Of a DNA stretch of 64,000 bases, positions 1 to 64,000 are shown one piece after another. Origin of the DNA: Bacillota bacterium (GTDB lineage Bacteria; Bacillota; Clostridia; Christensenellales; SZUA-584); contig JAEWTL010000118.1 in assembly GCA_023459495.1 (NCBI GenBank), forward strand, positions 45,949-109,948. Reading direction: 5' to 3'. The notes below the pieces were generated by a model that saw only the letters and a list, made by a program, of their open reading frames with translations, ran no database searches and was not told the origin of the DNA. The translations under genes were made by a program, and so were the position numbers. Every line of letters starts with the position of its first letter. Positions within the stretch are counted from its first letter, which is position 1.

Positions 1-126
1 GTCGTTCTTGTAATACCCGTACATCATTGTCAGCTGATAGAGGTCTGTCAGCATGGTCAAATTACGCATCGTCATTCCCCCATATTAATAAGCGCCCGCG
101 GGATGCGGGCGCTGGATTCAGTCTTA

Positions 127-1689
127 TCATTTTCCGTGGTTACTTTTTTGATCTTTTTTATTTTTTTCGGGCTTCTTCGGTTTTTCCTCCGCCTCCTTGC
201 CGTCGTCCTTTTTGCTGTCTTTTTTGACGCTTTCCGCGGATTTCGATTTGCCCTTGCTTGTTACTTCCTTGGCCTTATCATCCGTTTCCTCCGTCTCCGG
301 CTCCTCTTCTTTGGCCTCTTCCGCTTTCTTCTCTTCGGCTAACCCCAACTCTTCTTTGATCTGCCTTACCTTTTCTTCAAGCGCCTCGACATGGAGTTCT
401 TCCTTTTCCAGTAAATCCTCGCGGGCTTTTTCATCCTCCGCGATGATATCCCGGATCTTCTCAACGAGCAGGTTGGCCGCATCCAGCTTTTCCTGCGCAG
501 CCAAAGCTTCCGTGCTGTCTGGGTCGCTTTCCGACAGTTCGCTAAATTCTTTTTCAGCCTTTTCGGCCTCCTCCATTGCCAGCTTCAGGCGGCCTTTCGA
601 ATTATATCTGGCATAAAGCGTATCCGCTTTTTGCGTCATAGCATCCGCTTTCTTGCGGGCCGCTTTGACGCGTGCATTGTCTTCACCCAGCTCTTCAAAC
701 AACGAGTCGGCTTTTTCAGCAAGCTTGTCGGCTTTTTCGCGGACTGCCCGATAATGCGGCGAGGTGATGTCATTGTCACGGACAAGACCGGCATACCACT
801 TCGCCTTGTTCAGGTCGAACTGCGCGTTCATCAGCTTGTTCTTGCCTTTAAAGCCGTCAATCTGCGCTTCCGTCAGGCCAAGGTTGTAGTAACCGGAATA
901 CGGAAAGTAATTCCTCCGGGTAAAGTGCATGTAGACCAGATACGCAATACCGCCAAAGAACAGCAACTCGCTTAAGCCTTCGGAGACGCGGATGCTGCCC
1001 CACATCAGGCTGTCCGTACGCATCTGTTCAATCCAGAAACGTCCAAAGCCATACAAAACGACGTACATTGCGAAGACGCCGCCGCGAACTTTGATCTTTT
1101 TACGAACCAGCAGCAGAATCGCGAACACAATGAGGTTCCACATGGACTCATAAAAGAACGTAGCATGATAATATCCCGCCGGAAAGAATGTGCCGTCAAT
1201 GGTTTTGCCGGGATCGATATACACCGCCCAAGGGAAATGTTGCCATGCAGGGTTGCTGACCGCGGTGCCAAAAGCTTCCTGATTCATGAAGTTGCCCCAG
1301 CGCCCGATAGCCTGTCCAATGATGAGACCGGGAGCCGCGATATCAAGCATATCCCCGATGGCTATCCTGCGCCAGCGATAAAACAGAATTGCCGCAATAG
1401 CACCGCCGATGACGCCACCGTAAATTGCAAGCCCGCCTTCCCAGATGTAAAGCATCCGGATCGGTTCAGTCACATAGTTATCCCACTGGAATATCACATA
1501 ATACAATCTTGCGCAGATGATGCATAGCGGCACGGCAAGAAGTATGAAGTCAAGCACCATCTCGGAACGGTAACCCTTGCGTTTGGCTTCATAAACGCCG
1601 ATCACCACACCAAGTATCAGGCCGACCGCAATGATAATGCCATACCAGTAAATTTCTTTCCCGAATATCGTAAATGCGACATTGTCCAT
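127..1689 (-). CDS. lgt: Prolipoprotein diacylglyceryl transferase (Lgt) with a ~270-aa Lys/Glu/Ala-rich C-terminal extension
   Basis: N-terminal ~250 aa have the typical Lgt multi-TM pattern (YWYGIIIAVG..., GGLAIYGGVIGG, GRWGNFMNQEAFG). Start trimmed to ATG 1689, preceded by GGAGGA. The tail is low-complexity, coiled-coil-like and KE-rich. Confidence 0.9.
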   Translation of the reverse strand: MDNVAFTIFGKEIYWYGIIIAVGLILGVVIGVYEAKRKGYRSEMVLDFILLAVPLCIICARLYYVIFQWDNYVTEPIRMLYIWEGGLAIYGGVIGGAIAAILFYRWRRIAIGDMLDIAAPGLIIGQAIGRWGNFMNQEAFGTAVSNPAWQHFPWAVYIDPGKTIDGTFFPAGYYHATFFYESMWNLIVFAILLLVRKKIKVRGGVFAMYVVLYGFGRFWIEQMRTDSLMWGSIRVSEGLSELLFFGGIAYLVYMHFTRRNYFPYSGYYNLGLTEAQIDGFKGKNKLMNAQFDLNKAKWYAGLVRDNDITSPHYRAVREKADKLAEKADSLFEELGEDNARVKAARKKADAMTQKADTLYARYNSKGRLKLAMEEAEKAEKEFSELSESDPDSTEALAAQEKLDAANLLVEKIRDIIAEDEKAREDLLEKEELHVEALEEKVRQIKEELGLAEEKKAEEAKEEEPETEETDDKAKEVTSKGKSKSAESVKKDSKKDDGKEAEEKPKKPEKNKKDQKSNHGK

Positions 1690-1809
1690 GATTGTCCTCC
1701 AAAAAAAGATTATATTCATTATAGATGTTTCATTTCTGCGGGTCAAGGAAACATTCGGTTATGCCTTCCAATGAAAAAAAGAGCCACCCGCAGGCGGCTC
1801 TCATCGCAA

Positions 1810-2847
1810 CTATTTAAAAATGAATTTCTTTTGTACAATGAAGCTGACGAAAAACATCACCAGTTCAACCGGAAGCTTGGCAATATATTCATTGACATAG
1901 TGCGAGAGCCATTCGACAAGCGCTGTGTTGATCAGCATGATGCAGACTACCAGCAGATAATAACCGATCAGATGCCGCTTTAAATCCTTCTTATTGTCCT
2001 TTGCAAAGATCATATTGCGGTTGATCAGGAAGTTGATTGCTGAGCTTATGATGCGCGCCCCGATATAGGCGATCACCACGTTGAAGGCCATCTCCTTGGG
2101 GATCAACGTCAGGAAAAGCGCGTACAAACCGTAGTCCAGCAGGAAGCAGAACATCGACGATCCCACAAACAGCAATATCTGCCGGTAGATGCGCCACGAA
2201 TCCTTCAACGTATTGAAGTGAGAACCGCGGTTGTCGTTGATATAGACGGTTTGAATTTCGATCTCGCTGAGCTTGAGGCCTAAATTGGATGTTTCCAGCA
2301 GCATGTTCATCTCGTACTCATAACGTTCGCCGGAAAGCGCAAGCAGCGCGGGCAGCGAGCTTACCGGAAAAGCGCGCAGTCCGGTTTGCGTATCGTAAAT
2401 CTTCTGTCCGCTTACAAAGTTGAACACCGTCCTTGTGATGGAGTTACCGCAGCGGCTTCTAAGCGGCATTTCAGAGAATACTCGTTTCCCCAGCACAATG
2501 GTATTGTCGGAAGCAAGTAGCGCTTCGGCTACATTTTTGATGTCGCTTACCAAATGCTGCCCGTCAGCATCGGCCGTGACGACGCCGACCGCTTCTCCGC
2601 GTACACAAAGGTCGTTAAAGCCAGTTTTAAGCGCGCGGCCTTTGCCCATATTGATCGCATGAGCCAGAACACGACAGCCCATCTTGTCGAGTTCGTCAAA
2701 AATATGCGAGAACGATGCCCCACTCCCGTCATCTACGATCAGGATTTCAAGAAAGTCTTCTTCAAGCAGCTGTTTGGCAAGCGCCAACAGCTTTTCATCC
2801 GGCTTATACGCCGGTATAAGAACAGTAATCCGGTTCAACTTATCCAT
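1810..2847 (-). CDS. Family 2 glycosyltransferase fused to a GtrA-like membrane domain (polyprenol-phosphate sugar transferase type)
   Basis: N-terminus VLIPAYKPDEKL...IVDDGS...DADGQH is GT2-like. The C-terminal 4-TM part has INFLINRNMIF and SFIVQKKFIF, as in the GtrA family. Confidence 0.85.
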   Translation of the reverse strand: MDKLNRITVLIPAYKPDEKLLALAKQLLEEDFLEILIVDDGSGASFSHIFDELDKMGCRVLAHAINMGKGRALKTGFNDLCVRGEAVGVVTADADGQHLVSDIKNVAEALLASDNTIVLGKRVFSEMPLRSRCGNSITRTVFNFVSGQKIYDTQTGLRAFPVSSLPALLALSGERYEYEMNMLLETSNLGLKLSEIEIQTVYINDNRGSHFNTLKDSWRIYRQILLFVGSSMFCFLLDYGLYALFLTLIPKEMAFNVVIAYIGARIISSAINFLINRNMIFAKDNKKDLKRHLIGYYLLVVCIMLINTALVEWLSHYVNEYIAKLPVELVMFFVSFIVQKKFIFK

Positions 2848-3065
2848 ACAATTCCTTCAGCAAAATATCAGATTACCCACAACCATCGAACAACTGCAGC
2901 CGCATGACCCCGTCTTTGGAATCAAAGAAGGTACACAGGCAGCGGCGCAAATATTCCTGAACTAAAATACCATCCCCGGAACGCAAATGCAATCCAAATC
3001 TTTTCCACTCTTTCGAAGGCAAACAAATAACACCTGAGTATGTCCGGTGCTATCTGTATTCCGAT

Positions 3066-3737
3066 TTATTTCAGCTTGGTTCCGCATTCACCGCAAAAAC
3101 GCACGCTCTGGTCGTTTTCCGCACCGCAGTTCGGGCATACGTTGAGCGCAAGATTCGCGCCGCAGTTTGTGCAGAATTTGCTTTGCCCAGCCGGTTTACC
3201 GCAGTTCGGACAGAATGTTGCCTTTTGGGTAATCTCTCCCTTAAACACCTGCGTCTCGTCGGCTTTATCCCATATGTCGCGCTTCATTTTGTCCGCGCGA
3301 GCCGCCGCGATTTCCACGTTCATGCGAGGCGCACATTCCGCGCAGAGGCCAACCTCATCGTTCCAGCAGGAATCGCATACCCACTGGTGACACTTGTTGC
3401 AGCGGTGAAAATGCTGCTTTGCCTCGTTCTGTGCGGCGGCAAACGCATTCTCATGTTCCTTGTGCCACGCGGGCGACATGCCGTTGAACCGTTCGGACAA
3501 AATATGCTCGCCCTGATAAGCAGCGTTATGAATTCCGCCCAACACGCTGCCGCCAAAAAGGCTGGCTGCAGCGCCAACGCCGCGGGTGATCCCTCTGAAC
3601 AGATTGCCCTTCTTATACGTTTCGGACTCGATGAAGGACGTCTTAAAACCATCGTGGCATACGTCACAGTAGAACGTGAATTCGAATCCGGCTTCTGTGC
3701 TGTTGTCCTCGTAGTTCCGAGTAAATGCCTGCATCAT
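3066..3737 (-). CDS. Zinc-ribbon domain protein, function unknown
   Basis: The C-terminus has three consecutive CPNCG/CTNCG/CGECG zinc ribbons, and there are central CxxC pairs (CNKCHQWVCDSC...CAEC). Last gene of a three-gene operon. Confidence 0.6.
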   Translation of the reverse strand: MMQAFTRNYEDNSTEAGFEFTFYCDVCHDGFKTSFIESETYKKGNLFRGITRGVGAAASLFGGSVLGGIHNAAYQGEHILSERFNGMSPAWHKEHENAFAAAQNEAKQHFHRCNKCHQWVCDSCWNDEVGLCAECAPRMNVEIAAARADKMKRDIWDKADETQVFKGEITQKATFCPNCGKPAGQSKFCTNCGANLALNVCPNCGAENDQSVRFCGECGTKLK

Positions 3738-3758
3738 AACTGAAATTCCTCCCGTAGC

Positions 3759-4088
3759 TTATTTCTTGATCTTTTTACCGCAAGCGGTACACTTTGTATT
3801 CATAAAGAACTGTGGCATGCCGCAGCGCGGGTTGCCGCATTGCACCATCAGCGACGCCTTGCAGGCATCGCAGCGGTCTGCGACAAATGTGCGCTGCCCA
3901 CAAAACGGGCATGTGATGTAGAGTTCCCGCCCGCAGGACGGGCAGCGCTGCCAGATACGTTTGATCTCAGCGTTGCAGCCAGGGCAGGCGTCATAGAAAG
4001 GGCTAATTCTTCCGCATGCAGGGCAAAACTTGCTGTCATATCCGATCAGCGTACCGCAACCGATACACGGCTTATCGTATCCGGCCAT
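3759..4088 (-). CDS. Small multi-zinc-ribbon protein
   Basis: 109 aa with about 8 CxxC pairs (CIGCG, CPACG, CPGC, CPSCG, CPFCG, CDAC, CGNPRC, CTACG). Tightly packed between its neighbours. Confidence 0.6.
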   Translation of the reverse strand: MAGYDKPCIGCGTLIGYDSKFCPACGRISPFYDACPGCNAEIKRIWQRCPSCGRELYITCPFCGQRTFVADRCDACKASLMVQCGNPRCGMPQFFMNTKCTACGKKIKK

Positions 4089-4099
4089 AAACTCCTCCT

Positions 4100-5269
4100 C
4101 TACTGGATCAGTGATTCAATTTTCTTTTTCCAGGCATCAAAGCCGCTGTGAACCGCGCGCCCGATGAACAACCCTCGCAGCCTCGCCAGCACAGGGAGAC
4201 GGCGCAATGCACGACGGTATTGCTCATACTGCGCTTCCTCCAGTGCCTTATCGCTCAAATAAATCGGTTCCCGGCGGAAATTGACGCTTAGCATGCTGTC
4301 ATTGAACTCCAGCAGGAATCGCCGCCATTCCGGCGGGTTGAAGACACCATCCTTCGAAAGCCGGAAAACATACGTCGCTGCAGCGGTGTCCCCCACGCTT
4401 TCCATGATCAGTGCGTTCCGGGCATACACTGGCACCAGCAATATAATGCTTTCACCCGTAAGTTCGCCCATGAGTCCCCGTTTAACGCCAACAGCAAGGT
4501 CACCCGAAATGCCACTCAGATACTGAAACTGCTCCGCGATAGCTGAGCCAGAAATCGTATTCTCCAGCGCTGCAGCAAAGTCCGGCGATACAGCGCGTAC
4601 ATCGGACAGAGGCTGAACCATCCCCTCCATCAGCAGCTTCGCCAGTCTGTCGTCCACAGGTGATATCTCGCTGAGCTTTGCGCGGGTCTGGCGGATCAGT
4701 TCCTCCAACCGCGTCTGATAAGCTTGCAAAAAAGCGTCCGTGGAATACCCCATTTTGGACAATACATAAACGCGTCCCAATCTGTCAGTGATCGTAAAGC
4801 GATATGGCTGGATATCAGCGGATGTGATCATACAGAAAGGGATACGCACCAGCCCGTGCGTCACGGGCAGCGCAACCAAAGCGGTCTCACAAACCCTAAA
4901 CGACGCGCGCACAGTCTCCCCTGACGGTTCGGCAAAATATCCTTCCGTCTCAAAATGGACGGATTCCTTCATCAGCAATTCGTTGAAAAGCACTTCGTTA
5001 TACGCGCGGATGAATTTATCAGAAAAATCCTCGTACCAGTGACCGATCATGGAAAACACTACGTCACCTTCCGGCACGCTGGTATATATACGATAGTTTT
5101 GCGCGCGTATACCCGAAATATCGCTGAGGCGTATTTGACGGCTAAAGCCGGACGAACTCAGTTCCAGCATATCGTCAAAAAGGGACGCAAAAATACCGGC
5201 GCGTTTATCAGCGCCAAGTTCATAAGTCAGCGTACAGGTAATGAGCGGCTGCTTGATGGTTTCCTCCAC
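4100..5269 (-). CDS. Hypothetical protein (389 aa), first gene of the zinc-ribbon operon
   Basis: Long ORF with a coding-like composition. I recognise no family. Confidence 0.55.
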   Translation of the reverse strand: MEETIKQPLITCTLTYELGADKRAGIFASLFDDMLELSSSGFSRQIRLSDISGIRAQNYRIYTSVPEGDVVFSMIGHWYEDFSDKFIRAYNEVLFNELLMKESVHFETEGYFAEPSGETVRASFRVCETALVALPVTHGLVRIPFCMITSADIQPYRFTITDRLGRVYVLSKMGYSTDAFLQAYQTRLEELIRQTRAKLSEISPVDDRLAKLLMEGMVQPLSDVRAVSPDFAAALENTISGSAIAEQFQYLSGISGDLAVGVKRGLMGELTGESIILLVPVYARNALIMESVGDTAAATYVFRLSKDGVFNPPEWRRFLLEFNDSMLSVNFRREPIYLSDKALEEAQYEQYRRALRRLPVLARLRGLFIGRAVHSGFDAWKKKIESLIQ

Positions 5270-5351
5270 CTAAGCCCTCCCATAGACAGTGAATTCCTTA
5301 CCATTATACCAGTATAATGGGAATGAATCAATCCGAGCCGGACAAAAATGG

Positions 5352-6179
5352 TCAACAATTCCCAGTATATACGTACTGCAGCTTCTCGCGGGCGATATCC
5401 GCAAGCGTATAGACTAGTTCAACGTCCGTTGCCTCGGAATCTGCCATCCGGTAGCGCGGATAAAAGCGGGATATGTGCAACGGTATCTTTTCGCCCACGG
5501 ATGCAAGCCAGGCCGAAAGGCGGCGCATCTCGTCAAGAGAGTCGTTTTCTTCCGGCACAATCAGCGTCGTCACCTCCACATGGCAGGCGCTCGCAGAAAG
5601 CTCGATCGTACGTTTTACGGGTTCAAGGTGCCCGCTGAGCTTCTGGTAATATGCTTCCGTAAAGCCTTTCAGATCGATATTCATCGCATCGATTGACGGC
5701 AACAGCCGAATCAGCGGCTCCTCGTTAATGTAGCCGTTGGTTACCAGCACAGTCTTAAGCCCACGTTCATGCGCAAGCGCCGCGCAGTCCTTTATAAATT
5801 CATAACCAATCAAGGGCTCGTTATAGGTGAAAGCGATGCCGATATTGCGGCGTGGAACGAGATCTGCCGCCTGACTGACAAGTTCCTCAGGAGAGTACAT
5901 CGTTTCTCCTGCCTGTCCCTTGCCGCACATGGAGATCGCATGGTTCTGGCAGAACGGACAACGCAGGTTGCAGCCATAGCTGCCCACCGAAAGAATCCGG
6001 CTTCCCGGATAAAAACGGCTGAGCGGTTTCTTTTCAATCGGATCGAGCGCGACTGAGGTAACGACGCCGTAATTTTCATCCACGATTCGGCCGTCCCTGT
6101 TGCTCCGGGCGCGGCAGAAACCGGTATGTCCCTCTTCAATCACACAGCGATGCGGACAGATATCGCACTGAGCTTTCAT
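5352..6179 (-). CDS. amrS: AmmeMemoRadiSam system radical SAM enzyme
   Basis: N-terminal Cys cluster CDICPHRC...GFC, followed by the radical SAM motif CNLRCPFCQN. Overlaps the upstream AMMECR1 gene by 4 nt. Confidence 0.85.
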   Translation of the reverse strand: MKAQCDICPHRCVIEEGHTGFCRARSNRDGRIVDENYGVVTSVALDPIEKKPLSRFYPGSRILSVGSYGCNLRCPFCQNHAISMCGKGQAGETMYSPEELVSQAADLVPRRNIGIAFTYNEPLIGYEFIKDCAALAHERGLKTVLVTNGYINEEPLIRLLPSIDAMNIDLKGFTEAYYQKLSGHLEPVKRTIELSASACHVEVTTLIVPEENDSLDEMRRLSAWLASVGEKIPLHISRFYPRYRMADSEATDVELVYTLADIAREKLQYVYTGNC

Positions 6180-7561
6180 TTGTGCCGCACCACCTCAAAG
6201 CGCTCCAACGTATATTTTTCATCGGGCGATATGCCTGCTTTCTGCAGCGCAATGGATATCTGCTGCTGCGGCGTATCAACGCCCTGCAGATTCGGCAACA
6301 GCAGCCCGCGACGGTAGCCGCGGCTCACGATAACGCCATATCGCATGGCATCCAACTCATCTGTGCCGGAAACCGGCTCAGCATCCCCCAAAACGTCCAC
6401 ACTATAGACGAGTTCTGTCAGCTCCCCTGCCTCTACCGGGTCAAAACGCGGGTCGCCCGTGCCTGCGCTGATGGCATTCCGGATGATCTCGTCCGCGATG
6501 CATGTTTCCGTTGCGGATATCGTTCCAATACAGCCTCTCAGCCGTCCATGTTTTTTGAGGGATACGAACACGCCCGCGCTTCGTTCCGTTAAATCTTCCG
6601 GAAGCCCTTCAGGTCGTTTCATCGACTTGCCTGTCTTCAGATATGTCTCAAGTGATTGCCTCGCCAGCCCGACATACTCGTCTTCGGAATGCTTAATCGC
6701 TTGAAGCCGGCTGAGTTCCTCGGCTTCATATTGCTTCGCAAATCTCCGGACGTTGTCTTCTCCGGTCACCGTGAATACACAAACAGCATAACCTACGCCA
6801 AACGGGCCTTCATAGGACAGAAATTCGCTTTTAACCTCACAGCCATCCAGCACACCGGCCATTTCGATGAAGGAGCGCAGGCCGCATTCAGCGGCAGCCT
6901 CGGTGAAATCTTCTTCAAATCGTAACAGCTGCAAAAAGTCGCCTGTACGAAGCGCATCAGTAAGCTGTTGGTCAAACTCCGGCCCTTCCTTTGCAAATCC
7001 GTATGGGCCCTCTCCGGTCAGCTTATGCGAAAGGTCGCCGCTGGCCACGAGCACGGCATTTCGGTCCAGCTCATCGACAGCACGTCGGATGCACATGCCG
7101 AATCGGTAATGCTCAAGCGCGGAAAGCCCGGATATGGATATGCGCACGATATTATAATCGGTAAAGTAATGGTCAATAAAATACAGAGGGATCATGGTAC
7201 CGTGATCGAGACGGCTGTCCTTTTCCCCCATAGTTCCGGCAGATATGCCTGCCTCCTGCGCTTCTTCGCCGATTGCATGGACAAGCGCTTTATCATATTG
7301 CTTGTGCAGAGAAACCTTTTGAGCGCCAAAACGCCCGAAATCGCCTTTAGCACTTTCTCCGGGTGAAATGTGGATATAGTCTCCATACATAATGGCGTGG
7401 GGCGAGACAACGATCACTGTTTCCGGCTTCAGTTCCGCAATCTTTTTGCCTGTCCATTCAAGCGCATCCACTGTTTTTTGTATCGCCCGCTGTTCCCCCT
7501 TGCCCACTTCGGGAATAATCAGCGGCGGATGAGGAACCACAAAAGCATGAGAAATACTCAT
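6176..7561 (-). CDS. Fusion of a LigB/MEMO-like class III dioxygenase-fold domain with an AMMECR1 domain (AmmeMemoRadiSam A/B-type)
   Basis: The N-terminus (HAFVVPHPPLIIPEVG...DHGTMIPLYF...SGDLSHKL) looks like LigB subunit B. The C-terminus (GVFVSLKKHGRLRGCIGT...LLPNLQGV) is AMMECR1-like. Confidence 0.8.
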   Translation of the reverse strand: MSISHAFVVPHPPLIIPEVGKGEQRAIQKTVDALEWTGKKIAELKPETVIVVSPHAIMYGDYIHISPGESAKGDFGRFGAQKVSLHKQYDKALVHAIGEEAQEAGISAGTMGEKDSRLDHGTMIPLYFIDHYFTDYNIVRISISGLSALEHYRFGMCIRRAVDELDRNAVLVASGDLSHKLTGEGPYGFAKEGPEFDQQLTDALRTGDFLQLLRFEEDFTEAAAECGLRSFIEMAGVLDGCEVKSEFLSYEGPFGVGYAVCVFTVTGEDNVRRFAKQYEAEELSRLQAIKHSEDEYVGLARQSLETYLKTGKSMKRPEGLPEDLTERSAGVFVSLKKHGRLRGCIGTISATETCIADEIIRNAISAGTGDPRFDPVEAGELTELVYSVDVLGDAEPVSGTDELDAMRYGVIVSRGYRRGLLLPNLQGVDTPQQQISIALQKAGISPDEKYTLERFEVVRHK

Positions 7562-7677
7562 TTCGGCATCCTCCTTTAGATCATATTATATCATGAAAAC
7601 GGTAAAATTTACATTCTCGCAAAATGAAAAAACCGGCTGTTGCCGGATATGTCAATCAAAACAAATACGTTATTTTC

Positions 7678-9219
7678 TTAATCTTCACGGTCATAATATG
7701 CAGCGGTGCTCAGATTAAATTTAAGCTCACTGTCCTCTTCGATAAGCCCCAGCAGAATGCTGACGATATCCGCGTCAAACTGCGTGCCTGAACCCTTGAC
7801 AAGCTGTTCTCGGGTTTCCTCCAGTGAAAGATGCCGCCTGTAATGACGGTCGCTCATCATAGCGTCAAACGCATCCGCAACCGAAATGATGCGGGCAAGA
7901 AGTTCGATCTCGTCGCCTTTGATTCCATCCGGATACCCGCTGCCGTCCACATGCTCATGGTGGTGGCGCACGATGGGAACAATATCCTGAAACATTGAAA
8001 CCGCGGAAAGGATCATCGCGCCTTTGATGGGATGCTGCTTGACCTCGGTGTATTCTTCCTCGCTGAGCGAATAGCTCTTCAGGAGGATGTCGTCTGCCGT
8101 ACCGATCTTTCCGATGTCATGAAAGATTCCCGCAATACGCAATTTTTCAAGCTCTTCGGGAGCAAACCCAAGCTTTTCGCCGATGCGGGTGCTGTAATAC
8201 GCTACGCGATCCGAATGGCCTCGTGTATACTCATCCTTCGCATCCACCGCAAGCCGGAGCACCTCAATGGTATCCATATAGCGCACCTTTAGCTGCGCGT
8301 AAGTATTGTTCAGCTCTTCGTTCTTGGTATTGACAAGTGAGTGCAGAAACGCGTTGTTGATGGACGACGCGGCCTGTCGGGCATAAATCAGAAGTAAATC
8401 AATATCCTCATCCGCGCTGATATTGCTTACATAAATTGCTCCAATTGCAAGATTACTTTCGCCACTAAGCGGAATGATAACGCCACCCTCAGGATGCTTG
8501 ACGACCCTCATATCGGTACGCGCACGCCCGATCGCTTCTAAAAGCTCATGGTCAAGCAGATCGGGAAACTCGTCAATATCGACATCGTAAATGCCGATAC
8601 CCCGGAATATACTCTTGCGAATAAATTCACCATCGTTGTTGATTTCGTTGGCAGGAATGTCATCCACAAGTATGAACGCATCCGAACTGTGGACCATGGG
8701 CAGAAGTTGGACCAGTATCTCCTCCAGTATATTGCCGATGGGCTGAAGCTGGTAAATCTTTGGCACAGACCCCAATATGCTCTGTAGACCGTCACGGAAC
8801 TTCTGTATGGTGCGCATCTGCGAAATCGCTTTGATACCAGATTCGATTAACAGTTGCAATTGGTCAAGACGGTCACTCTTCTCACAGTATGCCTGTATAT
8901 CCAATGACTTAATGGTATTGATAGGCGGTGCAAGATCCTTATGCCCGGTCAAAAGCAGTATGTAAATTTCCTTGTTGGTCTCGCGAAGCCGCTCCACAAC
9001 CGTTTCGCCATGAATCGGTTGCATGTAATAATCGAGGATCAAAAGGTCATAATGGTTGCGTCTTAATTCCTCCAACCCTTCCAGCGGATTGGTGAAACCA
9101 ACACACGCATAACCATTACGGTTTAAAAGCGCGCTAATGCTGTCGAGAATCCCTTCTTCATCGTCGATAATCATAATGCTGTATTCGGTTGATAGCTCGA
9201 CGCGACGGTTTTTACGCAT
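7678..9219 (-). CDS. Response regulator with receiver, GAF-like linker and HD-GYP (c-di-GMP phosphodiesterase-type) domains
   Basis: Receiver motif IMIIDDEEG...LLILDYYM. HD-GYP motifs HSDRVA...FHDIGK...HHEHVDGSGYPDG. Start trimmed to ATG 9219 (GGAGG upstream), overlapping the kinase stop. Confidence 0.85.
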   Translation of the reverse strand: MRKNRRVELSTEYSIMIIDDEEGILDSISALLNRNGYACVGFTNPLEGLEELRRNHYDLLILDYYMQPIHGETVVERLRETNKEIYILLLTGHKDLAPPINTIKSLDIQAYCEKSDRLDQLQLLIESGIKAISQMRTIQKFRDGLQSILGSVPKIYQLQPIGNILEEILVQLLPMVHSSDAFILVDDIPANEINNDGEFIRKSIFRGIGIYDVDIDEFPDLLDHELLEAIGRARTDMRVVKHPEGGVIIPLSGESNLAIGAIYVSNISADEDIDLLLIYARQAASSINNAFLHSLVNTKNEELNNTYAQLKVRYMDTIEVLRLAVDAKDEYTRGHSDRVAYYSTRIGEKLGFAPEELEKLRIAGIFHDIGKIGTADDILLKSYSLSEEEYTEVKQHPIKGAMILSAVSMFQDIVPIVRHHHEHVDGSGYPDGIKGDEIELLARIISVADAFDAMMSDRHYRRHLSLEETREQLVKGSGTQFDADIVSILLGLIEEDSELKFNLSTAAYYDRED

Positions 9220-11056
9220 CCCGGACCTCCGTGTCCTCTTCATACAGCGGCAGTTGGATATAAAATTTTGTCCCCTGCCCAACGCTGGATTCGAACCACA
9301 TGTTGCCCCTGAACATGCCCTTGACCGTGCTGTGAGACATATAGAGTCCCAGCCCGGTACCATGCTTCCCCTTGGTGGTAATCATTTCTTTGAAAAGACG
9401 GTCCTTCACCTTATCTTCGATGCCTTTTCCAAAGTCGCAGATCGTAATCAGCATTTTATTGCCTTCACTGGTGATCTGCAGAATGATCTCTCCGCCCTGT
9501 TCATCATAGGATTGAATGGCATTGACAATCACATTGTCCAGTATCTGAACCAGACTGTTGACATCGCCGGGAATTCGTGTCCCCCTATCCACACGTATAT
9601 CCTGTGTGAACTTACACTGGTTCCGGACGATTTCATGCTGCATAAGTATTTTAACTCTTTTCAGCATTTCGTCAAGTGTAAACCACATATGACGCTGATT
9701 CACAAATTTCGACGCCTGATCTTTTACGGTCGAAATAATATCCGACATATATCCCGTCTGCAGTTTCATCTTGCCCAGCCACTGATACATATCCTGCGCG
9801 ATCTCCGCATGATCTTCCAAACTGACTTCAGGGTCCCCAACCGACGTTTCATATTCTTTCGCAAGGTATTGCATCTGTTCGATGCCACCTGCAATAGACA
9901 TAATGGGCGTTTTTAAGTTATGCGCAATACCGCCAATCAACTGTCCCAACGACGCGAGGCGTTCACGCTCCAGCAAGATGGATTGGTTCTCCTTGATCTT
10001 CTCTACGTCGTGGACATGCTGCGTAATGTTTTTGAACAGTAAAATTACTGCCACGCATAAGGACCTTTGGATAATGGGTGTAATCTCTACAGTGTAGTAT
10101 TGACGTACGCCGTTTAAGTCCGACACTACATCCTTTACGATGGTTGTATTCGTTTCAAGAGAACTTTGCGCCATTTCCGAAAAATCTCTGGGACCGAGTT
10201 GGCTGGGACCTGCTTCAGCAATGACGCTGCTCAATTTGACACCTTTTCGGATCATACTAAGATAATAAAAGTTATCCATAAATGTATGATTGAAATCCAA
10301 CACGTTCATGTCCTTATCCAGCACAATGAAGCTATCAGAAATCCGGTTAATCACCGTTTGCAGAGCAATCGGTGAAACTTTAAGCAGATTGAAGCGGAAC
10401 ATGCCCAATAGATACAAAGCCATTGTTGCAGAAAATGCAATAGGCGTTGAATAAACGTCAAAACCTAAAAGTTTGAATGTATATAGTACATTTGCTACTG
10501 TAGGAATAATACTTCCGATTAAAATAAGTACTGCCTGTGCTGAGAGTATGCCATTACTCTTTATTGCATACACGCTGAGTAACACAAAACCAACAAGCAT
10601 TAACGTATAGGAATATGCTGCATGGATATAAAAGTACCATCCGCATACATTTTCATTGTTCGGCGAATCTACTGCATATGTGATATAGAACAAGTGATGA
10701 CTTTCATTTGTCCAAATTATTAATAATGTAATAATCGGTACGATATACAATAGCCAGTATACCTTCGTTAATTGCTTGTCCGAATAGACTTTACCTAAAA
10801 AGATTAACGATACTGGTATCGTAGCAGATCCTATGTATGTTACTTTCTCCCAGAACTTCCACGCCTCTTTATTACCCTGCTTGTAGGCAAGACCAAGAAG
10901 GATTACTGCCAGAGTCCAGATAAATATCTGGACGACAATTGTTATGAAATGATAATGTAATGGCTTTTTGTTTTTTGCCAGTGCCAAATAGACGCACATA
11001 AATATCAACAGTACACTGGTAGCACAAGTTATATAAAATGATGGATCCATACGCAT
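9212..11056 (-). CDS. Sensor histidine kinase with a 7-TM N-terminal sensor domain
   Basis: About 7 hydrophobic helices, a PAS-like segment, a HisKA H-box (GGIAHNLKTP) and HATPase_c (GKGI...GTGLGLY). Confidence 0.85.
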   Translation of the reverse strand: MRMDPSFYITCATSVLLIFMCVYLALAKNKKPLHYHFITIVVQIFIWTLAVILLGLAYKQGNKEAWKFWEKVTYIGSATIPVSLIFLGKVYSDKQLTKVYWLLYIVPIITLLIIWTNESHHLFYITYAVDSPNNENVCGWYFYIHAAYSYTLMLVGFVLLSVYAIKSNGILSAQAVLILIGSIIPTVANVLYTFKLLGFDVYSTPIAFSATMALYLLGMFRFNLLKVSPIALQTVINRISDSFIVLDKDMNVLDFNHTFMDNFYYLSMIRKGVKLSSVIAEAGPSQLGPRDFSEMAQSSLETNTTIVKDVVSDLNGVRQYYTVEITPIIQRSLCVAVILLFKNITQHVHDVEKIKENQSILLERERLASLGQLIGGIAHNLKTPIMSIAGGIEQMQYLAKEYETSVGDPEVSLEDHAEIAQDMYQWLGKMKLQTGYMSDIISTVKDQASKFVNQRHMWFTLDEMLKRVKILMQHEIVRNQCKFTQDIRVDRGTRIPGDVNSLVQILDNVIVNAIQSYDEQGGEIILQITSEGNKMLITICDFGKGIEDKVKDRLFKEMITTKGKHGTGLGLYMSHSTVKGMFRGNMWFESSVGQGTKFYIQLPLYEEDTEVRDA

Positions 11057-11058
11057 TG

Positions 11059-14000
11059 CTACACCCCCGTAATTCCCTTCTCTTTTATAGTGTTTAAGAA
11101 AGATGCAATGTACCCTTCATCAATAACAGGCCATTCAAATCCAAGCCGTTCTAAAATCTGGTGCGTCTTTTTTGCTGTTATAATGATATTTTCATTAGCT
11201 TGGTCACCAGAAATATCTTCAATAATACCGGTCAGCCGTGACAAACTTCCTTTCTTACTCATCAAAATGACCCGTTGCATAAACTCCCGTCCGGATAGGA
11301 TCTCAATTCTGTATCCATTCATTTCAATTAATGCTATCACTTCCGCTAATGTCATAATGTTTGTATTAAACACATGAAATACAGGCAACTTCGTTTCCAC
11401 TGAGGCAAGTAACAGTATTGCATTAGCACATATATCCACAGGCGTCATTTCAATGCGGGTGTCCAGCATCTCAATGGGTATACATCCGATATCGCAAATC
11501 GTTAAGAGTCGGTTGGCAAAAGCATTCTTTTCCGGATGGTATTGAAATCTGCCATTCATGCTTACCGTTAATACACCAACACGGAAAATACGCGCGTTAA
11601 GACCTTGTTCGATGGCCTTAAGTACGATCTCCTCGGATAGAAACTTACTCTTCACGTATTCGTTATCTTCATAGTTTTGTCCGATGTCAAAATAATTCTC
11701 ATGGAATTCCCCTCGACGCATCGGGTCATCCCGATATTGTGTTCCCGATACACTAACGGTGGAAACATGAAGCAGTACGGCTTTAGCATCTTTTACGAAT
11801 TCTACAATATTCCGTGTACCCTCTACGTTTATTTGTTGGAATACCGTTGAATAACCGATGTGGTCTGTTACCGCAGCACAATGGAAGACTGTGTCAATTT
11901 CCATCAGCTCATTATATTGGTGCACAGCTATTCCCAAATGATGCTGGGTGATATCGCCCTGCACGATTTGAACGTTTGCCATCATCTTTTGTGCACTGCT
12001 TCCAAAATAAAAAACCAAAACTTCACGCAATCGTGCTGTGCATTCCTTATGACTCTTCCCGCGTACCAGACAACAGATTTTACTTTCGCCTTTTTCAATC
12101 AGTTCGGCAAGTATATGCGCACCAAGATAACCGGTGGCTCCGGTAATTAGTATGTTCTTCATGTCCGGTGGTGTAATATGCCGATATTCTTTGATGTAAA
12201 CCTTTTCGTTTTCCGTTTTGCGTACAGTTTTTGCAGTGTTCAACCTTGAACATACACCGCGCAGCGTCTGATACTCGTAAAAATCCTGAGTCCGAATCGT
12301 CCACCCATACTGCAGCAAAGCAGCCTGTACCTTGATTACGCCCAACGAATCGCCGCCCAGCGCAAAGAAACTGTCCCCCGGCTGTACAGCGCTGATCTTC
12401 AATATTCTTGACCATATCCGCGCCATGATCTTTTCTGATTTAGTCAGCTTTTCATGGGGGGTATTATCCTGCGGCTGAGCCTCATTGTCTGGGCGAGTCA
12501 ACAGTTTTCTGTTTACTTTTCCATTCAACGTAAGCGGCAGCTCCGACATCCCAATGAAAAATGACGGCACCATATATGAAGGCAGCTTCTTTGACAGGTA
12601 TTTCCTCAGCATGTCAGGCGTTATGCCCTGCTTTGTCGCGTAATACGCACAGAGAAATTTGTTTACTCCCTCGTCCCAGTCCTTTACAACCGCTTCGCTT
12701 ACTCCTTTAACTTCGCGTATCGCCGCTTCAATTTCTCCCAGCTCGATGCGCAGCCCGCGAATCTTCACCTGATGATCCACGCGGCCCTTTATCTCCATTT
12801 CGCCATTTTCCATAAAAGCACAGATATCACCCGACTGATACATAGTCTTTCCGGGCCAGTATGGATCCGGAGTAAATTTCTCCCGATTAAGCTCATCACG
12901 ATTGATATAACCAGTAGCTACACAGGCACCGCTGATATAAGCCTCACCCAACACGCCCATGGGTACCGGGCGGCGATACTTATCCAGTATATACATCCGC
13001 GTATTAATGATGGGCCTTCCAATCGTAATATGGGATGTGTGTGACAGGTCTTTAAAAGTACAGTATACCGTGGTTTCCGTCGGACCATATCCGCTGATAA
13101 TACGCGCATCTGTATATTTTTTAAGCAGCTTAAGAAGCGACAACGGGAATTCTTCCCCGCCGAGCACAATCTTCTGTATATTTCTTTTGGCTGCCGCACG
13201 AAAGGACGGATCGCTCATCATAATGCGCATACGCGTGGGCGTTGTTTGTATAAACTTCACTTGCTCAGTCTCGATTAATTCTGCAAGCATATGGGGCTGT
13301 CGCAACTCTTCTTCGGTACACAGCACCACGGTACATCCGAACAGTAAGGGCAGCAACGCATCAATCACAAAAATATCAAAAGAAACAGTAGTTACCGATA
13401 CGCTTGTCTGGCTGCTGTCATAACAGATCGTCGTCTTTGTACCTTCATACAGATTAAGCAGTGCTCTTCTGGGCAATACGCCGCCCTTGGGTATGCCTGT
13501 CGAACCGGATGTATAGATCATATAAGCAGCATCTTCCGGTCGGTCGATCGCATCCAGATTCTCTGCGTCTCCATTATCAGGCACATCCTTTAGATTCAGC
13601 ACATCACCATTGAACGGTATATTCACAGGGCTGTCGGTCAGTATAATCTTAGTATCGCTGTCTTCCAGCATAAAGGAAACCCGATCGTTGGGATAGGTGG
13701 GGTCTAGCGGAAGATACCCGCCGCCCGCTTTCAGCACACCCATTAACCCTGCCACCATATCAAATGAACGCCGTACATACAGCGCAACGATTGTGTTCCG
13801 CTGGACGCCCATCTCGCGAAGACGGTGCGCGATTTGGTTAGCCCGGTTATTGAGCTCCCAAAACGTCATGCGCTTTCCTTCTATAATCAGTGCAGCTTTG
13901 TCTCGGGAGGCTGTTGCAAGCGACTCAAGCAGCGATTGGATCGTAACGTTAAAATCAAGCGGCATATCCGTCTGGTTAAACCCCTGCGTGACCTGCCAGA

Positions 14001-17000
14001 GTTCCTGCGGCGACATCATCTCGACTCCTGCAATACACGTCTCAGGTGATTCCGGAAGAATGGTGAACAGCCGACAGAAATGTCCAGCCATGCGTTGGAT
14101 CGTGGACCGCTTAAACAGCCGCTTATTGTATTCAAAATAGCACTGTACTCCTTCTTCATCTTCGTACAGTTCCAGTGTGATATCGAACTTGGCAAAGCCC
14201 GGGTCAAACGGGTATATAGCCGTATTTGTGCCGTCCAGAGATACCTGCATATCCTTTTTCGCTACAATCAGCATCGTATCAAAAAGCGGGTTGCGGCTAT
14301 AGTCCCGTGGCAGTGCGATATCAGCGATCATGCGCTCCAGCGGACAATCTTCATTGGAGAAAGCAGCTGCACAGTATTTCGCTACACTGGCAAAGAAATC
14401 TGCAAAGCTAAGGTCTCCGCGTGGGAAGCATCGCATCGGAAGCGTGTTGATGAATACGCCCGCCATATCACGAAGCTCATCCCGCGTCCGGCCGGATATC
14501 GGCGTGCCTACAATAATATCCTCTTGTCCGGTATACTTCATCAGGAAGACATTGTAGACTGCGAGTACGGCCATAAACAATGTGCCGCCATGCTGTGCTG
14601 CGAATGACTGAAGCGCTTCTTTGGCACCCTTTCCGATTCGGAACGCATGCCGAACGCCATCAAATCGCTGTTCCGCCGGACGCGGCCGGTCGGTATGCAA
14701 ATTCAGCAACGGCAGCTCGCCCGAAAGCACGTTCTTCCAGTAATCCCGCTGTATGTTCATACTGTCGGAATGCAGAAACTCTTGCTGCCATAGCGCATAA
14801 TCCTTATATTCCAACGGCCTTTGCGCAAGCTTTTCGCCCTTGTATAGCGCAGCAAGATCGCTAAACAGTATCTTCTGGGAGCGCTGATCGCTGATGATAT
14901 GATGCACATCAATAAACAATACGTGCCGCCGTGGCGCAGTCTTGATCAGAGCGGCATGCATCAGCGGTGCGGTCCCTAAATCGAAGGGCCGGATAAGCCC
15001 TTTCAATGTACTTCTCAGCGCTTTTCGTTCACATTCCAAGGCTTCCAGAACAAGCTTTGCTTTTTTATGAATCTGCTGCCTTAAATCCGCACCGCGCAGT
15101 ACAAAGGATGTACGCAGCGTTTCATAATAATCCACCAGCCTCTGGAAGGCCGACTGAAGCCTGTAAATGTCTATATCGCCTGTAATTTCAAACGCAAGAG
15201 GTATGTTGTAAGCGACAGACCCCTTATCAGCCTGGGCTAAAATCCACATGCGCTGCTGAGCCGAAGACACCGGATAGTCATGCTGTACAGGCGCACAGAG
15301 TATAGGGCTATATGAGGATTCTTCCGCAGCGTCAATCACAGCCGCCATGTCGGCCAGCCGAGGGGCATTGTACACTTCCTCGTGGCGAAATGCGACATGG
15401 AACTGCTGCTCGATCTGCGTCATTACATTCAGTATGCTCAGGGAGTCTCCGCCCACATCAAAGAAACTGTCGTTACGGCTGATTCGTTCCAGTCCCAGCT
15501 CGGCGCCCCATATTTCCGCCAACAACCGTTCTGTAGCGGTTTCCGGCGGCTGATAGTCCTCTTTCTGATCTTCCAGATACGCCATAGGATCAGGGAGCTT
15601 ATTCCGGTCCACCTTGCCGCTGTTATTGTAAGGCAGACTGTCCACAGTTATAAATATGGACGGAATCATGTACGCGGGCAAGTCCCGGCTCAGCTGCGCC
15701 TTAATATCCACGCTCTTGGGCGGATTACCGCAAAGATACGCGCAGAGGAAGCGGCTTCCCGCTGCGTCGTTTGTATAGGCAGTCACTGCGCTGGAAGTAA
15801 CACCCGGGATGCTGAGCAGCCGATTTTCCACCTCGCCTAATTCAATTCTGAAGCCGCGTATCTTCACCTGTTTATCGATGCGGCCCAAAAATTCAATCTC
15901 ACCAAGCGGATACCAGCGCGTGAGATCCCCTGTGCGGTAAAGTTTCATGCCCGGCTCAAACGGGTTGTCAATAAACCGCGTGCTATTCAGTTCCGGCTTG
16001 TTAAGGTAACCACGAGCTACACCTGGTCCTCCGATATACAGCTCGCCTGGTACTCCAATAGGCACTGGGTTGTGGTGCGGGTCGAGGATATACGCCTTAA
16101 CATCCGGCATCGGCCGTCCAATGTTTGGGACGGCGGCATGCGAAACTTCAGCCAAGGTACAGCATATAGTGATCTCCGTGGGACCATACATATTCGTAAT
16201 ACGTGCCTGTGTACACTGCTGAATCTGTGCTAAAAGCTTTTCAGTCAGCACGTCTCCGCCTAAGCCGATTTCGCGAAAATTCGCAAGGCATTCCGGTCTT
16301 TGACGGTCCGACAAAAGTAATTCCATCCGTCCCGGCGTCACCACCATCATGTTAACATTGGCGGACTGTATCAGCCGGACCATGTTGCGGGGCACGGTCA
16401 CTTCGTGTTCCTGTGCCATTACCAAAGTCAGGCCGCTCGTCAGCGCGAGCGTATACTCCATGACACTGATGTCAAACGAAATCGATGAAGCGCAAAGAAG
16501 CCTGCCGCCTGGCGAAAGGTCCCAAAGTTCCTGCATCGAATACACAAAGTGCACGATCGAACGGTGTTCAATCTGCACGCCTTTGGGCTGTCCGGTTGAG
16601 CCGGAGGTGTATATCACATATGCGAGGCTGTCCGGTGTACAGTCGGATTTGACCTTGCCTGCGGAAGGGATTCTCAAATCCGTCCGAACAACATGCAAAC
16701 CGAGGTCATTAGGGCACTTGTATTCGTACTCTGGCGATACAATTACAATTTTTGCGCCGCTGTCGGCCAGCATGTATGCGATGCGCTCTGCCGGAATATC
16801 CGTATCAATGGGCTGAAATGCGCCGCCTGCTTTGAGGATTGCCGCCACTGCGATGCAGTAATGAATATTACGACTCACCAAAAGGCCCACGATGCTGTCC
16901 CTGCGGACGCCGAGGCTGTAAAGATGGGCAGCCAGGGCGTCGGAGCGTTCGTCCAAATCGCGATAGGTCATCGTACTGCCTGCACAGACTACCGCTGGTG

Positions 17001-18426
17001 CGTCGGGGTCTTTATCAAAGCCGTGCTGTAGAAGCTCCGTCAGCGTTTCGCCCTGTGGATAGCTGCGTGCGGTGTCGTTGAAGCGATAGAGGATTCTTTT
17101 GCGCTCTTCCTCGCCCAATAAGTCCAGCATATAGAGCGGCTTGTCGGGATGGTTGATCATATCGCGGACGATATTGGCTAAATGGATATGGAAATATTCG
17201 ATCTCCTTATCGTGGAAAAGTGGCGTAAGATGGTCGTAGTCGAGGATGAAGCGCCCTTCGTCTTCACGGTCGTTCACATGGATGCTGAGCGCGCCGGCCT
17301 GGCTGCCCGAAAAATGCCAGCGGCCCTCATAATTAAAGTGCTCAGAATTCTTCTGGAACTTCCCGTATTGGTAAGAAAGCGTAACGTCATAGAGCTCATC
17401 AAGATTCTTGTATTTTTGATGCAACTCATGCATGAGTATATCGAAAGGATATTTCTGATGCTTCAGCGCGGAAAACCACTCGTTGGATACGATTTGGGAA
17501 AACTCCGTAAAGGAAAGCTCATCGGACAACGCAATGCGCACAGGGACCATACTCACGAACATGCCAAACATGGACTTTTCATCCAGCGTCGTACGGTTTG
17601 CGACTGGCGCGCCGATGATGATATCGTTTTTCCCGGTGACGCGGTTGATATAAATCGCCAAAGCGGACAGGAACATCGCATATACGGAAATACCCGCCTT
17701 CCGGCAGTATCCCCGCATTTTCCCGGAAAACGATTCTGGGAGAATAAACACCTTGCGCTGTGCGTCAACGCACATATCGGTGGTCTTCTTCGGCTTCAAT
17801 ATGGTGGGCTCGGAAAGCTGCTCGAACCGATTCGTCCAGTAATCCCGGTCATATGCATAGCGTTTAGACTGAAGATATTGCTGCTCTGCCGAGATATAAT
17901 CGATGTATGACGGATGAGAAGCAGCCGCCGGTTCATGGCCCTCCAGCAGCTGCCGGTAGTTATCCATTACTTGATTAGAAAACTCTACAATGGAGTTGGC
18001 ATCGGATATAATATGGTGGAACTTGGCGTACAGCCAGCATTCCCCTGAGCCAACATTTAATAAGGCAAAATAGTATAGTCGGCTGTCGATAAGCGGCATT
18101 GGGGTCTTGGTCTGCAAGCTGTCCCATTCGAACAGTTTTTCAAGGCTGAGGCCCGAAAAATCCAGCGTCTCCGCGTGGTATGGTTCATATGGAGCGACAT
18201 ACTGATAGGGTGCGCCTCTGTCAGTGCTGACACGCAGCCGAATTGATTCGTTCTCCTGTAAAAATATGTTCAAGGCCCGGTCCAGCAGCGCATAATCGAT
18301 ATGGCCTTTAATTTTAAGTGTTCCGGCATTGTTCCACATCCCGGTTCCGGGATGCAGTTTCTCGGTATACCATATGCGCTGCTGCGGATGGGTGAGCTCG
18401 TATTTAACCGGATGATCCATAACCAT
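11059..18426 (-). CDS. Bimodular nonribosomal peptide synthetase, C-A-T-C-A-T-R (terminal thioester reductase)
   Basis: Two C domains (HHIISDANS, HHIISDQRS). Two A domains (YTSGSTGQPKG, YTSGSTGIPKG, GELYIGG / GEAYISG). Two T domains (FFDVGGDSLS, FFALGGDSLG). C-terminal NAD(P)-binding reductase (ILITGATGYLGAHIL). Confidence 0.95.
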   Translation of the reverse strand: MVMDHPVKYELTHPQQRIWYTEKLHPGTGMWNNAGTLKIKGHIDYALLDRALNIFLQENESIRLRVSTDRGAPYQYVAPYEPYHAETLDFSGLSLEKLFEWDSLQTKTPMPLIDSRLYYFALLNVGSGECWLYAKFHHIISDANSIVEFSNQVMDNYRQLLEGHEPAAASHPSYIDYISAEQQYLQSKRYAYDRDYWTNRFEQLSEPTILKPKKTTDMCVDAQRKVFILPESFSGKMRGYCRKAGISVYAMFLSALAIYINRVTGKNDIIIGAPVANRTTLDEKSMFGMFVSMVPVRIALSDELSFTEFSQIVSNEWFSALKHQKYPFDILMHELHQKYKNLDELYDVTLSYQYGKFQKNSEHFNYEGRWHFSGSQAGALSIHVNDREDEGRFILDYDHLTPLFHDKEIEYFHIHLANIVRDMINHPDKPLYMLDLLGEEERKRILYRFNDTARSYPQGETLTELLQHGFDKDPDAPAVVCAGSTMTYRDLDERSDALAAHLYSLGVRRDSIVGLLVSRNIHYCIAVAAILKAGGAFQPIDTDIPAERIAYMLADSGAKIVIVSPEYEYKCPNDLGLHVVRTDLRIPSAGKVKSDCTPDSLAYVIYTSGSTGQPKGVQIEHRSIVHFVYSMQELWDLSPGGRLLCASSISFDISVMEYTLALTSGLTLVMAQEHEVTVPRNMVRLIQSANVNMMVVTPGRMELLLSDRQRPECLANFREIGLGGDVLTEKLLAQIQQCTQARITNMYGPTEITICCTLAEVSHAAVPNIGRPMPDVKAYILDPHHNPVPIGVPGELYIGGPGVARGYLNKPELNSTRFIDNPFEPGMKLYRTGDLTRWYPLGEIEFLGRIDKQVKIRGFRIELGEVENRLLSIPGVTSSAVTAYTNDAAGSRFLCAYLCGNPPKSVDIKAQLSRDLPAYMIPSIFITVDSLPYNNSGKVDRNKLPDPMAYLEDQKEDYQPPETATERLLAEIWGAELGLERISRNDSFFDVGGDSLSILNVMTQIEQQFHVAFRHEEVYNAPRLADMAAVIDAAEESSYSPILCAPVQHDYPVSSAQQRMWILAQADKGSVAYNIPLAFEITGDIDIYRLQSAFQRLVDYYETLRTSFVLRGADLRQQIHKKAKLVLEALECERKALRSTLKGLIRPFDLGTAPLMHAALIKTAPRRHVLFIDVHHIISDQRSQKILFSDLAALYKGEKLAQRPLEYKDYALWQQEFLHSDSMNIQRDYWKNVLSGELPLLNLHTDRPRPAEQRFDGVRHAFRIGKGAKEALQSFAAQHGGTLFMAVLAVYNVFLMKYTGQEDIIVGTPISGRTRDELRDMAGVFINTLPMRCFPRGDLSFADFFASVAKYCAAAFSNEDCPLERMIADIALPRDYSRNPLFDTMLIVAKKDMQVSLDGTNTAIYPFDPGFAKFDITLELYEDEEGVQCYFEYNKRLFKRSTIQRMAGHFCRLFTILPESPETCIAGVEMMSPQELWQVTQGFNQTDMPLDFNVTIQSLLESLATASRDKAALIIEGKRMTFWELNNRANQIAHRLREMGVQRNTIVALYVRRSFDMVAGLMGVLKAGGGYLPLDPTYPNDRVSFMLEDSDTKIILTDSPVNIPFNGDVLNLKDVPDNGDAENLDAIDRPEDAAYMIYTSGSTGIPKGGVLPRRALLNLYEGTKTTICYDSSQTSVSVTTVSFDIFVIDALLPLLFGCTVVLCTEEELRQPHMLAELIETEQVKFIQTTPTRMRIMMSDPSFRAAAKRNIQKIVLGGEEFPLSLLKLLKKYTDARIISGYGPTETTVYCTFKDLSHTSHITIGRPIINTRMYILDKYRRPVPMGVLGEAYISGACVATGYINRDELNREKFTPDPYWPGKTMYQSGDICAFMENGEMEIKGRVDHQVKIRGLRIELGEIEAAIREVKGVSEAVVKDWDEGVNKFLCAYYATKQGITPDMLRKYLSKKLPSYMVPSFFIGMSELPLTLNGKVNRKLLTRPDNEAQPQDNTPHEKLTKSEKIMARIWSRILKISAVQPGDSFFALGGDSLGVIKVQAALLQYGWTIRTQDFYEYQTLRGVCSRLNTAKTVRKTENEKVYIKEYRHITPPDMKNILITGATGYLGAHILAELIEKGESKICCLVRGKSHKECTARLREVLVFYFGSSAQKMMANVQIVQGDITQHHLGIAVHQYNELMEIDTVFHCAAVTDHIGYSTVFQQINVEGTRNIVEFVKDAKAVLLHVSTVSVSGTQYRDDPMRRGEFHENYFDIGQNYEDNEYVKSKFLSEEIVLKAIEQGLNARIFRVGVLTVSMNGRFQYHPEKNAFANRLLTICDIGCIPIEMLDTRIEMTPVDICANAILLLASVETKLPVFHVFNTNIMTLAEVIALIEMNGYRIEILSGREFMQRVILMSKKGSLSRLTGIIEDISGDQANENIIITAKKTHQILERLGFEWPVIDEGYIASFLNTIKEKGITGV

Positions 18427-18478
18427 ATGCCTTCCCTGCCCTGTATTGCTGTCGAATTTTTGGCTATGCAGTCAACTT

Positions 18479-18706
18479 TTACGACTGCAATTTTTCCAAA
18501 TAGTCCGTAATATCCTTAACACGCGAAAAGCCGCGGATATCCTTCTCAGGCACCACGACATCAAACGCTACCTCAAATGCGCAAACCAGTTCCACGAGAT
18601 CCAAAGAGTTTATTGGCAGGTCCGCAAGCAGCTCCGTCTCAGGCGTAATCGTAATCCCGCCGCAGTCCACGTGTTCCTCAATGATCTCTTTTACTTTATC
18701 AAACAT
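18479..18706 (-). CDS. Stand-alone acyl carrier protein
   Basis: 75 aa and acidic, with a phosphopantetheine-attachment-like motif LPINSLDLVELV. Sits between the acyl-AMP ligase and the NRPS. Confidence 0.8.
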   Translation of the reverse strand: MFDKVKEIIEEHVDCGGITITPETELLADLPINSLDLVELVCAFEVAFDVVVPEKDIRGFSRVKDITDYLEKLQS

Positions 18707-20367
18707 TATTCTCCGCCTTTCACCTGATGCCGCATGATTGTTCTCTTGGTTGTCTTGGGGAACTCCTGCGTTCTTATTTCAAAATGCCGCAGCCTTTTAT
18801 ACGGCGGCATTTTGGTATTTACTTTAGCGATTGCATCATCAAGGACTTTCTCGAGCGCTTCCCTGCCCATTTGTTTTAAATGCTCCTGATCCGGGTAAAT
18901 GAGCGCTGTCAGATACTCGTTTTCCGCGTCCTCCCGCACCACCACATCGGCGATATACGAAATGCCGGAAAGCTCCTGCTCGATTTCCTCAGGACTCACG
19001 TTCTTTCCGTTTTTCAGCACGATCAGGTTCTTACAGCGGCCGGTAACATACAGGAAGCCATCCTTGTCCATGCGCCCCAAATCACCCGTTTTATACCACT
19101 CGCCGTCGAATGCTTCGGCCGTGCCCTGCGCATCATCGAGATATCCTTTCATCACGCTTTCGCCCTTAACGAGGATCTCTCCTGATTCGTCGATACGCAC
19201 CTCGCAGCACGACAGCACGAGACCTACCGCTTCCGCCTTGTGATACCGGTTGCGATTTTCAGCGATAATCGGCGAACATTCAGTAGTGCCGTATCCCTGC
19301 ACCAGCGTGATGCCGAAATCCGCAAAGCTGCGCACGAGCACCGGATTTAGCGCAGCGCCGCCGCTGATCACAAATTTAAGCCGTCCGCCAAAAAAACTCA
19401 GCACCTCTCCCAGCAGCCTGGCGCGAATATTGACGCCGACCGCAGCCAGCGCATTGCACAAACCGACCCCGAACTTCAGCTTGCTTTCCTTGCCGCTCTT
19501 CTTGGCGTTTTCCCATATCCGTTTGACGAAGGTCTCCACATAGAGTGGAACAAGCACCATAACGGTGGGCTTAAAAAGCTTCAGGCTTGCAGGCAGTGAT
19601 TTGATTCCCGGGCAGAAAGCAATGGCGGAACCGCAGTTGAGCGGACAAAGCATGCCCGCCATGGCTTCGTAGGTATGATGGACCGGGAGCACGGAAAGCA
19701 TCGTATCCTCGGGAGTATAGAGGATCAGCTCGCAGGCGGCAGTCACATTGGATGCAAGGTTTCGATGAGTGAGCATCACGCCTTTGCTGCTGCCCGTTGT
19801 GCCGGAGGTAAACAGCACCGTGCACACACGATCATCGTTAATTGTGATACCGGTGTACTGATCCTTGCCTTCCGCGACGAGTTGCTTTCCGCGAAGGACC
19901 AAATCAGGCAGGGTCAAATCCGCTTTTCCGCCGGGTTCAAACGATACGGTTTGGATGCCTTGAATCTTTTCTTTGATGAACGCAGCTTCGTCCGCATATG
20001 TGTTGGAATAAAATAAATAAGAGACCCCTGCACGCGCTGCCAATTCTGACATCGTTTCAGGCGGGAGCTCTTTGTCCAGTGGCACAATCGTAGAATTGAT
20101 GTTAACGACGGACAGGTAGGTCAGTATCCAAGGATATGAGTTTTCGCCAACTACCGCAATAGCTTGTCCGGCCAAGCCTTTTTCAAGCAGCGCATTAGCC
20201 AGCGCACAGAGCTCTTCACCGAATTGAGTGTACGAGACAGAAGTATATTCTGTCTGGCTGTTCATCGTCCGAAAAGCATCATGAAGCGTAAACTCAGCGC
20301 AGGCATTGTCGGTTAGCTCCTTCAAATTGCGCAGTCGCTTCACAGGGTACAAGGGATAGTTCCTCAC
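18706..20367 (-). CDS. Fatty acyl-AMP ligase / long-chain acyl-CoA synthetase family enzyme
   Basis: ANL superfamily motifs LFTSGTTGSSKGVMLTH, GYGTTE and YKTGDLG. First gene of the NRPS operon. Confidence 0.85.
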   Translation of the reverse strand: MRNYPLYPVKRLRNLKELTDNACAEFTLHDAFRTMNSQTEYTSVSYTQFGEELCALANALLEKGLAGQAIAVVGENSYPWILTYLSVVNINSTIVPLDKELPPETMSELAARAGVSYLFYSNTYADEAAFIKEKIQGIQTVSFEPGGKADLTLPDLVLRGKQLVAEGKDQYTGITINDDRVCTVLFTSGTTGSSKGVMLTHRNLASNVTAACELILYTPEDTMLSVLPVHHTYEAMAGMLCPLNCGSAIAFCPGIKSLPASLKLFKPTVMVLVPLYVETFVKRIWENAKKSGKESKLKFGVGLCNALAAVGVNIRARLLGEVLSFFGGRLKFVISGGAALNPVLVRSFADFGITLVQGYGTTECSPIIAENRNRYHKAEAVGLVLSCCEVRIDESGEILVKGESVMKGYLDDAQGTAEAFDGEWYKTGDLGRMDKDGFLYVTGRCKNLIVLKNGKNVSPEEIEQELSGISYIADVVVREDAENEYLTALIYPDQEHLKQMGREALEKVLDDAIAKVNTKMPPYKRLRHFEIRTQEFPKTTKRTIMRHQVKGGE

Positions 20368-20580
20368 AAATCTTCCCCCCCATCATATCGTTGTATTTAC
20401 TTGTTTTTATCTTTGAATTATCCTATCACATAATTTTCTATCTTTCAACAATAAAGCGCTATATTCCCCCTATAAATAAAAAAAGCGCCCTTTTTCGACG
20501 TGTTTTAAAGATAAAGCATTAGCTTCTCTGTATAATTCCCCCTTTTCGCTTTCCACCGCTCTCAGAAAAGTCTACTCTGC

Positions 20581-21162
20581 TTAAGCTTCAGCCGCACACC
20601 TTGCAAGAAAAGTTTCTATATTCCTCTTTTCCTTTTCAATGGTTCTGGGCGGCAGCTTCCCGCGTCCCAAACGGTCGCAATAAGCCAGAAGCGATATTTC
20701 GTGAGGCTGAACGCTGCGGAGCATTCCGCGGATATCCGCAAACGGCAGCTTATGTGCGACAAACATCACCTGCATATGCCATCTCACCAGCGAGCAGACT
20801 CTCCTGATAAAGGCTTCTTCATCCGTGCACTGGCGCAGAAAGTCCCGCGCAAGCTTTTCGCCTTCCTTGTCGTGGTCATACGCGGTAATTCTGCCGTTCC
20901 TCATTTTTGTCGTTGTCTTCTTTCCCAGATCGTGCAGCAGCGCTGCCCACATCAATGCCCGCGGATCTTGGCTTTCATGTTTCAGTGAAGCAGCAAGGTC
21001 CACCACCTGCAGCGTATGCTCTAGCACATCACCTTCAGGATGATGGTCGGGCTGCTGCTGTACCTGTTTTAAATCCGACACCATGGAAAATGGGTATTCC
21101 CGGGGAAACATATCTTCATCTAAAAGCGCCCTGAAATACATCGAAGGCGCTTTGTCGTTCAT
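20581..21162 (-). CDS. HD-domain phosphohydrolase
   Basis: HHPEGDVLEHT...LLHDLGK is an HD/HDIG-type metal-binding pattern. Confidence 0.75.
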   Translation of the reverse strand: MNDKAPSMYFRALLDEDMFPREYPFSMVSDLKQVQQQPDHHPEGDVLEHTLQVVDLAASLKHESQDPRALMWAALLHDLGKKTTTKMRNGRITAYDHDKEGEKLARDFLRQCTDEEAFIRRVCSLVRWHMQVMFVAHKLPFADIRGMLRSVQPHEISLLAYCDRLGRGKLPPRTIEKEKRNIETFLARCAAEA

Positions 21163-21222
21163 CAGATGCTGTTCCCATTCAACAAAAGTTGTTTTGATTT
21201 TATCAGCTACTCTTTTGTAGCT

Positions 21223-21266
21223 TGCCGCGCAAAACGCGAAAAATTGTCATGCAAAACGCAAAAAAA
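21223..21266. repeat. Prophage right-end transposase-binding-like repeats
   Basis: TGCCGCGCAAAACGCGAAAAA followed by GCAAAACGCAAAAAAA. Two adjacent AAACGC(G)AAAAA units sit directly at the inferred terminus. Confidence 0.6.
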
Positions 21267-21306
21267 CACGCCTATTTTACCATTTATTAGTACAATAGGC
21301 GTGTTT
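21257..21306 (-). terminator. Intrinsic terminator after the endolysin gene
   Basis: 13-bp perfect stem (AAACACGCCTATT / AATAGGCGTGTTT) with a 17-nt loop, followed on the minus strand by a T7 run. Confidence 0.65.
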
Positions 21307-21409
21307 TAATTCCATATTATAGTATTTTCGTCTGCTGTACTATAAGCCTTTTAAAGTACTTTTTTACACCAGTTTTAACACTATATTAAAAACCGATAAA
21401 ACAGGTGTT

Positions 21410-22174
21410 TTAGCACCTCAAAAATCCCAGCGTTTTGGCGCTCAGCGGGCCGCACTTGCCGTCCGGCTTCCCGCGTGTGCCGCACTCCGGATGATTTGCC
21501 TGCCACGCCCTGAATGCTGCATCGCATTTCGGCCCCCAGTTCCCGATTCCGGTCGTCTTTTCATGCTTTGTGATGCCGCAATCATAACCAAGCGCCTCAA
21601 GCTGCAGCTCCAGCGCATAGACATCGCCACCTTTGCAGTTTTTTGAAAGGGTACGAAGGAAGCAGGTTACCGTTGCCGTAGGCAGGCATTTCAGCCGCCC
21701 GTAACGAGACCACGCCGTCTTTCCAATGGACTCGCGCACAACACCGTCGTCCCGGCCTTTGCAATGAAGCACTGTTCCGTCGCCACAATAGATACCGACA
21801 TGGAACATCTCGTTCTTTGTCGCATACTTACGGAATACGAGATCTCCAGGGCAGAGATCATACTTGTCGATGGGCACGCACAGATTGAAATAGATACCGT
21901 TGGCAGTCATGTCGCTGAGTATAATCCCGATCTGTTCGAGGCACCACAACACATAGCCGGAGCAGTCGAAGAGCCGCATATCCGGATGTATAGGCAGCAT
22001 CTTGTGGATATACGCCCATACGCGGGCTATCTCCGCGGCCTTGCCATGTTCGCGGGTATTAACCCACGGCTCCGTGGCGCTGCTGGCCAGCTGTCCCTGC
22101 GCACCAAGCAGATAGCCCGATCCGTTTTTGTCCTGCTCATCAGCTATGGCGATAAACTCACTGCGCTTATCCAT
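21410..22174 (-). CDS. Endolysin: NlpC/P60 cysteine peptidase with a C-terminal peptidoglycan-binding domain
   Basis: DCSGYVLWCL...FHVGIY is an NlpC/P60 catalytic pattern. The C-terminus GGDVYALELQLEALGYDCG is PG_binding_1-like. Start trimmed to ATG 22174, overlapping the holin stop. Confidence 0.85.
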   Translation of the reverse strand: MDKRSEFIAIADEQDKNGSGYLLGAQGQLASSATEPWVNTREHGKAAEIARVWAYIHKMLPIHPDMRLFDCSGYVLWCLEQIGIILSDMTANGIYFNLCVPIDKYDLCPGDLVFRKYATKNEMFHVGIYCGDGTVLHCKGRDDGVVRESIGKTAWSRYGRLKCLPTATVTCFLRTLSKNCKGGDVYALELQLEALGYDCGITKHEKTTGIGNWGPKCDAAFRAWQANHPECGTRGKPDGKCGPLSAKTLGFLRC

Positions 22175-22727
22175 TAGACTCACCGCCAGTGTTGGACGTG
22201 TCATGCAGCTCGTCGGGTGTCTCAATAGGGTCTTCAGCTGGATCGCCGCCCGTATTTTCCGCTGCATATGTCACAACCGTTGAAAAAGTTTTTGCCTCAT
22301 TAAATTTAGTTTGCAGCGAGTGAACAAAGCCGGATCCAGCGCCGATGCCAATGCCCGTCAATACTCTTAATGTGTACTCGACAACGATACCGTTAAGTCC
22401 GAGGAATCCTAACATATTAAGACCGGACGGTATGCAGATCAAAATTCCGATCGTGCTCGTTACAAGAAACCATACCAGATTTGACGCTTTTTTGGGTGCG
22501 ATCTTTGACTTCACTAATTCAATAATTCGCTCGATCACCACGGCCAGTATCCATATTGCAAAGAATACGGCCACTGCCTCTGCAAGTTTGGCCATGATCA
22601 CATCCATCGACGGCACCGCCGCTGTGCTATCGACTGTCGTCACCACCGTATCCGCTGCCAGCGCCACAGTAGGAATCAGTGCCAGCAGAAGCACGGCCAG
22701 CAGTACTAAAACAAATACCTTCTTCAC
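22167..22727 (-). CDS. Holin-like membrane protein
   Basis: Signal/TM helix plus 3 or more further TM helices, immediately upstream of and overlapping the endolysin gene. GTG start with an AAGGAGG RBS. Confidence 0.55.
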   Translation of the reverse strand: MKKVFVLVLLAVLLLALIPTVALAADTVVTTVDSTAAVPSMDVIMAKLAEAVAVFFAIWILAVVIERIIELVKSKIAPKKASNLVWFLVTSTIGILICIPSGLNMLGFLGLNGIVVEYTLRVLTGIGIGAGSGFVHSLQTKFNEAKTFSTVVTYAAENTGGDPAEDPIETPDELHDTSNTGGESNG

Positions 22728-22745
22728 CTATTTTTCCTCCTTGTG

Positions 22746-22771
22746 TAATATAATAAGCGCCTGAAGGCGCC
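22746..22771 (-). terminator. Weak terminator-like hairpin between tail fibre and holin genes
   Basis: GCGCC-UUCA-GGCGC stem-loop followed by UUAUUAUAUU on the minus strand. Confidence 0.35.
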
Positions 22772-22787
22772 TATTTACTAATTTTAT

Positions 22788-23693
22788 TTAAGCTGTACGC
22801 ACCCAGATATATACGATGATCGACGGTTGAATATTATTATGCGCACCTCCACCGCCAGTTTCTGCGCTCGCCTGGCCTGTCCCAAATGGTGCTAAGTTCG
22901 GAGCTATTTGTGCAGTAGTAACACTTCCGGACCCATTTCCCAATATGTTGTCGTGAGAGTGCGGCGGGAATTCACCCGTCGTAAGTGTGTGCGTCTTTTC
23001 TCCGATCATTGCGCCGATTGTTCCAAAGTCGGTGTCCCCCTCTTGATATCCGACCAGCGTCATTCCCTCTACGGCGGCCCATGTACCGAAACCTAATATA
23101 TCATGCGGGTTGCGCGAATCGGTAAAGCTGATATACGGCTTCCCGATCGCATAAATTTCGTTATAATATAGTTCGTTTTTTACCGCAGTGATTATCCCAC
23201 GCAATGGATTCCCGCATATCGCGCTTTCATCCCGCTCATCAGTGATGTCTCCTTCGACGATATTGGTCGCTCCAGCGTCTATGACTATCCGAGCTAGGCT
23301 GATCTCGTACACATCATTTGTGCGCTCTGGTTCCGGGGCCTCTGGAACTGCCGCGGGCGTCCCCGGCATGATGTACGCGCGGATCCGTAGCGTGGCGGGA
23401 TCCTTGCGCACCAATATCCTATCAATGCGCGGGTTTGAAGCGTCCGCGTCCTCCAGCGTCAGCTGCAGCTGGCCGGTACCATTGTCGCGCACCCGGTAAG
23501 GATACCCGTCCACAAGCGCTTCCCCGTAATTTATGATCACTGTCATGCCGCCGCCCGGAGTAACCTGCAAATTTGTGTCCAGAGCCCATACACCCGGAGA
23601 AAGGAACTTGCGGCAGTACTCGGCAAACGGATCCGCCTCAAACCGTTTATCCGTCATTGATCCAACAAAAAAACGGCCCTCCTCGAGCGCCAT
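22788..23693 (-). CDS. Tail fibre protein with C-terminal phage tail-collar domain
   Basis: The C-terminus GEKTHTLTTGEFPPHSH...GGGGAHNNIQPSIIVYIW is tail-collar (MdpB-like). The N-terminal ~160 aa are paralogous to ORF 24546-25589. Confidence 0.8.
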   Translation of the reverse strand: MALEEGRFFVGSMTDKRFEADPFAEYCRKFLSPGVWALDTNLQVTPGGGMTVIINYGEALVDGYPYRVRDNGTGQLQLTLEDADASNPRIDRILVRKDPATLRIRAYIMPGTPAAVPEAPEPERTNDVYEISLARIVIDAGATNIVEGDITDERDESAICGNPLRGIITAVKNELYYNEIYAIGKPYISFTDSRNPHDILGFGTWAAVEGMTLVGYQEGDTDFGTIGAMIGEKTHTLTTGEFPPHSHDNILGNGSGSVTTAQIAPNLAPFGTGQASAETGGGGAHNNIQPSIIVYIWVRTA

Positions 23694-23707
23694 GGTGTAC
23701 TCCTTTC

Positions 23708-23926
23708 CTAATCGACTATAACCCAGTCGTCAGCCATAATATCGCATTGGGTGGGCGTCCACGGCCCATAGCCTCCCGTAGCGCTTTTCATGTAGATGTA
23801 AGGCAGCGTCATTTTACTGAGCGAGTCAGGCCGCTGCAATGCAGCCCACATGCCTTTTCCATTCCAGCCGTTTCTTGCTACCTTGTGCCCATTTTTAATG
23901 TGCTTTAAAGCTTCTTCAAATGGCAT
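23708..23926 (-). CDS. DUF2829 / Tad2-like small protein (candidate Thoeris anti-defence sponge)
   Basis: 72 aa: MPFEEALKHIKNGHKVARNGWNGKGMW...PWTPTQCDIMADDWVIVD. It has the GWNGKG and D-x-x-A-x-DW-x-V signatures of DUF2829. ATG 23926 is preceded by AGGAGG. Confidence 0.7.
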   Translation of the reverse strand: MPFEEALKHIKNGHKVARNGWNGKGMWAALQRPDSLSKMTLPYIYMKSATGGYGPWTPTQCDIMADDWVIVD

Positions 23927-24033
23927 TAAAATCGCCTCCTCTGCATTCCGTCTTTCAGTCCTTTTCGGTAACACGCCACGCATACCGCAGAAATTATCAG
24001 CCCTAAAGCCGCGCCTAATCCAATGATCTCCAT
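23926..24033 (-). CDS. Small single-TM protein (35 aa)
   Basis: Translated by hand as MEIIGLGAALGLIISAVCVACYRKGLKDGMQRRRF. Its stop overlaps the next start (TAATG). Below the ORF-track cutoff. Confidence 0.35.
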   Translation of the reverse strand: MEIIGLGAALGLIISAVCVACYRKGLKDGMQRRRF

Positions 24034-24047
24034 ATATCTTTTTCTTT

Positions 24048-24182
24048 CTAAAAAAGCTGTCCTAAAAACAGCATCTTCAGTGTGCCCATTGCCGCCATGA
24101 CGCTACCGCATATGAGCGCGGCCAGCAAAATCACCATCATGACCACCATCCTGCGATATCCGTAACGGCTGTATTTGCTCAT
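24048..24182 (-). CDS. Small single-TM protein (44 aa)
   Basis: Translated by hand as MSKYSRYGYRRMVVMMVILLAALICGSVMAAMGTLKMLFLGQLF. Follows the dockerin ORF by 10 nt. Confidence 0.35.
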   Translation of the reverse strand: MSKYSRYGYRRMVVMMVILLAALICGSVMAAMGTLKMLFLGQLF

Positions 24183-24191
24183 ATGCACCCC

Positions 24192-24542
24192 TTACTGATT
24201 TAAAATATAATCTCTTAACAAGTCATAATCCGTCTCGTCGACTACTCCATCCCGGTTTATATCGCCGCGTACAAGATTTGCACCTGTAAGCGGTATTTGC
24301 CCCAGATAGTGTTCCCTGATGAGCGTGTAATCTGTTATACTCACTTGTCCATCACCGTTCACATCGCCCAGCATACCAATATGCGTGGGTTTGCTCCATT
24401 GGCCATTAGGCTGCATTATACGCACCGCAACCGCATTTTTATTGATGCCGCCTAGCACTGGCGAAATCATCATCTTTTTTATTCCTTTATTCGGCCCGCC
24501 TGCAATAGGGGCTATTTTGAACCCGTATGCTCCAATCTCCAT
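24192..24542 (-). CDS. Phage protein with a C-terminal type-I dockerin-like duplicated Ca-binding repeat
   Basis: GDVNGDGQVSITDYTLIREHYLG...GDINRDGVVDETDYDLLRDYIL are two DxNxDGxxxxxD segments with dockerin spacing. Confidence 0.7.
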   Translation of the reverse strand: MEIGAYGFKIAPIAGGPNKGIKKMMISPVLGGINKNAVAVRIMQPNGQWSKPTHIGMLGDVNGDGQVSITDYTLIREHYLGQIPLTGANLVRGDINRDGVVDETDYDLLRDYILNQ

Positions 24543-24545
24543 AAC

Positions 24546-25589
24546 TTATTCCTCATACTGTACATAGATTGTGCCTGCGGGGTATATACCAGATGGCGGC
24601 GTTGCGCTTGTGCCATATAGCGGAGCACCTATTAATTCCCAGTTACCCCATGGCCCCCCACGCTTGCGCCGCATTTCAAGATATGCATTTCCAATAGCAT
24701 TCCGGATCTGAACTGCATCGTTACTATCAAATTGCATATGTATAACTTCTCCCATGGAAGGCACTGCATAAATTCCGTTTTGGGAAATGTCATCAATCGC
24801 TGTTGCGGTGCCTCGAGCCGCAAAACCATCCGCAGCCGATGTGGACAATTTCCCCGCAAGCGCCGTCACCATAGCTTCCGTGTCCGCCTTCAACCCCAAC
24901 GCCGTCGCCATTGCTGCTGCGTCTGCCTTCAACCCTAACGCTGTCGCCATCGCCGCTGCATCTGCCTTCAACCCCAATGCTTCAATAAGCCCCGTGATCG
25001 TACTTATCGCTTGCGAGTGATTAGTGTTTGCCTTCCCAGCCAATGCAGCAACTAAAGCGTCCATGCGGTCTCGTGTGACTCTGTTTTCTGCAAGCCCGCA
25101 AAGGTCATTATCATCGCGTTCATCAGTAACCATATCTGCAGTGATACCAAGGACACCTGGTCCGATAAGCACCCGAGCGAGGCTAATTTCGTAAATATTC
25201 CCTTCGCGCGTGAGGTCAGTTGGTACAGGGCTCGCGGCAGGCGTACCGGCAAGAACAGTCATTATAATGCTTGAAACTGCCGATGATTTATCCCGTCGCA
25301 AAATAATCCGGTCAATGCGGGAATAAGTGGTATGAGACGCAGCAATCGCGAGCGTCTTGATACCGGAGCTGTCATCCTTCAGCCCATAGAGCCCGCCCTG
25401 AACGGTTGCAAAGCCGTATCCTACTTTAACCTGCATGCCGCTGTCGTCGGCATAAACCTGTAGGTTGGTTCCCAGCTCCGGCACGCCGTCAAAGAAAAAC
25501 GTGCGGAAGTACTCGGCGAATTCGTCTGCCTGGTACTCATTGCCCTTAACTTCGTCGTAGTCCCAAAACCGGCTTATTTCTGCTGCCAT
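24546..25589 (-). CDS. Tail fibre protein (paralog 2) with an Ala-rich 13-aa tandem repeat
   Basis: The N-terminal domain aligns with ORF 22788-23693 (EFAEYFR..., RIDRIILR, YEISLARV, DERDD..CG). The central and C-terminal parts are different. Confidence 0.75.
   Translation of the reverse strand: MAAEISRFWDYDEVKGNEYQADEFAEYFRTFFFDGVPELGTNLQVYADDSGMQVKVGYGFATVQGGLYGLKDDSSGIKTLAIAASHTTYSRIDRIILRRDKSSAVSSIIMTVLAGTPAASPVPTDLTREGNIYEISLARVLIGPGVLGITADMVTDERDDNDLCGLAENRVTRDRMDALVAALAGKANTNHSQAISTITGLIEALGLKADAAAMATALGLKADAAAMATALGLKADTEAMVTALAGKLSTSAADGFAARGTATAIDDISQNGIYAVPSMGEVIHMQFDSNDAVQIRNAIGNAYLEMRRKRGGPWGNWELIGAPLYGTSATPPSGIYPAGTIYVQYEE
24886..24985. repeat. 39-nt coding tandem repeat (about 2.5 copies) inside the tail-fibre gene
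   Basis: GCCTTCAACCCNAACGCNGTCGCCATNGCNGCTGCNTCT repeated, encoding (A)LGLKADAAAMAT. Confidence 0.8.
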
Positions 25590-26704
25590 TATCTAATCAC
25601 TCCAATCTGGCGTATTTCATCATAAACGATGTTCCGGTGCCGCTTGCCGAACGTGGGCACGGCTTTGATCTTCCCGCGTTCATAAATTTCCTTTACCTCG
25701 GTGATCTGTACGTCCAGCTCGACGCCGAAGTCGGCGCTGGACAGCGTCACAAAATCGCCAAGATCCCAGTCAACGCCGTAGACATACGGCCCGTTCGGGA
25801 CAATGTCGCCTGTTAATGTCCGTACCACAACATAGTCTTTCAGTTTATACTTGCCTTCGTATATCAGGTCGGCAATGTTATCAATGCTGCCACAGTCGAT
25901 GAACGTTTCGCGGCGGTTATAGCCGGTCTTGATTTCATCATCCTCATAGATGACCTGAATCAGACGGGCTTCATCTTCACCTGCTCCGCCGAGGTACGCG
26001 GTATTGTAATATTTACTCTTGTCCACGCCGTATTTGAGCGTCGCGATATTGCTCCACGCGGTCGAAAACACTACGGGGCTTGAGCTGCTGGCGGTATGGT
26101 CGTTACCGTGGATGGTATCAAATACATACCGATTATTTTCGAGATCAATGGATATTTCGTAACCAACGCCGTACACTGTCCCGATTTTTTTAAACGCATC
26201 CGACAGCTGAGCAAAGCGGCTTGACCAACGAATAGCCGCTCCGCGTCCCTGATCCGGAGCAATAACGATGTTGGCCAGCGCTCGGTTTGTATCTTCCGGA
26301 TCTACCATATGCCGAGCGACCATCTGCTTCATAATGGTCTCTACCGGGGCGTCCGGATCACCGACTGCCGGATACCGATCGTACCCGTAATACTGTGTTT
26401 CTGCGATCTGGTCGGGTACAGTATCACGCCATCGGCAGAGGTCTTTTAGCTCGCCGCCTTTGTTTACAACCTTTTTAAAGAGCTTTCCCATCTCACTTGA
26501 TGGGAAATTAATTATCCCGGCTCGGTGCGTATCCAAAAATACGATCGTATCTTCCGTGAGCTTATCCGCGCCTCGCTTATTCAGGCTGCAGTGGATCTCA
26601 AACGATCCGATTTCCCACAGCTTACGCGTCCACTGAATGGAGGAGCAGCTGTCTATGTAGGCGCGTGGCGTAAAGTCCAGCGCCTGTGCGCGTAAAACAG
26701 GCAT
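25589..26704 (-). CDS. Tail/baseplate protein (siphovirus Gp37-like)
   Basis: Sits after Dit. The N-terminal pattern SIQWTRKLWEIGSFEIH recalls the Sipho_Gp37 family. Confidence 0.55.
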   Translation of the reverse strand: MPVLRAQALDFTPRAYIDSCSSIQWTRKLWEIGSFEIHCSLNKRGADKLTEDTIVFLDTHRAGIINFPSSEMGKLFKKVVNKGGELKDLCRWRDTVPDQIAETQYYGYDRYPAVGDPDAPVETIMKQMVARHMVDPEDTNRALANIVIAPDQGRGAAIRWSSRFAQLSDAFKKIGTVYGVGYEISIDLENNRYVFDTIHGNDHTASSSSPVVFSTAWSNIATLKYGVDKSKYYNTAYLGGAGEDEARLIQVIYEDDEIKTGYNRRETFIDCGSIDNIADLIYEGKYKLKDYVVVRTLTGDIVPNGPYVYGVDWDLGDFVTLSSADFGVELDVQITEVKEIYERGKIKAVPTFGKRHRNIVYDEIRQIGVIR

Positions 26705-26705
26705 A

Positions 26706-27596
26706 TTACCAACCTCCCCACCAGGGCAGCGTGGCCACTGTCACAGTAGAGGTCTGCCCGTCATCTCCGGATACGTACTGCAGCAGGTTCTCACCCGGAT
26801 CCAAACGGAATAGAGTGGAGGACAGATCAAGATATCCAATCGCGTCCTCTGTGATTCCGTTTGAGTGCGTGATCGTCAAAGACGGCTTGCCGGGTACCGT
26901 GCCGGGCGTAGTGTCGATGCGCATTGTATCGCCTTCCACAAGCGGCTTGTCCGCCCGAAGTCTGATATACTGGCCGGTACGAACCTTAATTACCTCCGGG
27001 CGCGTAGCAGGTCCGGTAATCTCCATCTCCACGTGTGACGGCCTATTACCAAGGTTGTAGATCGCGTCCTGGTACCCGCGGGCGCCGAAGCGCACCGCAC
27101 CCATCCGAAGGGGGAATTGCATGCCGCCACCCAAGTAGGCAAGTCGGATGCGGTTATACGCATTCCCACGCCAATTGGAGTCCGGACAGTAAAACACAAC
27201 CTGCTCGGACTTAAAATAGTCCGCAACACGGTCGAACTTCTGCGGCCCTGTTTTGACTGATGCCGGGATCCATACAGTGCCGTTCTCGTTTGTGTATTCC
27301 AGACGGCCCAGCGCACCGCCTTTGTGCCAGTACGGATCAAGCAGCGTCAGTATATCCCGGCGCTTTTCAAACAACGCCTTTTGCGTAGCCCCATAGACAT
27401 GAAACTTAACTGTGACCTGACGCGGTCCGATATCCACATCATCAAGCGGTGCGCCATCCAGCCCGGCGGGCTCCGAGGTGCTTTGCTGTACATCACCGGC
27501 GCCGGTACCGTCGATTGACTCAAATAAATACGGCGGGTCCGTGCTGAAGACCGCCGCATTACCTCGCGGGTTTATATACGTGACGCTTTGCCGCAT
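26706..27596 (-). CDS. Distal tail protein (Dit-like)
   Basis: Immediately downstream of the tape measure gene. The N-terminus YINPRGNAAVF...LFESIDGTG is typical of the siphovirus tail-component family. Confidence 0.7.
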   Translation of the reverse strand: MRQSVTYINPRGNAAVFSTDPPYLFESIDGTGAGDVQQSTSEPAGLDGAPLDDVDIGPRQVTVKFHVYGATQKALFEKRRDILTLLDPYWHKGGALGRLEYTNENGTVWIPASVKTGPQKFDRVADYFKSEQVVFYCPDSNWRGNAYNRIRLAYLGGGMQFPLRMGAVRFGARGYQDAIYNLGNRPSHVEMEITGPATRPEVIKVRTGQYIRLRADKPLVEGDTMRIDTTPGTVPGKPSLTITHSNGITEDAIGYLDLSSTLFRLDPGENLLQYVSGDDGQTSTVTVATLPWWGGW

Positions 27597-27605
27597 CGAA
27601 TCACC

Positions 27606-30600
27606 TCACAATGCCGTTATGGCAGCTACAATATCGTCGATCATTTCTTGCCGTTCGGACGGCGTCATGCCCCCGTCAGCTCCGGAGCCCAGTACAGTAA
27701 TCTGGATTGTTGGGCTGATGATCTTGGTACTCTCGGTTACTGTGGTTGTAGACGTCCCGCCGCCGGACGCATAGAACTGATCCGCTGCCGCGTTGGCCAT
27801 GCTGGCCAGCTGCGCCTGATATGCCGTAAACCTTGCGGTCAGGCTATCAAACCAAAGATCGATGTCTCCGACCGCCGACGTAAAACCATCCACTAACTGC
27901 TCACCGAGAGACTGGCCGGTGATGTTGTAGTCTGAAGCGTACGACTCAAGCAGGCTTAAGATATCATCCTGTGTGCTGGCCATCAGCAGCTTTTGGGCCT
28001 CGGCCTGCAGCTTCTGGGCCTCGGTCATACTGTCGTATACTTTGTCCACGGCGTTCATCTGACCCTGCAGGGCTTTGGTCTGCGTATCAACCGTATTGTT
28101 GATGTCATCGATCTGATCCTGCAGCGCTTCCTTTTGGGCCTCGCGCTGTTGTGTTACCAGCCAATCATTGAGATCCGCCTGGGCGGCCACCAGCTGCTCC
28201 TGCAGCTTACGGCGATTATACGCATCCTGCTCGTAGAGGATCGCCTGCTCCAGCATCGACACCTTGCGGCGTTTTTCCGCTTCGACTTCGGCGTCGTCTT
28301 CCTGCTTCGTCAGATCATCCAGCGCATTGATCTGCCGCTGGATTGCCTTGACCTGCTCATCACCCCATTGCTGCCACGCATCGATGGAGGCCTGAAGCGT
28401 GTCCTTTTCAGCCTCGCGCATGGAGCCATACCGGTTCTTCAGGGCGCTTATGATAGCGTCCGTGAGGGACGTCAGCTCGTCGACTTGCTGCTGGCGGATT
28501 GATTGCTGGACGTCATACAGCTGCTTCTCCAGCTCGATCCGCGCGTCAACGCCCTCTTTGTAGGACGTGATGATCTGCTTCAGGTACGCTTCCTGCTCCT
28601 TCAGCGTGAGCTGGCCATAGTAGACCTTCAGATCGTATTCCTGCTTCTCCAGATCGCGCTGCGCCTCGTAACGCTGCTTCTCCAGATCCTTGCGGGCATC
28701 AGTTCCGGCCTTATACGTCGCGATCATGGCATCCAGCGCCGCGATCTCTTCGCGCAGTGTCAGCTGATCCATTGCCTGCTGATAATCGAGATCGTCTTCA
28801 GCTAATTGCTTGCGCAGGGAATACAGCCGCTCTGTGAGATCTTCTTTTTCAGCGGTGGTCTTGGCGTACTTGGCCAGCGCCTTTTCCAGCAGCGCGATTT
28901 CCTCGGCGGTGGTGATCTGATCCAACGCTGCTTTGTGCTCGATTTGATTAAGCTGGTTCTGGAGGGCTTTGTTTGTGCTGGACCCGCCGCCAGACGGAGT
29001 TTTAATTGCTGAGTTGTACGACTTATCCAGCTTTATCTTTCCGTCGGCGTCAATGCTCATGCTGCCCAGCTGCTCCATCTTCGCGATCAGCTTATCCAGC
29101 ACCACCAACATACGACCACCTTCCTCAACTGTGATCGTTCGTGCTGTCACCATTGCAATGATCTGCGCTCTGGCAGCGTGTGCAGCGGCCAACGCAACAG
29201 CATATTCTGCCTGAGCCAGCACTTCTTTTAAGTCGATGTCATCCTGTATAGATGGGAGCATGCCGTCAATGGCGTCTTCTTCAACGCCGTATTGCTGAGC
29301 CAAATACGTCCTGGCCTCGGCAGCTGCCTTCGCCGCTTCTGCAGACGTATCCACACCAGAGGTGTAGTCCTGTATGGCTTTTATGGCGGCTTTCAAACGC
29401 CCAACTTCCTGCATAGCGTCCTGCAGGTCTTCATATGCACTGGCTACTGACCGAAGACTGTCGGCAGCGTCCTCGAGCGTCATTTTGAGGGCTTTCTCAT
29501 GCAACGATAATTCGACTACCTCATCAGAGGTTAAAACGACGGCCTTTTTTAGATCATACAGCGCGTCCACCTCTTCTCGGCTGCTGGCATGATTGATCGC
29601 ATCATTGATGGCCTGCTCGATCTGAGTGATTAACGCATCGTACTCGGCGATCTCATCTTGTGATGCCAAGCCCTCATAGATACGCTGCCGCAGTTCTTCT
29701 GCGCGGGCGTAGGCTTCCTCTCCAGCTCCGGCGAACAATCTGTCCAGTACACTTTTTATAAAGTCTTCCGCAATCTTAGTATCGCCGGTATCCGAAAGGC
29801 CTGCGATGAGAGCGTTTATAAATGAATTGATAATATCCACATCGCTGGTAGGTACATTCGCAGCAATCTCATTGAAGTTATTGATCATATTTTGTATGAA
29901 AGCCTTAACTTCATCCGTAGTTAAAGCTTTACCATCCTCAAATGCCTGAGTAATGGCTGTATTTAAAGCCGTAGATATGGCTATCTGTAGTTCTTCTGGG
30001 ACATCTTTTCCTTCTGTCTGCGCCGTTAAAACCATCACTTGAAATATTGTTTTTATAGAATCACTTACCTTTGTTTTTATATCTTCTATATCATCTTCAA
30101 TATCTCGTTTGGCGTTTTTATTCATTGCAATCATAGACTCTAAAAAACCAACGGCGTTTTGATCAGGTGCAGGAGTGGCTAATGTTTCTTCAAGCTCGCG
30201 TTCTCTTGCCGCTATTTCTTTTTTAACCTGTTCGAGGCGCTGCGCTTTTGTGATATAATCTTCAAACGCCTGATTAAATTTATTTTCATCATCCGGCTCC
30301 GACTCCTGCAATTTTAACAGTAACAACTCACGTTCAGTTTCTAGCTGTTCCTTCATTAAAGCCAGATTTCCTGCGAGCAGTCTGCCCTCATCGTCAACGG
30401 CGGCAACGGTATACCCATATGTTTCAACGAGCTCTGCTCGTATGTCAAGCATGCGCTGTGTGTCTTCAGCTGTTTTGACTACCTTATTGTTAAGTTCTTC
30501 ATATTCGGAGATTAAGCCGGATGCATCATAATTATCACTTCTGAGGTTGTTAATCTCTTCGTGTAACTCCTTTATTCTTTCTTTTTGTTCCTCGATCTTC

Positions 30601-31367
30601 TTGTTGACTGCATTCACCACCATAGTTATGGCCATAATTACAATTCCGACAATACCGAATGCTGCTGATATGGCAGCAGCTGCAGTACCAGCGGTCACCG
30701 CAGTCTCCGTAAATCCTTGCTTTAAAAAACGAATCTGCTGAATTAACCCTGATACTTGGCTAACAGCGCCGCCGCTTGCCTGGCCTACGACATACAACGA
30801 ATTGGCAACAGAGTCGAGTCCCATTTTGGTCTGGGCTGATTGTTTCTTGGTTTCTTTAAGCTGCTCATTCAGCAGTTCTGTACCTTGTTCAGAATTAGTC
30901 TTTATATTAATCGCCGCTGCGACCTGCTCCTGCTGTACTTTTAAAGCTCGTAGATCATCTTCTGCTTGGTTAGCCTTTTCTCCCAGCTGGTCCAAAAAAC
31001 CATTGAATTGGTCCCCGTTAAATTTAGCATTGAACGCGGAATAATCTTCGAAAGTTTTTTCCGCATCATTAAGCGCCTGCTCTTGAGACCTTATCTTTTC
31101 TTCTAACCTTACAAATTCGTCCTGCAGCTTAGTAAGAGACATGCCGTTATATTGATTGCTCATCTCCGTAGCGGATGAACTCACCTGCTTCGTGATGGCA
31201 TCCATTGCCGTTCTGGTTTCAGCTGCAGCTCGCTGGACGTTTTCACGGACTGTGGTAAATACCTTGCCAACCTGCTGGATTGCCTTTGTAGACCGACTCT
31301 GTGCTTCCTCAGCACCTTCAGCCTCGGTGCTTAATATAAATTTGAGTTCTTCTTCCACTGCCATCAC
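27606..31367 (-). CDS. Tape measure protein
   Basis: 1253 aa, highly alpha-helical and coiled-coil, with a central hydrophobic segment (AAAISAAFGIVGIVIMAITMVV). Sits downstream of the chaperone genes. Confidence 0.9.
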   Translation of the reverse strand: MMAVEEELKFILSTEAEGAEEAQSRSTKAIQQVGKVFTTVRENVQRAAAETRTAMDAITKQVSSSATEMSNQYNGMSLTKLQDEFVRLEEKIRSQEQALNDAEKTFEDYSAFNAKFNGDQFNGFLDQLGEKANQAEDDLRALKVQQEQVAAAINIKTNSEQGTELLNEQLKETKKQSAQTKMGLDSVANSLYVVGQASGGAVSQVSGLIQQIRFLKQGFTETAVTAGTAAAAISAAFGIVGIVIMAITMVVNAVNKKIEEQKERIKELHEEINNLRSDNYDASGLISEYEELNNKVVKTAEDTQRMLDIRAELVETYGYTVAAVDDEGRLLAGNLALMKEQLETERELLLLKLQESEPDDENKFNQAFEDYITKAQRLEQVKKEIAARERELEETLATPAPDQNAVGFLESMIAMNKNAKRDIEDDIEDIKTKVSDSIKTIFQVMVLTAQTEGKDVPEELQIAISTALNTAITQAFEDGKALTTDEVKAFIQNMINNFNEIAANVPTSDVDIINSFINALIAGLSDTGDTKIAEDFIKSVLDRLFAGAGEEAYARAEELRQRIYEGLASQDEIAEYDALITQIEQAINDAINHASSREEVDALYDLKKAVVLTSDEVVELSLHEKALKMTLEDAADSLRSVASAYEDLQDAMQEVGRLKAAIKAIQDYTSGVDTSAEAAKAAAEARTYLAQQYGVEEDAIDGMLPSIQDDIDLKEVLAQAEYAVALAAAHAARAQIIAMVTARTITVEEGGRMLVVLDKLIAKMEQLGSMSIDADGKIKLDKSYNSAIKTPSGGGSSTNKALQNQLNQIEHKAALDQITTAEEIALLEKALAKYAKTTAEKEDLTERLYSLRKQLAEDDLDYQQAMDQLTLREEIAALDAMIATYKAGTDARKDLEKQRYEAQRDLEKQEYDLKVYYGQLTLKEQEAYLKQIITSYKEGVDARIELEKQLYDVQQSIRQQQVDELTSLTDAIISALKNRYGSMREAEKDTLQASIDAWQQWGDEQVKAIQRQINALDDLTKQEDDAEVEAEKRRKVSMLEQAILYEQDAYNRRKLQEQLVAAQADLNDWLVTQQREAQKEALQDQIDDINNTVDTQTKALQGQMNAVDKVYDSMTEAQKLQAEAQKLLMASTQDDILSLLESYASDYNITGQSLGEQLVDGFTSAVGDIDLWFDSLTARFTAYQAQLASMANAAADQFYASGGGTSTTTVTESTKIISPTIQITVLGSGADGGMTPSERQEMIDDIVAAITAL

Positions 31368-31380
31368 CTCCTTAGTTGCA

Positions 31381-31410
31381 AATTAAAAAGCACCTCTTAG
31401 AGATGCTTTT
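31381..31410 (-). terminator. Intrinsic terminator after the lipoprotein moron, just upstream of the tape measure RBS
   Basis: Minus strand AAAGCAUCUCU-AAG-AGGUGCUUU stem followed by UUUUUAAUU. Confidence 0.6.
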
Positions 31411-31429
31411 GGCCTATTCAAGTGGTCTC

Positions 31430-31930
31430 TTATGGATATGTTACCCATTCCAACTCGGCGTCTGCAAGTTCAGTTACGCTTCCATCTTCATAGGTACATT
31501 CTATTACCGCTGCTCGAAAGGATGTAAAACCAGGCACGTTATATATAGACGTGCTGAGATCTCGATCTGTCATGTACCCTTTTTCAAGGTTTACTCCTTT
31601 ATCAATAATAGCATCATAGTCACTGCCATATCGGCTTATTACCTTTCCGTCCATATCAAATAACTGTATCTTGATCTTATACCCAGTTACGACTTTTTCT
31701 CCAGTGTTTTGAACCTGTACTTGGAGACCATATGAATCCTCTGCTATTTTATTAAACCCCATTTGCACGATTATCACCGGCATCTTTAACGGCACGGGCG
31801 TTGGTGTCGGCGTATCCAACGGTGTGGGCTCCGTAGACATGGATAGGCTTTCAGTGTGAGATACTGCGCCGCAGCCAGAAACAAGTAAGAAAACGGGCAA
31901 TATCAGTAAGATAATAACCAGCTTTTTCAT
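31430..31930 (-). CDS. Lipoprotein (moron) inserted in the tail module
   Basis: Signal peptide plus lipobox MKKLVIILLILPVFLLVSGC, a Pro/Thr linker, then a beta-rich domain. ATG 31930 is preceded by GGAGG. AT-rich relative to its neighbours. Confidence 0.75.
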   Translation of the reverse strand: MKKLVIILLILPVFLLVSGCGAVSHTESLSMSTEPTPLDTPTPTPVPLKMPVIIVQMGFNKIAEDSYGLQVQVQNTGEKVVTGYKIKIQLFDMDGKVISRYGSDYDAIIDKGVNLEKGYMTDRDLSTSIYNVPGFTSFRAAVIECTYEDGSVTELADAELEWVTYP

Positions 31931-31999
31931 GTGCCTTCCTCCAATATATTTATTGCCCACATTCTACCACTTCTCAGCGCGCTTAGCCACAGTTTTCTC

Positions 32000-32029
32000 T
32001 TGCAAATAAGAAATATATGGCGATATAAT
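32000..32029 (+). promoter_or_regulatory. Near-consensus sigma-A promoter for the plus-strand moron
   Basis: TTGCAA - 18 nt - TATAAT, 25 nt upstream of ATG 32055 (GGAGG RBS). Confidence 0.55.
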
Positions 32030-32054
32030 CTCTTTATACGCTTTGGAGGTCTTT

Positions 32055-32423
32055 ATGTTCAATTCAAAAGATCAGGAACGGGTATTGAGCCACTTGCTGA
32101 GTATACCAACTACTGTTCATAACACAATCATCAAACCGAATCATATACTTTCATCCATACCAGGAATATCAGAAGATGACTTTTATAATTATCTTCTTTG
32201 TCTTGAGTATAAAGGTTATGTAGTTTTAAACTGTGCAGATTATCCGGAAAGCGACGACTTTTATACTATTAACATTACTCCATCCGGCGTCAGTTACTTT
32301 TCTGATAAAGCCGAAGCGCGCAGGCAGGACTGGCGGCGATGGCGGATGAATATCGGCGTAGCCGTAGTTTCAGCTCTTACCGGCGCAATTCTTGCTCGCA
32401 TCAGCATGCTACTTTGGCCATAA
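32055..32423 (+). CDS. Membrane-anchored small protein (moron) on the opposite strand to the late genes
   Basis: 122 aa. The soluble N-terminal domain may be winged-helix-like. Then an Arg/Trp-rich stretch and one C-terminal TM helix. Low GC. Confidence 0.6.
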   Translation: MFNSKDQERVLSHLLSIPTTVHNTIIKPNHILSSIPGISEDDFYNYLLCLEYKGYVVLNCADYPESDDFYTINITPSGVSYFSDKAEARRQDWRRWRMNIGVAVVSALTGAILARISMLLWP

Positions 32424-32519
32424 CGCCAGCGTAGCTATAAATCCCAGTATCACAAAAAACAGCGCAAGACAGACGTAATCCCATGGCGTTTCGATAAAAT
32501 GCTTTCGCTCTTTTTTCAT
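32409..32519 (-). CDS. Small single-TM protein (36 aa)
   Basis: Translated by hand as MKKERKHFIETPWDYVCLALFFVILGFIATLALWPK, with an AGGAGAG RBS. Convergent overlap with the plus-strand moron. Confidence 0.3.
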   Translation of the reverse strand: MKKERKHFIETPWDYVCLALFFVILGFIATLALWPK

Positions 32520-32530
32520 TTTACTCTCCT

Positions 32531-33147
32531 TTACCACTCTTCGGCGCTAACCGCCACCACTTTTTTCTTCTCTTTGTCGATTTTGTGCATATCATTATGG
32601 GCGTCCAGCACCAGGAGAAATTCGTCGAGGTAGTACTCCTCGAGCAGCTGTTTCTTGCTTATGCCGAGCGTTTCAGCGATTGCAATCCAACGCTGGAACC
32701 AGTATTCGGTGTCGGCAGCTTGCCCAGTATCGGCGTGAGCAGCCCCGACACGTCGGCGAAAAAACCGGACATATCGTTCATCGCCCAGTATTCTTTAAAC
32801 ACGTCGCATACTTCCTTTGGGGTAAGATAGTCCCTGATCCGCGCCTTGTCGACGCCCAGGATCACGGCCAGCATTGTAATGATATACTCCGGAGCCACTT
32901 TCAGCAGCCGCGTAATAATGTTGGCCATGCCGGTATCGGTGAGCGTCATGAGCTCCGCAATGACTTCGGTCATGGTCTTTCCGGGAAAGAGATCCTGTAG
33001 GATATCCATCGGCAAGCTTTCAATTTCACGCATGGCGTCAAGGTAGACGCCGATCGGAACTTTCTTTACTTCAATGCCGTGTACCGTCTTCGGTTTCGGC
33101 ATAGAGATATTCGCGCTTGAATTGCGCTTGAAAATGTTCATACCCAT
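32531..33147 (-). CDS. Tail assembly chaperone, -1 frameshift-extended product (GT-like)
   Basis: A -1 slip at U UUU UUC (32764-32758) opens a frame with no stop until TAA at 32531-32533. It encodes ...TEYWFQRWIAIAETLGISKKQLLEEYYLDEFLLVLDAHNDMHKIDKEKKKVVAVSAEEW. Confidence 0.6.
32659..33147 (-). CDS. Tail assembly chaperone (G-like, zero-frame product)
   Basis: 162-aa ORF between the major tail protein and tape measure genes. Contains the slippery site. Confidence 0.7.
   Translation of the reverse strand: MGMNIFKRNSSANISMPKPKTVHGIEVKKVPIGVYLDAMREIESLPMDILQDLFPGKTMTEVIAELMTLTDTGMANIITRLLKVAPEYIITMLAVILGVDKARIRDYLTPKEVCDVFKEYWAMNDMSGFFADVSGLLTPILGKLPTPNTGSSVGLQSLKRSA
32758..32764 (-). other. 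Programmed -1 ribosomal frameshift slippery heptamer
   Basis: Zero-frame GGT TTT TTC gives X XXY YYZ = U UUU UUC. I checked the frame arithmetically against the ORF start at 33147. Confidence 0.6.
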
Positions 33148-33212
33148 ATAAACCCTCCATAATGTTCAGGGGATGGGGGAAGCCCACCCCCTGACCGATC
33201 TTTGTTAGCCGA

Positions 33213-33779
33213 CTATGCTGCGGGCAACTGGTCGATGCTATTCAGCCAGTCGTAGGTCCCGTCCGCCGAGTCCTTCACGAACTCAGGCCGCCCATCCGCC
33301 TCGCGGTAGGTGTTTCGGAATTTGATCTTGTAGGTCTGCGCGTCGATCTTATCCGTGGTCTGTGTCGTGTGATCAATCTTGATGGACAGTACCTTGCAGG
33401 CATAGTACTTCCACATCCGGAAATTACCACTCAGCAGAGGCGCTGCGCAACCAAACGCGAAAGCGATACCTTCGTCGTCTTTTTCGAAGTAGTAAGTCTG
33501 ATCCGCCTCAACATATGTACCGCCCTTCAGCGCGGCCTGCAGTTCGAGCGGCAGCTCATCCACTTCGAGCTCCATGTCCTGATAACGGTACCTGCTGCCG
33601 GTAGCATAGATGCCGTCGTCTCCGGGGATCTCGTATTCCGTACGCACTTCATCCTTTGTCAGACTCCGCGCGCCGACAAACGCCTTCATCGTCCCGGTAG
33701 CATAGGTTGTCGAGTCATTGGTCGTAATCGGCCAGTAACGGGCAGCCCGAAAACCGATCAAAGCTTTTAATTCACCCAT
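33213..33779 (-). CDS. Major tail protein
   Basis: 188 aa. The call rests on its position between the head-tail connector genes and the chaperone, and on a stable GC-rich hairpin directly downstream (33150-33200). Confidence 0.65.
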   Translation of the reverse strand: MGELKALIGFRAARYWPITTNDSTTYATGTMKAFVGARSLTKDEVRTEYEIPGDDGIYATGSRYRYQDMELEVDELPLELQAALKGGTYVEADQTYYFEKDDEGIAFAFGCAAPLLSGNFRMWKYYACKVLSIKIDHTTQTTDKIDAQTYKIKFRNTYREADGRPEFVKDSADGTYDWLNSIDQLPAA

Positions 33780-33796
33780 TGTTGAATCATCCTTCC

Positions 33797-34174
33797 TTAT
33801 GGTTCGTTTTTACCGCCAAAGGCGGCTTCGATGTAGTAGACCACCCGCTTACCGTCATCGGACAATTTGCGGGGGCCGCTGCGGGGCCTTGCGACGCAGC
33901 TCCGGCTCTCGGTGAGCTGGATCGGCGTCTCATCCCTGCCGCTGTCGAGGAGCAAGTGCAGCGCGTATGCTGCCGCATAAGCGTTATCACCATCAAACCG
34001 GCGTACCTGTATCTGTACGAATCGCCAGCAGCCGCCGGTTGTGATCTCGGGGACCTTATGCCCCCAAACGAGCAACCCGATGCATTCATCAGGCAGATCC
34101 GGCATGGTGTCACGGTAAATATCCGAGTATCCATTGGCTATTAAAAAGGCCTTTAAATCCTCTGAAAATATCAC
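33797..34174 (-). CDS. Tail completion / tail terminator-like protein
   Basis: The call rests on position in the connector cluster only. Confidence 0.45.
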   Translation of the reverse strand: MIFSEDLKAFLIANGYSDIYRDTMPDLPDECIGLLVWGHKVPEITTGGCWRFVQIQVRRFDGDNAYAAAYALHLLLDSGRDETPIQLTESRSCVARPRSGPRKLSDDGKRVVYYIEAAFGGKNEP

Positions 34175-34636
34175 TTAAACACCACCTTTTATTGCGTCTT
34201 TTACGGCATTGACCAGATATTCTCTCGCAGCCTCCGAGCGCGTCACGACCACGACTTCAAGGTACTTTGCTTCACCATTTTCATGGTAAAACTCCACGTG
34301 CTCATGTTGCACAAAGGCGTAAGCGGATGCGAACCCGATCTCTACCACAGTCACATTGCTTTGCGGAATGTTAGGTTCGCTCAATATCGTGGTGCTGCCG
34401 TCATCGTTTCCATGGGCGATCAGCTCGCCATTGACAAGAATATACCCGCTGCCTCGCAGATCGCCCGTGTCCTTTGGCGCTTTCTGAACCGCCCTGCCCA
34501 GCCAGTCAACTGCAATATCGATAATGGCGCGGAAAGGCGCGTTATTTACGCTTGTAATAACCCGGTCCATCTTGGCCTTTATCGCTCTGTAGGCCCGCTC
34601 ATAATCGGCGGCTGTCTTGATCACCCATGTGGCCAT
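34175..34636 (-). CDS. HK97 gp10-family head-tail joining protein
   Basis: Pattern ...AVQKAPKDTGDLRGSGYI... is typical of HK97 gp10-like proteins. Confidence 0.7.
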   Translation of the reverse strand: MATWVIKTAADYERAYRAIKAKMDRVITSVNNAPFRAIIDIAVDWLGRAVQKAPKDTGDLRGSGYILVNGELIAHGNDDGSTTILSEPNIPQSNVTVVEIGFASAYAFVQHEHVEFYHENGEAKYLEVVVVTRSEAAREYLVNAVKDAIKGGV

Positions 34637-34947
34637 CAGAAATATACCTCCCGGTGCAGTTCCTTGCCCATAAGGTCGGTTTCGATATCAACCGTCAGCA
34701 CCGGCCATTCGCGGCCCTGCCACACGACCATGTCACCGAGCTCGATAGGCGCAGTGGTCATCACATAAGCCTGGCTGATCACCTGCTCGCCTTTTTCATT
34801 ACGAACCAGTCGGCGGGACGACTCGACGCGGCCTTTAATCACCGTTGGATCTTCCGGAGCTGCAGGGGAGTATATCGCGGCACCGTTGTCTTTGATCCCT
34901 GTACGCCGCCGCCAACCGATGTCCTGCATCGCGAACAGCTCAAGCAA
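34636..34947 (-). CDS. Head closure / head-tail adaptor protein
   Basis: 103 aa. The call rests on position and on translational coupling (ATGA-type overlaps). Confidence 0.5.
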   Translation of the reverse strand: MLELFAMQDIGWRRRTGIKDNGAAIYSPAAPEDPTVIKGRVESSRRLVRNEKGEQVISQAYVMTTAPIELGDMVVWQGREWPVLTVDIETDLMGKELHREVYF

Positions 34948-35392
34948 ACGGCACCCCTCCTAACAAGTAACGGCGCAGCAGCCGTTCCGCCTGTGAACTA
35001 AATAACCCATAAGCGGATCCGCTGCCGTACTGCTCGGATAGCTTACCAGCGCTGAACGAAGTGATGCCCTGGGCGCGCAGCTGCTGCCGTTTGTCCATCT
35101 GTTCAATCATGCCGATGCTCGCCGCGGCTTCCAGCGCCTGTGCCTGCTTAACCGCGCCCGGCACGGTATCCTGAAAGTCCCGAGGGAACTGCATCTGCTG
35201 ATCCGGATCGAGCCTGCGGCCCGTCAGCGGCAGGCTATCGATCCACATCGCCGCCTGCAGGAGGTAAACTTCCTTGTCGCCTGTGGTTAGCGCCGTCCAT
35301 GCGATGCGCCGGGAGTCGGTCGACAGCATCATGCTGCCGATGATCTCGTCGGCCTCGGCGGCGGTGATGTACGTATCAACTCCCGGCGTCAT
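34940..35392 (-). CDS. gp6-like head-tail connector protein
   Basis: N-terminus YITAAEADEIIG..., plus its position after the capsid accessory genes. Confidence 0.55.
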   Translation of the reverse strand: MTPGVDTYITAAEADEIIGSMMLSTDSRRIAWTALTTGDKEVYLLQAAMWIDSLPLTGRRLDPDQQMQFPRDFQDTVPGAVKQAQALEAAASIGMIEQMDKRQQLRAQGITSFSAGKLSEQYGSGSAYGLFSSQAERLLRRYLLGGVPFA

Positions 35393-35408
35393 AGCGTCTC
35401 ACTCCTTA

Positions 35409-35975
35409 TCAGCCCGCGTTGAGCGTCAGGTCGTCGCTGCCCAGCCCGATGACATACCCGTCAGTGTCGAGCTTTACAACGGTGACCTTATCGTCACCGG
35501 ACGTCATCGGCTCGATGTCGTCGCCCGTCTCGATATCCAGCCATGTATCGTCCGGCACATCCTTGTACAGCAGCGCCGGGGCCGTCGTCGCTCCGGTCTT
35601 ATACTTGTACGTACCCGCGCCGGTGATCGCGATGTCGGACGTTCCTTCCGTGGCGCCCGCGGTCGACGCAACCGTCACGGCTGCCAGATACTTTGCGCTG
35701 AGGCTGGTCTCGATCGCGCGCACCAGCACCTGCTTGGTGTCAGGGTCCTCGCCCTGGTCGATCGTAATGCCAAGCCAAGCACACAGCTCGCGCAGCTGCG
35801 CGGGAGTCAGCGTATCAAGCAGCGTCAGCTCGTGCTTACTGCTGTCAATACTGTAGCCCTGATCGTCGAACCAGTCCGTGTCAGCGTCCGCCACTACTGC
35901 CGCTGCACCGTTGACAAAGTCCACGTCGCCCGGCGTGTAGTTATGCTCCTCGTTAGGAGCGTAGATCCTCGGCAT
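35409..35975 (-). CDS. Head-associated protein with HeH/SAP-like motif and Ig-like C-terminus
   Basis: LTPAQLRELCAWLGI is an HeH-like motif. The C-terminal part is Thr/Gly-rich and beta-like. Confidence 0.45.
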   Translation of the reverse strand: MPRIYAPNEEHNYTPGDVDFVNGAAAVVADADTDWFDDQGYSIDSSKHELTLLDTLTPAQLRELCAWLGITIDQGEDPDTKQVLVRAIETSLSAKYLAAVTVASTAGATEGTSDIAITGAGTYKYKTGATTAPALLYKDVPDDTWLDIETGDDIEPMTSGDDKVTVVKLDTDGYVIGLGSDDLTLNAG

Positions 35976-36226
35976 CAGGCTTTCCCTCCTTTTTTGCTAT
36001 CCGCCTCGGATTTTTGCGGCGGCGGTTCTTTAGCCGGATCTGCAGCTTTTGGCGGCTTCTGATCCTTGTCAGGCTTGACGGGCTTGTCTTTGGTCACCTC
36101 GTAACCATGGCGCTGCAGCCACTCGGCGGCGGGCGAGTTGTCCGTAACTCCGACGCCACCAGTGAACTTCACGCCAGCAGAAGTGCCGCTGTAGCCCTCA
36201 ACAGGGGACTTCACGGTATACATCAT
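35975..36226 (-). CDS. Small capsid-associated protein with a Lys/Pro-rich tail
   Basis: 83 aa, directly after the major capsid gene. Its C-terminus is KPVKPDKDQKPPKAADPAKEPPPQK. Confidence 0.45.
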   Translation of the reverse strand: MMYTVKSPVEGYSGTSAGVKFTGGVGVTDNSPAAEWLQRHGYEVTKDKPVKPDKDQKPPKAADPAKEPPPQKSEADSKKGGKA

Positions 36227-36235
36227 GCTGCCCCC

Positions 36236-37186
36236 TTACACGATCTTGATCTTACGCAGTACACCCGCCGACTTCGAGTTCTTAATCGCCATGGCGGCGA
36301 CCATTTCGACGGCACCAGTCTTGACCGCATCCGAGGACTTCATATCCGGCAGATACACCTCAACCAGCTTATCACCTTCGGGGCTCACGCCGTGAACGCC
36401 GTCCAGGCCGAGGCGGACCGGGTAAATTGAGGTTTCACCGTTCGTCGTCGGGATGATCGGGTTGGAAGAGCCGGGTTTATCGCCCAGCGACATTACCAGC
36501 GCGGATCCCCACTGAGTCGCTTCGGTGCCGTAATTGGCCTTGCTGGTGAGGTTGATACCGGCGCGGTCCATGACGCTTTGGAACTTGGCGTACAAGCCCT
36601 TGTTCATGAGCCAAAGCGTCGGAGATCCATCCAGCAGTGCCTCCAGATCGCGCAGCGCATCGAGGAACGTTTTCCAGTTGCTATCGATGGCGGATGAGGA
36701 AGAAAGATCGATCGCCGCAGACGGGATGATCTCTGTCACGCCGCCCGCAACCGCCTTATCAATTCCGTCAAACTGCGTAGCGTTCACACCGCTGTCGCCG
36801 TTGATAGCCATGTCGTGGAACAGCGCCCGCGTTGCCTTGACCTTCTGTTCCGACTGCATCTGGATATGATTTATCCGCAGCCGCTCATGCTGGATGATGA
36901 CGCGATCGAGGTTGTACGAACCGCCGAACACCTTCAGGTTCACGGTGATCTGCTCCGTCTTGGTTTCCTGCGGCGTATAGTCGCTGTTGATCGCGCGCGG
37001 CGCCGCAGTGGGTTGCGTGGTCACGCGATTGTATACGTACGCGAGGGTCTGACCGTCACCCTGAGGCAAAACGGTATTGTCAAACGGCAGCATGTCAAGC
37101 AGGCCGGACTTCCGGAACTCATCAATGACGAGCCCAGTCAGCTTATCCTGCGACAGTGCCTTGGCTTCTGCCAATGTAAGAGGCAT
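36236..37186 (-). CDS. Major capsid protein
   Basis: 316 aa, immediately downstream of the scaffold gene. The N-terminus MPLTLAEAKALSQDKL is typical of this capsid family. Confidence 0.8.
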   Translation of the reverse strand: MPLTLAEAKALSQDKLTGLVIDEFRKSGLLDMLPFDNTVLPQGDGQTLAYVYNRVTTQPTAAPRAINSDYTPQETKTEQITVNLKVFGGSYNLDRVIIQHERLRINHIQMQSEQKVKATRALFHDMAINGDSGVNATQFDGIDKAVAGGVTEIIPSAAIDLSSSSAIDSNWKTFLDALRDLEALLDGSPTLWLMNKGLYAKFQSVMDRAGINLTSKANYGTEATQWGSALVMSLGDKPGSSNPIIPTTNGETSIYPVRLGLDGVHGVSPEGDKLVEVYLPDMKSSDAVKTGAVEMVAAMAIKNSKSAGVLRKIKIV

Positions 37187-37214
37187 AACTTTTTCTCCTT
37201 TTTATATTTTGGTC

Positions 37215-37739
37215 TTACTGCTGAGCGATGCGTTCTTCGATCGCAGCGCCCCACGTTGTTTTCTGAGCATCTCCGCCACCGCCAGCTGGCGGCGGGTTCC
37301 CGCCTGCGCCCGGCACAGACACTTCGCCGAAAGCCCAGCCTTTGGACTGTTTCAGCGCCGCGATCTGATCATCCGCGCCGACAAGGTTTCCCGCTTCGTC
37401 GAGGCTGATCTTACTCTTATCGAGCAGCGCACCTACGGCGATGACGTCCTTTGCCTGCTCCGCATACAACTTGGCGTCGAGCTTTCTATCCCGCTGCAGC
37501 GTGGCGTTTTCGCCCTTCAGCTTCTCGTTGTCTGCCTGGAGCGCCGCCGCGTCGACCTTCTCGAGCGCCGCCACCTTTTCTTCAGCGGTCTTTCTGTCAG
37601 CATCGGCCTTGTCGAATTTGTCCTTGGCGACATACCCGCCGTCAGCGAGGTTGGCCAGCTTGATCTTGTCGTTGCCCTTCAGGGCAGTTTCCAGCTGAGT
37701 GTAGAGCTCATCGCCCAGTACCGGTTTCAAAAATTCCAT
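37215..37739 (-). CDS. Scaffolding protein (GP20-like)
   Basis: MEFLKPVLGDELYTQLETALKGNDKIKLANLADGGYV... is a helical, acidic/basic repeat pattern. Confidence 0.8.
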   Translation of the reverse strand: MEFLKPVLGDELYTQLETALKGNDKIKLANLADGGYVAKDKFDKADADRKTAEEKVAALEKVDAAALQADNEKLKGENATLQRDRKLDAKLYAEQAKDVIAVGALLDKSKISLDEAGNLVGADDQIAALKQSKGWAFGEVSVPGAGGNPPPAGGGGDAQKTTWGAAIEERIAQQ

Positions 37740-37850
37740 GTGGATCCTTTCTCCCCGTAGATTTAGTTTAAGGGCCGGTCTACTCCGGATACTCGCGGGG
37801 CCATGCAGTTAAGCGCCCGGCATGGTAGGCAGAATTTATAAAAACAGCGC

Positions 37851-38903
37851 CTAAGCGCCACTTTTATCTTTGATTTTGGAAAGTACATATTTATAGTCGC
37901 GTTGCATATCGCGCCACCTATCACCGTTTGCGCGTTTGATTGCCCGAAACGCGCTGAGTGTCTTTGGTGCACTGTCGCCAAGATATGCGCGATACCTTTC
38001 CCACTGTCGGCGGTCGCGGCGCTGGTCGCGCTTATCGGCCTGCATGGCATTATAGGCATCGACTTCCTGCTGGGCACGGGTATCGCCTCGTAGAGGCTTC
38101 TTTGCATCCTCCAGATACTGCGCGCGCTCTTCATCGGTCCATAATGCCTCGACGGTGAGCACAACTACATGCCTGCAATTGGGGTGGATGACCTTAAACC
38201 CCTTATCGAAACCCGGCACGTCCGAGAGGGCAGGGAAGCGCTTGTCTTTCCCTGAGATCGAAAATATGCGACCCTGGATCGGCGCGCATACCTCACAGGT
38301 AGGGTAGTGCTCCGAGAACTTAACCAGATCATAGCCCAGCTGCTCGCCGGTCGACGTTGTTGCGCTATTGGTGGCTTCACGCGTGGTGGTGCGCGCCACC
38401 AGATCCGCGTATCCATCTAAACGAAACTGCCGTCCGGATCCGCCGGTCACCGTCGTCATGCCTTCGGCCTGCAGGCGCTCAAGAATCCGCCGCCTGGCTT
38501 CACGTATCGTCTGGCCGGTGCTGAGCTTCTCCGCTATTGCATCAATGCCAATCTGACGGATGTTGTCCGCCAAATGCCTGCCGAAATAATGGTTGGCCTC
38601 GACAAGCTGGTCCACCGCGTTTTCTGCTATGATCTGCATTGCGCTGCGGTTCAAGCCTCCGAACGGCCCGGCCTGTATATCCGCCAGCGCTTTGGCTTCT
38701 GCAGCGGTATACGATTTCTTGACCAACTCCGCCAGGTCCTTAGCCGCAGCCGCATCCAGCTTAGCAACTTCCTTTTCGATCTCCGCGACGAGCCGTTTGT
38801 AATATCGCTTCCAGCTCGCGCCCTCCGACATCTCGGCGATTTTCTTCAGCAGCCGTTTATATGCCGCCTGATAATACTTGATCAACCGTTCCTGGGCGGT
38901 CAT
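37851..38903 (-). CDS. Head morphogenesis protein (Mu F / SPP1 gp7 family)
   Basis: Follows the portal gene. Has conserved ...CEVCAP...HPNCRH... motifs. Confidence 0.8.
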   Translation of the reverse strand: MTAQERLIKYYQAAYKRLLKKIAEMSEGASWKRYYKRLVAEIEKEVAKLDAAAAKDLAELVKKSYTAAEAKALADIQAGPFGGLNRSAMQIIAENAVDQLVEANHYFGRHLADNIRQIGIDAIAEKLSTGQTIREARRRILERLQAEGMTTVTGGSGRQFRLDGYADLVARTTTREATNSATTSTGEQLGYDLVKFSEHYPTCEVCAPIQGRIFSISGKDKRFPALSDVPGFDKGFKVIHPNCRHVVVLTVEALWTDEERAQYLEDAKKPLRGDTRAQQEVDAYNAMQADKRDQRRDRRQWERYRAYLGDSAPKTLSAFRAIKRANGDRWRDMQRDYKYVLSKIKDKSGA

Positions 38904-40285
38904 TCTTCATCGCCTGCGCCTTCATCATCTCCGGCTATTCTGGGCACGGTAACCGTAGGCGACATAGCGGCCTCTTCGTCATGAATCTGATTCTGCTCTT
39001 TTTTAGTATCGTCATCGCTGAGACCGCGCTTTTTGATTGCACTATATTGGCTCATGACCGCTTTTCCGCCTGTCGCAGATGACAGCATCTCCAGCTGTTC
39101 TTTTTCGTCGACCGGAAGACCGTCGCTCCAATAGAGCTTCAGTGTGTTTTTGTTGATTTTAATGTTATTGAGCTTTGCAAGGTTGTAAATTACCCGCTTT
39201 ACTGTTGGGCTATTGAGACTTACCAGCCGCTGCGCCTTAATGCGCGGCGATACCATGCGCAGCTTTAGGGCAGTACCTGATGAATCACTGGCATCCCCGC
39301 CTGCGTCTGCGAAAGCCTGTCCCATCTCGGATAAAATATAGAGTTGATCGAGCAGTATCTCGATCTCTTTCCAGTTGCTTTCAAGGTTTCCATCCCAAAC
39401 GACGTATCCGAAATCAGGGTCGTCTTTACTTTCGCGTTGAAAGTAGTTGCCCAGTGGAACAAAATATTGCTTCGTACGTTCATCCCACTCCAGCGCCGAC
39501 TTTGGCCCGCTCATACTCGGCTCGCTGTGCTTATCGAGGATCGTATCTGCGCAGTGTAAACGCCACATAAGCTCGGCAATGATGCTGTTTACGATATTAT
39601 AATCATCCAGCCCGAAGACGCTGCCGCTATGCGTCAGGTTCGTCAGCCGCTGCACCGCCGAAATTTCCAGCCCGGTCGATTTAGTGACCGGCGCGCTAAT
39701 TAAGCCTCCGATCGTGCTGCTATCTGCATTGAACTTATGCTTCCGGATCTCAATCTTGCCCGACGAGTGGATCTCCGCGTACAGCGCTGACGGCTTCCCG
39801 TCGGCGTCGGTATCGGTCGGATATACGATAACGTCCTGCAAAATACGCTTCAGATTCGACGGATCCACGATCGGTATCCAGTGCTGTGGGTTGGCCTCTG
39901 TGATTTCCTTGCCGACGAACTTAATCAGCCCGTTTCCGTACCGGCTGACGTCGATGATATTTTCATAGAGCATGCTAAAAAAATTCAGATCGTTCAGCAG
40001 CTCCATCAACTGATCGGTTTCGCCTTCCGTTTCGATTGTCGGAGACTCCCCGCACACAAAATCAGCTGTCTTTTTAGAGAGCAACTGGTGATAGTTGAGG
40101 ATCGTTTTCACGCTGCTGTTTTTCTTCTTGTACTGATCAGCCAATTTAACAAATCGGGCTTTCCATACCTCGTCATGTTCCGTAAGAAAAAGCCGTTCAT
40201 GTTCCTGGTACCGTTTGATCCGGGCTGCCTCGCTCGGGGGAGGCCATGGCTTACCTTCAGCCAGCCAGTTTAAATTCGTCAGCAT
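38900..40285 (-). CDS. Portal protein
   Basis: 461 aa between the large terminase and the F-like protein. Acidic C-terminus. Confidence 0.8.
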   Translation of the reverse strand: MLTNLNWLAEGKPWPPPSEAARIKRYQEHERLFLTEHDEVWKARFVKLADQYKKKNSSVKTILNYHQLLSKKTADFVCGESPTIETEGETDQLMELLNDLNFFSMLYENIIDVSRYGNGLIKFVGKEITEANPQHWIPIVDPSNLKRILQDVIVYPTDTDADGKPSALYAEIHSSGKIEIRKHKFNADSSTIGGLISAPVTKSTGLEISAVQRLTNLTHSGSVFGLDDYNIVNSIIAELMWRLHCADTILDKHSEPSMSGPKSALEWDERTKQYFVPLGNYFQRESKDDPDFGYVVWDGNLESNWKEIEILLDQLYILSEMGQAFADAGGDASDSSGTALKLRMVSPRIKAQRLVSLNSPTVKRVIYNLAKLNNIKINKNTLKLYWSDGLPVDEKEQLEMLSSATGGKAVMSQYSAIKKRGLSDDDTKKEQNQIHDEEAAMSPTVTVPRIAGDDEGAGDEE

Positions 40286-40294
40286 ATGACCTCC

Positions 40295-42091
40295 TTATAC
40301 CGCCACATTTACAAAGCCTGCGCTGCTGCGCCGTGATGCCAGACTGCGTGCGCCCTCGAGGGCATCCGGTCCATCGTCGTGATCGCCCATAGGGAAAAAC
40401 CTCAACTGCTCAAGCAGCCGTTTATGTTCACGGTTAAATTTGATGTACTTGTTTTTGATGTCAGGCTGCAGCGTCTGGATGCGCAGCGTTTTATCCGATG
40501 TCTGGTTGACCTCCACGATAGGGAGGTAGACCCGTGCCGCCGCGCTGGCCTTGGCGAGCTGCTCCTTCAAGAACCACTGAAACTGGTTCGTTTCAGCGCC
40601 GAACTTGCGGTAACGCTTATTAAACTGCTTTTGAATCCACCGGGCCTTGCCGAGGACATCCTCGATGATCCTATCCGGATGACGCCGCTCAATATCAGCG
40701 TCGGCCACAAGCATGTATCCGGTCTTCTTATCCAGCGCCAGCGTAATGATCGCGGAAAAGTCGCTCTTCTTTGTTTTGCCGAGCGATGGATCCACAAAGC
40801 CAAAGAACTCCCATCGCGGATCGCGGAAGTCGATCTCGGCGGGGTTGTAGTAATCAAACCACTCTTCATTGAACAGACAGTCGTCCGGATTGATCGGTTC
40901 ATTCTGTAACTCACTGTTGAACGCGGATATGCCACCGTCGATGCGCTCGCGCATCAAGTCATAGTAGGAGTTCTTTTCTTCCCACAGCACCTGTGTTCCG
41001 GCCAACATCTCATCCCGGTGAGCTTCGAAGAATGCTCGCGCATCCGTTTCGTGGTTATCGTTCGACAGATCGATATAGATTTTCTCCCAGTCATCCCACA
41101 GCTTGGATCCGGAAAAGGATAGCACAGCTTTGTACTTTTTGCCCTTGAATCCCGGATTCTTCAGGATCTTTGCAAGGAGGCCGTCATAATGCAGCATGGT
41201 GCCGATGTACACAAAGTCTGTGTAACTATCACCGGCTTTCAGCACGGCCTTGGTAAACCAGTCGTTCAGCTTCTTGCGCTGTTCCGGTGTCTGAACGTTC
41301 GTATCGTTTTCCATGTCATCCAGGATGACCAGATCCGGACGCCAGTTCTTATGCTTCAGACCGCGGACCTTTTGCCCGGCGCCCATGGCCTGCACCTTAA
41401 TGTTAGTCTTGGTGACGATGACGTCCTCGCGCCAAATGCTACCGCGCAGTTCGCCAAAGTCCTCCCGGATGGCCTCATTCTCTTCTAACTCCTCGGCGTA
41501 GGCAGCGAGGAATCCCGCAGCCTGGCCGTAGGTGTCGGACATCAGAATGATGAAGTGCTTATATTCATATAACGTGGCATGCAGCCCGTCCTTGAACGTG
41601 AAGTTTGTAGACTTCGCGTGGCCACGGGGGGCCGCGGTCGCCCGGCGGCAGCCCGGTTTCTGGTTGATGGCTTTTTTATTGTCCAGTGGATTGAGGCCCT
41701 TCATGACACCTTCGGCAAAAAGGGCGTCCAGCTCACGGTGGAACGGCGGCGACGGACGGCTGAAGTAATGGGGCAGATACGCCCGGCCAAAGTAGTTGAG
41801 ATCAAACGCCGCCAGCTTCTTGCGCAGGCCGTCCGGCCCGGTAAGCTTTGCGCCAGCTCGCAGCTGCGCCAATAGCTCGGCACGGCGTGGATCACCATCC
41901 ACTGTTAAACACTCTTCTAAAAGTGTTTTAATAGCGTTAAAATCAACCTTTAAACCTTCGTCACTTTTACGGGCTGCCTCTGCAATCGCATCACTTAGCT
42001 TCTGTACACTACGCTTTTTAGCCTCATTCACTTGGCAGCCCCCCCTTTGTCTATGAAAATGAAGCCCTACGAGGCGATCTGAGCGCGGCAC
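40295..42091 (-). CDS. Terminase large subunit
   Basis: Walker-A-like RGHAKST, DLVILDDMEND (Walker B) and a C-terminal nuclease region. The true start may be the in-frame GTG at 42031, preceded by GGGGGG. Confidence 0.9.
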   Translation of the reverse strand: MPRSDRLVGLHFHRQRGGCQVNEAKKRSVQKLSDAIAEAARKSDEGLKVDFNAIKTLLEECLTVDGDPRRAELLAQLRAGAKLTGPDGLRKKLAAFDLNYFGRAYLPHYFSRPSPPFHRELDALFAEGVMKGLNPLDNKKAINQKPGCRRATAAPRGHAKSTNFTFKDGLHATLYEYKHFIILMSDTYGQAAGFLAAYAEELEENEAIREDFGELRGSIWREDVIVTKTNIKVQAMGAGQKVRGLKHKNWRPDLVILDDMENDTNVQTPEQRKKLNDWFTKAVLKAGDSYTDFVYIGTMLHYDGLLAKILKNPGFKGKKYKAVLSFSGSKLWDDWEKIYIDLSNDNHETDARAFFEAHRDEMLAGTQVLWEEKNSYYDLMRERIDGGISAFNSELQNEPINPDDCLFNEEWFDYYNPAEIDFRDPRWEFFGFVDPSLGKTKKSDFSAIITLALDKKTGYMLVADADIERRHPDRIIEDVLGKARWIQKQFNKRYRKFGAETNQFQWFLKEQLAKASAAARVYLPIVEVNQTSDKTLRIQTLQPDIKNKYIKFNREHKRLLEQLRFFPMGDHDDGPDALEGARSLASRRSSAGFVNVAV

Positions 42092-42204
42092 CCTGCCGAA
42101 CGCCCAAACACACCAGCGCGGACTTTTGAATACGCTTTAAAATCTCTTGAACGTTTTAAAACACCTTTAAATTAAAAAGGCCTCCAAAAAAGGCAGGGTC
42201 GGAC

Positions 42205-42294
42205 ATCCGGGCGGCAATTTTGCCCGGATTTGTGGCCGATATTACCCCGTTTCGGGCCCGCCGGGGGACGAATCAACCCCGGCGGACGAAACGG
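42205..42294 (-). promoter_or_regulatory. Two very stable hairpins in the 231-nt gap between the NusG-like and large terminase genes
   Basis: Hairpin 1 (42247-42294) has 8-bp and 9-bp stems: CCGUUUCG/CGAAACGG enclosing CCGCCGGGG/CCCCGGCGG. Hairpin 2 (42205-42229) is ATCCGGGC/GCCCGGAT. Neither has a clear U-tract. Confidence 0.5.
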
Positions 42295-42322
42295 TTTTGG
42301 AGGTGCACTATGGGTATCAAAC

Positions 42323-42844
42323 TTATTTTAACGGTTCATCGTCAGCCTCTTCGGTATCACCGTCGCTGTCTCCGGCGGCGGTGACCACCGATAGGCTGAT
42401 CTCGTGAGGCTCTCCCGCAAGGGTGATCCTCACCTTCGCGCGCTTGGCGCGTGTGTTTACGCTGACGATCTCTGGTTCGTGGCCCTTGAGCGGGCCAGTC
42501 ATCACCGCACCGTCTTGATCCAGTTCGGATGGTTGCAACGGTTTTCCGCCGCTTGCCAGCCATGTGATATATTCCGCTTCTTTCCTCGACAGCTCTGTTG
42601 GCTGCTTGTCGCCCAGGAAGCGTATCACATGCGGGATGCCCTTAATCTTATAGTAGGCTTTCAAATCCATAGCCATATCCACAAAGACATACCCGGTGAA
42701 CAGTGTCCGCTCGCGCTGGACCTCTTTGCCGTTCTTACGCTCCAGCGCAATCTCCCGCGGCACCATGGCACCGAAGTACAGCCGCCGCAGCTCGTCCCGG
42801 ATGGCCATCTCTTGGCCGGTCTGGACATGGAGCACATAGATCAT
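42323..42844 (-). CDS. NusG-family transcription antitermination paralog (LoaP/RfaH-like)
   Basis: NGN motifs YVLHVQTGQE...LFTGYVFVDM...IPHVIRFLG, followed by a KOW-like segment. Confidence 0.8.
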   Translation of the reverse strand: MIYVLHVQTGQEMAIRDELRRLYFGAMVPREIALERKNGKEVQRERTLFTGYVFVDMAMDLKAYYKIKGIPHVIRFLGDKQPTELSRKEAEYITWLASGGKPLQPSELDQDGAVMTGPLKGHEPEIVSVNTRAKRAKVRITLAGEPHEISLSVVTAAGDSDGDTEEADDEPLK

Positions 42845-43380
42845 GCGGCACCGCCCTTCTCGGCAAGGAACTTACTGACCTCGGTATACAGATCCGGACG
42901 CTCCTTGGACATCGCTTCGAAGAACTGCGCCTTGATCTGCTCGAAGCCCGCTTCCAGTGCATCTTTGTTCTGGATATCGATCCGGGACTTGTAGGCCGCA
43001 GCCCGGATCAGAGCCGAGGACTCGCGGAGCAGCTTCTCCGGATCCATCTTAGCCAGCTCGTCGGGCTGCTTCTGCTGAATTGCCTCAAGTACCTGATGAG
43101 AGAGCAGCCGGATGATAGCTTCGCTCGCGTCCAACTGCGGATACTTGCCGACCTCATCCATGATGACACGGAAGTTTTCCTGTGCCATCCGGAGGGACTG
43201 CACCGTGGCGTTCAGCGTGCTCGCATGCCGCCAGACGGAAGTAACCGATATCTCGTAACCCTGCTGCTTGATGTAATCCGCGATCTCTCCGTATGTGCAG
43301 TCAGTTTGCATCATCCGCTCGACCGTGTCCTTGATGGGCTGCGGAAGAGCGTCGATCTTGGAGTGCTTACGCCTTGCCAT
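42841..43380 (-). CDS. Terminase small subunit, Mu gp27-like (DUF3486)
   Basis: N-terminus MARRKHSKIDALPQPIKDTVERMM...TYGEIADYI is typical of the gp27 family. Confidence 0.7.
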   Translation of the reverse strand: MARRKHSKIDALPQPIKDTVERMMQTDCTYGEIADYIKQQGYEISVTSVWRHASTLNATVQSLRMAQENFRVIMDEVGKYPQLDASEAIIRLLSHQVLEAIQQKQPDELAKMDPEKLLRESSALIRAAAYKSRIDIQNKDALEAGFEQIKAQFFEAMSKERPDLYTEVSKFLAEKGGAA

Positions 43381-43392
43381 GCGTCACACCCC

Positions 43393-43728
43393 CTAAACCC
43401 TAACCAGCGAGTCTTTGATCCCAAACGCGAGCAGCTGGATACCCTTCGCGGTGAGCTTCGCTTCAAGCTTCCGGTAATCCACATCCGCAAGGCCCGCCTC
43501 TACGTTGGCCTTGGTCTCGCAATCCCGGAGGTGGATATACCCGGCTTCAAAAAGATAGTTGACCGCATCGAGGAGTTCATCTTCCTCAATGTCCGGGTGG
43601 GCGTATTGGATGGCCGTCAGCTTGTTGTACGCATGACGGAGGATATTGATTGTACGTAGGACGCGGCCCGTGTTGTCAACAAAGTTACCGGCGCGGATAC
43701 GTTTCTTCAGTTCGTCGCGTTCATCCAT
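43393..43728 (-). CDS. Hypothetical phage protein
   Basis: 111-aa ORF with coding-like composition, translationally coupled to its neighbours. Confidence 0.5.
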   Translation of the reverse strand: MDERDELKKRIRAGNFVDNTGRVLRTINILRHAYNKLTAIQYAHPDIEEDELLDAVNYLFEAGYIHLRDCETKANVEAGLADVDYRKLEAKLTAKGIQLLAFGIKDSLVRV

Positions 43729-44047
43729 TCTTGCTGCCGCCTCCTTTGATATCGAGCAGGATCTCCATGATCCGATCGAGTTTGCGGTCTGTCTTCGCCT
43801 GTTCCCTGAAAAAGTCTTCTTTGGTCAGATAGTTGGTCTTGATCTCTCCGATTGTCCTTTCGAGAGCTGTTACCTCATCGCGCAGCTCGCAGACTTCCTC
43901 TTTGGAAGCCTTACAGCTTTCTAGTGTATCTACACGCTCGGCGAGCTTGTCCGACTGGTTGATCGTGCGCTTCAGGAAAAAACCGATTATGCCCACAACG
44001 ATGCCCACAGCGCTCAGTGCAATTGCGATGATCCCACCAGTATCCAT
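43721..44047 (-). CDS. Membrane-anchored coiled-coil protein (first late gene)
   Basis: Start trimmed to MDTGGIIAIALSAVGIVVGIIGFFL (one TM helix), followed by a coiled coil. Confidence 0.55.
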   Translation of the reverse strand: MDTGGIIAIALSAVGIVVGIIGFFLKRTINQSDKLAERVDTLESCKASKEEVCELRDEVTALERTIGEIKTNYLTKEDFFREQAKTDRKLDRIMEILLDIKGGGSKNG

Positions 44048-44057
44048 CTGACACCCC

Positions 44058-44096
44058 ATAAAAAAAGTAAGGTCTTGGCTGATACCAAAACCTTAC
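44058..44096 (-). terminator. Strong intrinsic terminator downstream of mor
   Basis: 12-bp stem GUAAGGUUUUGG/CCAAGACCUUAC, loop UAUCAG, followed by U7. Confidence 0.7.
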
Positions 44097-44097
44097 C

Positions 44098-44129
44098 ATT
44101 ATATCGCTTGACCATAAAGCAAAGCGCTT
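44098..44129 (-). promoter_or_regulatory. Candidate Mor-dependent late promoter
   Basis: TATAAT (44103-44098) directly abuts the terminator stem. There is no good -35. The palindrome AAGCGCTT (44122-44129) and the direct repeat TCAAGCG x2 occupy the -35 and upstream region. Confidence 0.4.
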
Positions 44130-44167
44130 GATGTATTTTGTTTGCTATACTACTTTTATAAACTACT

Positions 44168-44491
44168 TTAAACTGCCTCTGAGGTGTCATCGAACAAGCT
44201 GATCTGGCCTACTACGGGCGGTATGGAAGGGCCAACGATCTGGCGCACCCACTGCTCCGATATCCCGTACCTAATTGCAAGCTCGCGATGGTTGTATCCA
44301 GTGTACTCCTCTTTGATCAAGCTGTCACGCACTTTTATTGTCAGCTTATCCACAGTGGGGATATACATCGTGCAGCCCGCAAACATTTCAACCAGCTTGC
44401 GATAAGCTTCTATCCCGATTGCTTCGGCCACCCGGCGCGGCTCGTCGGCTAGATGCTCCAGCTGCAGCTGCTCAAGTAGATCTATTGCCAT
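44168..44491 (-). CDS. mor: Mor-family transcriptional activator
   Basis: ...FAGCTMYIPTVDKLTIKVRDSLIKEEYTGYNHRELAIRYGISEQWVRQIV matches the Mor/C family including the C-terminal HTH. Confidence 0.8.
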   Translation of the reverse strand: MAIDLLEQLQLEHLADEPRRVAEAIGIEAYRKLVEMFAGCTMYIPTVDKLTIKVRDSLIKEEYTGYNHRELAIRYGISEQWVRQIVGPSIPPVVGQISLFDDTSEAV

Positions 44492-44981
44492 CGCTACGCT
44501 CCTTTCTGCGCTCTGCCGACGCCACGTACCGCTTCAGCTTTTCGATTAGCTGCCCGCCAGTATACGGTGTAAGCCATCGAAACGGTTCTTCGACGGTGGC
44601 GTCGACAAGCAGCTCTTTTTTGATCACACCGACCATGCGTTCTCCGGCGGTCGCTTTGGACTTCTTATCGTCCAGCTCGATTAGTCGGTAGATGTACCGC
44701 CATGCCAGCCGCTGCTGCGCTTTGTTCATCCGCCCGGCAGGCGTATTGTCGGTGGCTGCCGGAGGCAATGGCGCGCGGCGGGACTTGCCCTGAAGGAGGG
44801 GGAGCAGCTCCCGCTCCACATTGTAAAAATCGCCATCACTCAGATCCTTAACCGAACCTTTGCCGGTAACCCGCATTACAATCGCATGCAGATTATCGTC
44901 CTTGTTCCCGGACTCAAGGACGCCTGCAGCCGCGCCCAGCGCGTAGATCCGCCGTACCTGTTCCTTCGTAATTGCACCCAT
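44472..44981 (-). CDS. GemA / Mu gp16-like protein (DUF1018)
   Basis: ITKEQVRRIYALGAAAG...SVKDLSDGDFYNVEREL is typical of gp16. Confidence 0.7.
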   Translation of the reverse strand: MGAITKEQVRRIYALGAAAGVLESGNKDDNLHAIVMRVTGKGSVKDLSDGDFYNVERELLPLLQGKSRRAPLPPAATDNTPAGRMNKAQQRLAWRYIYRLIELDDKKSKATAGERMVGVIKKELLVDATVEEPFRWLTPYTGGQLIEKLKRYVASAERRKERSDGNRST

Positions 44982-44996
44982 GTCAACCTCCTTATC

Positions 44997-45356
44997 TTAC
45001 CGTCCCGATGCTGCCCGCTTCTTACGCTTTTTCTTCTTTGGCTGGCTTTCCCGCTCCAGCCGCTTCCGGAACGCGTCCATTCTTTTATCTACCGCAGTTT
45101 TGGTTTTATCTTCTATCCTCTTCCAAAGCTCATCATTTGATATTTTCCCATCCTGACAATCCCGCAGCCATAGGACATTTTCCATAATGTCTGCTAACCG
45201 ACGGGCAAGAGGCTTGTCGCAAAACTGCTGATTCTCGGCAAGGCCCTGCACATGGAACATGCATTCATGCAGCAGCTGTGTTGACACCCTGAATGAATCG
45301 GCTTTCACACGGTCCATTATGTCCTGCGCCCACTCGCGCTCCTGCTTCGGCGTCAT
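44997..45356 (-). CDS. Hypothetical phage protein with a basic C-terminus
   Basis: 119-aa ORF with a KKKKRKKR tail. Confidence 0.5.
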   Translation of the reverse strand: MTPKQEREWAQDIMDRVKADSFRVSTQLLHECMFHVQGLAENQQFCDKPLARRLADIMENVLWLRDCQDGKISNDELWKRIEDKTKTAVDKRMDAFRKRLERESQPKKKKRKKRAASGR

Positions 45357-45871
45357 TTCGCGCCCTCCTGCAGCTGCTCCTTGTCGACCTCGTACCAGAA
45401 GACGTCCTTGATCTCTAGCTTAGCGCCGACAGCTGAAACCTGTGTTTCCGAGTACTTGCCGAGCTTCTTTTTATCAATTTTGTCAGGCTGCGGCACCAGA
45501 CAATCTTTCATGCCCAGCTTTTTTAGCTTCTGAACAATATCCTCGATCTCAGTCTTTCCTTTGGGCAAGATGACCTTGGTCGACTTCCGGAACCCGAGCT
45601 TACCAAAAGTCATAGCCTTGGTCTTTGCCTTGCCAAGATCGTCGGTGTGAGCATTTGCAAACAGCTGCAGCTGTTTTTTCATAGACTCAATGCGCTTTAG
45701 CCATGGCTCTGCCGCTATCTCGGCAGCGGCCTTGGCGGCGGCGATCTCTTCTTGCATCTTCGCTTCGATCCCGGCGATGACACGTTCATACTCACCGATA
45801 TCCGCCAGCGTAAGGTTGGCGTCATCCCAAGTCTTTAATATGCTGACCTCTTCCATCCGTACTCTTGCCAT
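45353..45871 (-). CDS. gam: Gam-like host-nuclease inhibitor
   Basis: Coiled-coil N-terminus (IAGIEAKMQEEIAAAKAAAE...) and a C-terminal beta region, as in the Mu Gam family. Also fits synteny with gemA/mor. Confidence 0.75.
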   Translation of the reverse strand: MARVRMEEVSILKTWDDANLTLADIGEYERVIAGIEAKMQEEIAAAKAAAEIAAEPWLKRIESMKKQLQLFANAHTDDLGKAKTKAMTFGKLGFRKSTKVILPKGKTEIEDIVQKLKKLGMKDCLVPQPDKIDKKKLGKYSETQVSAVGAKLEIKDVFWYEVDKEQLQEGAK

Positions 45872-45883
45872 AGTTAGACCTCC

Positions 45884-46135
45884 TTAAAGAAGATTGTTTT
45901 GCTTTTTACCTGATCCCGCAATTGCATCGTTATAGCTTTGATATTGTGGCTCACGATGACCGTTCAGCAAATCGCACTGATACCCGACCGCCATCTTTTT
46001 ATAAGGGCACTTATAACCGGTCAACAAGCAGTTAATTTCGTTCCATTCTGGAGACCCTACCTTCGGAAAGTTTGGGCATTCACCACATTGCTTCGGTCTC
46101 AGACAACTATTACAATCACATTCACTAGCACACAC
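45884..46135 (-). CDS. Cys-rich small protein
   Basis: Start trimmed to GTG 46135 (AGGAGG 10 nt upstream). It has 12 Cys, including CDCNSC and CGEC. Confidence 0.4.
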   Translation of the reverse strand: MCASECDCNSCLRPKQCGECPNFPKVGSPEWNEINCLLTGYKCPYKKMAVGYQCDLLNGHREPQYQSYNDAIAGSGKKQNNLL

Positions 46136-46140
46136 TATTC

Positions 46141-46656
46141 TTACGCCTCCTCTGTATATGGATCCGGCAGAGACCAATCCCAGTATGACCGGCTCCCGTA
46201 ATCCTGTCTAAACCAGTTCCGTCCATTCCGGCCCGCAAAGTAGAGATAGTCATCAGGCAGCACGCGTCCCACATCGTCACTTCCCAGCTGCTCCCTGACC
46301 CACCTGTCAACTATATCCGCTGCCAGCTCGCGCAGCTCCTCGGTTACCGGAGCGGACGCACGATACGCGAACTGATGCTTTGCTGTTACAACTTCGGTGA
46401 TCGTGCTGCCCCACATGCCCGCGTCGACGCGGTTGAGCGCGCACCAGACCACCGCTGCCTGTTCCATGCGGCTATCCACTCCGCGGGCCTCGGCCCATAC
46501 CAGCTGCGCAAGTATGTCGATCTCATCGTCTGATACCTTGATAATCATTGGCTCCTTCTCGGGCTCTGAGATACCCAGAGCCGCCGCGTGGGCGATGCTC
46601 GGCATGGTGATGAGCAGCGCCGCCGCGATGAGAATGCAGGTGATAAGCTTTTTCAT
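46141..46656 (-). CDS. Secreted SleB/CwlJ-family cell wall hydrolase
   Basis: Signal peptide MKKLITCILIAAALLITMPSIAHA. Hydrolase_2 motif LAQLVWAEARGV...VVWCALNRV. Confidence 0.75.
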   Translation of the reverse strand: MKKLITCILIAAALLITMPSIAHAAALGISEPEKEPMIIKVSDDEIDILAQLVWAEARGVDSRMEQAAVVWCALNRVDAGMWGSTITEVVTAKHQFAYRASAPVTEELRELAADIVDRWVREQLGSDDVGRVLPDDYLYFAGRNGRNWFRQDYGSRSYWDWSLPDPYTEEA

Positions 46657-47081
46657 TGCGATACCTCGCTATCGGCTTCGACTGCCATTGGCCGTGTCGT
46701 CGCGCCTTTAACGGAAGGCTGATCCTCCGACCTGATTTCATAAAACGCAAACGGATATTTATCCGAGTGCTTTGTTCCGGGTTGTGCGCGGCCTGTCAGT
46801 ATGTCTGAGCAGTCCCATGCGCTGCAATCATGGAAACTTAGTCCTTTTGGATAGGCAAGTCCTGCACCGCAGTCGCAGCGAGCATAGGCTGCATAACGAA
46901 GTTCATCATCGGTGTAAATTTCTTTTGGTTCTTTAAATTCAATTTTTGGACGAACTTCCACGCGCCCTTGTGTAAAAGCATCAAAAAGTGCATTTTTCAA
47001 AGCGTGTTCGCAGTTTATTTTTTCTTCCAGTGTTTCGCATCGTTCCAACTGTTGTTTGAGTTCCTCGATTGTTTTATCCAT
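46653..47081 (-). CDS. Hypothetical phage protein
   Basis: 142-aa ORF, coupled to the downstream gene by a 4-nt overlap. Confidence 0.5.
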   Translation of the reverse strand: MDKTIEELKQQLERCETLEEKINCEHALKNALFDAFTQGRVEVRPKIEFKEPKEIYTDDELRYAAYARCDCGAGLAYPKGLSFHDCSAWDCSDILTGRAQPGTKHSDKYPFAFYEIRSEDQPSVKGATTRPMAVEADSEVSQ

Positions 47082-47106
47082 TGCCGTTTCTGACCTCCAT
47101 CATTTG

Positions 47107-47115
47107 TGATATAAT
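47107..47115 (+). promoter_or_regulatory. Extended -10 promoter predicting a leaderless mRNA
   Basis: TGaTATAAT at 47107-47115. The A of ATG 47122 is exactly 7 nt after the -10 hexamer, and no SD sequence lies in between. Confidence 0.45.
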
Positions 47116-47121
47116 GCCCCC

Positions 47122-47340
47122 ATGAGAGTTGACTCTATTGAAAAATGGTCCGAAGTATCCGTTAAGCTTGAAGCTCGCGGATACATGCTCTGGCAAACGC
47201 AGTTCGGTATTGAGAGCCCCAACGGATTTATTGCCCGGTTCATGGTTCCTGATGACGCCCTCAAGCGCGTTGAGCTTGTCACGTTTGACGCGCAGGTCGC
47301 TGATGCTATGGTGCGGTATAAGCCGCCGCAGCGCTCATGA
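47122..47340 (+). CDS. Hypothetical protein, plus-strand cassette gene 1
   Basis: 72 aa with plausible codon usage. The antisense 139-aa ORF looks non-coding. Confidence 0.5.
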   Translation: MRVDSIEKWSEVSVKLEARGYMLWQTQFGIESPNGFIARFMVPDDALKRVELVTFDAQVADAMVRYKPPQRS

Positions 47341-47564
47341 CTGACTCCATCAAGGTTGGCTGCGCGCCCCGCCGCATCGTCCTCGACTGGCCCGCTGCTT
47401 ACGTCGAGGATCCGGACGGTATCTGGTACCCTGTGGTAACCAGTATGCCTGACCGTTGCCGTGACTGTGAGCATGGTGACCATTGCGGGCAGTTCGTCGA
47501 TCAGTACGTTACCGAGCACCGCATGACCGCGTTCGTCGACATCATTTATCCGCTTGGGTTGTAG
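47337..47564 (+). CDS. Hypothetical Cys/His-containing protein, plus-strand cassette gene 2
   Basis: ATGA overlap with gene 1. High third-position GC. CRDCEHGDHC motif. Confidence 0.5.
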   Translation: MTDSIKVGCAPRRIVLDWPAAYVEDPDGIWYPVVTSMPDRCRDCEHGDHCGQFVDQYVTEHRMTAFVDIIYPLGL

Positions 47565-47814
47565 GGTAGCGTCTCAGCTCCTCCAACTGCCGTTGCCTCT
47601 CAGGAATAAAGTCGCTCAGGTCTGCCTCCTGTAGCGCCCAATTTAACCCACCGCGCCCTGAGCAGTGCGGATCTATGCGCACCGACTTATAGTGTCCAAC
47701 CGCCCATTGCTCTGATATGACTTCATGCTTGTTACGGCAATCAATCGCTGCCTTATATGTGCCGTGCATGAGGTCGCATACTGGGCAGCGGTACCATGTC
47801 TCAACGTGCGCCAT
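47542..47814 (-). CDS. Small zinc-finger protein
   Basis: CPVCDLMHGTYKAAIDCRNKH. Confidence 0.5.
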   Translation of the reverse strand: MAHVETWYRCPVCDLMHGTYKAAIDCRNKHEVISEQWAVGHYKSVRIDPHCSGRGGLNWALQEADLSDFIPERQRQLEELRRYPTTQADK

Positions 47815-47826
47815 TTTTGATCTCCC

Positions 47827-48444
47827 TCACTTCTCATCCGCGAACGGATCCAGCGCCAGATGATCCAGATTGCCCACGGGCCGCTCAAACGCTGAGCGCT
47901 GGCGGCTGTCAGCTTTTGTAGATGGATTCCCATCCTTGTAGCGCCGCCACTTCGCGCCACCGTTCGCATACTCTGAGCAGATCAATACCGTGCTCCCTGC
48001 TACTTTCTGGCCAAAAAACTCTGCGAGAGACCGGGCAGGGACAGCATACGGTCCGTTATTTGCAGTCATACGGACGACCTTGGCATGCCGGTCTAGCAGC
48101 ATCCTGAGTTCATCCCACGAATACTCACCGCGGCGGCGGGCCACATCAATGGCCGCGCGCATCTCCTTGGTGAGCTTCCGGTGCTTAATCAGACCGAGGG
48201 TGTTATAAAAGTCAAACACCTCCTGATACGGATTTCCTTCTGGCATTTCGGCTATCTCGGCACGCTGCAGATATTGCCCCGCTTTTTTCTTCCATACGGC
48301 GGCTTCTATCTGCGCCTTTTTGATTTCCAGTTCTAACTTCTCGATTTTATCCGCCAACACGGATACCGCATTGGCGTGACAGCGCACATGCACATGGGCC
48401 TCATCAGGATCAACTACAAAGTCACATATTGCGCACCGCTCCAT
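47827..48444 (-). CDS. Phage protein with conserved phage C-terminal domain (Phg_2220_C-like)
   Basis: Start trimmed to ATG 48444 (GGAGGG RBS). ...FDFYNTLGLIKHRKLT...RSLAEFFGQK... resembles that family. Confidence 0.5.
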   Translation of the reverse strand: MERCAICDFVVDPDEAHVHVRCHANAVSVLADKIEKLELEIKKAQIEAAVWKKKAGQYLQRAEIAEMPEGNPYQEVFDFYNTLGLIKHRKLTKEMRAAIDVARRRGEYSWDELRMLLDRHAKVVRMTANNGPYAVPARSLAEFFGQKVAGSTVLICSEYANGGAKWRRYKDGNPSTKADSRQRSAFERPVGNLDHLALDPFADEK

Positions 48445-48445
48445 A

Positions 48446-48871
48446 TCAGTTCTCCCTCCGGCAGATCCATCCGCCAACCTGATCATCCGCTGTCACTGCA
48501 AAACGCGCGGGCAAATGTATCCCGTGATCCTTAAATGCTGCCGCCAGCTCATGGCTGCAGATCTGCGCAGCATGCTTTCGCCGGGTGATCTGGAACCCGG
48601 ACGCGCTCGGTATCATCACCAGAATGGTGCCCTGACTGTTGACCCGGATATCCATCCGGTCAGCAGTCAGACCACTTAGCATGCTCTGCGCCAACCGGAT
48701 CCTACAGGATGTCTGGTACGGCTGAATCAGCATTGTATCCGGTGCCAGCGAGACCGGAGGATGCAGCTTCTCAAAGTACTGAAGATTCACGCCGCTCTTT
48801 ACCTGCGTCGCCTCGATCTCCTTCTGCCTCGCGATCTCTCTTTCGTCCTGCGTCTCTCCCCAGATCTTCAT
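48446..48871 (-). CDS. Hypothetical phage protein
   Basis: Start trimmed to ATG 48871 (GGAGGT RBS). Confidence 0.5.
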   Translation of the reverse strand: MKIWGETQDEREIARQKEIEATQVKSGVNLQYFEKLHPPVSLAPDTMLIQPYQTSCRIRLAQSMLSGLTADRMDIRVNSQGTILVMIPSASGFQITRRKHAAQICSHELAAAFKDHGIHLPARFAVTADDQVGGWICRREN

Positions 48872-48881
48872 ATGACCTCCA

Positions 48882-49595
48882 TCATCCCGCGCGTACCCCA
48901 AGCCGTTGCTCGATGATCCGCACGTTTTCCTCCATAATCTCGCCGCCTACCGCGCTATAGCCTTCCAGCTTTGCAGCCACCAGCGTGCTCCCGCTGCCCG
49001 CGAACGGGTCAAGTAGGGTTTCACCCGACTCCACGATCCTGATCAGCGCCCGCATCAGCTCCACGGGTTTCGGTGTCTGATGCATTCTTTCCTTGCCGGT
49101 CGGCATGGGACACCGGTATATTCCGGGTAGCACCGGCACGTCGCGGGTGATCGGCATAGGCCCATTGGATCCCCATGCCACATACTCGCACTGTGCCCGG
49201 AAGCGCCCATTCTGTGGCCTCGCATTAGCCTTATCCCACGGCACCATGCCACGCCATGTCCACCCGGCCCACTGCATCGCATCCGTTAGAGACGGCAGCT
49301 GCCTCCAGTCGCTGAACACTACGATCGGAGCTCCTGCTTTACACGCCTGCCGGGCGTCGTACATCCATTCAGCCATCCAGCGTGTCCAGCTTCGCTGGTC
49401 CTTGGCGTCGCCCTCGAAGTCGGCATACGGGCAAGCGCCTTTTGTGCTGGTATACTTTTTGCTGGTCGCCTGCTGTTTTGCCCCGATCGTCTGCCCTCCG
49501 CTTGAATACGGAGGATCTGTTACTACTCCGCCGAAGGTCCCTTTCCCAAACTGCCTTATGACCTGCAGACAGTCACCTTGTATAATCCGTATCAT
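48882..49595 (-). CDS. Orphan DNA methyltransferase (N6-adenine or N4-cytosine, DPPY type)
   Basis: IIQGDCL...VVTDPPYSSG (motif IV) then ...LLDPFAGSGST (motif I), which is the beta-class order. No adjacent endonuclease gene. Confidence 0.85.
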   Translation of the reverse strand: MIRIIQGDCLQVIRQFGKGTFGGVVTDPPYSSGGQTIGAKQQATSKKYTSTKGACPYADFEGDAKDQRSWTRWMAEWMYDARQACKAGAPIVVFSDWRQLPSLTDAMQWAGWTWRGMVPWDKANARPQNGRFRAQCEYVAWGSNGPMPITRDVPVLPGIYRCPMPTGKERMHQTPKPVELMRALIRIVESGETLLDPFAGSGSTLVAAKLEGYSAVGGEIMEENVRIIEQRLGVRAG

Positions 49596-49610
49596 GTTTG
49601 CCCCCTTTAT

Positions 49611-49624
49611 CGAACATATGTTCT
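49611..49624. promoter_or_regulatory. Cheo-box-like LexA operator upstream of the methyltransferase gene
   Basis: CGAACATATGTTCT fits CGAAC-N4-GTTC. TTGACA (49653-49648, minus strand) lies upstream, with a weak -10 (GAACAT) 17 nt after it that abuts the box. Confidence 0.45.
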
Positions 49625-49649
49625 ATGTTCTCTCGGAGGCAAGGCTTTG

Positions 49650-50039
49650 TCAATGCTTTTCGCGCATGCGGGGGATGGTCAGATCATCCCGGACGCGGGG
49701 CGTATAGTGGCGGTTCTGGTGGTATTCATCTACCTTGCGGACTTGCCCCAGCAGCGCGCTTAGTTCATTCAGCAACTTTGGATGCGACCTCATGAACGCG
49801 TCGATCGGCCCCGTGCACTCCTCGATATCCTTGTGATAGCGGCGAGAGATGAGTGTTTTCTGCAGCTCGCGGCTGACTCGGGTCCGCGACTTCGCGTCCT
49901 TTGCTGAAAGCTCAAGCTCATGCTGTAGGTCAGAAATCTCTTTTTCCCGGTCACTGACAACTCCGCCGTGGAAGCCGTAATCACTGACCGACCGCTTCAA
50001 AAAGTTGATCGCATTCTCAAGTTCCTGCGCGTAGTTCAT
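49650..50039 (-). CDS. Hypothetical phage protein
   Basis: 129-aa helical ORF with a GGAGG RBS. Confidence 0.55.
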   Translation of the reverse strand: MNYAQELENAINFLKRSVSDYGFHGGVVSDREKEISDLQHELELSAKDAKSRTRVSRELQKTLISRRYHKDIEECTGPIDAFMRSHPKLLNELSALLGQVRKVDEYHQNRHYTPRVRDDLTIPRMREKH

Positions 50040-50119
50040 ATTGCCTCCAGTACCAGTTGGATGTATAATTTTATCAATCTATCCGCTAGGTATAGCATAC
50101 TGATTGTGCGAACTTTAGC

Positions 50120-50193
50120 GGGCCTTACGCTCCATGGCTATGCGGGAGTTTACCCCCCAAACTCCCGCTGCCATGGTCTCTCCCCACAGGCCC
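50120..50193 (-). ncRNA. Unclassified 74-nt extended stem-loop RNA element
   Basis: Nested stems GGGCC/GGCCC, CCAUGGC/GCCAUGG and GCGGGAGUUU/AAACUCCCGC. Asymmetric internal loops and a G6U apical loop. Intergenic, directly 3' of twister-like copy A. Confidence 0.4.
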
Positions 50194-50209
50194 TGCTATC
50201 GGGCTTCAT

Positions 50210-50290
50210 CCTCACTCTGCATTTTCACGGGCTGGTGACCGTCGGCTGTTAACCGGCTGCATTAAGGCAGGAGCGGTAGCGCTCCTTGGC
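50210..50290 (-). ncRNA. Twister-like self-cleaving ribozyme motif, copy A (with P3 insertion), plus 5' hairpin
   Basis: Minus strand: AGGAGCG-CUAC-CGCUCCU hairpin, then CCU-U|AA-UGCA-GCC-(GGUUAACAGCC)-G-ACGG-UCACCAGC-CCGU-G-AAAA-UGCA-GAGUGAGG. Predicted cleavage is between 50264 and 50263. Confidence 0.55.
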
Positions 50291-50301
50291 AGTTAATCAT
50301 T

Positions 50302-50826
50302 CTAAGCGGTGCCATCCTCGCTCGGCTTGGCCTCCGACGCAAAACCACTTAAAAACCAGTGCTTATCATCCTTGTTGATGTTATAAGGGATAGCCTCATC
50401 ATTCTTTTCATCGTAGCCGCCGTAATTTGTCCAGTTGTCACCATTCACAGACGTCTGATTCCACCCAATGGCTATGCAGTCTTCGTCCGCAAGTGCGCTT
50501 TCAATCACATTTGCTTGTTCTTTCAATGAAGTCTCACCCTCGAAAGCCCTGAAAGCATCAATAACCTGCTGAAAGTTTTCGCGCTTTATAAGGGCATAAT
50601 CATAGGTGGTTTGCAATGCGATCTGTTCGTACTCCGGCATCCTTTCAAATGCATCGTTCAGTTGATCGAATCCGGCCTGACCACTAAACATTGGAAAGGT
50701 TCCACCATAATATTTGTCGTATAGGAAGTTCCATATGGCGATTCCTCCACGCCACGAATTTTTAATCTCCGCAAGAAAGTATGCATCTCCTTTTTTGTCA
50801 AACCCAAACATCTCCGTATAGCTCAT
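50302..50826 (-). CDS. Hypothetical 174-aa protein bracketed by the two twister-like motifs
   Basis: GGAGGG RBS. Sequence MSYTEMFGFDKKGDAYFLAEIKNSWRGG.... I recognise no family. Confidence 0.65.
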   Translation of the reverse strand: MSYTEMFGFDKKGDAYFLAEIKNSWRGGIAIWNFLYDKYYGGTFPMFSGQAGFDQLNDAFERMPEYEQIALQTTYDYALIKRENFQQVIDAFRAFEGETSLKEQANVIESALADEDCIAIGWNQTSVNGDNWTNYGGYDEKNDEAIPYNINKDDKHWFLSGFASEAKPSEDGTA

Positions 50827-50849
50827 CCACGATTACCCTCCTTCAAATT

Positions 50850-50922
50850 CCTCACTCTGCATTACACGCGGGCTTGTGACCGCCGTCGGCTGCATTACGG
50901 GGTAGGAGCTGTCACGCTCCTA
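50850..50922 (-). ncRNA. Twister-like self-cleaving ribozyme motif, copy B, plus 5' hairpin
   Basis: Minus strand: GUAGGAGC-GUGACA-GCUCCUAC hairpin (includes the UAG stop), then CCCG-U|AA-UGCA-GCC-GAC-G-GCGG-UCACAAGC-CCGC-GUGUAA-UGCA-GAGUGAGG. It aligns element by element with the O. sativa twister core UAA-CACU-GCC-AAU-G-CCGG-UCCCAAGC-CCGG-AUAAA-AGUG-GAGGG. Confidence 0.65.
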
Positions 50923-51132
50923 CGCGATGTCTTTTGGAGGATCCTTCAGGCTCACAAGAGGCTTGTCTACGATCTTCAGGCATTTTGTTGCAAACCCTCC
51001 GGACTTTCCCTCAAGCAGAACGCATTCCGTTCCGCATACGTCATATGGTTCCGACCGTGTTTTCCACACCTTGTTCGGATACATCCGCGCTTCCGCACAG
51101 TTGACCATCTTCACTTCCGTTCCGACCTTCAT
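50920..51132 (-). CDS. Hypothetical small phage protein
   Basis: 70 aa with a GAGGAGG RBS. Confidence 0.55.
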   Translation of the reverse strand: MKVGTEVKMVNCAEARMYPNKVWKTRSEPYDVCGTECVLLEGKSGGFATKCLKIVDKPLVSLKDPPKDIA

Positions 51133-51340
51133 TTGGCACCTCCTCTAAAATCTCGTCCATCGGCTCGCTTCCGGTCGTCTCCAGCAGTATTGCCGGAGGT
51201 GCGGCCAGCAGCTGATATCCCTTCGTAATGTGGTGCAGCCGCTTTCCGATGTCGACGACCACCACTCCGACCTGCTCTTCCGGGGCAAATCGCTGCAGAT
51301 ATTCAATCAGCTCTCCGCATGTCATAATCCTTTCCGCCAT
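51041..51340 (-). CDS. Hypothetical small phage protein
   Basis: 99-aa ORF. Its last ~30 codons overlap the next gene, so the 3' end is uncertain. Confidence 0.4.
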   Translation of the reverse strand: MAERIMTCGELIEYLQRFAPEEQVGVVVVDIGKRLHHITKGYQLLAAPPAILLETTGSEPMDEILEEVPNEGRNGSEDGQLCGSADVSEQGVENTVGTI

Positions 51341-51552
51341 CCTTTCTTCGCCGCCATCTTATCCAGATCACGCTGCGCCTCATCGGCGGTCTCCCTGCAA
51401 GGGCATCCCGGCAAGCTCCGTGCGCCAGTCCTGTCCCTCAAGTATTTCCGTGCCCGGTATGCCGAGTTGTCGCCTAGCCCTGCGCTGCTGGGCGCGATGT
51501 GGTACATATTGCCCTTAGCGTCGTGGTACGTAGCTCCTGCAAACCACTCCAT
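51322..51552 (-). CDS. Hypothetical small phage protein
   Basis: 76-aa ORF in the operon frame pattern. Confidence 0.45.
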   Translation of the reverse strand: MEWFAGATYHDAKGNMYHIAPSSAGLGDNSAYRARKYLRDRTGARSLPGCPCRETADEAQRDLDKMAAKKGWRKGL

Positions 51553-51562
51553 AGTGCTCCTC

Positions 51563-51757
51563 CTAATTTGATTTCTTACCGGCCCATGCCAGTATCACTG
51601 CAATGACCGGGATCAGCGGGATGATCGCCTCGCCGCCGGTGGCGTCAAACCCGCGCTCGATATCGGCCAGTCGGAAGAGGAACGGTGTCAGGCCCCAGCA
51701 GATCCCGGCCAGCACCGCCCATCTCCGGAAGCGGCGGCTCGCCCACAGCCGCCTCAT
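51563..51757 (-). CDS. Small two-TM membrane protein
   Basis: Start trimmed to ATG 51757 (ATGA overlap with the upstream stop). MRRLWASRRFRRWAVLAGICWGLTPFLF...IIPLIPVIAVILAWAG. Confidence 0.45.
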   Translation of the reverse strand: MRRLWASRRFRRWAVLAGICWGLTPFLFRLADIERGFDATGGEAIIPLIPVIAVILAWAGKKSN

Positions 51758-51960
51758 GGTGTAGGGGACAGCGATTCCTGTATGCGCTGCGCGAGCCTGT
51801 CCACCTTGTCGTAGACCGTACCCCGGCCCAGGCGGATATCCTTGCTCTCGACATGGAGCCTTTCCGCGATGGCATACATCACATAATTGGCACCTTCGGA
51901 ATATCCGTGCCACGTGGCTTCGGTAGCCATCCGCTTAAGATCCTGCTCAGGTTGTCCCAT
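51754..51960 (-). CDS. Hypothetical small phage protein
   Basis: 68-aa ORF coupled to both neighbours. Confidence 0.45.
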   Translation of the reverse strand: MGQPEQDLKRMATEATWHGYSEGANYVMYAIAERLHVESKDIRLGRGTVYDKVDRLAQRIQESLSPTP

Positions 51961-52240
51961 CTGCGAAAGCCTCCTCCCGGATAAATACGTGGACTGTCTG
52001 CAAACCGTGATGTATGCCGCAGGTGCCTAAAAAGCGATATCCCGTCAGGTCCGGCGCTTCATATTCGGAGCCGAGAATGATCACGGTGTATGGCTCGGTT
52101 GCCGCCCGGTCCGAGTCGATGAGGGCGAACAACACGATGCCTTCGTGCTGCTCCATTACGCTTAGTACCTTGGCATTCTCCGGCAGCTTCACGGTCTGGG
52201 CTGCGGTAATCTGCATTGCGTACTTTTTGACCGTCATCAT
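51947..52240 (-). CDS. Hypothetical phage protein
   Basis: 97-aa ORF overlapping the MuB-like stop by 4 nt. Confidence 0.5.
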   Translation of the reverse strand: MMTVKKYAMQITAAQTVKLPENAKVLSVMEQHEGIVLFALIDSDRAATEPYTVIILGSEYEAPDLTGYRFLGTCGIHHGLQTVHVFIREEAFADGTT

Positions 52241-53178
52241 ACCGCCACCGCCAGCTTCATCTCCATATGCTTCGCCATGCCCACAAGGCCATCATAGCTG
52301 GTGTTCTCATTGTCCATCGCATTAACATAGAGGTTCATGGCACCGCGCAGAGCCTGGGCGCTGCGCGCGATCCCCAGCAGCAGATCGATTGCCTTTTCAT
52401 CTTCCAACGCCGGAAACAGCAGCTGGATGTCCTCGCGCTTGATCTGCATATAGGTGTAGACCTTGCGCTGCCGGGTGCGGTTATTGATCTGCGCGAATTC
52501 AGCGCGCTTCTTACCGCCTGCATTGTTTACCGTGTCGCTGTTTCCGATCAGCGCGATCCCCAGCGTTTGGCCGAGCTCGTCAAAGTAGTCCGACAGCGCG
52601 CGCAGCGCTTCCAGCGTCTTGATGGGCAGATGTTGGGCCTCGTCGACGATGATCACCATTCCATCCCGGAGCTTGGCGGCAAGCCCGAGCCACATCTCGT
52701 CGTTGGTACGTTCTGTGACATTGAGCTTCGCGCAAAGCACTTTCAAAAGAGCTTTAACGGTCGTTATGCAGGGGTTTAATGCCACGTATACGGCATCGTT
52801 CGGGTGGTCGCGGAAGAACTTCTTGGCGGCCATAGTCTTTCCAATCCCCGCATCACCGCATGCGATGGCCAGCCCGCCCTTCAGCTGGCAGTTTCGAATC
52901 ACCTCATAGACCTTGGTGGATATCGATGTACCCACGTACCCGCTGCTGGTAAGCTCGTACCCAGGCGATGCGGCGGCAGCTTCCTTGGTTTCGAAATAGC
53001 TGATCAGCTTTGCGAATTTCGCATCCTCATCCCCTTTGTATACGCCGCGGCGCAATGGGGACATGGTCGACGATGGTATTCCTACGATTGCGCAGGCCTT
53101 GTTTTGGCTCCCAACGGTCTTTTCCAGCTCCGCGAACTTCGTCAGGGCCCATTGCTTTTGCATGCTTGTTAACTCCAT
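52237..53178 (-). CDS. MuB-like AAA+ transposition ATPase
   Basis: N-terminal HTH-like region, Walker A GDAGIGKT and Walker B MVIIVDEAQ. Start trimmed to ATG 53178 (GGAGGAGG RBS). Confidence 0.8.
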   Translation of the reverse strand: MELTSMQKQWALTKFAELEKTVGSQNKACAIVGIPSSTMSPLRRGVYKGDEDAKFAKLISYFETKEAAAASPGYELTSSGYVGTSISTKVYEVIRNCQLKGGLAIACGDAGIGKTMAAKKFFRDHPNDAVYVALNPCITTVKALLKVLCAKLNVTERTNDEMWLGLAAKLRDGMVIIVDEAQHLPIKTLEALRALSDYFDELGQTLGIALIGNSDTVNNAGGKKRAEFAQINNRTRQRKVYTYMQIKREDIQLLFPALEDEKAIDLLLGIARSAQALRGAMNLYVNAMDNENTSYDGLVGMAKHMEMKLAVAV

Positions 53179-53194
53179 ATGCAACCTCCTCCAT

Positions 53195-55162
53195 TTATTC
53201 CGAGCGGCGCTTCGCCGCATTACGGTTCATTTTGCTCATGTCGATCAGCACGCCCGTGGTGCCTTGACCGACAGCCTCCTGCATGGGCATCTCTTCGCCG
53301 GATGTTACCGGTACGATGACCTTGGGCTGCTGGATCAGCATACCTTCCTTGCCAGCGTGCGCCCGGCGCACAGCGAGGTCCAGCATGTCGATGCTGCGGG
53401 CGGCGGGTACCGCACCCTTCAGCGCGGCAAGCTCCGACTTCACAGCCTTGTGCACGCGGCGTACGGTCTCCTGTGCCACCTTGACGGCTTCCGGATTGTC
53501 ATTAAACAGAACCATCGTGTCTCGCGCCATGGGTACCGTTCCGATGTAGCGGTCCGTCTCTGCGTCGTAGATACGCACGCTGTATAGGTTCGCGGGGTTG
53601 TAGCGGACGTATATCTCGGTACCCTGCAGCCGCCATGTATCTTCGTCCCAGTAATAGAGCTTTTCGTCGCAGATCGTGATATGCACACCGTTTTGACCAA
53701 CCTTCTGCTTACGAGTGCTGCGCATCAGCATCAGGTTGAGATCATCCGCAGAGGCTTTGCGCTGCGCCTGAATATACTCATTCCAGATGTCGATCCGGCG
53801 CTTACCATGGTCCTTTTCTACCGCGCCGCCATAGCTCCCGACGTTAAATTGGCCGTCGATGAAGTCCGAGATCATAACGCGCAGCTCGCCGTCCAGCGGT
53901 ACCAGTCCTTGCTTGAGCGTATATTTCAGGCTCTCCGGACGCTCCATCACGTTTCCGCCGCAGAATGTCTCAAACAGCCTCGATATCGTTCCTTTAAAGG
54001 TGTTAAAAGTCCGTTCAATAGGCTTCGCCTTGGCATTACGCACCAGGGCGTTGCGCAACTCGATCCCCAGCCGGGTAAATATCGGCGGCGGATCGGATAC
54101 AAGGTCTTGGCTCTTCCGGCTCCTGTGGCCGCGCCCGGCAAGGTCGTGGGTGAGAAACTCGGAGCCGTTATCGAAGTAGACAACTTTCGGGATTCCAAAG
54201 CGTAGGATTGCGTGCCGTAATGCCAGAACGGTGGACTGGCTGCATGGATTGTCTGTCAAGTTCCATCCGACCATGACTCCGCTTCGGGCGTCGATGAACG
54301 CTGTCAGGCTCATGCGGTGCTCCACCTTGCTGCCATCATCCCGATAGGAGAAGATATCCAGCGTATGGTTGTCCGCCACCCAGTAATCGTTTGGAAAAAG
54401 CTCATCGTACATCCGGACGATATATGGCGCGCACCGGTCGGAAAATGCCTTGTTGCCCTGTCGACCCAATGTGACCACGGCAGCGGCGATCTTCTCCGCC
54501 TGGCGGCGGAAGGTACGCTCACCCGGAAGGTCTGGCACCAGTTCCGGCGAGAACTCGGAGATCCAGTATTGTGTCAGCTGATAGCATTGGCTAATCGAAA
54601 GCTGCCGTTCGTCCAGATATGCGGTCAAAAACCAATCCCAGGCTTCTTTCGGAATCCCGCATTGGCCACGGTTCCATCCGCCCCGGTGATCGATGAGGCC
54701 TTCGATGTCACCGGCTTTATATGCCGCCCATTTGCGGTAGAGGATATCTTCGCTTAGGGCGATGTCCTTATAGTGCAGTTTCATCATGCTGACAAACAAC
54801 GGATCCGCGTCAGTCTTTCGGTCATATTTAGCCCGGCAAGCCTGCCATTGTTCCAACACGTTTGTCCAAAAAGAGATCTGTTCACGTTCCGCTGCGCTGT
54901 ATTCATCGAAGCTCCGCGCCGGGCGCGCTGCCTTCGGCGCTTTTGGCGCTACAGGCAGCAGCGACTCGCCCTTTAGGTTGGAGTAGTACTTGCGCTGCAG
55001 CTCCTGCGGAAGCGAACTGGCCGGGACCATATACTGCTTGCGGTTGTTAGCCGGGTTTGAATGTTCCTGAGCATAAATAGCCCCGGTTTTGATCTGCTCC
55101 CGGATATATCGCTCGCTACAGTTCTTCAATTCGGCTACTTGTTTTACTGTCAATAGATCCAT
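53195..55162 (-). CDS. MuA-like DDE transposase
   Basis: N-terminal HTH (LTVKQVAELKNCSERYIREQI), an rve-like catalytic core (WVADNHTLD...YFDNGSEF) and a large Mu-transposase-type C-terminal domain. Confidence 0.9.
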   Translation of the reverse strand: MDLLTVKQVAELKNCSERYIREQIKTGAIYAQEHSNPANNRKQYMVPASSLPQELQRKYYSNLKGESLLPVAPKAPKAARPARSFDEYSAAEREQISFWTNVLEQWQACRAKYDRKTDADPLFVSMMKLHYKDIALSEDILYRKWAAYKAGDIEGLIDHRGGWNRGQCGIPKEAWDWFLTAYLDERQLSISQCYQLTQYWISEFSPELVPDLPGERTFRRQAEKIAAAVVTLGRQGNKAFSDRCAPYIVRMYDELFPNDYWVADNHTLDIFSYRDDGSKVEHRMSLTAFIDARSGVMVGWNLTDNPCSQSTVLALRHAILRFGIPKVVYFDNGSEFLTHDLAGRGHRSRKSQDLVSDPPPIFTRLGIELRNALVRNAKAKPIERTFNTFKGTISRLFETFCGGNVMERPESLKYTLKQGLVPLDGELRVMISDFIDGQFNVGSYGGAVEKDHGKRRIDIWNEYIQAQRKASADDLNLMLMRSTRKQKVGQNGVHITICDEKLYYWDEDTWRLQGTEIYVRYNPANLYSVRIYDAETDRYIGTVPMARDTMVLFNDNPEAVKVAQETVRRVHKAVKSELAALKGAVPAARSIDMLDLAVRRAHAGKEGMLIQQPKVIVPVTSGEEMPMQEAVGQGTTGVLIDMSKMNRNAAKRRSE

Positions 55163-55168
55163 GTCATA

Positions 55169-55229
55169 CCTGCCTCATCAGTACCGGGAGGTTATCCCCG
55201 GCAGACCGCCCGCAGGCGGTTTCGGCTTA
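55169..55229 (-). ncRNA. Type-II hammerhead ribozyme motif, copy 1
   Basis: Minus strand: UAA-GCC-GAAA-CCGCC-UGCG-GGCGG-UC|UGCCGGGG-AUAACC-UCCCGGUA-CUGAUGA-GGCAGG. CUGAUGA, GAAA, the A15.1-U16.1 pair and the GUC cleavage triplet are all present. Predicted cleavage is between 55204 and 55203. In cis, stem II is only GGC/GCC, possibly plus UAU/AUA. Confidence 0.7.
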
Positions 55230-55412
55230 TTCTTCGATTCTCCCATCCACCGTATAGCGGTGCGGGTCAGATACAGTCAAATGCTCGCCGCATACTAAAC
55301 AATCAAAGTCCCGTGTCTTAAATCCTTGATTGTGAGCTGGGAATATGACCTCTACGCGATTTTTAGCTCCACATTTCGGACATGTTGTTTCGATCTTGCC
55401 TGTCATATCCAT
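55227..55412 (-). CDS. Small zinc-ribbon protein (61 aa) bracketed by the two hammerhead motifs
   Basis: CPKCG...CLVCG, with an AGGAGGG RBS. Confidence 0.6.
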   Translation of the reverse strand: MDMTGKIETTCPKCGAKNRVEVIFPAHNQGFKTRDFDCLVCGEHLTVSDPHRYTVDGRIEE

Positions 55413-55436
55413 CGAAAACCCTCCTAAACATAATTT

Positions 55437-55507
55437 GAAACCTGCCTCATCAGTGCCGGTAGGTCGTCCCCGGCAGACCGCCCGCGGGCGGTTTCGGCTA
55501 CTGTTTC
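55437..55507 (-). ncRNA. Type-II hammerhead ribozyme motif, copy 2
   Basis: Minus strand: GAAAC-AGUA-GCC-GAAA-CCGCC-CGCG-GGCGG-UC|UGCCGG-GGACGACCUA-CCGGCA-CUGAUGA-GGC-AG-GUUUC. Stem II is GGC/GCC plus GUUUC/GAAAC. Predicted cleavage is between 55476 and 55475. Confidence 0.8.
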
Positions 55508-55677
55508 CGATATCTTCTGGCGAATCTTTCAGCCTTTAGATCGTCTATGATATCCGCGGCTTCCCGGCATGTAAGTTCATTGGCCTCTTTTTCTGTATAG
55601 TCCGCCAGATCCACTTGAAGCTGATCGATCAGTTCCTGCATATAGCTCTTCTGGCCGTCGGTGATCATAAATGACAT
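55498..55677 (-). CDS. Hypothetical small acidic protein (59 aa)
   Basis: Start trimmed to ATG 55677 (AAAGGAAG RBS). The longer ORF-track N-terminus lacks an RBS. Confidence 0.45.
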   Translation of the reverse strand: MSFMITDGQKSYMQELIDQLQVDLADYTEKEANELTCREAADIIDDLKAERFARRYRKQ

Positions 55678-55727
55678 TGCAATCTTCCTTTCTACTCTCA
55701 ACTGCGGTTCCGGCTTATCTGTTCTTG

Positions 55728-55736
55728 TGTTATACT
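55728..55736 (+). promoter_or_regulatory. Extended -10 promoter for plus-strand ORF 55759
   Basis: TGtTATACT with a weak -35 (TTCCGG) 17 nt upstream. Confidence 0.35.
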
Positions 55737-55758
55737 CATAAAAAAAGGGGTATAGCAC

Positions 55759-56028
55759 ATGCTGATTGATGGAATCGATATTATTAAAGAGGCTAACGAA
55801 TTCGCGAGCATCATGCTGAGAGAAGCTATAAAAGATAAGCCGCTTTCAATTGACCTCTACAAGCTTTTAAAATCTCCTGCCGTTTTAAGCTCTGAATATG
55901 GTAAGCGTATAGTAGACAACATTGTCCTTGGTGCTATAGCGGCCTACCATGCCCAGTTGAGAGAAAAACTACTCGAATTAGGCATTGATATCGGGGAGAT
56001 GACTTTTAATGGGTCACCCGCAGAATAG
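55759..56028 (+). CDS. Hypothetical AT-rich plus-strand ORF in the early region
   Basis: 89 aa. No competing minus-strand ORF across 55678-56005. Composition is clearly more AT-rich than its neighbours. Confidence 0.45.
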   Translation: MLIDGIDIIKEANEFASIMLREAIKDKPLSIDLYKLLKSPAVLSSEYGKRIVDNIVLGAIAAYHAQLREKLLELGIDIGEMTFNGSPAE

Positions 56029-56527
56029 CGAATACCCCCTTTACCGTCTCTGTTTTTTCGGTATATTCTAGCGTTGTTCTGCACCTAGCTTTATCGCTCA
56101 TCCGCTCCATGTCGATCATCACGCCGGACGCCGTTCCTTCCGGATCCATAACAGGGATGATCATTCTAACCTGACTCCGCTTGAACCACCGGAAGCAGCG
56201 CTCGGCAAAGCATCGTTCCGCGCTGATCGCTTCCTTAAAAAACTCTGCCACCTGATACCCGCCCTCATGATTCAAGCTTAAGACCACATAGGACATTTGA
56301 TTTTCGAGGTTGTGTGCCAGCACGTACTCGTTCATGTAAACAGCCAGCACCTCATAACCGTCAGGGAGTACCTGCCCCACAACAGGGTAGGCACGGCCTT
56401 CCGGCGTTGTGTTCAGCAACGGGCCAACCTTCGCACCGCAGACCGGGCATGTCCACTCCTTTTCTGCCGCTGCGGAAAGCATTGCTTCACCGCATATCGG
56501 GCATACACGTTTCACCATCCAAAGCAC
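56006..56527 (-). CDS. Hypothetical protein with an N-terminal zinc ribbon
   Basis: CPICGEAM...CPVCGAKV. Confidence 0.55.
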   Translation of the reverse strand: MLWMVKRVCPICGEAMLSAAAEKEWTCPVCGAKVGPLLNTTPEGRAYPVVGQVLPDGYEVLAVYMNEYVLAHNLENQMSYVVLSLNHEGGYQVAEFFKEAISAERCFAERCFRWFKRSQVRMIIPVMDPEGTASGVMIDMERMSDKARCRTTLEYTEKTETVKGVFAILRVTH

Positions 56528-56568
56528 CTCCTTCGTTTATTGCACAGCAGCCTGGCTGTGATAATCCT

Positions 56569-56961
56569 TTAAGGTTTTAACAATTGGCCAAGTAACAATG
56601 TAAGCCATACGGATATGCCTCCCGCCACAAATGGAATAATATACTCCCATGGGAGGCTGCACTTTTTTGAAGGCTGTTTTATCTCACGCCCGCATTTCGG
56701 GCAAAAACACCTAAGCTTGGGTAAACCCATAACTTTAGATGATATGAAGCCGCATTCGCACTCAATTGTCTTTATTTCCAATGCTTTGGGATCATCTTTC
56801 CCTTGCTTTGAGACACGGTACTCGTGATCCTCAGCCGCGTCGTCTGTAGAAATAATGAATCCTAAGAGTTGCGCCTCATCTTTATTAAGTCGTTTTCTTT
56901 TTATGATCATTCTGGCCTCACAAAGCGCTTCATACGTCCGCGTTGTCATAGTAATTGCCAC
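56569..56961 (-). CDS. Hypothetical protein with a zinc ribbon and a C-terminal TM helix
   Basis: CECG...CFCPKCG, then IIPFVAGGISVWLTLLLGQLL. Confidence 0.55.
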   Translation of the reverse strand: MAITMTTRTYEALCEARMIIKRKRLNKDEAQLLGFIISTDDAAEDHEYRVSKQGKDDPKALEIKTIECECGFISSKVMGLPKLRCFCPKCGREIKQPSKKCSLPWEYIIPFVAGGISVWLTLLLGQLLKP

Positions 56962-56967
56962 AGGTTC

Positions 56968-57171
56968 TCACCTCCTTTTAAATAGATCATCAATTGTTGT
57001 ATCCAGTAGGCATGCTAGCTCTGGAAGCAAATCAGTCCGGGGCATTGATCTACCCGTCTCCCACATAGCAACAGTTGACTGAGCGACGCGCAGCTTTTCT
57101 CCGAGCTGCACTTGCGTAAGCCTCTTTTTTTTACGATATTCTTTTATCTGATTCATTTTATTAAGACCCAT
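56968..57171 (-). CDS. Cro/Ner-like XRE-family HTH regulator
   Basis: KKKRLTQVQLGEKLRVAQSTVAMWETG. First gene of the early operon, divergent from the repressor gene. Confidence 0.8.
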   Translation of the reverse strand: MGLNKMNQIKEYRKKKRLTQVQLGEKLRVAQSTVAMWETGRSMPRTDLLPELACLLDTTIDDLFKRR

Positions 57172-57203
57172 ATGATCACCTCTGGTACGAAATATCGCCT
57201 ACG

Positions 57204-57300
57204 TTGATATTATATATCTACCACATTGATAATTCAATATATATATCAATATTTTATCAAAATTATATTAATCTTATTGATATTATCATTTATATTGATA
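57204..57300. promoter_or_regulatory. Operator/divergent promoter region with six TTGATA/TATCAA repeats
   Basis: TTGATA at 57204, 57226, 57277 and 57295. TATCAA at 57244 and 57255. The candidate repressor promoter is TTGATA (57277-82) - 16 nt - TGaTATATT (57296-57304). Confidence 0.55.
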
Positions 57301-57336
57301 TATTATGAGGAAAAGGGCGATCGGTAGGCGGTAATT

Positions 57337-57930
57337 ATGAGTAAATTAAAAGAACTTCGTAAACAAAAAAGGCTCACCCAAAGCGAAGTGGCTAGTTATC
57401 TGGGTATATCTCAAAACACATACTCTTACTGGGAGAATGATAAGGTGAAAATAGACAATCAGTCTTTAATAAGATTGTCTAAATTATATAATACATCCGT
57501 TGACTATATTCTTGGTAATAATTCAAAAACTCCCAAAGGTATACAAATACCCGTCTTGGGTAGAATCCAAGCCGGTATACCCATAGAGGCTATACAAGAA
57601 ATACTTGATTATGAAGAGATACCACTCGATTTAGCAAAACAAGGAGATTTTTTAGCGCTACAAATTAAAGGGAATAGTATGGAGCCGAAATTTTCTGAAG
57701 GTGATACGGTTATAGTAAGAAAGCAAGATGATATCGAGAACGGTGAGGTAGGCGTAGTTATAATCAACGGATCTGACGCTACAATAAAGCGTGTTTTTAA
57801 ACATAATGATGGCCTGTCATTGGTGGCTACTAATACTGCCTATTCACCAATGTTTTTTACAAAAGATGAAATTTTATCTCTACCTGTTTCTATCATTGGT
57901 AAAGTCGTAGAATTAAGAGCAAAATTTTAA
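57337..57930 (+). CDS. Phage repressor, XRE HTH plus S24 (LexA/cI-type) autopeptidase domain
   Basis: HTH RLTQSEVASYLGISQNTYSYWEN. S24 catalytic pattern GNSMEP ... ATIKRV. Confidence 0.9.
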   Translation: MSKLKELRKQKRLTQSEVASYLGISQNTYSYWENDKVKIDNQSLIRLSKLYNTSVDYILGNNSKTPKGIQIPVLGRIQAGIPIEAIQEILDYEEIPLDLAKQGDFLALQIKGNSMEPKFSEGDTVIVRKQDDIENGEVGVVIINGSDATIKRVFKHNDGLSLVATNTAYSPMFFTKDEILSLPVSIIGKVVELRAKF

Positions 57931-57976
57931 AACAAAAATATACTCTTTTATATCGAAAAAGCAGGTTGGTCTATAT

Positions 57977-58534
57977 TCATTTTTCTTGGTTAATATATCT
58001 ATAAAGCGTTGTCTGTGATACTCCAGACAGGCGGCAAACCTCGCTGACTGAGTGATCCCCTGAACGGTAGAGCTTCAGTGCGGTATCAATTGCGCGCGGA
58101 TTCGTGCGTGGACGCCCGCCGATCCGGCCACGGGCACGGGCGCTCTTTAGCCCCTCGTTTACTCGCTGCACAATGAGATCTCGCTCAAACTCCGCAAAGG
58201 ACTGAAATACCTTCATCATAAGGCGTCCCTGTGGCGTGCCGGTATCGAAGTTTTCCTTGATGGATACCAGTATCACGCCTCGAGAGATAAACCATTCTAC
58301 CAAATCCAAAAGGTCCCGCATGGAACGCCCTAATCGCGACCATGACTCCACAACGACCGTATCGCCTTCCCGCACTTTATCCTTAAGCCGGTTCAGCTCC
58401 GGACGGATCGGCTTCGTGCCCGTATACTTTTCCGTCAGTATCTCATCACAAGGATAGGCGGACAGCTCATCAATTTGCCGGTCGTTGTTCTGGCCCGTGG
58501 TGCTTACACGCGCATAACCATATACCTTATTCAT
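57977..58534 (-). CDS. Small serine recombinase (resolvase/invertase family)
   Basis: YGYARVSTTGQNNDRQ catalytic N-terminus and a C-terminal HTH (SVSEVCRLSGVSQTTLYRYI). Start trimmed to ATG 58534 (GGAGGTG RBS). Confidence 0.9.
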   Translation of the reverse strand: MNKVYGYARVSTTGQNNDRQIDELSAYPCDEILTEKYTGTKPIRPELNRLKDKVREGDTVVVESWSRLGRSMRDLLDLVEWFISRGVILVSIKENFDTGTPQGRLMMKVFQSFAEFERDLIVQRVNEGLKSARARGRIGGRPRTNPRAIDTALKLYRSGDHSVSEVCRLSGVSQTTLYRYINQEK

Positions 58535-58740
58535 ATCGTTCACCTCCAAAACCACTTTATCATTAACATAACTTATTGGCAATAATGATTTTGGTGATAT
58601 TTTTGGTAACGATTTTAAGCCATTTTCGGGGCCTTTTTTGAGCTCTAAAAATCTTACCTTTAACTTTAGTTTTTGGTAATCACTTTTGGCTAAAACATTA
58701 GCATCAAAATTGCCTTTAGAATACCGATTAAAACAGCGTC

Positions 58741-58788
58741 ACGGAACCAAGTTCCGCGCGATTCGTGTTTTTGTTCCGCGAGTTCCGC
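58741..58788. repeat. Cluster of GTTCCGCG repeats (candidate recombinase or transposase-accessory site)
   Basis: Inverted pair CGGAAC-CAA-GTTCCG (58741-58755), plus direct GTTCCGCG at 58772-58779 and 58781-58788. Confidence 0.5.
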
Positions 58789-59040
58789 GAGAATTTGAGC
58801 CGCAGGTACCGTTAAATAAAATCATGGCTGCGGACACTGTTTTAATGATTTTAACGCTATAGAATAGGCTTTTCGGCTGTTTTAAAATAGTTCTATAATG
58901 GCTTTTAACATAAAAGTGAAAACGGCCTCTGATCCCTGGGCTCCAGGGCAGATTCGCCGTTTTTCGTTTGACAACACTGTTCCAATGCCTCGCGCAATTT
59001 TGCACATCCGCCACGCCTGAATCACGCCTTTTGAACGGCT

Positions 59041-59078
59041 TTTTTTCGGTTTTTCAGGTTTTTCACGCCTTTTTTCGG
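59041..59078. repeat. Prophage left-arm internal transposase-binding-like repeats
   Basis: Four tandem TTTTTC(N)G units (complement CGAAAAA-like), 138-175 bp from the inferred terminus. This is similar to the spacing of Mu L2/L3. Confidence 0.5.
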
Positions 59079-59160
59079 TTCATTGCTCTCATTCTGGTTT
59101 TGCTTGTCAAACTACATCTTTCCTGCATGTCTCTATTTTCCGCAATCAACAGAAAACCAT

Positions 59161-59216
59161 CCGCAAATCGCAAAAACATCTAGCCACATATGTATCTGCG
59201 TTTTTGCGGCGTTTCA
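59161..59216. repeat. Prophage left terminus
   Basis: Reading inward from 59216: TGAAACGCCGCAAAAACGCAGA. An inverted CGCAAAAAC copy lies at 59169-59177. Related to the right-end sequence TGCCGCGCAAAACGCGAAAAA. Confidence 0.6.
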
Positions 59217-59366
59217 GTCTTCGTAATCGTCCAGACTGCATTCCCGCGATCCGCAGTTCGGGCACTCTACAGCGTCCGGGACATCGTCCGGATCATGGGC
59301 GTAGTCAGGTTCAAAGTTTTCCACGGAAAACGTGTATCCGCAGTCCTCACATAGATATCGATCCAT
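59214..59366 (-). CDS. Small zinc-ribbon protein (50 aa); its stop codon overlaps the prophage terminus
   Basis: Translated by hand as MDRYLCEDCGYTF...VECPNCGSRECSLDDYED, with an AAGGAGG RBS. The TGA stop is the TGA of the terminal TGAAAC. Confidence 0.5.
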   Translation of the reverse strand: MDRYLCEDCGYTFSVENFEPDYAHDPDDVPDAVECPNCGSRECSLDDYED

Positions 59367-59475
59367 TGTGCAGCCTCCTTATATATTTTGACCGTTTCAA
59401 TTCATACGGCCTGATAAAACTGGTTTATCGTTTATTTAATTATATCACAATTTCGCTGATTTTGCACGCGCGGGG

Positions 59476-60228
59476 TCAAAATATCTCCAGTTCAATTGGA
59501 CAATGATCCGATCCCATAACGCCGTCATGAATAATAAAATCATGAAGCGACTCTGTAGCGCGCTGCGAGATGCAGCCGTAGTCGATTCGCCAGCCTGCGT
59601 TTCGCGCCCGTGCATTGAACCGATACGACCAGTAAGTATATCGGCCTTCTGCATCAGGATAAAGCTGGCGGAAGGAGTCCACGAAACCCGCGTCCAGCAG
59701 CTCTGTGAACCTTGCACGCTCCTCGTCCGTAAAGCCCGCCGTATGGTGGTTGGACGACGGATTCTTCAGGTCGATCTCTTTATGAGCCACGTTAAGGTCG
59801 CCGCAGACAACTACCGGCTTTTTTGCGTCCAACCCCAGCAGGTACGCACGGAAAGCGTCATCCCACTCCATTCGGTACGAGAGGCGTTTGAGCTCCTCCC
59901 CCGAGTTGGGCACGTACACGCATACAAAGTAAAACTCCTCAAACTCCAGCGTAATCACGCGCCCTTCGGTATCGTGCTCCGGTATACCGATACCGTACGA
60001 CGCGGAAAGTGCCTCCTTGCGGCTGAACACCGCCGTACCCGAATAGCCCTTCCGCTCGGCATAGTTCCAATATTCGTTATAGCCCGGCAGGTCGAGCGCA
60101 ATCTCCCCCTGCTGCAGCTTGGTTTCCTGCACGCAGAATATATCCGCGTCCATGAGCTTAAAAAAATCCACGAAGCCTTTGCCGTAGCAGGCGCGCAGCC
60201 CATTTACATTCCACGATATTATTTTCAT
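59476..60228 (-). CDS. xth: Exodeoxyribonuclease III
   Basis: MKIISWNVNGLRA...CVQETK...GSDHCPI are the ExoIII/AP endonuclease family motifs. Confidence 0.9.
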   Translation of the reverse strand: MKIISWNVNGLRACYGKGFVDFFKLMDADIFCVQETKLQQGEIALDLPGYNEYWNYAERKGYSGTAVFSRKEALSASYGIGIPEHDTEGRVITLEFEEFYFVCVYVPNSGEELKRLSYRMEWDDAFRAYLLGLDAKKPVVVCGDLNVAHKEIDLKNPSSNHHTAGFTDEERARFTELLDAGFVDSFRQLYPDAEGRYTYWSYRFNARARNAGWRIDYGCISQRATESLHDFIIHDGVMGSDHCPIELEIF

Positions 60229-60253
60229 CGACCCCTATACCCCCTTATATCAT

Positions 60254-61192
60254 CTATACGTCTTTAAACAGCTTCAGGTATTCTCCGTAACCTTCCTTCT
60301 CCAAATCTTCCTTCGGGATAAACCGCAGCGCAGCCGAATTGATACAGTACCGCTGACCCGTTGGCTCCGGGCCATCGTCGAACACATGGCCCAGATGAGA
60401 TGCATCGGACCGCACCTCCGTGCGCTGTCGCCCGAAGCTTAAGTCCTCTTTGTATTCAATCCGCTGTTCGTCGAGCGGCTTGGTGAAGCTCGGCCAGCCG
60501 CAGCCCGAGTCGAACTTGTCGAGCGATGAGAATAGCGGCTCCCCTGTCACCACATCGACATAGATGCCCTGCGTGTGGTTGTCCCAGAATTCGTTGCGAA
60601 AGGGCGGCTCCGTATCGCTCTCCTGCGTGACGCGGAACTGCATATCCGTCAACCGCTCACGCAGAGGCGCTTTTTTGTCCCACACACTGCGGATGAAGGG
60701 CGCACGGCCCGAGGCCTCTTTGTATTTCTTGTAACGATCCGGATTCTTCTCATAATAGCGGCAGTGATACCCTTCCGCTGGATAGAACGGAGCCGCAGGC
60801 AGTATCTTTGTGCGTACCGGCTTACCCATCAGCGTCTCAACGCGCCGCAGCGATTCCTCCGCAATGCGCTTTTCTTCCCCGTCGCGGACGAATATCACGG
60901 GCTTGTACTGCGTACCACGGTCGGCAAACTGTCCGCCACCGTCGGTCGGGTCGATCTGACGCCAGTATACATCGAGCAGGTCCCGGAAGGAGACCTTCTC
61001 CGGATCATAAGTCACCTGCACGGCCTCATAATGGCCGGTATCGCCCGCGCATACCTGCTCATAGGTCGGGTTTTCCACGTGCCCGCCCGTATAACCGGGC
61101 AACGATTCAATAACGCCCTCTACATGCGCAAAGGGCGGCTCCATGCACCAGAAGCACCCTCCCGCAAATACAGCAGTTTTTTTCTCACTCAT
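60254..61192 (-). CDS. msrAB: Bifunctional methionine sulfoxide reductase MsrA/MsrB
   Basis: MsrA GGCFWCME, and MsrB ...GCGWPSF...RYCINS. Start trimmed to ATG 61192 (AGGAGGTG RBS). Confidence 0.9.
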
Positions 61193-62243
61193 TTTGATCA
61201 CCTCCTGCGTAGTATTCCCTGAAAATATCCAGCGCCCGCCCAAACGCCTTTGGAACGGGTTTTTCATCAACATCCTGCATCCGCACCCACTCCAGATTCT
61301 CGGCGGCAGGTACAGGCTTGTCCAACTCGTATAAGCAGACGTCCATCTCCCAGCGCTGATGGGTAAACGTATGCTTAACACGCCCAATCAATTTGCCGGT
61401 CGGCAGCGCAAGTCCATATTTCTCTAAGAAAAGCAATTCACTCTCGGCATTTACCCGCATCTCCACCGCGGGCAGTCCCCACATCCCAGCCAGCAACGCA
61501 CCCTTTGGGCGGTGTTCTATCAGTAACAACCCATCGCTGACCACAGCAGCGACACACACTTTAACTTCGCGCGGCGGCTTTTTAGGCGTTTTGACGGGTA
61601 TCTGTTCGACCATGCCCTGCGCATATGCTGTGCAGAGCGGAGCAACCGGGCAGCCCGTACATTCAGGCGATTTGGGTTTGCAGATAAGCGCGCCCAGCTC
61701 CATCAGCGCCTGTGTAAAATCCGACGTGCGGTTCGGCGGCATCATCTCCTGCACGCGGGTCCTAACCTCCCGCCGGGCAGCCGGCGTAGAAATGTCGGAC
61801 AGCAGTCCGTCGATGCGAGCGATCACGCGCAGCACATTCCCGTCCACTGCAGCGCAGGGCTTGCCCATCGATATGCTCATCACCGCGCCTGCAATGTATT
61901 CGCCTGCGCCCGGCAGCGCCAGCCACCCCTCCAGCGTTTCCGGAAATCTTCCATCCAACTGGCCCGCGACGATCTGTGCAGCCCGGTGAAGATTGCGCGC
62001 ACGGGAGTAGTAGCCCAGCCCTTTCCACGCGTTGAGCACGTCGATCTCCGGCGCACTCGCCAGCGCAAATACGTCCGGGAATCGATGCATGAAATCAAGA
62101 TAATACGCGATCACCGTATCAACGCGGGTCTGTTGCAGCATCGTTTCGGACACGAAAATCGCATATGGGTCACTTGTATGCCGCCACGGCAGATCCCTCT
62201 TATTCTTGTCATACCAGTCCAGCAGCAGTTCCGTGACGTTCAT
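61185..62243 (-). CDS. mutY: A/G-specific adenine DNA glycosylase
   Basis: [15 protein letters not shown], HhH-GPD motifs, the 4Fe-4S cluster loop [13 protein letters not shown] and a NUDIX-like C-terminus. Start trimmed to ATG 62243. Confidence 0.9.
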
Positions 62244-62328
62244 ACATTCCTCCTGCGTATATTGTAGCATAATACCGGATTTTCGAAAACAAAAACGCGC
62301 CGTGCGGAGCGGAGAAAAATGCTGCGTA

Positions 62329-63156
62329 TTATATATCCGGGCCACTCCTTTCAGCAAAATCATTGAGGCTGCCAAAGCGGTAGCCCATGCTCTCCCATTT
62401 GGTCAGCACGTCGTCCAGTATTGCCGCGTTGGTCGCGGAAGTAATATGAAGCAGCGCGACCTCTCCGGGGTGGGTGCGTGAAATGACGGTATTCATCGCG
62501 TCCGCTGTATTCGGCTGGGCATCGATGAGCCAGTCCTTGTAGGCAAAGCTCCAAAACGCTGTCGTATAGCCGCACCGCTGCGCATACTGCAGCAGCATTT
62601 CGCTGAAATTGCCCTCCGGCGGCCGAAAGAATTTCGCAATATGATGTCCTGTCTGCTCAAACAGCAGATCGTCAAGATCGGAGAGTTCCTTGCTGAACGC
62701 ATCGTAGTCCGTCATGGCCGCCATATTCTTGTGGTTCATAGAATGGCTGCAGATGAGGTGCCCCTCATCCAGCATCCGTTGGACGATCTCCGGCTGGGTC
62801 TTGATGTAATGGCCAACCAGAAAGAACGCAGCCGGTGCGTTATGCGCTTTGAGCGCATCGAGTATTGTGTTCGCGTATCCGTTCTCGTATCCCCCGTCAA
62901 ACGTGATATAGATTACTTTGTCGTCCGGACTGCCGATGGATATGATGTCATAGTTATACGCAAACGCAAATTCCCGGTTTCGCTCGGGTTGCAAACCGTC
63001 GGCACGCGGCATGCAATACCAGCCGTACTGCGTCGTCAGCGTGTGTGCGGTCTGATTAAAAACCATCGCGGATACAAGCCCCAATGGCTGGGACAGTACG
63101 ATCAGGATAACATCCAGACATGCCACAATATATAGTGCGATCTTTCCTCGTTTCAC
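62329..63156 (-). CDS. Polysaccharide deacetylase (NodB homology, PdaA-like) with an N-terminal TM anchor
   Basis: ITFDGGYENGY...FFLVGHY...HSMNH. Start trimmed to the in-frame GTG at 63156 (AAAGGGAG RBS), because the longer ORF overlaps the gerQ-like gene. Confidence 0.8.
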   Translation of the reverse strand: MKRGKIALYIVACLDVILIVLSQPLGLVSAMVFNQTAHTLTTQYGWYCMPRADGLQPERNREFAFAYNYDIISIGSPDDKVIYITFDGGYENGYANTILDALKAHNAPAAFFLVGHYIKTQPEIVQRMLDEGHLICSHSMNHKNMAAMTDYDAFSKELSDLDDLLFEQTGHHIAKFFRPPEGNFSEMLLQYAQRCGYTTAFWSFAYKDWLIDAQPNTADAMNTVISRTHPGEVALLHITSATNAAILDDVLTKWESMGYRFGSLNDFAERSGPDI

Positions 63157-63272
63157 GGCAGCTCCCTTTCGAGAAGATTCCTGATATATGGCTATGAGCC
63201 GGGACGGTTTGATATTCACCTGCGGGAGCGCAAAAAAAAGCCCGGCCGCAGCCAGGCAAAAACAAGAAGATG

Positions 63273-63722
63273 TCAGCCATAGATTGTTACGAACTTGATT
63301 GAATACAGGTCGCACATAAGCAGGTCGTCTGTCTGGAACGGCTGCAGCACGATGTAGCTTGCGCCGACCTCCATCAATACGCCGATACGGTCGACAAGCG
63401 CACCGGAGGTGCCAATCAGAAATTCGACGCGCATGTTGCATCCGATAAAGTTCCGCAAAAATCCCGCCGTATAATACGGGCTCTGAACCGTGGAAGGCGT
63501 ATCGCTCGAAACCGGCGGCATCAGCGCGGTGCCCGGTCCCATCGAGGGCTGCATCTGCATTCCGGCAGAAGGCGTACCCTGCTGTGTGCGCGTCCTTATG
63601 TTTGTCATCTGCGGGCAAGTGGACACTTGAGGCCCGGTTGTCATCCCGGCTGTCCCTGCCATACCCTGCCCGTTCGTCCTTTGATCTCCCTGAACCATGC
63701 CCTGGTTCCATTGGCATGCCAT
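63273..63722 (-). CDS. gerQ: GerQ-like spore coat protein
   Basis: Gln/Gly/Met-rich N-terminus and a conserved C-terminal block ...MRVEFLIGTSGALVDRIGVLMEVGASYIVLQ...CDLYSIKFVTIY. Adjacent to a cwlJ-like gene. Confidence 0.6.
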   Translation of the reverse strand: MACQWNQGMVQGDQRTNGQGMAGTAGMTTGPQVSTCPQMTNIRTRTQQGTPSAGMQMQPSMGPGTALMPPVSSDTPSTVQSPYYTAGFLRNFIGCNMRVEFLIGTSGALVDRIGVLMEVGASYIVLQPFQTDDLLMCDLYSIKFVTIYG

Positions 63723-63744
63723 ATTGTCTTCCCCCTATCCAAGA

Positions 63745-64000
63745 TTATGTCTCAGCATACAGAGCGGTCGGCTGAAAAAAGCAGTGCTGATTAACCCGGT
63801 TGAACTGCACGCCTGTTCGATTGTATGGAAAATACGGCGGACATGACGCGCTGAACGGATTCATATACCAGAGCGTCTGAATCGCGCCCGAATGTACATT
63901 GCCCGCGAGTGCCCAGTCCGCCACATCGTAATGGATCTGATCGGGAGGGCTGCTCCAAACCGTCTGCGGGTTGAACTCGCCGCCCACAGTCGACATGTAG
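63745..64000 (-). CDS. cwlJ: CwlJ/SleB-family cell wall hydrolase, C-terminal part (runs off the window edge)
   Basis: ...ALAGNVHSGAIQTLWYMNP...QHCFF is the Hydrolase_2 C-terminus. The ORF is open to the window end. Confidence 0.65.
   Translation of the reverse strand, partial: YMSTVGGEFNPQTVWSSPPDQIHYDVADWALAGNVHSGAIQTLWYMNPFSASCPPYFPYNRTGVQFNRVNQHCFFQPTALYAET

Follow-up and report, generated by a model that had tools for sequence, protein, structure and literature searches.

Between the stop codon of a 61-aa open reading frame (ORF) and the start codon of a MuA-like transposase gene lies a short piece of minus-strand sequence that raised a question of dual use: is it a self-cleaving ribozyme, and does its 3' end also serve as the ribosome-binding site of the transposase? 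A preliminary description of the window, by which we mean the whole 64,000-nucleotide stretch of DNA that was analyzed, had placed a hammerhead ribozyme at this junction and had proposed that its 3' strand doubled as the Shine-Dalgarno (SD) region of the transposase gene. An Rfam cmscan of the entire 64-kb window, run at curated thresholds, returned two matches only, both to Hammerhead_II (RF02276) and both on the minus strand. Copy 1, at the transposase junction, matched the full-length model (positions 1-66) from 55227 to 55164 with 51.8 bits and an E value of 9.4e-8; the curated gathering threshold of RF02276 is 37 bits. Copy 2, located upstream of the 61-aa ORF, matched from 55499 to 55436 with 43.6 bits. 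In addition, a covariance model that we built from 15 ribozymes, using nested helices only and leaving the pseudoknot out, scored copy 1 at 83.7 bits. The match of copy 1 is far beyond chance.

Read along the minus strand, positions 55229 to 55160 consist of UAA-GCC-GAAA-CCGCC-UGCG-GGCGG-UC, the predicted cut, UGCCGGGG-AUAACC-UCCCGGUA, and then CUGAUGA-GGC-AGGU-AUGAC-AUG. Copy 1 contained the full set of invariant core positions (C3 U4 G5 A6 N7 G8 A9, G12 A13 A14, and the A15.1-U16.1 pair, which corresponds to A55220-U55205), and the cleavage-site residue H17, which must not be G, was C55204. The minimum-free-energy (MFE) fold of a 111-nt transcript was the hammerhead three-way junction, with stems I and III capped by loops, stem II open, and all three helices backed by covariation. 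By its sequence and predicted structure, copy 1 is a genuine type II hammerhead, since every sequence and structure feature of RF02276 was found, and the hammerhead assignment of the preliminary description was borne out by the Rfam score, the complete core, and the MFE fold. The differences between the copies were also as it had listed them: a stem III loop of UGCG in copy 1 versus CGCG in copy 2, and a second stem I pair of G-U versus G-C. A possible third, degenerate hammerhead at 55716-55703 was rejected because 0.52 chance matches were expected at two or fewer mismatches and the covariance model was silent there. Neither the mismatch-tolerant search nor the covariance model detected degenerate hammerhead copies in the window.

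The positions of these elements and of the neighboring genes are listed in Table 1.

Table 1. Hammerhead elements and surrounding early-operon features in the window
Feature	Position	Strand	Basis or remark
Type II hammerhead copy 1	55164..55227	-	Rfam boundaries; functional core and pseudoknot 55226-55168
UAA stop of 61-aa ORF	55227..55229	-	Last A is model position 1; adjoins stem II 5' strand
Stem II 5' strand GCC	55224..55226	-	MFE fold; family covariation
Core G12 A13 A14 and A15.1 (GAAA)	55220..55223	-	Invariant in family alignments A2 and A4
Stem III hairpin ACCGCC-UGCG-GGCGGU, closing pair A15.1-U16.1	55205..55220	-	MFE fold, compensatory changes
Predicted cleavage site C17 (55204) / U1.1 (55203)	55203..55204	-	GUC-N consensus aligned by Rfam
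Stem I hairpin UGCCGGG(G)-AUAACC(U)-CCCGGUA	55182..55203	-	MFE fold; 7/7 pairs covary in family
Loop I pseudoknot strand ACCU	55189..55192	-	Family covariation, helix 4
Core C3-A9 CUGAUGA	55175..55181	-	Holds in-frame UGA 55177-55175, four codons before transposase ATG
Stem II 3' strand GGC	55172..55174	-	Covariation, MFE fold
AGGU: pseudoknot 3' strand and sole conserved SD-like element of transposase	55168..55171	-	5 nt before AUG
MuA-like transposase gene, 655 aa	53195..55162	-	Start ATG 55162-55160; Pfam, homology
61-aa zinc-ribbon-like ORF between both hammerheads	55227..55412	-	Own SD AGGAGGG
Type II hammerhead copy 2	55436..55499	-	5-bp pseudoknot GACCU/AGGUU; separate SD for 61-aa ORF downstream
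MuB-like AAA+ ATPase gene	52237..53178	-	Likely start ATG 53178, preceded by SD GGAGGAGG
Best candidate early promoter TTGAAT-17-TATAAT	57209..57237	-	Consensus match only; upstream of cro/ner-like gene
cro/ner-like HTH gene	57171-56968	-	Pfam HTH_3
S24 repressor gene	57337-57930	+	Divergent from cro/ner-like HTH gene; Pfam

In the case of stem II, the preliminary description had assigned the whole of GGCAGG to the 3' strand, had suggested that the helix might be extended by UAU/AUA, and had held that a helix this weak might make the copy slow, regulated, or inactive. The GGC part of the assignment stood, but the bases that follow it belong to AGGU (55171-55168), which pairs instead with ACCU of loop I (55192-55189) in a 4-bp pseudoknot. 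The UAU/AUA extension did not hold up, as the alignment columns concerned (65-95 and 66-94) were unpaired in the window clade. The idea of a slow or inactive copy also lost its basis: a stem II of 3 bp was invariant in length across 62 unique family members, copy 2 included, and the stabilizing pseudoknot had been overlooked.

A pseudoknot between loop I and the 3' tail is the tertiary contact that type II hammerheads usually have, as described by Perreault et al. in 2011, who found that it was essential for fast cleavage and that ribozymes with even a 1-bp stem II cleaved at more than 1 per min (PMC3088659). Cleavage of clustered type II hammerheads from prophages has been shown both in vitro and in E. 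coli (PMC3088659), D. vulgaris provides an in vivo example of cleavage by this type (PMC8782182), and pseudoknot hammerheads are fast (PMC11300833). Copy 1 resembles the ribozymes of the 2011 study in having an identical core, the same permutation (stems I and III capped, a very short stem II open), a pseudoknot that begins one A past stem II, and a prophage setting in which clustered copies surround small genes. It departs from the RF02276 consensus in its tail, which is AGGU(GA) instead of GCCA, with the loop swapped to match. It also resembles the crystal structure PDB 8YDC, a form more than 10-fold faster than extended hammerheads, in that the pseudoknot stabilizes the tertiary fold in place of loop-loop contacts (PMC11300833). 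However, the engineered form has a 6-bp pseudoknot that replaces helix II, whereas copy 1 keeps a 3-bp helix II alongside a 4-bp pseudoknot.

The genes around the two hammerheads had the content of a Mu-like early operon, with a MuA-type DDE transposase, a MuB-type AAA+ ATPase, and divergent repressor and cro/ner-like genes upstream. The 655-aa ORF matched Pfam Mu-transpos_C (E 5e-11), rve, and HTH_Tnp_Mu_2, and in tblastn it was 37% identical to the transposase of the Bacillus phage BalMu-1 and 22% identical to Mu A; its N-terminus (M-D/E-L-L-T-V-K) was conserved among relatives. The ATPase encoded downstream of it was AAA_22/TniB-like in Pfam. On the minus strand, the order was cro-like gene, small ORFs, hammerhead copy 2, 61-aa ORF, hammerhead copy 1, transposase A, and ATPase B. 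Promoter-like sites were confined to the repressor/cro intergenic region at 57.2-57.36 kb, and between the promoters of the cro region and the transposase gene, no terminator-like sites were found versus 2.0 expected. The ribozymes therefore lie inside a Mu-style early polycistronic operon. A promoter of its own for the transposase gene was also considered and set aside, as no convincing site lay between the cro-region promoters and the gene.

Copy 1 fills exactly the gap from the upstream stop codon to the next start codon, and the UAA of the 61-aa ORF abuts GCC-GAAA, as the preliminary description had noted. A long ORF ended close to 33 of the family hammerheads, and in 17 of these its stop codon overlapped or abutted stem II, reading UAG-CC-GAAA or UAA-GCC-GAAA. 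Such tight packing of stop codon and ribozyme is typical of the family.

Relatives of the locus were collected by transposase-guided searches, which yielded 9 loci, and were supplemented with 80 viral contigs and with 12 contigs from a protein database search. The preliminary description had let its reading hang in part on conservation of the CUGAUGA and GAAA elements at this junction in homologous phages; the core was conserved there, with Rfam placing the end of a Hammerhead_II match just before the transposase gene in 8 of the 9 initial loci, down to 40% protein identity. Our covariance model yielded 114 hammerhead matches from 85 related sources, without exception on the strand of the transposase gene, and 17 further matches in 12 extra loci. 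All told, almost every one of about 70 related loci had a hammerhead upstream of its MuA-like transposase homologue, and the strand was that of the gene in each case. BalMu-1, whose transposase is the 37% identical one, had no hammerhead, and the association is thus not common to all Firmicute Mu-like phages. At junctions without an abutting hammerhead, an Rfam scan found no other ribozyme class, only Hammerhead_II farther upstream. A pattern search for window-type junctions in metagenome contigs gave 8 chance matches and no hammerhead, and in viral contigs, it gave only loci already in the set and one apparent chance match. Two of the loci, L108 and L114, carried the core variant U4C.

Covariation was assessed in an alignment of 66 distinct rows, in which 93.4% of cells were paired versus 81% in column shuffles; partner-slid controls gave 32-47%. 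Double-sided changes were present at 15 of the 20 pairs, and none of 500 shuffles matched any observed measure. By helix, such changes affected 7 of 7 pairs in stem I, 3 of 4 in stem III, and 1 of 3 in stem II, with 93-99% of cells paired. The comparative alignment that the preliminary description had proposed as a check of stem II gave a positive answer, in that GCC/GGC covaried to GUC/GAC in the family (columns 3-88: CG48, UA6, UG7). Strong covariation was also seen in a fourth helix, which joins loop I to the bases directly following stem II (columns 67-70 with 90-93); its pair counts were GC31/AU29, CG39/UA23, and GC47/AU5, and this helix was absent from the search model. Within the window clade, stem III showed compensatory changes (CCGCC/GGCGG, CGGGG/CCCCG, and CGCCC/GGGCG), and stem I, loop I, the core, and the tail were nearly invariant while the adjacent coding sequence diverged. 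Copy 1 is under purifying selection.

The second part of the question concerned translation of the transposase. The CUGAUGA core includes an in-frame UGA four codons ahead of the ATG, which rules out a start farther upstream. AGG ends 6 nt before this ATG, as had been described, and AGGU, 5 nt before the AUG, provides 16S complementarity at a suitable distance if the host 16S tail is canonical. Every other gene of the operon had a GGAGG-type SD; the transposase gene had AGGU only. The preliminary description had called GGCAGG the only SD-like sequence before the start, which overlooked GAGG (55177-55174), 11 nt from the ATG. In substance the claim survived: an extra U (GAUGGC) breaks GAGG in 5 of the 12 window-type junctions described below, and AGGU was invariant across all 12. 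We therefore rejected GAGG as the real SD. An upstream, out-of-frame AUG (55167) with a 5-codon mini-ORF was likewise set aside as unconserved; it was absent in L010, L002, and others.

For comparison, 62 non-redundant transposase junctions were classified by the distance of the nearest hammerhead. The hammerhead ended 9-63 nt before the start in 22 junctions. In 5 of these (6 with the window), the ribozyme tail lay 9-10 nt before the start and there was no other SD, and in the other 17, the hammerhead lay 18-63 nt upstream and was followed by a separate SD-like sequence, mostly of the GGAGG type, as in GGC-AGACCG-GAAAGGAGGAGCU-AUG and AAAGGCAGGUGA. The nearest hammerhead was 95-930 nt upstream in 33 junctions and was missing within 3 kb in 2, and the upstream sequence was too short for classification in 5.

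With the extra contigs, the fused class grew to 12 distinct junctions with 59-85% transposase identity (the window, L002, L010-L012, L014, L103-L106, L108, and L109). In all 12, GGC-AGGU(GA) was located 9-13 nt before the start without another SD. The tail was AGGUG in 10 of them and AGGUGA in 7, and it ended 3-9 nt before the start; for the clade consensus AGGUGA, the distance to the start was 3-8 nt. Calculated against the canonical anti-SD, which the host 16S tail was assumed to carry, pairing of the tail amounted to -9.5 kcal/mol in the window and -9.5 to -15.5 kcal/mol across the fused class, within the range of ordinary SDs of these phages (-8.4 to -18.9 kcal/mol). The window tail, AGGUAU, is a weaker SD than the clade consensus AGGUGA, and the transposase SD was the second weakest of the 10 in the operon (-9.5 kcal/mol). 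As a control, the six other hammerheads found in the same 12 phages all preceded a separate GGAGG-type SD, which shows the SD fusion to be specific to the transposase junction. There were two exceptions among relatives: L107 (74% identity) had a hammerhead about 200 nt upstream and an SD of its own, and L113 (61% identity) had no hammerhead within 1.5 kb. The 12 fused junctions probably share one ancestor, and for this reason they are not independent evidence.

The claim of an overlap between the 3' end of the ribozyme and the sole plausible ribosome-binding site of the transposase was thus upheld by the 12 junctions without another SD and the six controls with a separate one. The comparative data support the SD overlap, and the ribozyme tail appears to be the only ribosome-binding site of the transposase in the window lineage. 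The four bases of the pseudoknot 3' strand are also those that the anti-SD would pair with, which makes it plausible that the two compete and that ribozyme folding and translation initiation are mutually exclusive at AGGU. Cleavage would not be a simple release of the SD, since both pseudoknot strands stay on the 3' product.

What, then, does the element do? We think it probable that copy 1 is an active, pseudoknot-stabilized hammerhead in the early polycistronic transcript, where it would act as intergenic punctuation and insulator and its AGGU would double as an SD. Self-cleavage of hammerheads leaves a 2',3'-cyclic phosphate and a 5'-OH. The ribozyme would fold during transcription, with GCC pairing to GGC in stem II, stems I and III forming hairpins, and ACCU of loop I pairing to AGGU of the tail, and would then cut between C55204 and U55203. 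The upstream RNA would end with a 2',3'-cyclic phosphate 23 nt past the UAA, a distance that would leave room for normal termination, and stem III would be its 3'-terminal hairpin. The transposase-ATPase mRNA would start with a 5'-OH flush on the 8-bp GC-rich stem I hairpin and would carry a fixed 41-nt leader. Serving as punctuation and insulator, the ribozyme would make the transposase message independent of the upstream genes in its stability and translation. Cleavage at both hammerheads would also free the 61-aa ORF as a 272-nt monocistronic RNA (55475-55204). Finally, with AGGU(GA) as both the pseudoknot 3' strand and the transposase SD, the tertiary fold and the 30S subunit would compete, and translation would follow folding and cleavage and be kept modest, an effect of ordering and damping. 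That the ribozyme cleaves in vivo, that mRNA stability is affected, that AGGU works as an SD, and that ribosomes compete for it are all inferred from the sequence and its relatives. Several observations weigh against this explanation, among them the weak SD of the window tail and the probable single origin of the 12 fused junctions. The window pseudoknot is only 4 bp, and one construct lost about 20-fold in rate when its pseudoknot was reduced from 6 bp to 4 bp (PMC3088659). The fused arrangement is also not obligatory, as L107, L113, and BalMu-1 differ.

Processing of polycistronic phage transcripts by such ribozymes has been raised as an idea and is unproven (PMC3088659, PMC6765202). A stronger form of coupling is that folding and cleavage license transposase translation, or set its timing and limit it, which would make the junction a composite ribozyme/ribosome-binding element in Mu-like phages of gut Clostridia; we offer this tentatively and lean against it. 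One version, which sharpens the mutual exclusion proposed in the preliminary description, is a ribozyme/ribosome switch. The SD would be hidden in the pseudoknot of the uncleaved fold, and once the RNA had been cut and its 5' fragment had left, the three-way junction would fall apart, AGGU would become accessible, and translation would be licensed. The same four bases would indeed serve the pseudoknot and the anti-SD, the SD fusion is peculiar to the transposase junction, and synthetic SD-sequestering hammerhead and twister constructs give 5-100-fold higher expression when active (PMC5052635). Yet the two pseudoknot strands are not separated by cleavage, and in-line probing has shown that such pseudoknots form without the remaining ribozyme (PMC3088659). 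Moreover, a pseudoknot of 4 bp is weak and might not hinder the 30S subunit in either case, and relatives do with a separate SD. We regard a switch of this kind as unlikely.

In Bacillus, RNase J1 attacks the 5'-OH ends made by the glmS ribozyme, and cleavage could therefore destabilize the transposase message. This leads to a second alternative, that cleavage mainly keeps transposase low, either because the 5'-OH product decays faster or because read-through transcripts in the lysogen are inactivated, so that the ribozyme is a safety device against untimely transposition. The specific position of the hammerhead before the transposase gene throughout a large clade, the weak SD of the window copy, and the glmS precedent (PMC6765202) are consistent with such a role. 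However, hammerheads of these operons also precede many unrelated small genes, which argues that their function is not transposase-specific. The new 5' end would also be wholly base-paired in the 8-bp GC-rich hairpin, and a base-paired hairpin at the 5' terminus blocks 5'-end-dependent decay in Firmicutes. We consider a role mainly in keeping transposase low to be quite improbable.

It is less probable still, and in our judgment very unlikely, that copy 1 is a relic in decay or a passenger, whether neutral or selfish, that is possibly inactive and has an AGG-ATG spacing that results from genome compaction. On this view, hammerheads would spread through the early regions of phages and bring the phage no advantage. 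The genes flanked by hammerheads do vary (PMC3088659 and the extra loci here), some close relatives (L107 and L113) lack a hammerhead at the junction, and core variants such as U4C (L108 and L114) exist. Against these points, strand, core, and all helices were kept by compensatory changes down to about 40% protein identity, stem I, core, and tail were nearly invariant in the window clade despite coding divergence, and the window searches revealed no degenerate copy.

Copies 1 and 2 share the same core, stem II, and cleavage-site context, so that their ends would be compatible, and 5'-OH and 2',3'-cyclic phosphate ends can be ligated. Nevertheless, splicing out or circularization of the 272-nt segment with the 61-aa ORF, by the reverse reaction or by RtcB, is extremely improbable, as the halves would be held by a 3-bp stem II only and a search by Perreault et al. 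for spliced or circular RNAs from such clusters was negative (PMC3088659).

Copy 1 is in itself an ordinary ribozyme. The 2011 study had already described its class, its pseudoknot, its prophage habitat, and its clustering around small genes. It also noted the proximity of hammerheads to 'integrase' genes in prophages and did not mention transposase starts, ribosomes, or translation (PMC3088659). Unlike the ribozymes described there, those of the window clade have a tail at SD distance from the next start and no separate SD. In the literature covered, whose scope left out most subscription journals, we found no natural hammerhead-SD overlap and no hammerhead upstream of a Mu transposase gene. 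Two modest features are apparently unreported: the putative fusion of pseudoknot and SD in a 12-member lineage, and the way in which hammerheads of gut Clostridia phages are strongly associated with genes for Mu-type transposases.

Bacterial prophages carry hundreds of hammerheads whose biological role has been under question since 2011, and a 2019 review still stated that 'additional work is needed' (PMC6765202). The window locus and its relatives offer a defined test case, with a ribozyme conserved before one identifiable gene, a Mu-type transposase. They also hold a natural contrast, in which one sub-lineage has the ribosome-binding site inside the ribozyme tertiary contact and sister lineages have the two separate, and this contrast makes the effect of cleavage on downstream gene expression directly testable. 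If the coupling is true, it would give a concrete biological function to a bacterial hammerhead and a natural precedent for synthetic ribozyme-RBS devices, as the counterpart of SD-sequestering switches and RiboJ-type insulators. If it is false, the element stays an ordinary punctuation mark of prophage transcripts.

RiboJ is a ribozyme insulator with which the window element can be compared, and as in engineered ribozyme leaders, cleavage would set a context-independent leader. As in the engineered SD-sequestering switches (the hammerhead of Wieland and Hartig, and twister), a ribozyme in a bacterial 5' leader includes the SD; in the synthetic switches, the anti-SD strand leaves with the other fragment, whereas here both strands stay on the mRNA (PMC5052635). 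The window element also differs from engineered switches in being natural, and it is apparently undescribed. Like glmS, it is a self-cleaving ribozyme in a Firmicute leader that would put a 5'-OH on the coding fragment and control mRNA fate (PMC6765202). Its fold is unrelated, however; glmS depends on a metabolite and nothing here indicates a ligand, and the glmS 5' end is open to RNase J1, whereas here the 5' end would be buried in a hairpin. The HDV-like ribozymes at the 5' ends of R2 and L1Tc retrotransposon RNAs are eukaryotic, belong to another class, and use an IRES-like mechanism rather than an SD. They too are located directly upstream of the ORF for a mobile-element enzyme, and they likewise free the element from a longer co-transcript and are tied to translation initiation (PMC6765202).

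One of the related loci that carry homologous MuA-like transposase genes (L-numbers), L007, contained a Twister-sister ribozyme (RF02681, 57.5 bits), which was located roughly 1 kb 5' of the transposase gene. L007 and L047 were parts of one contig, IMGVR_UViG_3300050336_000136. Two type II hammerheads were also present at the L007 locus. Thus, a single Mu-like early operon carried two unrelated classes of self-cleaving ribozymes.

Core variants were observed in otherwise good hammerheads at six loci. Four sequences had a U4-to-C substitution (CCGAUGA), and one of these was at a window-type junction, in which the hammerhead tail lies 9 to 13 nt before the transposase start and no other SD is present. 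One hammerhead had GGAA in place of GAAA, and one had the cleavage triplet GUA. In about half of all members of the hammerhead family, an additional U separated A9 from stem II.

The relatives differed in the region that links the hammerhead to the transposase start. At L019, L021, L029, L033, and L034, 95 nt separated the two, and an insert about 90 nt long that contained two hairpins was present. It was flanked on one side by the hammerhead tail GGCAGGUCAUG and on the other by a second, tail-like copy, GCAGGUCGGAAAGGAGG. The sister locus L030 was without this insert. The sequences give the impression that these five loci gained a structured segment and that the tail was duplicated with the insertion. 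At L053, L055, L057, L063, L064, and similar loci, the nearest hammerhead was about 275 nt upstream, and a conserved non-coding element was found 5' of the transposase SD. This element contained an 8-bp inverted repeat, CTCTGATA...TATCAGAG, followed by AAAACA...GTTTTGTCAAG. An Rfam search of the element found no known family; it could be a promoter, an operator, or an undescribed RNA motif.

Features of the window and of the related loci
Feature	Location	Strand	Remark
Twister-sister ribozyme	L007:2885-2956	same as transposase	
Variant-core hammerheads	L108:1107-1172; L114:1-47; L030:2237-2311; L035:750-824; L065:208-281; L015:2907-2975		
Segment between hammerhead and transposase start	e.g., L019:2907-2991		
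Conserved non-coding element	e.g., L064:2900-3000		in the roughly 100 nt that precede the transposase start
Database gene call	L109:1501-3558		685 aa
Hammerhead-like match	window 55703-55716	-	AAGCCGGAACCGCA
89-aa ORF	window 55759-56028	+	plausible protein composition

As for the host labels, L002 (JBLNCA010000022.1), whose transposase was 76% identical and whose hammerhead junction was window-type, was labeled a Burkholderiales MAG. All other named relatives were Clostridia, Oscillospiraceae, or Ruminococcus MAGs. The L002 contig was probably mis-binned.

In the case of L109, the database gene call began upstream of the hammerhead and ran through the ribozyme; the true transposase start was most likely a TTG located 11 nt after stem II. 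Such ribozymes can be masked by ORF over-extension. In the window, about 200 nt upstream of hammerhead copy 2, the hammerhead-like match resembled the 5' end of both window hammerheads with two mismatches. This match was not statistically significant as a third hammerhead (0.52 chance matches expected), and no ribozyme was detected there.

The longest ORF of the window MuB-like ATPase began at 53220 (minus strand) and overlapped the transposase end. A strong SD, GGAGGAGG, accompanied the ATG at 53178 (minus strand), which is more likely to be the start than 53220. The 89-aa ORF, which was flanked by the 173-aa and 59-aa ORFs, was found in an AT-richer stretch. It lies within the minus-strand early operon, to which it is antisense. 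This ORF possibly represents a moron-like gene that was inserted here, and its transcription would run against the early transcript.

Follow-up and report, generated by a model that had tools for sequence, protein, structure and literature searches.

Gene content of the early region

The window, by which we mean the whole 64,000-nt stretch of DNA that was analyzed, contains what the first-pass annotation had described as a Mu-like early operon, and this description was confirmed by Pfam and PHROGs searches. A repressor and a divergent Cro/Ner-like regulator come first; behind them, a MuA DDE transposase and a MuB AAA+ protein are encoded on one strand. The features of the region are as follows.

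57337-57930, plus strand: repressor with HTH and S24 peptidase domains (Pfam Peptidase_S24 4e-29, HTH_3)
57172-57336: divergent AT-rich promoter region
57289-57262 and 57237-57209, minus strand: promoter-like sites in the AT-rich divergent region
56968-57171, minus strand: Cro/Ner-like HTH protein, first gene of the early operon, divergent (Pfam HTH_3)
56569-56961 and 56006-56527, minus strand: small zinc-ribbon ORFs
55498-55758, minus strand: ORF86, the upstream ORF, 86 aa as listed; its UAG stop (55500-55498) overlaps the first two nucleotides of the ribozyme
55436-55499, minus strand: type II hammerhead, copy B (Rfam RF02276, clade model R1, canonical core)
55227-55412, minus strand: ORF61, a 61-aa zinc ribbon, the cargo between copies B and A; ribosome-binding site (RBS) AGGAGG at 55425-55420
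55164-55227, minus strand: type II hammerhead, copy A (Rfam RF02276, 51.8 bits; C17 at 55204)
53195-55162, minus strand: MuA-like transposase (Pfam Mu-transpos_C 4.6e-11 and rve; PHROG 310 transposase 5e-98)
52237-53220, minus strand: MuB-like AAA+ transposition protein (Pfam AAA_22; PHROG 296 DNA transposition protein 1.7e-48)

The setting is the early operon of a Mu-like prophage in a Clostridia-type host, running rightward-to-leftward. The gene order was kept in the related loci L001-L009 and L171, and the public names of MuA homologues indicate Clostridia, Oscillospiraceae, and Ruminococcus hosts. Copy B is co-directional with its flanking ORFs. A search for terminator-like sites gave a single one on the minus strand, located upstream at 57562-57548, and none on that strand in the interval from the Cro/Ner-like gene to MuB.

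ORF86 appears in a public gene call as a 67-aa form starting MSFMITDG, and homologues of it precede a hammerhead in L002, L009, and L171. ORF61 gave weak, sub-threshold zinc-ribbon Pfam matches only and no PHROG match. A word-based search returned just the protein itself, while an exhaustive phmmer search identified 62 distant relatives, some of them domains in large proteins; no Pfam domain was found in these 62 sequences. ORF61 is absent from L171, L001, L002, and L009.

An 89-aa ORF (55759-56028, plus strand) lies antisense within the early operon, flanked by ORF173 and ORF86. The public contigs L090 and L171 have it annotated as a gene, and the early transcript would need to read through it in antisense. 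On the other side of the regulatory region, a Gin/Hin-type serine DNA invertase (57977-58582, minus strand; Resolvase and HTH_7; PHROG 125) adjoins the repressor gene, and its position should correspond to the left end of the prophage.

Identification of copy B as a type II hammerhead

The minus-strand sequence of 55437-55507 reads as written in the first-pass annotation, which had proposed a complete type II hammerhead at this position. The proposal was borne out by the Rfam covariance model: copy B matched RF02276 (Hammerhead_II) with 43.6 bits, above the curated gathering score of 37, and with E = 1.3e-5, a value that refers to the whole 64-kb window, both strands, and all 4227 Rfam families. 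A clade-specific covariance model (R1) scored copy B at 82.5 bits. When Rfam was run at gathering scores, the whole window gave two matches in all, copies A and B, and the scan of the window with the clade model found no hammerhead beyond these two. The bare core pattern CGAAA...UC...CUGAUGA occurs twice in the window, compared with 0.2 occurrences expected by chance from shuffled sequences. Copy B is a genuine member of the known family of type II hammerhead self-cleaving RNAs. It is not a novel kind of element but an RF02276 member in the classic setting of the family. The following elements were assigned, all on the minus strand and, unless otherwise stated, from the sequence.

55498-55496 with 55446-55444: stem II, GCC paired with GGC
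55495-55493: G12, A13, and A14
55492-55487 with 55482-55477: stem III, including the A15.1-U16.1 pair (A55492-U55477)
55476: C17
55475-55476: predicted cleavage site, after C17 (55476; Rfam alignment and sequence)
55475-55470 with 55459-55454: stem I
55453-55447: CUGAUGA

The core is complete (C3 U4 G5 A6 N7 G8 A9, G12 A13 A14, A15.1-U16.1, and H17), and the three stems follow the type II order, both points in agreement with the earlier reading. Stems I and III are loop-closed and stem II is open, in the Rfam alignment as well as in the minimum free energy (MFE) fold of copy B with its flanks, which is the correct hammerhead fold. The cleavage position predicted earlier, 55476|55475, was also placed correctly. 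Covariation in every stem across relatives likewise backs the type II identity; the helices around the core are 98-100% paired in these sequences, with compensatory changes.

Folded in isolation, the 64-nt core adopted a different MFE structure, with the tail GGUUUC paired to the GAAACC of the core. This pairing (GGUUUC 55437-55442 with GAAACC 55490-55495, minus strand, the latter comprising G12 to C15.3) is possible in copy B only and, according to the folding model, may represent a competing inactive conformer.

Pairing of the 3' tail

Two strands that covary in the family form a pseudoknot between the stem I loop and the nucleotides 3' of stem II, and both are present in copy B.

55461-55465, minus strand: 5' strand of the pseudoknot, GACCU, in the stem I loop (covariation)
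55439-55443, minus strand: 3' strand of the pseudoknot, AGGUU, pairing with GACCU 55465-55461 (covariation)

A pseudoknot of the stem I loop with the 3' tail was described for most type II hammerheads by Perreault et al. (PMC3088659). In the clade-model alignment of 127 distinct sequences, the pseudoknot helix was 86.9% paired and all five of its pairs showed compensatory changes, one position varying between G-C, A-U, and C-G. In a set of 15 sequences it was 82.7% paired. Complementarity between loop and tail averaged 4.99 bp for cognate partners and 3.82 bp for shuffled partners, the maximum of 200 shuffles being 4.02. For the full structure including the pseudoknot, 95.7% of the cells in the 127-sequence set were paired, with compensatory changes in 15 of 18 pairs, and registers moved by 1-3 columns gave just 19-38% pairing. 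The corresponding values for the 15-sequence alignment were 93.7%, 11 of 18 pairs, and 29-41%. Read as a pattern of substitutions, these data demonstrate that the hammerhead structure is under selection.

In the first-pass annotation, the tail had been assigned instead to a 5-bp extension of stem II, GAAAC (55507-55503) with GUUUC (55441-55437). This outer helix is present in the MFE fold of the region, as computed by an algorithm that cannot model pseudoknots, and was found not to be conserved in relatives. Flank complementarity in 83 relatives was 3.76 bp for cognate and 3.70 +/- 0.09 bp for non-cognate flanks, and copy A lacks such flanks. GUUUC is also missing in the closest relative, L171, where homology to the window stops at 55439 and the tail reads AGGUUAGAG. 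The same tail nucleotides make the covarying pseudoknot of the family, so that the two pairings compete. In view of the covariation, the AGGUU tail of copy B more likely pairs with GACCU of the stem I loop than in the outer helix.

Placement between cistrons and upstream of MuA

The hammerhead had been noted to lie directly after a stop codon, and this is the case both for copy B (UAG 55500-55498) and for most phage hammerheads. Of 75 hammerheads found by DNA pattern in viral contigs, 59 start between -2 and +5 nt from the stop codon of a preceding ORF that is on the same strand and 40 aa or longer (79% vs 3.5% at random positions). The abutment is therefore a family-wide regularity. The next start codon of phage hammerheads is mostly found 14-30 nt past the hammerhead tail. 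In copy B, the UAG covers the outermost stem II pair and the unpaired A at model position 1. The stop had been placed inside the 5' strand of stem II, which is right with respect to the overlap with this outermost pair, whereas "inside" applies only to the extended helix discussed above. Similarly, the RBS had been put 20 nt past the 3' strand; the AGGAGG at 55425-55420 begins 19 nt after the 3' strand of stem II and 12 nt past the proposed outer helix.

Nine loci (L001-L009) were gathered by transposase similarity alone (40-85% identity). In each of them a type II hammerhead is located immediately upstream of MuA and on its strand; Rfam identified eight, and the one in L006 was recognized by the clade model. 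Another 80 viral contigs were picked by a MuA profile alone (44-85% identity, 600-nt flanks), and 74 of these contain one or more hammerheads in the 600 nt preceding MuA. Every match is on the MuA strand, and in the 80 contigs no hammerhead was found downstream of MuA or antisense to it. Six loci were hammerhead-negative, three of which have less than 250 nt of upstream sequence. Many of the MuA-selected loci contain a single hammerhead in the region, not a pair, while L003 and L007 have two or three upstream copies and L007 an extra one between MuA and MuB. Recognizable MuA adjoins only about 12 of the 83 DNA-pattern hammerhead matches, which agrees with the remark by Perreault et al. that the genes flanking type II hammerheads are not constant (PMC3088659).

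A megablast search of 52200-58000 against GenBank phages gave zero matches, and the prophage therefore has no annotated close relative there. The only cultured relative obtained by protein search was the Mu-like Bacillus phage BalMu-1 (MuA 37% identical), whose first 8.4 kb, comprising the early region, contain no Rfam ribozyme match at E <= 0.1. The association of hammerhead and MuA is therefore specific to the clade and not a general feature of Mu-like phages, and Mu-like biology in general does not depend on the hammerhead.

Dense arrays of type II hammerheads were observed in some loci, with eight in about 2.4 kb in L047 (6825-9204), five in L056, and four in L025; L085 also has such an array. 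There is apparently one hammerhead per small gene in these arrays.

Copy A and its relation to copy B

The label "copy 2" given to the element by the first-pass annotation was correct, as both the Rfam scan and the repeat comparison place a second copy 272 nt downstream of copy B on the same strand. Copies A and B are 67-nt direct repeats with 88% identity, and all substitutions between them within the ribozyme are in loops or preserve pairing. The position following the ORF86 homologue holds a hammerhead copy in L171 and the MuA-proximal hammerhead in L002 and L009.

These comparisons bear on whether copy B could be a chance resemblance or an inactive relic of duplication, without current function. 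Copy B scores below copy A in Rfam (43.6 vs 51.8 bits), and a C-A mismatch adjoins the A15.1-U16.1 pair of its L171 counterpart. Against this stand the E-value of 1.3e-5 with a score over the curated threshold, the intact core, the retained pseudoknot, substitutions relative to copy A that are confined to loops or preserve pairs, and copies at corresponding positions in L171, L002, and L009, and we regard a chance match or relic as scarcely credible.

Copy A ends 2 nt ahead of the transposase ATG (55162). Its GGCAGGU, which comprises the 3' strand of stem II and the pseudoknot strand, also serves as the Shine-Dalgarno region of the transposase. The ATG is found 6-8 nt past AGGU in copy A and its sub-clade, where these two ribozyme strands, GGCAGGUGA, make up the Shine-Dalgarno region; in other sub-clades the Shine-Dalgarno is a sequence of its own, AAAGGAGG. 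The fusion is common to L001-L004 and L009 and was not seen in other sub-clades. Since one strand of copy A serves both ribozyme and Shine-Dalgarno, the active fold and ribosome binding should compete. The stretch GAGGCAGGU of copy A (55168-55176, minus strand) is the sole Shine-Dalgarno-like sequence before the transposase ATG. Sequestration of an RBS by copy B was ruled out, the downstream ORF having its own AGGAGG, and applies only to copy A and its sub-clade.

A variable cargo slot between the copies

L171, with a MuA 96% identical to that of the window, has hammerheads at the same two positions. Identity between the two sequences is 93% as far as 55439, where copy B has its 3' end, and 94% from the first nucleotide of copy A (55227) onward. 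The DNA between the copies is unrelated, encoding ORF61 in the window and two genes of 94 and 140 aa in L171. As homology ends at the inner edges of both copies, the copies bracket a variable cargo slot. In L001 another ORF of 142 aa is located ahead of a single hammerhead, L002 and L009 have no such ORF, and the close relatives examined all differed in the cargo upstream of the MuA-proximal hammerhead.

Across 87 loci, 30 of 361 distinct homology breakpoints fell within 5 nt of a hammerhead edge compared with 1.1 expected, an enrichment that is inflated because the loci were partly selected for having a hammerhead and because a conserved hammerhead extends BLAST alignments to its far edge. 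A breakpoint was held by 63% of hammerhead gaps and by 19% of other intergenic gaps (odds ratio 7.2, p = 6e-8), values subject to the same inflation. The breakpoints, the interruption of L171 homology between the copies, and the turnover of cargo would all be explained if the elements acted at the level of DNA, the ribozyme sequences of ~64 nt serving as homology boundaries for cassette recombination and cleavage being secondary or just making the cargo expressible. A pure DNA homology block, however, needs none of the core, covarying stems, and pseudoknot that are conserved here as RNA, and many hammerheads are single and unpaired. Together with the inflated enrichment, this makes a role exerted mainly through DNA unlikely, although it overlaps with the RNA-level reading set out below and the two do not exclude each other.

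A combined scheme can also be imagined, in which the ribozyme DNA provides the homology for cargo swaps while the RNA excises the cargo and leaves the transposase module undisturbed, possibly with a circular 272-nt ORF61 RNA as one product. This is conceivable, if on balance doubtful. If true, hammerheads, together with twisters, would be portable cassette boundaries in Clostridia-type Mu-like phages, and the pair described here a ribozyme-delimited cargo slot.

Other ribozyme matches in the window and in relatives

In addition to the hammerheads, an Rfam scan thresholded by E-value gave three matches to other RNA families.

50849-50901, minus strand: twister-P1 (RF03160), 42.1 bits, E = 7e-6, below the gathering score of 67.2
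50209-50268, minus strand: twister-P1 (RF03160), 56.9 bits, E = 4e-10, below the gathering score of 67.2
42197-42282, minus strand: RAGATH-28 (RF03052), 39.5 bits, E = 0.0026, below the gathering score of 45.3

The RAGATH-28 motif class was defined through its association with twister and hammerhead neighborhoods. The two twister-P1 matches bracket a single 174-aa ORF (50302-50826; PHROG 19610, which has no function assigned there). Of seven loci scanned (L001-L007), L001-L006 have twister-P1 matches downstream of MuB, as pairs in L001-L003 and L006. A twister-sister (RF02681; 57.5 bits, above the gathering score) was observed in L005 at 2885-2956, about 1 kb upstream of MuA, and the same locus has a hammerhead directly before MuA. 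The early region of L009 contains a tRNA gene (2831-2904, 51.2 bits), about 1 kb upstream of the transposase. The L009 contig is labelled as a Burkholderiales MAG, while the phage clade otherwise indicates Clostridia.

Proposed function

Given the observed family membership, structure, covariation, position, and synteny, we consider it probable that copy B is a bona fide type II hammerhead with a pseudoknot, one of two copies in the early operon, that cuts the polycistronic mRNA. Cleavage in vivo, and with it every downstream consequence, is something we infer by analogy. Tandem prophage hammerheads have been found to cleave polycistronic transcripts of roughly 2 kb in vitro and to cleave in E. 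coli (PMC3088659). Other ribozyme classes occur on the same transcripts, namely the two twister-P1 matches here and twister pairs and one twister-sister in relatives, which argues that cleavage itself is selected.

The ribozyme would be transcribed within the polycistronic early mRNA, fold once its 3' tail emerges, and cut after C55476. The 5' product would end in a 2',3'-cyclic phosphate, and the 3' product would start with the 5'-OH of U55475, the first nucleotide of the stem I hairpin. The cut of a type II hammerhead lies between the stem III and stem I hairpins, and the stop codon would therefore be kept on the upstream mRNA, with a hairpin on each new end: the upstream mRNA would terminate about 24 nt after the stop in the GC-rich stem III hairpin, and the downstream mRNA would have its 5'-OH sitting right on the stem I hairpin. 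Reasoning from topology, a hairpin at both new ends would be produced by type II alone among the three hammerhead topologies. Together with the predicted cut in copy A after C55204, a 272-nt monocistronic ORF61 RNA would be set free, and the transposase mRNA would gain a defined, hairpin-capped 5' end. Both new ends could be expected to resist exonucleases, making the cistrons independent units. In the manner of a natural ribozyme insulator, the stability and translation of neighboring cistrons would be uncoupled, and the cargo between the copies would be expressed independently of its neighbors.

A different effect on the downstream mRNA is conceivable. Collins et al. in 2007 are said to have reported that in Firmicutes RNase J1 degrades the 5'-OH product of glmS. 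As a 5'-OH can promote decay by RNase J1, cleavage could instead destabilize the downstream mRNA. A literature search on whether phage hammerheads had been assigned an established function, or connected with stop codons or Mu transposases, returned nothing beyond Perreault 2011 and a 2019 review. Because the role that hammerheads play in bacteria and phages is still called largely elusive (PMC6765202), insulation and effects on stability are what we infer for copy B.

The released RNA itself suggests another outcome. The 272-nt RNA (55475 to 55204) would have the 3' half of copy B at one end and the 5' half of copy A at the other, a geometry evident from the sequence itself, and the two could reassemble into one complete hammerhead. 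As GCC/GGC forms stem II in both copies and their identity is 88%, one half can stand in for the other. The RNA could then be circularized, or the flanking mRNAs spliced together, through reverse cleavage or by an RtcB-type ligase, leaving a stable circular ORF61 RNA or an mRNA without cargo. Perreault et al. raised this possibility for clustered prophage hammerheads, but sought spliced or circular products and detected none (PMC3088659). Tandem hammerheads of viroids and retrozymes do yield circular RNAs (PMC4918200), whereas a stem II of just 3 bp argues for weak assembly across 200 nt or in trans, and many relatives have one hammerhead only in this region. We therefore judge circularization or splicing very improbable, and simple cleavage of the early mRNA remains the preferred reading.

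Hundreds of bacterial and phage examples of the type II hammerhead family are known, and copy B itself adds one member, a correct and largely ordinary find. The setting may matter more, as the role of hammerheads, described as largely unknown (PMC6765202), could be tested unusually cleanly in this phage clade. The hammerhead has a fixed, near-universal position upstream of the transposase module and begins right where the preceding ORF stops; in some relatives it is merged with the transposase RBS, and here a pair surrounds a hypervariable cargo gene. These comparative regularities make the question of what phage hammerheads are for experimentally approachable.

Comparison with known systems

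The working principle proposed for copy B resembles that of synthetic insulators of the RiboJ type, which were engineered from the sTRSV hammerhead, a different hammerhead type, and are placed in 5' UTRs. In these, self-cleavage strips off the preceding sequence context and caps the new 5' end with a hairpin, which makes downstream expression independent of context. Copy B differs in being natural, intercistronic, and of type II, with a hairpin on both products.

With the hammerhead of PDB 8YDC, reported to be very fast, copy B shares the use of a pseudoknot as tertiary brace in place of loop-loop contacts (PMC11300833). In 8YDC the pseudoknot replaces helix II, whereas copy B keeps a stem II of 3 bp and its pseudoknot joins the stem I loop to the 3' tail.

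In arrangement, the closest parallels come from other tandem hammerheads. The type II hammerheads loc 2 and loc 3 of Desulfovibrio vulgaris lie about 250 nt apart, compared with a spacing of 272 nt here, on one strand among phage-like and HTH genes, and were shown to cleave in vivo and in vitro (cyPhyRNA-seq study, PMC8782182). The host phylum differs, and the likeness is one of arrangement. Tandem hammerheads in prophages of Clostridium scindens, Azorhizobium caulinodans, and Agrobacterium tumefaciens cleave transcripts of roughly 2 kb and, as here, punctuate a polycistronic phage transcript with one gene or short block per unit, although the bracketed genes differ, e.g. ardA (PMC3088659).

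Copy B shows no structural difference from RF02276 as described by Perreault et al. in 2011, sharing the core, the open-stem-II topology, the short stem II, and the pseudoknot (PMC3088659). The prophage context is the same, with copies flanking single genes and located near genes annotated as integrase, among which rve-domain transposase genes may be included. The near-universal placement upstream of MuA, the abutment to stop codons, and the coincidence with mosaic breakpoints, all seen here, are not stated in the text of that study, according to keyword searches of it (PMC3088659). The classic RF02276 setting is otherwise found in the window in full, a prophage in which the hammerheads cluster with twisters and a RAGATH-like motif beside a DDE "integrase", and the location of copy B between two early-operon genes of a Mu-like prophage is typical of the family.
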